Positions 1-6,244 of a stretch of 6,244 nt of DNA are shown piece after piece. Position numbers and translations under genes: made by a program. Position 1 is the first letter of the stretch. Each line of letters opens with the position of its first letter. Origin of the DNA: an archaeon (lineage in GTDB: Archaea; Iainarchaeota; Iainarchaeia; Iainarchaeales; CSSED10-239); NCBI GenBank assembly GCA_037147375.1, contig JBAWVI010000056.1, positions 1 to 6,244 of the forward strand, in the 5' to 3' direction. The notes under the pieces are model-generated. The model was not told the origin of the DNA. It did no database searches and saw only the letters and a list, made by a program, of their open reading frames with translations.

Positions 1-53
1 TTGTATTTTGGAGATCCTTTTCCCCTTCTTTGTAATTTAAGTCTTCTTCCCAT
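1..53 (-). CDS. rpl2: 50S ribosomal protein uL2 (L2), first 17 codons only; the gene runs off the left edge
   Basis: The reverse complement of 1-53 reads ATG GGA AGA AGA CTT AAA TTA CAA AGA AGG GGA AAA GGA TCT CCA AAA TAC = MGRRLKLQRRGKGSPKY. This matches the conserved archaeal uL2 N-terminus (MGKR...Q.RG.G). It lies 17 nt downstream of the uL23 stop, as expected for the L3-L4-L23-L2 order. Confidence 0.75.
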   Translation of the reverse strand, partial: MGRRLKLQRRGKGSPKY

Positions 54-70
54 ATTATATCAACTTTAAT

Positions 71-391
71 TTATATGATACCAAGCTTGTTTGCAACATC
101 TTGTGCACTACTTGTTTTTGCAAGAGTAACAAATGCTTTCTTTCTATTCTTTGTGTCAAATAATAAATTTACTTTTGAAACCTTAACATTATACATTTTT
201 TCTGCTGCATCTTTTATTTGAGCTTTTGTTGCTTTCTTTGCAACAACGAATGTTAGGCGGTTTTCTCTTGTAATTAAATCAACTGCTTTTTCAGTAATGA
301 TTGGATACTCTATTATTTCATAATATTCTACCTTCTTAACTGGTTTTGCAGTTTTGAATTTTGCAGTTTTAATTTTTATGTTCTTTCCCAT
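71..391 (-). CDS. rpl23: 50S ribosomal protein uL23 (L23) with a Lys-rich N-terminal extension of about 20 aa
   Basis: 106-aa ORF. The core IIEYPIITEKAVDLITRENRLTFVVAKKATKAQIKDAAEKMYNVKVSKVNLL...KKAFVTLA...A.KLG is the classic archaeal uL23 signature. A GGTGA Shine-Dalgarno site lies 7 nt upstream of the ATG and overlaps the uL4 stop. The position between uL4 and uL2 fits. Confidence 0.93.
   Translation of the reverse strand: MGKNIKIKTAKFKTAKPVKKVEYYEIIEYPIITEKAVDLITRENRLTFVVAKKATKAQIKDAAEKMYNVKVSKVNLLFDTKNRKKAFVTLAKTSSAQDVANKLGII
344..370 (-). repeat. Perfect 12-nt direct repeat with 15-nt period inside the rpl23 5' extension
   Basis: Plus-strand ttttgcagtttt occurs at 344-355 and again at 359-370, separated by gaa. 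It encodes K-T-A-K-F / K-T-A-K-P. Confidence 0.9.
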
Positions 392-398
392 ATGGTTT

Positions 399-403
399 TC
401 ACC
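399..403 (-). promoter_or_regulatory. Shine-Dalgarno site (GGTGA) for rpl23, overlapping the TAG stop of rpl4
   Basis: The minus strand reads TAGGTGAAAACCATATG. GGTGA is complementary to the archaeal 16S 3' end, with a 7-nt spacer to the ATG at 391. Confidence 0.7.
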
Positions 404-1212
404 TAACTAAATCTCTCTTGAAGTTTCTTGATTGCATCTTCTGAGAAGATTGCAAGTCTTCCAGCGTGTGTTCCTGGTGCTAATTCCTTAACAGAAACAA
501 ACTTTGCATTAGTTACATCAACACCTTCAAGATTTGTAAATGCTTTATAGTTCTTAGAATCTCCAAGTATGAATAAGATACTCTTTCTTTTCTTGTATCT
601 TCTTCCTCTCATCTTTCCTTTACCAGCTCTCTCTGTTTTAGAGTCTTTTGCTTTTTCAATGTTTTCTGATAAGCCTATTTTTTCAAGGAATGAATAAACA
701 TCTTTTGTTTTTTCTAAGTTTTCTATGTTTTGTTCAATAATTATTGGTAATTTAATTCCTTCAGGAATCATACTTCCTCTTGTTATAACTAGTGCTGGAT
801 TAGCTGTTGCACCAATAGCTGAGAGAATAGCTTTTGTTCTTTCCTTAGAATTTATTTTCTTAATTAGTATTTTTGCAATCTTTGGTGGGTGTGCTGAAGG
901 ACCTCCTACAGCATGTGAAACACCAGCAACACGACCAGCCATTAAAACTCTTCTATTCTTAAGTCTTGGAAGTCTAGCATGTCCTGTGTTAATGCTTTTG
1001 TTCATTGGAGAACCATATTTTCTTGAACCATTATAATATGCTGTATTAAGTCTGTTTGAGTATGGAGAAACACCTTTTGGTTGGTAGTCTCTACTTTGAC
1101 TTGAAATTACAGCTTTCTTAATAAGGTCTGGTCTATAAGATTCTTCAAAGAAGCTTGGGATTTCAATTTCCTTTACAACTTTCCCTTCAAGATTATAAAC
1201 ATTTGTTTTCAT
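403..1212 (-). CDS. rpl4: 50S ribosomal protein uL4 (archaeal L4/L1e type)
   Basis: 269-aa ORF. Motifs EESYRPDLIKKAV, GGPSAHPPK, NSKERTKAILSAIGATANP, RAGKGKMRGRRYKKRKSIL and LAPGTHAGRLAIFSEDAIKKL are typical of archaeal uL4. The length is archaeal (about 250-270 aa), not bacterial (about 200 aa). AGGA lies 6 nt upstream of the ATG. Confidence 0.95.
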   Translation of the reverse strand: MKTNVYNLEGKVVKEIEIPSFFEESYRPDLIKKAVISSQSRDYQPKGVSPYSNRLNTAYYNGSRKYGSPMNKSINTGHARLPRLKNRRVLMAGRVAGVSHAVGGPSAHPPKIAKILIKKINSKERTKAILSAIGATANPALVITRGSMIPEGIKLPIIIEQNIENLEKTKDVYSFLEKIGLSENIEKAKDSKTERAGKGKMRGRRYKKRKSILFILGDSKNYKAFTNLEGVDVTNAKFVSVKELAPGTHAGRLAIFSEDAIKKLQERFS

Positions 1213-1218
1213 GTTAAT

Positions 1219-1222
1219 TCCT
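1219..1222 (-). promoter_or_regulatory. Weak Shine-Dalgarno site (AGGA) for rpl4
   Basis: The minus strand reads GTAGGAATTAACATG, within the 26-nt uL3-uL4 spacer. Confidence 0.5.
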
Positions 1223-1238
1223 ACTTATTAAATTTAAA

Positions 1239-2225
1239 TTATTTTGCGATGTAACTTACATCCACAACTTCTATCATTTTCCTTGTTGGTCTTATTGCGT
1301 TTCTTAAAGCCATTATTCTTTTAGCTGGGCCTGGAACAGTCCCTGCAATAAGCACATAATTGTTTTTTACAACACCATAATTTTCAAATCCACCTTTTCT
1401 ATTAACTTTGGTTGGATCTGTTTCTATAGAAATTAGTTTCTTATTGAATGTTGTTCTGTTATGGAATCCATGTTGACCAGCTCTTGCTACAGTAAACATT
1501 ACGGTTGCAGGATGCCATGGACCAATTGAACCAACATGTCTTTGGTGTTGTTGTGTTTTTGGTCTTTGTATTTTAATACCAAATCTTTTTACAGGTCCAG
1601 TATAACCGTGACCCTTTGTAACAGATTTAACATCTAGATAAGTATCTGGTTTTGTCATTTCACTAATTAATATTGATTTATTATATTTTTCTTTTAAATA
1701 GTTAATTTTTTCATCAAATGTTCCTGATAAAATAATTTCAAGAATTGCTGGCTTCTTTTGACCAGTTGTTGTGGATTTTAAATCAAGAGCGCATAATAGA
1801 ACTAAGTCATCTGCTTGAGATTTCTTTTTTAATAAGTCTTCAACAGGATTTGTTTTTTCTTTTGATTTATTACCTGTGATTCTCTTAGAAAGAAGATGAT
1901 CGCGAACTAAAAACTCGTAAACTGATTTTTTTCCAGAAATAGAAGAATTTTCTTTATATAATCTTGCTCCAACAACCTTGAGGCTCGGAGTTTCAATAAT
2001 AGAAACAGGGATTGCAACTTCTTGCCCATAGCTTGAGGAATTCTTATGTGCGTCCTTTGCTATGATGTGGGTCATTCCAACCTTCACTCCATAATAACAA
2101 AGAGGCTTACATTCCTTTTGAGCTGAGAAATCTCCAAAGGTATTAAACTTTGGGACAATATCCTTTGCTTTAACTCTTGGATAAAACGCCATTGAACCAT
2201 TTCTTGGTTTTGTTCCGCTTGCCAT
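1239..2225 (-). CDS. rpl3: 50S ribosomal protein uL3 (archaeal/eukaryotic type), first gene of the operon
   Basis: 328-aa ORF. The N-terminus ...KPRNGSMAFYPRVKAK, plus KGHGYTGPVKRFG, RHVGSIGPWHPATVM, GQHGFHNRT and GPAKRIMALR, match archaeal uL3. The length is archaeal (about 330 aa; bacterial is about 210 aa). It is followed by uL4, uL23 and uL2. Confidence 0.95.
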   Translation of the reverse strand: MASGTKPRNGSMAFYPRVKAKDIVPKFNTFGDFSAQKECKPLCYYGVKVGMTHIIAKDAHKNSSSYGQEVAIPVSIIETPSLKVVGARLYKENSSISGKKSVYEFLVRDHLLSKRITGNKSKEKTNPVEDLLKKKSQADDLVLLCALDLKSTTTGQKKPAILEIILSGTFDEKINYLKEKYNKSILISEMTKPDTYLDVKSVTKGHGYTGPVKRFGIKIQRPKTQQHQRHVGSIGPWHPATVMFTVARAGQHGFHNRTTFNKKLISIETDPTKVNRKGGFENYGVVKNNYVLIAGTVPGPAKRIMALRNAIRPTRKMIEVVDVSYIAK

Positions 2226-2347
2226 AAATTACACACTTTTTTATTTTTAATTTTTGGGACTAATAGCATACTTGCTGTAGGCCTCAAAAAACAATCCTAT
2301 TTTTGTTTTTAAAAAAACATATAACACAATTGCTTTGTATTTATATG

Positions 2348-2374
2348 TTAACCAATTTTTTATAAAATGGTTAA
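2348..2374. repeat. Imperfect inverted repeat, TTAACCA(A)TTTT - TTAT - AAAATGGTTAA
   Basis: Read directly: left arm 2348-2359, 4-nt loop 2360-2363, right arm 2364-2374. This gives 11 bp with one bulged A. It is nested inside an 8-bp inverted repeat, GCTTTGTA 2332-2339 / TACAAAGC 2401-2408. Confidence 0.6.
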
Positions 2375-2447
2375 TAATGTACTACTGTTAACATGCAGTG
2401 TACAAAGCTTAAATATTTTCAAATTATATAATAATTGTTAGGAAATA

Positions 2448-2458
2448 TTTATAAAGGG
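2448..2458 (-). promoter_or_regulatory. Candidate archaeal BRE/TATA element (minus strand AAACCCTTTATAAATA)
   Basis: TTTATAAA at 2448-2455 is preceded on the minus strand by CCC and an A-rich stretch. It sits just downstream of the oligo-T tracts that follow the large gene and 220-230 nt upstream of the rpl3 ATG. The 10-nt core CCTTTATAAA recurs upstream of the Gly/Tyr gene at 6095-6104. The core is palindromic, so orientation is not certain. Confidence 0.4.
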
Positions 2459-2486
2459 TTTGGTTTTTTTCTCATAATCTGGGAAG

Positions 2487-2538
2487 AAAAACGTACCAAA
2501 AATATGAATTAGATAAATCCAAGCTCCAATTATAAAAA
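2487..2538 (-). terminator. Cluster of three oligo-T (T5) tracts downstream of the large surface-protein gene
   Basis: Minus-strand T5 runs at 2534-2538, 2498-2502 and 2487-2491, all within about 75 nt of the TAA stop at 2560-2562. Archaeal RNA polymerase terminates at oligo-T tracts. Confidence 0.45.
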
Positions 2539-2559
2539 TAAGTTATCTGCTTCCTTATT

Positions 2560-5500
2560 TTATATATTTTGACGTGAATTGAGCCCAGCTCTTACTCCCT
2601 TTTCAAATTGTCTTCTTCTGTGTCTTCTTATATAATACCCAATTATTAATAAAACTATGATTATTAGAACAATTAAACCTACTGTTCCTGAAACTGTACT
2701 AAAGGTAAAAAATGCTGTTAATCCTTTCCTTTTATTGTCAGCTGCAAAGTAAGTTACAGAATCACTTTCAATTAATTTACCTGATTGCCTATCAATTACA
2801 TTAAAAGCAACTGAATCAGTGTCTTTTAGCTTAGTCTTTGTAACTATCCTATATTCAATTGTTTTATTGCTATCAGCATCTATTGTAAATAACTTTTCTC
2901 CATCAATCACTGTGTTTTCATCTACCTTGAATAAGATTTCAAGGTCCTTTGAAAAAGAACTATTGTTCTTTAATGTTATTTTTAGATTATATGCGTTCTC
3001 AAAATCATTTATAATAATTAAACTTTTACTTGTAACTTCTATATCTGAAAGAATAGGAGTTAAGTCAATTGTAACTTGAGTTTTTGAAACAAGTACATTT
3101 GATTCATATAATTCAAAATAAGCATTATACTTAGTTTTTATTTCGTTTTCTGGAATAACTATCCCAAAGTAAATAGTTTTTGTTTGATTGCTTCCAATAG
3201 TAAATCTATCTTTACTTCTAGTTTGAGAATCAACTAAGTCTATGTTCATTATGCTATCATTTTCATAGATCTTCCAAGTATCTGGAAGTCCAGCAAGCTT
3301 TAGAGTTACGTTCTTTTCTGTATTGTAGGTGTTAAGTATAGATACATTAGTTAAAGATCTGTTATTTATAGGTGTAATCACAGAAGGTGATGATGTAATC
3401 ATTATTTTCTTATCAGATGACGTAGATGAGGTTAATTTAGTAGTGTATATCTTCTCTTGGCATCCATTTAGTTTAATGTTATAAATCACGTATGTTGGAT
3501 TATTAAAATTACTTAAGGTTAAGGCTCTTGTAAAATCATCATATCCATCAAGATAGATTACTGATGGATCAACAACAGCACCATAAGCAGACATGCTTAT
3601 TGTTCCACCCTTTAGAGATTGGTTATTAAAAGTTAAATATAAGGATTCTCTTGCATTTGCTATGTTTTGAGTTGCTGGATAATCTATTTCAAAATCACAA
3701 GCTCCTGCTTGGAAATTAATATTATCTTTAGTTGTAATTGTTCCTAGTGTTGTTTTTGTATACTCACAAGTATCTCCATTTACAAACTTACCTTTAACTT
3801 GAAGATTTGCAGAACCATCTCCTGTTACTCCAACTCTTATATCTTTAATTGAATTTGGTTTAATTATTGTTGCTTTATCAATAACATTTACGTTAAGTCC
3901 ATTCTTGTTTAAAACAATTACATCATTCATTCCAAATTCTTTATTTGTATTGTTTTGGATTGTTATGCTGTTTTCTCCTTGAACTACTTTTTTATCTTGA
4001 ACTATGATGTTTGAACAAGTGTCTGTTGAATCAAGAACGTTTATTGTAAAATAAGATTTTATATCTGAATAAGTACAACTAATTCCATTATCAAATCTTC
4101 CAAGAACTGAAACACTACCTCTTGAAGAGGTTGTTGCGTTTATTAAGAATGTTTTAAGATTAAAATTTAGAGATGTTTGTGAATTAGCATTGATTGCATA
4201 ATTCATTGTGTTCTTTACAATATCTGCAAATTGAGAGTTATCAGAAATACTAACTTCATTAATATTGAATTTATTATTTGATTTGTTTGAGATATAAAAT
4301 CCATTTGCATTTGTGTAATCTTTACTTGTATTTTCTTTTTGAGAAATGTTTGAGGTGTATATTTTAATATTTGAACATTCGCTAGATGTGTTATTATTAG
4401 AATTATCATTTATTCTTACAGGGAGATTAACTGTTTTCTTACAGTGCTTATCTTCATGTCCTGATCTTTCCATATATCCATTAATTGTAAGAGCTACATC
4501 TTCAGTAAGATAATTATCAACTTCTTCGGTTTCTAGTCTTACTTTTATTTTACCTGTACTATCTCTATGAACTGATGAAGGTTCATATGTAACGTCTGCG
4601 CTTATGTGATCAGTATCTTTAATGCTTGTGCTTTCAATAACATAATCATAATCATTAGAATTGTTTTCGATTTCAATTTCTTTTGTTTGTGTATCATTTT
4701 CATTCATAGTTATACTTGTATTATTAAATGAAATATCAGAACAATCAGCATTACTTGTGTTATCTTGATCTTCTATATGATAATAAACTGTATATTGCTT
4801 TGTGCAAGTAAGAGTATCATATCTTGCAGCAACAGTTACATCAAATGAACCTGTAAAATCAGAATCAACAGTGCTTGCAGTCATGTCTATGTTTGCAGAT
4901 CTAGTTCCATAACTTCCTATTGTGTATGGATAATCAATATTATCTATATCTAAATTCTCTGGGTTTGTTGTAGTTACTGAAGTTACAGTTAATTCTTCAT
5001 TAACTGTATTAATCATATATAAATAATAATTAGTAGAATCATCTTCTTGTAAATAAATATCTCCTTGACCAGATAAATAGAAATCATCACAAGTTATAGT
5101 TGTTGGGTTTGTGTTTCCGTTTCCATTATTATTCCCGTTTCCTGGAGTTGTTCCTGAACTATAAACATATGCAACATCATTTGCAAGCGGATTACCAGAA
5201 AGGTCTACAACATTTAATTCTATCTTATATCCTAAATAATCTGCATCAAAATAAAATAAGTTATTATAAACATAGTTGTATGGGTTTGCAGAATAAAGAT
5301 ATACTGGGCTTGTTGGAACTGACATAACTTGAGTCATATAACCAGCTGGACTTATTCCATAGATTACTGGAGAAATATATACTTGTTGATTGCCAGAAAA
5401 ACCATATCCAGTTAATTGATAAGAAAAATCTACATTATCAAAATAGTTTGCATATTGTACATTTAAAAACGGAGTATATGAATCACTTCTTACATATGCA

Positions 5501-5592
5501 TAATCTACATCAACATAGTAAGCTTGTACACTCCCAATAATAAATATCATTGCTATAGCAATAAAACCAAATAGTATATTTTTCTTAATCAT
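2560..5592 (-). CDS. Large (1010 aa) secreted, C-terminally membrane-anchored multi-domain cell-surface protein; putative S-layer/adhesin-like glycoprotein of unassigned family
   Basis: Uninterrupted 3-kb ORF. It has a Sec-type signal peptide (MIKKNILFGFIAIAMIFIIGSVQA/YY) and an Asn/Ser/Thr-rich ectodomain with about 21 N-x-S/T sequons (hand count). It contains 10 Cys in five regularly spaced pairs. A hydrophobic C-terminal helix (VGLIVLIIIVLLIIGYYI) is followed by the tail RRHRRRQFEKG... A weak AGGA lies 7 nt upstream of the ATG. Confidence 0.88.
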   Translation of the reverse strand: MIKKNILFGFIAIAMIFIIGSVQAYYVDVDYAYVRSDSYTPFLNVQYANYFDNVDFSYQLTGYGFSGNQQVYISPVIYGISPAGYMTQVMSVPTSPVYLYSANPYNYVYNNLFYFDADYLGYKIELNVVDLSGNPLANDVAYVYSSGTTPGNGNNNGNGNTNPTTITCDDFYLSGQGDIYLQEDDSTNYYLYMINTVNEELTVTSVTTTNPENLDIDNIDYPYTIGSYGTRSANIDMTASTVDSDFTGSFDVTVAARYDTLTCTKQYTVYYHIEDQDNTSNADCSDISFNNTSITMNENDTQTKEIEIENNSNDYDYVIESTSIKDTDHISADVTYEPSSVHRDSTGKIKVRLETEEVDNYLTEDVALTINGYMERSGHEDKHCKKTVNLPVRINDNSNNNTSSECSNIKIYTSNISQKENTSKDYTNANGFYISNKSNNKFNINEVSISDNSQFADIVKNTMNYAINANSQTSLNFNLKTFLINATTSSRGSVSVLGRFDNGISCTYSDIKSYFTINVLDSTDTCSNIIVQDKKVVQGENSITIQNNTNKEFGMNDVIVLNKNGLNVNVIDKATIIKPNSIKDIRVGVTGDGSANLQVKGKFVNGDTCEYTKTTLGTITTKDNINFQAGACDFEIDYPATQNIANARESLYLTFNNQSLKGGTISMSAYGAVVDPSVIYLDGYDDFTRALTLSNFNNPTYVIYNIKLNGCQEKIYTTKLTSSTSSDKKIMITSSPSVITPINNRSLTNVSILNTYNTEKNVTLKLAGLPDTWKIYENDSIMNIDLVDSQTRSKDRFTIGSNQTKTIYFGIVIPENEIKTKYNAYFELYESNVLVSKTQVTIDLTPILSDIEVTSKSLIIINDFENAYNLKITLKNNSSFSKDLEILFKVDENTVIDGEKLFTIDADSNKTIEYRIVTKTKLKDTDSVAFNVIDRQSGKLIESDSVTYFAADNKRKGLTAFFTFSTVSGTVGLIVLIIIVLLIIGYYIRRHRRRQFEKGVRAGLNSRQNI
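2629..2697 (-). other. C-terminal transmembrane anchor (residues about 966-988), followed by a 22-aa polybasic cytoplasmic tail (2563-2628)
   Basis: TVSGTVGLIVLIIIVLLIIGYYI is followed by RRHRRRQFEKGVRAGLNSRQNI. The positive-inside rule places the tail in the cytoplasm and the rest of the protein outside. Confidence 0.8.
2743..3420 (-). other. Two Cys-free membrane-proximal beta-rich domains (residues about 725-845 and 846-950), CARDB/NEW3-like
   Basis: The pattern NVSILNTYNTEKNVTLKLAGLPDTWKI ... FTIGSNQTKTIYFGIVIP resembles the n.G...v.l...lP.gW... signature of CARDB/NEW3-type archaeal surface domains. The second unit (YNLKITLKNNSSFSKDLEILFKV...FTIDADSNKTIEYRIV) has the same alternating-strand layout. 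This rests on pattern memory, not a search. Confidence 0.45.
3460..5091 (-). repeat. Five tandem, divergent protein modules, each bracketed by one Cys pair
   Basis: The only Cys residues are at 168/263, 284/384, 406/506, 526/609 and 632/711. Intra-pair spacings are 95, 100, 100, 83 and 79 residues, and inter-pair linkers are 20-23 residues. DNA spans are 4804-5091, 4441-4743, 4075-4377, 3766-4017 and 3460-3699. I checked the Cys168 codon: aca at 5089-5091 is TGT on the minus strand. Confidence 0.8.
5098..5148 (-). repeat. Gly/Asn low-complexity hinge (TPGNGNNNGNGNTNPTT) encoded by reiterated GGAAAC units
   Basis: The minus strand reads CCA GGA AAC GGG AAT AAT AAT GGA AAC GGA AAC ACA AAC CCA ACA. 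It separates the Tyr-rich head from the first Cys-bracketed module. Confidence 0.7.
5149..5520 (-). other. Tyr-rich N-terminal (membrane-distal) head domain, residues 25-148
   Basis: Hand count gives 22 Tyr in 124 residues. Example segments are YYVDVDYAYV, NPYNYVYNNLFYFDADYLGY and VAYVYSS. There is no Cys. Confidence 0.6.
5521..5592 (-). other. Signal peptide of the large surface protein (residues 1-24)
   Basis: KK n-region, hydrophobic core FGFIAIAMIFII, and a small-x-small motif (V-Q-A) before YY. Confidence 0.75.
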
Positions 5593-5616
5593 ATTAAATT
5601 CCTTTTTTTAAAATAT

Positions 5617-5647
5617 AAAAAATTAGATAAGATAAATTTATCTTATC
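5617..5647 (-). terminator. Perfect 22-bp palindrome (GATAAGATAAATTTATCTTATC, 5626-5647) followed on the minus strand by TAA and a T6 tract (5617-5622); terminator/attenuator-like or an operator
   Basis: Read directly; the reverse complement is identical. It straddles the TAA stop (5638-5640) of the Gly/Tyr gene. The T6 tract overlaps a TATA-like TTTTATAT (5613-5620) centred about 25 nt upstream of the large-gene ATG, so its role is ambiguous. Confidence 0.4.
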
Positions 5648-6042
5648 CAACTAAAAGATAAATTTGTTGTTGCATCTGAATAACTTACTGAATTGTATCC
5701 GTAACCATATCCTGAACCGTAATATCCAGTCCCATAATATCCTGTTCCGTAGTAGTTATCATATCCTGAATAATAGTTATTGTATCCATTGTAATAAGTT
5801 GGATAAACTGTTGCATAAGTTGGAACATAATTGTATGTTGTGTATGTTGGATAACCATAACCAATCATTCCTGTGTAAGGGTTAATGTACCCACCGTATG
5901 CATAACCACCATATGCTGGATAACCATATCCAACGTATGAATAGGAGATATCTGTTACATCAAAATCCTCTGCACTAACACCTATACCTAAAAATAAAAG
6001 TGATGCAAGGACTACAGAAATTAAAATTATTTTAGAGTTCAT
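5638..6042 (-). CDS. Small (134 aa) secreted Gly/Tyr-rich low-complexity protein, unassigned family
   Basis: It has a Sec-type signal peptide (MNSKIILISVVLASLLFLGIGVSA/ED). The mature 110 aa contain 32 Tyr and about 19 Gly (hand count) in G-Y-G, Y-P-T-Y and G-T-G-Y-Y motifs. It has the strongest ribosome-binding site in the window (GGAGG, 9-nt spacer) and a BRE/TATA-like element about 55 nt upstream. It is co-oriented with the large surface-protein gene, 45 nt upstream of it. Confidence 0.8.
   Translation of the reverse strand: MNSKIILISVVLASLLFLGIGVSAEDFDVTDISYSYVGYGYPAYGGYAYGGYINPYTGMIGYGYPTYTTYNYVPTYATVYPTYYNGYNNYYSGYDNYYGTGYYGTGYYGSGYGYGYNSVSYSDATTNLSFSWIR
5695..5754 (-). repeat. Degenerate tandem 15-nt (5-codon) repeats encoding YYGTG-YYGTG-YYGSG-YGYGY
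   Basis: Residues 97-116. Codons were checked by hand, for example GGA ACA GGA TAT TAT / GGG ACT GGA TAT TAC. The repeats are imperfect at the DNA level. Confidence 0.75.
5971..6042 (-). other. Signal peptide of the Gly/Tyr-rich protein (residues 1-24)
   Basis: Lys at position 4, hydrophobic core IILISVVLASLLFLGIG, and V-S-A before the acidic EDFD. Confidence 0.75.
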
Positions 6043-6051
6043 AAATCATTT

Positions 6052-6056
6052 CCTCC
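6052..6056 (-). promoter_or_regulatory. Strong Shine-Dalgarno site (GGAGG) for the Gly/Tyr-rich gene
   Basis: The minus strand reads AAAGGAGGAAATGATTTATG, with a 9-nt spacer to the ATG at 6042. Confidence 0.75.
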
Positions 6057-6094
6057 TTTAAGCTTGTTTAATATATATTTAATTAAACAAATAG

Positions 6095-6104
6095 TTTATA
6101 AAGG
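6095..6104 (-). promoter_or_regulatory. Candidate archaeal BRE/TATA element (minus strand AAAAACCTTTATAAAC) for the Gly/Tyr gene
   Basis: The TTTATAAA core lies 53-60 nt upstream of the ATG. That predicts a transcription start near 6072 and a leader of about 30 nt containing the SD. The same 10-nt core occurs at 2448-2457. Confidence 0.5.
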
Positions 6105-6212
6105 TTTTTAATTCCTTAAAGTTACATAATTAAGCTAATATATAATATAGAGAGATAAACTTTAAAACTAAACTGATTACATATATTATAACTATTTAAA
6201 GGAAAAATAAAT

Positions 6213-6244
6213 ATGGTTGAAGAACAAACTGGATCTATTCAAGA
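6213..6244 (+). CDS. Start of an unidentified plus-strand ORF (MVEEQTGSIQ...), running off the right edge
   Basis: This is the first ATG after an in-frame TAA at 6189-6191. GGA lies 9 nt upstream, and TATATTATA (6182-6190) is centred about 27 nt upstream, so the mRNA could be leaderless. It is divergent from the Gly/Tyr gene. Only 10 codons are visible, so no product can be assigned. Confidence 0.3.
   Translation, partial: MVEEQTGSIQ

What the first reader, a model, noticed from the sequence alone, without database searches (positions are those of the whole stretch)
2560..6042. Uncharacterised two-gene envelope cassette: secreted Gly/Tyr protein plus a membrane-anchored stalk protein with a Tyr-rich distal head
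Two co-oriented genes 45 nt apart both encode Sec-exported proteins, and I recognise neither as a characterised family. The upstream gene has the best expression signals in the window (GGAGG SD and a BRE/TATA-like core). Its product is a 110-aa mature polypeptide made largely of Tyr and Gly. The downstream 1010-aa protein is anchored by its C-terminus, so its N-terminal domain is the part farthest from the cell. That domain is also unusually Tyr-rich (22 of 124 residues by hand count) and shares short motif types with the small protein (NPY, YNYV, GYG). My inference is that the two products work together. The small protein could be a coat, cement or cap that assembles on or is displayed by the Tyr-rich head. 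The head sits on a stalk of seven beta-rich domains, giving either an S-layer-plus-matrix or a cell-cell/host attachment device. Aromatic ladders, dityrosine cross-linking or Tyr-carbohydrate stacking are all plausible chemistries. I do not know of a described archaeal system with this architecture.
Basis: partly seen in the sequence, partly recalled or inferred. Interest (0 to 1): 0.8.

Follow-up and report, generated by a model that had tools for sequence, protein, structure and literature searches.

The report
Archaeal surface stalk protein with Tyr-rich partner
An uncultured tiny archaeon (DPANN, Iainarchaeota-like) encodes, just before its main ribosomal-protein operon, a long membrane-anchored surface protein made of eight beta-sandwich modules and, always directly before it, a small secreted protein that is one-quarter tyrosine; the two are inherited together and probably form part of the cell envelope, but neither has been studied experimentally.

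Summary
Two co-oriented minus-strand genes lie 45 nt apart: a 134-aa secreted Gly/Tyr protein (29% Tyr when mature) and a 1010-aa protein with a signal peptide, a Tyr-rich beta-sandwich head, seven Ig-like modules and a C-terminal TM helix plus basic cluster. Neither matches a curated family.

The pairing is supported. In 30 loci (16 lineages) the small gene always sits 24-70 nt upstream of the large one. It is under purifying selection (dN/dS 0.06-0.21) and follows a BRE/TATA + SD promoter conserved in all 16 lineages.

Three parts of the interpretation need correcting:
- The "shared motifs" between the small protein and the head are at chance level.
- A natural headless variant (L024) keeps the small gene, and a distant lineage (L026) has an analogous 35%-Tyr partner. 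So the small protein goes with the stalk protein or the envelope, not the head.
- A conserved archaeosortase gene lies ~1 kb upstream, just outside the window, and the large protein has a conserved motif + TM + basic signal. The C-terminal "anchor" may therefore be cleaved and replaced by a lipid.

The stalk and anchor belong to a ~180-cluster, Iainarchaeota-restricted superfamily whose members sit upstream of L3 across the phylum. S-layer versus attachment remains unresolved. Verdict: a new variant of a known kind, of moderate interest.

The parts
6085..6114 (-). Archaeal promoter of the cassette: BRE-like purine run (6109-6103), TATA box TTTATAAA (6102-6095) and the conserved downstream CTATTTG
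   Evidence: Sequence read. The block AAA.AC.TTTA[TA]AAAC.ATTTG is conserved upstream of the small gene in all 16 lineage representatives.
6052..6056 (-). Shine-Dalgarno GGAGG, 9 nt upstream of the small gene's ATG
   Evidence: GGAGG/GGGGG/GGTG-type purine blocks occur at the same place in the other lineages.
5638..6042 (-). Small gene: 134-aa precursor. Signal peptide is aa 1-24 (6042-5971). The mature protein is 110 aa, 12.5 kDa, pI 4.05, 29% Tyr and 17% Gly.
   Evidence: The family has 16 lineages. dN/dS is 0.06-0.21. No Pfam, NCBIfam, PHROG or PDB relative.
5932..5964 (-). Conserved N-terminal block of the mature small protein, FDVTDISYSYV (aa 27-37), with an alternating amphipathic beta-strand pattern
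   Evidence: Nearly invariant in alignments A1 and A3 and present in all 16 lineages.
5869..5892 (-). Conserved central block GYINPYTG (aa 51-58), a predicted beta-hairpin turn
   Evidence: G51, Y52, T57 and G58 are invariant. The same GY.NPYT occurs in the distant L026 small ORF and in 0 of 200,000 shuffles. The only sequence precedent is the antibody VH CDR2 hairpin, at non-significant E > 0.1.
5641..5694 (-). Conserved C-terminal block N-x-[IV]-S-Y ... [LV][ST]FSW at the extreme C-terminus (aa 117-134)
   Evidence: W132 is invariant; F130 and S131 are nearly invariant.
5593..5637 (-). 45-nt spacer between the two genes: T-runs after the stop and a weak SD (AAGGAA), with no conserved TATA, consistent with co-transcription
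   Evidence: The spacer is 24-70 nt in all lineages.
2560..5592 (-). Large gene: 1010-aa surface protein with a signal peptide (aa 1-24)
5155..5520 (-). Tyr-rich head (aa 25-146): a 10-strand beta-sandwich with 22 Tyr, 12 of them invariant
   Evidence: Model pLDDT 92.1, pTM 0.83. 36 of 124 positions are invariant. It is among the most conserved regions (0.74). Foldseek finds only generic E-set/Ig-like matches. It occurs only in about 13 representative clusters and never in another architecture.
5101..5154 (-). Disordered Gly/Asn/Thr linker (aa 147-164) between head and stalk
   Evidence: pLDDT below 50; variable in length and sequence.
2740..5100 (-). Stalk of seven Ig-like beta-sandwich modules, D1-D7 (aa 165-951). 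D1-D5 each carry an invariant Cys pair (168/263, 284/384, 406/506, 526/609, 632/711).
   Evidence: The stalk is homologous to about 180 clusters of Iainarchaeota surface proteins. Relatives give weak NPCBM_assoc, FixG_C, DUF1573 and HYDIN-Ig hits.
2707..2724 (-). Conserved juxtamembrane motif G-L-T-A-F-F (aa 957-962), a candidate archaeosortase recognition motif
   Evidence: T959 is invariant; A960 and F961 are nearly invariant, although the neighbouring D7 is the least conserved module. Related [AS]GLF[AG][LF]G or PTAFLF motifs occur in outgroup homologues.
2629..2694 (-). C-terminal hydrophobic transmembrane helix (about aa 967-988)
   Evidence: Hydropathy; helix in the model.
2563..2628 (-). 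Basic cluster RRHRRR and a variable cytoplasmic tail (aa 989-1010)
   Evidence: Tails range from 8 to about 90 aa across lineages.
6213..6244 (+). Start of a divergently transcribed, conserved 127-132-aa cytoplasmic gene (MVEEQTGSIQ...). It lies between the cassette and the archaeosortase gene, which is beyond the window edge.
   Evidence: In L022/L023 (same lineage) the order is S8e, archaeosortase (184 aa), divergent gene, small, large, L3.

Best explanation
The two genes are a co-transcribed cell-envelope module of an uncultured Iainarchaeota-type DPANN archaeon.

Large protein:
- It is this clade's version of a phylum-wide major surface protein whose gene always sits just upstream of the L3-L4-L23 ribosomal operon.
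- It is exported by Sec and consists of eight beta-sandwich modules. Five are probably stapled by a disulfide.
- It projects from the membrane and is held by its C-terminal motif + TM helix + basic cluster.
- Most likely the neighbouring archaeosortase recognises this tripartite signal, removes the helix and leaves a lipid anchor, as in the Haloferax S-layer glycoprotein.
- The Tyr-rich N-terminal module is a clade-specific addition to a modular display stalk.

Small protein:
- It is a secreted, acidic, almost charge-free protein of 12.5 kDa.
- Three short conserved beta-strand or turn motifs (FDVTDISYSYV, GY-x-NPYTG, ...FSW) are separated by variable Tyr-rich spacers.
- It is made from the same strong promoter.
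- It most likely binds the stalk protein, not specifically the head, by beta-strand docking of its conserved motifs. The Tyr-rich loops would then form an aromatic coat or non-covalent matrix within the envelope.

Shown: the anatomy, the co-inheritance, purifying selection, the conserved promoter, homology of the stalk, and the presence of the archaeosortase.

Inferred: co-transcription, disulfides, sortase processing, physical interaction, and an envelope (S-layer-like) role.
For: Anatomy.

Strict pairing:
- The small gene precedes the stalk gene by 24-70 nt in 30 loci and 16 lineages, whether the locus was found through the large protein or through the small one.
- The small ORF has dN/dS 0.06-0.21.
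- The BRE/TATA + SD is conserved in 16 of 16 lineages, and the spacer has no conserved promoter.

The small protein is independent of the head:
- Headless P0039/L024 keeps it.
- L026, with a different N-terminal domain, has a 35%-Tyr secreted ORF with the same GY.NPYT motif.
- Outgroup stalk proteins carry Tyr/Asp-rich linkers within the same chain.

Phylum-wide positional homologue:
- Secreted, C-terminally anchored proteins upstream of L3 in 11 Iainarchaeota genomes match the stalk profile at E 1e-8 to 1e-24, with the same Cys pairs and pre-TM motif.
- The exhaustive search finds only 179 clusters.

Distal modules: the head and D1 are the best conserved and D7 the least. This fits conserved protein-protein contacts better than an arms-race adhesin tip.

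Archaeosortase:
- It passes the TIGR04178 signature at 47.7 bits against a cutoff of 23.
- C90, R132 and H152 are invariant.
- It is present upstream in every locus with enough sequence.
- A distant relative sits next to a 2980-aa surface protein.
- The tripartite definition, and the precedent that a 'TM-anchored' S-layer glycoprotein is really ArtA-processed, come from PMC6098224.

Other support:
- A DsbA-like thioredoxin is displayed on the same stalk in Iainarchaeum AR10. This supports extracytoplasmic disulfide formation.
- DPANN S-layer candidates are about 1000-aa Ig-fold proteins, and none has been determined.
Against: - No expression, localisation or interaction data exist.
- All cassette loci belong to one clade, so synteny is partly inherited by descent.
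- N-glycosylation sequons are not enriched beyond composition (21 observed against 20.9 expected).
- There is no sequence or specific fold match to any known S-layer protein.
- A published survey proposes a different 1039-aa protein (A0A2G9N319) as the Iainarchaeota S-layer protein. I could not retrieve or compare it. If this clade has that protein, the large protein here is not the lattice subunit.
- Against sortase processing: no curated CTERM model matches. Several lineages have 55-90-aa cytoplasmic tails with a conserved terminal motif ([KR]Q[IV]TL.EL[DE]), and outgroup proteins end in PWVEKK. That looks like a retained, functional tail.
- The same stalk also displays enzymes and CBMs, so it may be a general display scaffold rather than a lattice former.
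Confidence: 0.45

Rival explanations
1. One reading: the small Gly/Tyr protein assembles specifically on the Tyr-rich distal head as a cap, coat or cement through Tyr-Tyr chemistry. The head-plus-cap is the functional tip of the device.
For: The head and the small gene are both absent from outgroup Iainarchaeota and both present in nearly all clade members. The head is highly conserved, with 12 invariant Tyr, and lacks sequons in the window protein.
Against: The headless natural variant L024 retains a conserved small gene. L026 has a Tyr-rich partner with a non-homologous N-terminal domain. The shared motifs are at chance level, and no homology is detected. Dityrosine cross-linking needs oxidants that are unlikely in the anoxic habitats typical of such organisms (general knowledge, not tested here).
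Confidence: 0.15
2. Host-attachment device. The large protein is a long adhesin of an ectosymbiotic DPANN cell. Its head binds a host surface ligand (glycan or lipid), and the small Tyr-rich protein is a secreted adhesive or interface matrix.
For: The head's weak fold neighbours include carbohydrate- and lipid-binding E-set domains: Wzt CBD, glycosidase accessory domains and NPC2. Paralogous stalks carry CBM_4_9 heads. The Gly/Asn linker suggests a flexible distal module. DPANN generally depend on hosts.
Against: The distal modules are the most conserved part, the opposite of what is usual for host-recognition tips. The gene is a single-copy positional orthologue next to the ribosomal operon across the phylum, which points to a housekeeping role. 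The fold matches are generic, with TM 0.5-0.7 and E about 1e-4. The head is dispensable in L024.
Confidence: 0.2
3. The two products do not interact. They merely share a strong promoter and chromosomal position. The small protein has an independent extracellular role, for example a self-assembling amyloid-like or hydrogel matrix, or a metal- or mineral-binding coat.
For: Its composition (Tyr/Gly/Asn/Pro, almost no charge) resembles prion-like and low-complexity self-associating sequences (general knowledge). No interaction evidence exists. All cassette loci are from one clade, so linkage may reflect descent.
Against: The adjacency is never broken in 16 lineages whose large proteins have diverged to about 33-36% identity, although the surrounding genes change through DGR insertion, extra ORFs and sortase distance. 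The same arrangement recurs in the far more distant L026, with different flanking genes. The spacers are short and lack a promoter.
Confidence: 0.2

Closest known systems
Haloferax volcanii S-layer glycoprotein (csg/SLG) with archaeosortase ArtA (PGF-CTERM system)
   Same: Sec signal peptide, a chain of Ig-like beta-sandwich modules, an acidic ectodomain, a C-terminal tripartite signal (short motif, hydrophobic helix, basic cluster) and an archaeosortase-family gene in the genome, here adjacent.
   Different: No sequence homology. The motif is GLTAFF-like rather than PGF, and no curated CTERM model matches. The sortase is a minimal 176-186-aa form of no named subfamily. Some lineages have long tails after the signal. 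Sequons are not enriched. csg has no small Tyr-rich partner.
Sulfolobales two-component S-layer SlaA/SlaB
   Same: Two adjacent co-oriented genes for exported envelope proteins. One component is a beta-sandwich stalk with a C-terminal TM helix.
   Different: In Sulfolobales the partner (SlaA) is the large lattice-forming canopy and the stalk protein is the smaller one with a coiled coil. Here the stalk protein is the large one, it has no coiled coil, and the partner is a 12.5-kDa low-complexity Tyr-rich polypeptide. No homology.
Proposed DPANN S-layer proteins (Nanobdella MJ1_0160/MJ1_0707, Nanoarchaeum NEQ300, Micrarchaeum SLP_Mh)
   Same: About 1000 aa, a signal peptide, multiple Ig-like folds, and some with a C-terminal TM helix. 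They are inferred to be very highly expressed, and none has been experimentally determined.
   Different: No detectable sequence relationship: those proteins did not appear among the 179 profile hits. No small Tyr-rich partner is described for them.
Tyr-rich structural or adhesive proteins (Bacillus spore-coat CotC/CotU, mussel foot proteins Mfp-3/5, plant Gly-rich wall proteins, prion-like G/Y/N low-complexity domains)
   Same: Small secreted or surface proteins with 20-35% Tyr plus Gly/Asn that act as coats, cements or self-associating matrices. This is a resemblance in composition only, recalled from general knowledge.
   Different: No homology. The protein here lacks the Lys/Arg of the mussel and spore-coat proteins (one basic residue), has three conserved short motifs, and no cross-linking enzyme is evident in the neighbourhood.
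Iainarchaeota stalk-domain superfamily, including the annotated 'DSBA-like thioredoxin protein' of archaeon GW2011_AR10
   Same: A true homologue of modules D2-D7 and of the C-terminal motif and TM. It has the same Cys-pair frame and often the same position upstream of L3.
   Different: Those proteins carry other distal domains (thioredoxin/DsbA, CBM_4_9, none) and lack both the Tyr-rich head and, except for L026, a Tyr-rich small partner gene.

Membership tests
Archaeosortase substrate (C-terminal tripartite sorting signal, PGF-CTERM-like) | Short conserved motif immediately N-terminal of the hydrophobic domain | tested here: met
   G-L-T-A-F-F (aa 957-962) is conserved: T959 is invariant, and A960 and F961 are at least 90% conserved. 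The adjacent D7 is the least conserved module. Related motifs occur in outgroup homologues.
Archaeosortase substrate (C-terminal tripartite sorting signal, PGF-CTERM-like) | Hydrophobic helix followed by a cluster of basic residues | tested here: met
   Hydropathy peak at about 964-986, then RRHRRR. All family members have it.
Archaeosortase substrate (C-terminal tripartite sorting signal, PGF-CTERM-like) | Signal lies at the extreme C-terminus | tested here: inconclusive
   It holds in some lineages (L021 and L032 end 8 aa after the helix). The window protein has 16 more residues, and others have 55-90 aa with a conserved terminal motif. ArtA can process a non-terminal signal, so this is not a refutation.
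Archaeosortase substrate (C-terminal tripartite sorting signal, PGF-CTERM-like) | Match to a curated CTERM sorting-domain model (PGF-, PEF-, VPXXXP-CTERM and others) | tested here: not met
   The NCBIfam scan of the whole protein returned no family at E <= 1.
Archaeosortase substrate (C-terminal tripartite sorting signal, PGF-CTERM-like) | Cognate archaeosortase encoded in the same genome | tested here: met
   A 184-aa exosortase/archaeosortase family gene lies about 0.35-0.9 kb upstream in the window's own lineage (L022/L023). It is also present in every cassette locus with enough upstream sequence. It scores 47.7 bits on TIGR04178 against a cutoff of 23.
Archaeosortase substrate (C-terminal tripartite sorting signal, PGF-CTERM-like) | C-terminal peptide removed and lipid attached in vivo | not testable with these tools
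   Requires mass spectrometry or lipid labelling of the native protein.
Exosortase/archaeosortase family (the neighbouring gene, outside the window) | Signature domain and conserved catalytic-type Cys, Arg and His | tested here: met
   TIGR04178 is above its cutoff in three lineages. C90, R132 and H152 are invariant in A5. No named subfamily reaches its cutoff: XrtH, XrtX, ArtD, pacearchaeosortase and heimdallarchaeosortase are all below it.
Archaeal S-layer (glyco)protein | Exported protein built of tandem Ig-like or beta-sandwich modules with a membrane anchor | tested here: met
Archaeal S-layer (glyco)protein | Homology to a recognised S-layer family (Pfam S-layer/MSTP-DUF1608, csg, SlaA/B) | tested here: not met
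   No Pfam or NCBIfam hit. No PDB sequence hit. Foldseek returns only generic Ig arrays.
Archaeal S-layer (glyco)protein | Enrichment of N-glycosylation sequons | tested here: not met
   21 sequons in the ectodomain against 20.9 +/- 3.9 expected from composition. Glycosylation itself was not tested.
Archaeal S-layer (glyco)protein | Very high abundance and formation of a 2-D lattice round the cell | not testable with these tools
   There are only indirect hints: the conserved strong promoter and the position next to the ribosomal operon.
SlaA/SlaB-type two-component S-layer | Large lattice subunit without TM, plus a smaller coiled-coil stalk subunit with a C-terminal TM | tested here: not met
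   The partner is a 110-aa low-complexity protein. The stalk is all-beta with no coiled coil.
Tyr-rich cross-linked coat or adhesive proteins (CotC/CotU, Mfp, plant GRP) | Sequence homology, or an associated cross-linking or DOPA-forming enzyme | tested here: not met
   No family or PDB hit for the small protein. No oxidase, peroxidase or tyrosinase gene occurs in any of the roughly 15-kb neighbourhoods. Only the composition is similar.

The most novel reading that the evidence does not exclude
The small protein is the founding member of a new class of archaeal envelope component. It would be a secreted, nearly uncharged polypeptide of 25-35% tyrosine that plugs into an Ig-like stalk protein by beta-strand docking and builds a non-covalent aromatic matrix or adhesive layer. 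Together with an archaeosortase-processed stalk, this would be a previously undescribed two-component envelope or attachment architecture in DPANN archaea. It would be ancient enough to exist either as a separate protein (this clade, L026) or as a linker within the stalk protein itself (other Iainarchaeota).
Probability: 0.2. Interest if true: 0.7.

Novelty: new variant of a known kind. Interest (0 to 1): 0.45.

Why it matters
No DPANN S-layer or envelope protein has been determined experimentally, and these tiny archaea live by surface contact with other cells.

This locus offers a concrete, phylum-wide handle on that problem. It is a surface-protein gene fixed upstream of the L3 ribosomal operon, built from a clade-restricted, Cys-bearing Ig-like module. 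It carries a candidate new archaeosortase signal and a dedicated minimal archaeosortase. In one clade it also has an obligatorily co-inherited tyrosine-rich partner that has no described relative.

If the partner is confirmed as an envelope component, it would add a new material principle (an aromatic low-complexity matrix) to archaeal cell walls. It would also extend archaeosortase-dependent anchoring, which the 2018 review describes only for a subset of Euryarchaeota, to DPANN. If not, the locus is still the best candidate for the major surface protein of this lineage.

Tried and rejected
- Family scans of both proteins and of divergent family members found nothing meaningful: Pfam, NCBIfam and PHROGs.
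- PDB sequence searches gave only a TM-region artefact for the large protein. For the small protein they gave non-significant antibody VH CDR2 matches.
- Foldseek of the whole model returned only generic tandem Ig/ASH/MG arrays at TM about 0.1.
- Foldseek of the head alone, against PDB and viral structures, returned generic E-set sandwiches. I rejected reading the head as a specific lectin or CBM.
- I tested whether the small protein is derived from the head. hhalign aligns only the signal peptides, and k-mer sharing is at chance. Rejected.
- I considered sequon richness as evidence for a glycoprotein. It is at the level expected from composition. Rejected as evidence.
- I tested whether the DGR (bAvd + RT) in L002/L003 diversifies the cassette. 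Its repeat pair lies at 15-136 and 1092-1213, outside both genes. Rejected.
- The first genome-contig scan with the large-protein profile found nothing.
- Locus L025 (reduced-head variant P0044) starts 28 nt upstream of the gene, so its partner gene could not be checked.
- The survey's Iainarchaeota S-layer candidate A0A2G9N319 could not be retrieved. The equal-length P0103 turned out to be a different, DsbA-fused protein.
- Rfam found no RNA family in the window.
- A fused or multimer structure prediction was not attempted.

Full report
**1. Observation**

All genes in the window lie on the minus strand, in this order:
- a 134-aa ORF (6042..5638);
- a 1010-aa ORF (5592..2560);
- ribosomal proteins L3, L4 and L23.

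The spacer between the first two is 45 nt. The mature small protein has 110 aa with 32 Tyr and 19 Gly. Residues 25-148 of the large protein contain 22 Tyr. There is one C-terminal hydrophobic helix followed by RRHRRR, and both N-termini look like Sec signal peptides. Neither protein matches Pfam, NCBIfam or PHROGs, and neither matches any PDB sequence meaningfully.

**2. Structure of the large protein**

An AlphaFold2 model from a 10-sequence family alignment has mean pLDDT 73. It shows:
- a signal helix;
- an all-beta head (25-146);
- a disordered Gly/Asn linker (147-164);
- seven beta-sandwich modules (D1-D7, 165-951);
- a disordered juxtamembrane segment;
- the TM helix.

Modelled alone, the head is a confident 10-strand sandwich (pLDDT 92, pTM 0.83). 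Thirty-six of its 124 positions are invariant, including 12 Tyr. Foldseek finds only generic matches: tandem Ig/ASH/MG arrays for the whole chain and E-set sandwiches for the head.

Ten Cys are invariant. They fall as one pair per module in D1-D5, in a C[SD][DN][IF]...G-x-C frame. I infer that these are intradomain disulfides. N-glycosylation sequons (21) are exactly what composition predicts (20.9 +/- 3.9), so they are not independent evidence for anything.

**3. Is the pair real?**

The large protein has ten full-length relatives at 36-80% identity. An exhaustive profile search of 1.84 billion representatives finds about 13 head-bearing clusters among 179 hits.

Every contig found through the large protein has a 118-144-aa Tyr-rich ORF directly upstream. 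Every contig found independently through the small protein has the large gene directly downstream. In total there are 30 loci and 16 small-protein lineages, with gaps of 24-70 nt and no exceptions.

The small family has three conserved blocks separated by variable Tyr/Pro/Gly/Asn filler:
- FDVTDISYSYV;
- GY[IV]NPYTG;
- N-x-[IV]-S-Y...FSW.

It evolves under purifying selection, with dN/dS 0.06-0.21 at dS up to 1.27. A promoter block AAA.AC.TTTA[TA]AAAC.ATTTG plus a GGAGG-type SD is conserved upstream of the small gene in 16 of 16 lineages. The spacer before the large gene has only T-runs and a weak SD. This fits one transcript, but that was not tested.

**4.

- **(a) Shared motifs.** The shared NPY/YNYV/GYG motifs are at chance: 8 shared 3-mers against 8.5 expected, and 1 shared 4-mer against 1.04. 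Profile comparison aligns only the signal peptides.
- **(b) A headless variant keeps the small gene.** P0039 (875 aa) is a close relative (E = 1e-219) whose signal peptide runs straight into D1. Its locus L024 keeps the sortase, the divergent gene and an intact 121-aa, 25%-Tyr small gene. No head-like sequence exists anywhere on the contig.
- **(c) A distant lineage has an analogous partner.** L026 has a large protein that matches only the stalk and has its own acidic N-terminal domain. Directly upstream it carries a secreted 184-aa ORF with 35% Tyr and the motif GYRNPYT. That motif arose in 0 of 200,000 shuffles. Outgroup stalk proteins also contain Tyr/Asp-rich linkers between their own modules. 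Tyr-rich sequence is therefore an old companion of the stalk, and the small protein is not head-specific.
- **(d) An archaeosortase lies beside the cassette.** A 176-186-aa exosortase/archaeosortase family gene scores 47.7 bits on TIGR04178 against a cutoff of 23, fits no named subfamily, and has invariant Cys, Arg and His. It lies 0.35-1.6 kb upstream in every cassette locus that extends far enough, including the window's own lineage L022/L023. It falls just beyond the window edge.

The large protein's C-terminus has the tripartite shape that defines archaeosortase substrates: a conserved GLTAFF motif, a hydrophobic helix and a basic cluster. The Haloferax S-layer glycoprotein was likewise long thought to be TM-anchored before ArtA processing was shown.

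There are caveats. No curated CTERM model matches. Some lineages have long tails with a conserved end motif, although ArtA can process a non-terminal signal.

**5. Wider context**

The window's L3 has a 90% match in one GTDB MAG and at most 49% identity otherwise. All the other matches are Iainarchaeota/Diapherotrites/Forterrea MAGs. NCBI names the MAG only "archaeon".

In 11 of those outgroup genomes the gene directly upstream of L3 is a secreted 245-650-aa protein. Each has the same Cys-pair frame, a [AS]GLF[AG][LF]G motif, a TM helix and a short tail. All are significantly homologous to the stalk (E = 1e-8 to 1e-24). They lack the head, the small gene and, within 10 kb, the sortase.

The same stalk modules also carry a DsbA-like thioredoxin domain (archaeon GW2011_AR10) or CBM_4_9 domains in paralogues. 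The stalk and anchor are therefore an ancestral, modular surface-display scaffold. One copy is fixed beside the ribosomal operon, and the head and small gene are later additions.

The head and D1 are the best conserved parts (0.74), and D7 and the tail the worst.

**6. Interpretation**

The best-supported reading is a co-expressed envelope module. It comprises a long, probably disulfide-stapled Ig-like stalk protein anchored at its C-terminus, possibly by archaeosortase-mediated lipidation, and a secreted Tyr-rich accessory protein that partners with the stalk protein or the envelope rather than with the head. The alternating hydrophobic pattern of the conserved terminal blocks, and the NP-x-TG turn, suggest beta-strand docking. 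That step is inference only.

I cannot decide between an S-layer-like structural role and a host-attachment role:
- Positional conservation, single copy, a strong conserved promoter and conserved distal modules favour a housekeeping envelope role.
- The flexible linker, the E-set head and the CBM-bearing paralogues keep adhesion alive.
- A published survey lists a different Iainarchaeota S-layer candidate that I could not compare.

**7. Novelty**

The large protein is a new, uncharacterised member of a known kind: archaeal Ig-like surface proteins with a C-terminal sorting or anchor signal. The strictly co-inherited, 25-35%-Tyr secreted partner has no described counterpart in the literature searched. 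The sortase-plus-substrate pairing in DPANN is, as far as those searches show, undescribed.

Overall this is a new variant of a known kind, of moderate interest.

Noticed in passing
window 6213-6244 (+), continuing beyond the window; L022/L023:5460-5858, L001:5006-5398, L002:5071-5454: A divergently transcribed 127-132-aa gene is conserved in every cassette locus between the archaeosortase and the small gene. It has no signal peptide and is rich in heptad-like Leu/Ile/Lys (DIKALQSSILVL..HNEKILGRNILILNKKI..NPLEYTTVEQVKK). It has no Pfam, NCBIfam or PHROG hit. Its function is unknown, and it could be a cytoplasmic partner or regulator.
   Followed up: partly
L022:4704-5258 (same lineage as the window, about 0.35 kb beyond its edge); L001:4468-4998; L002:3448-4008: A minimal (176-186 aa) exosortase/archaeosortase family gene sits between ribosomal protein S8e and the cassette. 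It passes TIGR04178 but no named subfamily model, so it is likely a new archaeosortase subfamily of Iainarchaeota. About 47 close clusters exist, some annotated generically by NCBI. A distant relative (P0251) sits directly upstream of a 2980-aa surface protein (L045).
   Followed up: partly
L002:314-2468 (also L003, L042): A diversity-generating retroelement (accessory bAvd + reverse transcriptase) is inserted upstream of CGI-121/S8e in one lineage. Its 122-nt repeat pair is at 1092-1213 (template) and 15-136 (variable region, in the 3' end of an upstream ORF). It does not target the cassette genes.
   Followed up: yes
P0103/P0180 (archaeon GW2011_AR10), P0093, P0064: The same Cys-bearing stalk modules carry other distal domains in paralogues: a DsbA-like thioredoxin domain (Thioredoxin_4, E = 7e-22) or CBM_4_9 carbohydrate-binding domains. 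So the stalk is a general display scaffold. A surface-displayed DsbA would fit disulfide formation in these modules.
   Followed up: partly
L012:7803-9743, L016:1311-3107, L018:7570-9285 (proteins upstream of L3 in other Iainarchaeota): Outgroup stalk proteins contain short Tyr/Asp-rich interdomain linkers (YYDDYYYNSTSS, DNYDDTYYDDYYDSY). They end in a conserved cytoplasmic motif ...[QE]PW[VE][EK]KK. Within the cassette clade, one sublineage has 55-90-aa tails ending [KR]Q[IV]TL.EL[DE]. These conserved tail ends suggest a cytoplasmic interaction and sit awkwardly with sortase cleavage.
   Followed up: no
L026:1059-1613: A secreted 184-aa ORF with 35% Tyr and 13% Asp lies directly upstream of a distant, acidic stalk-family protein, with RtcB upstream of it rather than a sortase. 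It shares only the GY.NPYT motif with the window's small protein. That large protein ends in a textbook PTAFLFLG + TM + RRK signal.
   Followed up: partly
small protein aa 51-59 (window 5866-5892): The conserved central motif GYINPYTGM/Y is identical to the CDR-H2 hairpin of many mouse antibody VH domains, which produced the only (non-significant, E > 0.1) PDB matches. This is coincidental, but it is a structural precedent for a beta-hairpin turn.
   Followed up: no
L002:4387-4449 and 5081-5143: A 63-nt direct repeat (89% identical) shows a partial duplication of the 3' end of the divergent gene in the lineage that also has extra ORFs (75 and 198 aa) inserted between the sortase and the cassette.
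   Followed up: no
L021:7338-8474; L023:2654-3859: Apparent gene fusions in gene calls of related contigs: L2-C + S19 as one 378-aa product, and DUF5680 + ERCC4 as one 401-aa product. These genes are separate in sister contigs. They may be assembly or frameshift artefacts.
   Followed up: no
window 2226-2559: A 334-nt AT-rich spacer separates the large gene from L3 (about 270-370 nt in all related loci). It has no Rfam hit. It presumably holds the terminator of the cassette and the promoter of the ribosomal operon, but it was not analysed.
   Followed up: no

Follow-up and report, generated by a model that had tools for sequence, protein, structure and literature searches.

A Tyr-rich secreted protein encoded next to a large surface protein in Iainarchaeota, a possible accessory subunit of the cell envelope

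We analysed a stretch of 6,244 nucleotides of archaeal DNA (the window) and found that it encodes a small, secreted, Tyr-rich protein whose gene was, in every lineage examined, the first of a tight pair with the gene of a surface protein of about 1000 aa. Because the protein is always encoded first in a unit with a surface-layer-type protein, a sticky building block of the cell envelope is its most likely identity, and we tentatively infer that it serves as an accessory or "cement" subunit working with the downstream surface protein.

A Tyr-rich secreted protein under purifying selection

The protein is specified by two features, the first taken from the ORF list:

5638..6042, minus strand: entire ORF encoding the Tyr-rich secreted protein (134 aa and a stop codon, ATG start)
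5971..6042, minus strand: Sec-type (class I) signal peptide, residues 1-24, with predicted cleavage between VSA and ED

The translation reads MNSKIILISVVLASLLFLGIGVSA up to the predicted cleavage site and continues with EDFDV. The signal peptide is recognisable in the sequence from an n-region Lys, a hydrophobic core and small residues at -3/-1, and its architecture is identical in every family member. The low-complexity core at 5680-5943, described in the original prediction, is part of this longer ORF. We reproduced the counts given there for a Gly/Tyr protein with a signal peptide (32 Tyr and about 19 Gly in 110 residues, no Lys, no Cys), since the mature part of 110 residues contains Y32, G19, T12, S9, N8, D5, E1, R1, K0 and C0, and all of the motifs quoted there are present. 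The mature protein has a mass of 12.5 kDa, a pI of 4.05 and an aromaticity of 0.32. It has no TM segment and ends in LSFSWIR without a hydrophobic segment; it is not a lipoprotein, because it contains no Cys. This composition lies well outside the background: among ORFs of at least 60 aa in loci L001-L026, only the Tyr-rich ORF, the orthologous ORFs and fragments from the N-terminus of the large surface protein reached a Tyr content of 14%. The identical protein occurs on 8 public contigs. AF2 gave no usable fold (mean pLDDT 44): the sole confident part of the model was a helix at residues 3-25, the signal peptide, and pLDDT stayed below 50 over residues 26-122, a weak result given an alignment of 7 sequences.

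We recovered 19 distinct orthologues, all intact (19/19), and every indel among them is a multiple of 3 and in frame. Against the three closest relatives, the dN/dS of the ORF was 0.06-0.13, and synonymous and non-synonymous changes in the Tyr-rich frame stood at 32.5:18.5, 39:13 and 52:38. The ORF is thus not a chance ORF, as its orthologues and dN/dS demonstrate, and is a genuine gene under strong purifying selection. This bears out the earlier claim of a genuine archaeal gene for a nearly charge-free, Tyr-rich protein, which we place in Iainarchaeota. Nothing that the original prediction had named as counting against it was found: relatives have kept the ORF, its signal peptide and its frame, indels leave the frame intact, and most changes are synonymous.

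The family is small, with about 14 clusters among 5.8 billion proteins, and is restricted to one subclade of Iainarchaeota (DPANN). The taxon was assigned by a scan of GTDB contigs with L3, which also supplied distant loci; a scan of the GTDB genome contigs with the Tyr-rich family alignment gave no match. In a 977-kb contig we found a single copy of the gene. Scans of the protein and 7 family members against Pfam, NCBIfam and PHROGs gave no match, Rfam had none in the window, and the family profile matched nothing in PDB sequences except Tyr-rich VH domains of antibodies, all below threshold (E 0.016 or worse), which we treated as compositional noise. A literature search on Tyr-rich secreted archaeal proteins found nothing relevant. 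The view that this is not a described class therefore holds, with no curated family, solved structure or paper found. One 854-aa profile match (P0007) was discarded as a repetitive, unrelated protein. A cluster look-up for strain-level length variants placed each of the four relatives checked (P0001, P0002, P0003 and P0006) in a singleton cluster, and the window's own sequence was absent from the table.

Conserved ends and a variable middle

The mature protein is divided into two conserved terminal modules and a variable middle:

5863..5970, minus strand: conserved N-terminal module, residues 25-60 (EDFDVTDISYSYVGYGYPAYG..GGYINPYTGMI), with invariant columns and low dN/dS
5695..5862, minus strand: Tyr-rich middle with repeat turnover, residues 61-116, whose length and motifs differ between lineages
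5704..5748, minus strand: three 15-nt units encoding GTGYY-GTGYY-GSGYG, residues 99-113, from TRF and a listing of units
5641..5694, minus strand: conserved C-terminal module, residues 117-134 (NSVSYSDATTNLSFSWIR), with invariant Y121 and W132

The strongest constraint lies in the two terminal modules. The N-module motif FDVTDISYSY begins 1-3 residues past the cleavage site in all members; F27, T30, D31, S33, Y34, S35, Y36, P42, Y44, P55, Y56 and G58 are invariant across 7 diverse members, and dN/dS in this module was 0.02-0.06 against the three closest relatives. At the other end, 17 of the 19 orthologues finish with [IV]SY..x5..[VI][ST]F[ST]W plus 0-1 residue, the exceptions being P0006 (NVNWP) and P0012, whose C-terminus is extended by 24 aa. 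AF2 placed strands at residues 116-122 and 127-133 with low confidence, a model suggesting that the C-module may form an amphipathic beta-hairpin ending in FSW-x at the C-terminus. The C-terminus had been called short and strand-like; the strands agree with this, although it is one of the two conserved modules and not an incidental tail.

The middle is also under purifying selection (dN/dS 0.06-0.12 against the same three relatives), and its sequence comparisons indicate turnover through repeat gain and loss. Its motifs are YYG[TS]G in the window lineage and YYPxT in L007, L010, L044 and L045. The three DNA units at 5704-5748 are GGAACAGGATATTAT, GGGACTGGATATTAC and GGTTCAGGATATGGT; TRF reported a repeat at 5707-5744 (period 15, 2.5 copies, 78% matches), and exact DNA repeats within the ORF reach only 12 nt. 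The predicted 5-codon repeat is real, but its DNA, at 78%, is too degenerate for a present-day slippage hot spot. Comparison of relatives, as had been suggested, showed that copy number differs between related lineages, L032 and L033 having one unit fewer through an in-frame 15-nt difference. Across the family, Tyr makes up 24-32% of every member, with Gly at 2-17%, 0-7 [GST]Y[GST] motifs per member, 2-10 YxY motifs and 0-2 Lys per protein, Pro at 5-11% and mature lengths of 87-120 aa. Gly-richness, [G/S/T]Y[G/S/T] stickers and GTGYY repeats, once taken as the defining traits, are therefore specific to the window lineage, and the constant is Tyr.

Expression signals and the paired surface protein gene

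The neighbourhood of the Tyr-rich gene contains the following features:

6094..6109, minus strand: archaeal BRE/TATA-type promoter element, AAAAACCTTTATAAAC, about 56 nt ahead of the ATG
6052..6058, minus strand: Shine-Dalgarno (SD) site AAGGAGG, 9 nt before the ATG, read from the sequence
5593..5637, minus strand: spacer of 45 nt before the downstream gene, containing a weak SD (AAAGGAA)
2560..5592, minus strand: downstream partner, a surface (S-layer-type) protein of 1010 aa that has a signal peptide, about 8 beta-sandwich domains and a TM anchor at the C-terminus
5155..5520, minus strand: N-terminal (membrane-distal) domain of this large protein, residues 25-146, 18% Tyr and 23% aromatic
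2563..2721, minus strand: C-terminus of the large protein, with an [LI]TAF motif, a TM helix and an Arg/Lys cluster, from an alignment of 10 homologues
6214..6244, plus strand: start of a divergent coiled-coil cytoplasmic protein of 127-132 aa, cut by the window end

An A-rich BRE followed by a TATA box aligned in 11/11 upstream regions, including those of relatives whose Tyr-rich proteins share only 32-42% identity (BLASTP), and its likeness to the archaeal consensus points to a putative promoter function. The TATA box has the form TTTATAAAC in most lineages and TTTAAAAAC in L007, L010 and L027. GGAGG or GGGGG stands at the position matching the SD site in 10 of the 11 upstream regions compared, with none in L028. 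TAC accounts for 41% of the Tyr codons in the Tyr-rich gene compared to 21-25% in neighbouring genes, an excess that was significant against non-ribosomal genes (p=0.035) but not against ribosomal ones. The spacer to the large-protein gene measures 24-62 nt in 11 lineages; co-transcription of the pair is favoured by this spacing, because the 24-25 nt of L028 and L038 are too short for an independent promoter. Some transcripts could terminate at T-runs past the stop codon of the Tyr-rich gene.

The order of an archaeosortase-like gene, a gene of about 130 aa on the opposite strand, the Tyr-rich gene and the large-protein gene was seen in every lineage examined, even where the Tyr-rich protein is only 32-42% identical, and L3 follows the large-protein gene wherever the contig reaches that far. 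The original prediction had missed this operon context, which we regard as decisive. In related contigs, the archaeosortase-family gene is situated about 0.7-2.2 kb upstream of the Tyr-rich gene and so falls outside the window; it scores 49 bits for TIGR04178, where the cut-off is 23. The coiled-coil gene is present in every related locus; the residues MVEEQTGSIQD encoded in the window are the start of a 132-aa ORF in L002, and the 127-132-aa protein had no family match.

AF2 modelled the large protein with a mean pLDDT of 73 as all-beta domains plus a helix at 969-1001; it has 10 invariant Cys and 21 N-x-S/T sequons. A Foldseek search of this model against the PDB found only generic Ig-like arrays (ciliary hydin-type proteins, alpha-2-macroglobulins; TM-score <=0.15) and no specific S-layer match. 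Its N-domain is highly conserved, and its C-terminus is a candidate archaeosortase sorting signal. Homologues of the large protein stand upstream of L3 in the same position across Iainarchaeota. In distant Iainarchaeota these are shorter, matching the profile only from position ~229 on; they do not have the 18%-Tyr N-domain, and their loci do not have the Tyr-rich ORF. The coupling of the gene with the domain may stem from one evolutionary event. When full alignments of the small protein and the large protein's N-terminus were compared by hhalign, only the signal peptides aligned; with these removed, FDVTDISYSYVGYGY was aligned to FDNVDFSYQLTGYGF (E=0.024, probability 2%; shuffle p=0.008), a weak likeness of the N-module to large-protein residues 50-64 that we take as a lead, not a finding. 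The idea that the small ORF is a detached 5' part of the large gene was rejected, as each gene has its own signal peptide; it is also contradicted by spacer lengths that are not multiples of three across lineages.

A model for the Tyr-rich protein and its alternatives

In our model of an accessory or cement subunit, export and signal-peptide cleavage would yield an acidic mature protein of about 12 kDa with about 30% Tyr and almost no basic residues, with amphipathic beta-strand modules at both free ends: FDVTDISYSY at the N-terminus and a hairpin ending in FSW at the C-terminus. These ends may dock through beta-strand addition, either onto the Tyr-rich, membrane-distal N-domain of the large protein or head-to-tail onto other copies, although neighbouring genes need not encode physical partners. 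The Tyr-dense middle would provide many weak aromatic and hydrogen-bond contacts, and possibly covalent Tyr cross-links or Tyr-linked glycans as well. The outcome would be a cohesive subunit on the outer face of the envelope, whose middle can evolve freely as repeats are gained and lost, because only composition and the two ends are constrained.

Several other explanations have to be weighed against this model. The same ends could serve a self-assembling extracellular fibre or matrix subunit independent of the large protein, built by insertion of a donor-strand N-terminus into the next C-hairpin or by amyloid-like Tyr stacking. The position of the conserved strand motif just past the signal-peptidase-I site, the conserved hairpin at the very C-terminus and the alternating S-Y-S-Y-V and L-S-F-S-W, which suit beta-strands, are consistent with such a fibre. 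Archaeal thread subunits (Saci_0406) are likewise Sec/SPI-processed, and their first 7 mature residues, with Asp and YYY, are conserved and act as a donor strand (PMC9715654). We nevertheless consider a fibre unlikely: no globular acceptor domain is predicted where pLDDT is below 50, Pro at the levels seen in the family disfavours long cross-beta stretches, solved filament subunits gave no match by sequence or profile, and the constant pairing with the large protein would be unexplained. The mature proteins are also about half as large as thread or TasA-type subunits. An adhesin or ligand-binding coat, whose Tyr-rich surface binds host cells, polysaccharides or minerals or acts as a Tyr-glycan scaffold, appears quite unlikely. 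The lineage falls within DPANN, many members of which are generally known to be host-attached, although episymbiosis is not established for Iainarchaeota. Tyr-rich surfaces are good generic binders, the sub-threshold antibody-domain matches being an analogy only, and Tyr O-glycosylation occurs in bacterial S-layer glycoproteins (PMC2943079); however, no glycosyltransferase was found in the neighbourhoods examined. Adhesins usually diversify at their binding ends, which here are the most conserved parts. Furthermore, since the protein has no anchor of its own, it would need a partner to remain on the cell, which leads back to the cement subunit.

A FUS-like, condensate-forming protein driven by [G/S]Y[G/S] stickers is very unlikely in our judgement. 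The window copy does carry 7 [GST]Y[GST] motifs and 17% Gly, and AF2 predicts no stable fold, but neither motif nor Gly is conserved, the window's mature protein has no Gln, the signal peptide points to an extracellular protein, and constraint is strongest on two ordered-looking terminal modules. Finally, the short gene, its biased composition, the lack of a family match and the overlap with ORFs of 59 and 73 aa in other frames might suggest a non-functional sequence (a chance ORF in AT-rich DNA or the shadow of an antisense gene) or a small modified-peptide precursor. This reading is extremely improbable and already largely refuted by the excess of synonymous changes, the in-frame indels, the conserved promoter-type element and SD site and the lack of an Rfam match; as to a precursor, no peptide-maturation enzyme was found in any neighbourhood, and a Sec signal peptide is atypical for one.

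As DPANN archaea are uncultured, next to nothing is known of their envelopes, and accounts of archaeal S-layers usually feature one or two folded proteins. If the cement-subunit model is true, a low-complexity, 30%-Tyr protein paired with the main surface protein would be a new type of envelope component, and Tyr-based cohesion, as in plant walls, mussel glue and insect resilin, would also operate in archaea. A bolder and more doubtful form of the proposal is an undescribed archaeal envelope material, in which the ~12-kDa, nearly charge-free secreted protein, sticky at its two conserved strand-like ends, and the lineage-added Tyr-rich distal domain together act as an aromatic glue (non-covalent, cross-linked or Tyr-glycosylated) outside a DPANN archaeon, gene and domain having arisen together, possibly through partial duplication of the 5' end of the large gene. 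The family also offers a compact natural model (about 90-120 residues) of composition-conserved repeats joined to short docking modules. Since the mature protein lacks Lys and has its one Arg at the C-terminus, it cannot be detected by trypsin-based metaproteomics, and missing peptide evidence is therefore uninformative.

Comparison with known systems

The likeness to FUS domains, high-Gly/Tyr keratin-associated proteins and the spore-coat proteins CotC/CotU/CotG, raised in the original prediction, proved to be an analogy of composition only. These proteins share high Tyr, low complexity and few charges with the window copy, but they are produced and act within a cell compartment and have no Sec signal, and their defining Gly, Gln, Cys or Lys is missing or not conserved in the Tyr-rich family. 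In particular, we found no conserved [G/S]Y[G/S] in Ser/Tyr/Gly/Gln-rich sequence as in FUS-type or prion-like domains; compared with keratin-associated proteins of the metazoan hair cortex, the family is archaeal, has a signal peptide, does not conserve Gly and gave no profile match; and Bacillus CotC/CotU/CotG are rich in Tyr, Lys and Asp without a signal peptide and are assembled in the mother cell, whereas Lys is 0-2 here and a signal peptide is present throughout. Functional amyloids (CsgA, methanogen sheath) gave no Pfam or PDB match, and the repeats are 5-residue YYxxx units with Pro or Gly, not strand-turn-strand with Gln/Asn ladders.

Plant extensins (YxY cross-links), mussel foot proteins, resilin and wheat HMW glutenin (GYYPTSPQQ) are Tyr-rich extracellular proteins of eukaryotes. 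They are likewise secreted, repetitive and Tyr-dense with Pro, Thr, Ser or Gly, and sister lineages of the window have YYPxT/YYPTS pentads. The Tyr-rich protein differs in coming from another domain of life, without homology, in being much smaller and in having terminal docking modules that are without counterpart. The hydroxyproline, DOPA and dityrosine chemistry may be unavailable in a habitat believed to be oxygen-poor.

With the substrates of archaeosortases (PGF-CTERM and related), the large protein shares a C-terminus of motif, TM helix and basic residues, and an archaeosortase-family gene is at the locus; its [LI]TAF signal belongs to no described class, and cleavage there is putative. 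The Tyr-rich protein is not a canonical substrate, because a TM segment and a basic tail are not present. With archaeal donor-strand filaments, namely threads (PMC9715654), cannulae and bundling pili, it shares a Sec/SPI peptide followed by an Asp- and Tyr-containing strand at the mature N-terminus, found in all family members, and neighbour-gene co-expression, suggested here by spacing, is common to both. It differs in its extreme composition and its size, about half theirs; neither homology (no PDB match) nor a predicted acceptor domain (AF2 on 7 sequences, weak) was found.

The membrane anchor of SlaA/SlaB belongs to the small protein; unlike there, the large protein is the anchored one here, and the small one is anchorless, of low complexity and 30% Tyr. 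The two pairs have no sequence relationship. Two-gene S-layer units do have a large protein of Ig-like/beta-sandwich domains, as in the large protein here. In such units, for example Sulfolobales SlaA/SlaB (compare PMC10903991), the genes of a small and a large secreted envelope protein are neighbours, as they are in the window, and the two proteins are presumably produced together. Secretion and a conserved unit with a major surface protein, the marks of an S-layer accessory subunit, are both found for the Tyr-rich protein, this being a functional class rather than a homology family.

A secreted Tyr-rich protein encoded beside a surface-layer-type gene

The window is AT-rich (GC 23-37%), and a single gene, present by its start only, departs from the minus strand:

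6214-6244, plus strand: start of a divergent coiled-coil gene
6042-5638, minus strand: Tyr-rich ORF, 134 aa, first in transcription order
5592-2560, minus strand: ORF of the large surface-layer-type protein, 1010 aa, second in transcription order
2721-2563, minus strand: conserved C-terminus of the large protein ([LI]TAF motif, then TM helix, Arg/Lys cluster and variable tail)
2225-1239, minus strand: ribosomal protein L3
1212-403, minus strand: ribosomal protein L4
391-71, minus strand: ribosomal protein L23

The Tyr-rich ORF translates as MNSKIILISVVLASLLFLGIGVSA followed, after the predicted cleavage site, by EDFDVTDISYSYVGYGYPAYGGYAYGGYINPYTGMIGYGYPTYTTYNYVPTYATVYPTYYNGYNNYYSGYDNYYGTGYYGTGYYGSGYGYGYNSVSYSDATTNLSFSWIR. 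The mature protein (12.5 kDa, pI ~4.05) bears out the extreme Tyr/Gly composition of the original prediction, with 32 Tyr, 19 Gly, 5 Asp, 1 Glu, 1 Arg and neither Lys nor Cys among 110 residues; the segment first singled out, 5680-5943, is a low-complexity core inside this longer ORF. Tyr makes up 24-32% of every mature family member, basic residues number at most 4 per member, and Cys is absent save for one in the 24-aa C-terminal extension of the orthologue P0012. Two proposed hallmarks did not extend to the family: Gly ranges from 2 to 17%, the window copy being the Gly-rich extreme, and the [G/S/T]Y[G/S/T] motif occurs 0-7 times per member and is not conserved. The 15-nt repeat exists as described, but its units are only 78% identical and no exact DNA repeat within the ORF exceeds 12 nt; it is too degenerate to be a slippage hot spot today.

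The Tyr-rich gene is real and narrowly distributed

Relatives were sought along three routes, among 5.8 billion proteins with a word index, exhaustively with HMMER among 1.84 billion representatives and in a metagenome scan, and further orthologues were added by synteny-guided retrieval. The window's protein occurs unchanged on 8 public contigs, and all 19 distinct orthologues (112-145 aa) are intact and carry a Sec-type signal peptide. The family is nonetheless very narrow, with about 14 clusters among the 5.8 billion proteins. Relatives of the window's ribosomal protein L3 come from MAGs named Candidatus Iainarchaeum, Forterrea or Diapherotrites, and one Tyr-rich family member is annotated "Candidatus ainarchaeum sp."; the phylum is Iainarchaeota, within DPANN. 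Neither the protein nor its relatives matched Pfam, NCBIfam or PHROGs, a PDB sequence search with the family returned only sub-threshold antibody VH domains, and Rfam gave no match in the window. The archaeal literature, as searched, describes no such protein, in keeping with the proposal of an undescribed archaeal class.

Codon-level comparison of the window copy with its three closest relatives gave dN/dS values of 0.06-0.13 for the whole gene, 0.02-0.06 for the N-terminal module and 0.06-0.12 for the repeat region, and all length differences were multiples of three. Low dN/dS and in-frame indels rule out both an antisense gene and an ORF arisen by chance. An archaeal BRE/TATA element (AAAAACCTTTATAAAC in the window) lies ~50-60 nt 5' of the ATG in every lineage compared, and a GGAGG-type Shine-Dalgarno site is retained by all but one. 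The Tyr codon TAC accounts for 41% of Tyr codons here and 21-25% in neighbouring genes (p=0.035 versus non-ribosomal genes), a faint hint that the gene may be codon-optimised.

Conserved ends flank a repetitive middle

Residue-level conservation in the family alignment lies in two modules. The N-module begins 1-3 residues past the cleavage site and follows the pattern [FL][DE][VI]T[DES].SYSY..., then GY[VI]xPYTG; the C-module reads [IV]SY..x5..[VI][ST]F[ST]W, then at most one further residue before the stop codon. The sequence of each is amphipathic, alternating and strand-like, and AF2 placed a hairpin in the C-module at low confidence. The middle evolves via repeat turnover: the window's group has YYG[TS]G units (three in the window, two in the related loci L032 and L033), and a second group (L007, L010, L044 and L045) has YYPxT and GYNY units in differing copy numbers, with Tyr-Tyr spacing of 5 strongly over-represented (z=4.3-4.7). 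AF2 predicted no stable fold for the protein (mean pLDDT 44), a result whose weight is limited by the shallow alignment of 7 sequences.

Gene order and neighbouring genes

Every lineage examined shares one order: Cgi121 (opposite strand) and S8e, an archaeosortase-family gene, sometimes 1-3 inserted genes, the coiled-coil gene (opposite strand), the Tyr-rich gene, the large gene, then ribosomal proteins L3, L4, L23 onward. Three contigs (L031, L038 and the short L027) end in or just past the large gene, and the L031 gene call in the archaeosortase slot is just 108 aa long. Between the Tyr-rich and large genes lie 24-62 nt; two lineages leave no room there for a promoter of the large gene's own, so that a bicistronic unit would be the simplest reading. 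Outside the window, nearly all related lineages encode the archaeosortase-family protein (174-192 aa) ~0.7-2.2 kb upstream of the Tyr-rich gene. It scored 49 bits on TIGR04178 (cut-off 23) and matched no named subtype; its Cys (CTG.LE), Arg (N..RI) and His (F.H.FLFR) positions are kept in 7/7 aligned lineages.

Features of related loci

Archaeosortase-family gene: L002 8720-9274; L007 7248-7781; L010 1760-2284; L028 3580-4140
Coiled-coil gene: L002 9277-9675, minus strand
Diversity-generating retroelement: L028 446-2600; L029 215-2369; L031 321-2472
DUF5680 and ERCC4/Hef-type nuclease region: L001 2455-3660; L002 6471-7676
Run of N: L002 9699-9798
Toxin-antitoxin pair: L007 2073-2668
L2-S19 call: L033 7338-8474

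The coiled-coil protein (127-132 aa) is conserved, with neither signal peptide nor family match, and the intergenic region that its gene shares with the divergent Tyr-rich gene holds a second conserved element, TTTTAAAG[CT]TTATC, probably the coiled-coil promoter. In three distant relatives, though not in the window's own lineage, Cgi121/S8e is adjoined by a diversity-generating retroelement that comprises a bAvd accessory protein and a reverse transcriptase of ~350 aa; the Tyr-rich gene lies 2-4 kb downstream of it. On some window-lineage contigs DUF5680 and the ERCC4/Hef-type nuclease form one fused 401-aa gene, on another separate genes (160 and 238 aa); the discrepancy is either a true polymorphism or stems from assembly or gene calling. 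The run of N lies between copies of a duplicated ~45-nt segment and is a scaffolding artefact of the public assembly, not biology. An RHH / ParE-YafQ pair sits between the P1 stalk protein and DEAD helicase genes in the L007 lineage only, and one relative has a single 378-aa call that covers ribosomal proteins L2 and S19, which may reflect read-through or assembly error.

The large surface protein and its Tyr-rich distal domain

The large protein spans 994-1075 aa among the lineages examined. An AF2 model (10 sequences, mean pLDDT 73) predicted about eight all-beta domains preceded by a signal peptide, two disordered linkers, the first rich in Gly/Asn (residues 147-164), and a TM helix at 969-1001; Foldseek returned only generic strings of Ig-like domains. 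Ten invariant Cys and 21 N-x-S/T sequons fit an extracellular glycoprotein. The motif-TM-basic C-terminus resembles archaeosortase sorting signals and looks like a candidate undescribed one ('TAF-CTERM'). In the membrane-distal N-terminal domain (residues 25-146) Tyr reaches 18% and aromatic residues together 23%; the remaining domains are 1-10% Tyr. A 15-residue similarity between the N-module and residues 50-64 of the large protein (FDVTDISYSYVGYGY versus FDNVDFSYQLTGYGF) was found by two methods and was not significant.

In distant Iainarchaeota (L015-L026), the gene directly upstream of L3 encodes a homologue of the large protein (E 1e-13 to 8e-25 versus its profile), 313-646 aa long, secreted and anchored at its C-terminus. 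Since matches start only from profile position ~229, these homologues lack the Tyr-rich N-domain, and their loci contain no Tyr-rich ORF. The small gene and the large protein's Tyr-rich domain thus co-occur, within one subclade, a suggestive pattern that a single evolutionary event may nonetheless account for. Given such homologues across Iainarchaeota, the placing of a surface protein gene beside the ribosomal operon seems to be phylum-wide.

Possible role in the envelope

These results demonstrate that the Tyr-rich protein is real, exported and anchorless, with conserved free ends and a composition-conserved middle, and that its gene is obligatorily paired with that of an anchored multi-Ig surface protein, itself Tyr-rich distally. 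Quite possibly, if short of probably, the protein serves the envelope as a cement or accessory subunit. Docking would proceed by beta-strand addition of its terminal strands onto the large protein's distal domain or onto one another, and its Tyr-dense repeats would supply cohesive contacts.

An independent donor-strand or amyloid-like fibre appears unlikely: the analogy to thread subunits, in which an SPI site is followed by a conserved Asp/Tyr N-terminal strand (PMC9715654), is real, but no acceptor domain is predicted in the Tyr-rich protein. We consider distinctly unlikely a role as adhesin or glycan scaffold, for which the tyrosine O-glycosylation known in bacterial S-layers (PMC2943079) speaks. 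It is quite improbable that the protein forms FUS-like condensates, and that the ORF is non-functional is scarcely credible.

The cement-subunit reading concerns a family new to description, of small distribution and in uncultured organisms, that is relevant to work on archaeal envelopes and on low-complexity proteins. Extracellular structural proteins that are Tyr-rich and of low complexity are a known kind; what sets this one apart is that it is archaeal and tied to an S-layer-type protein.
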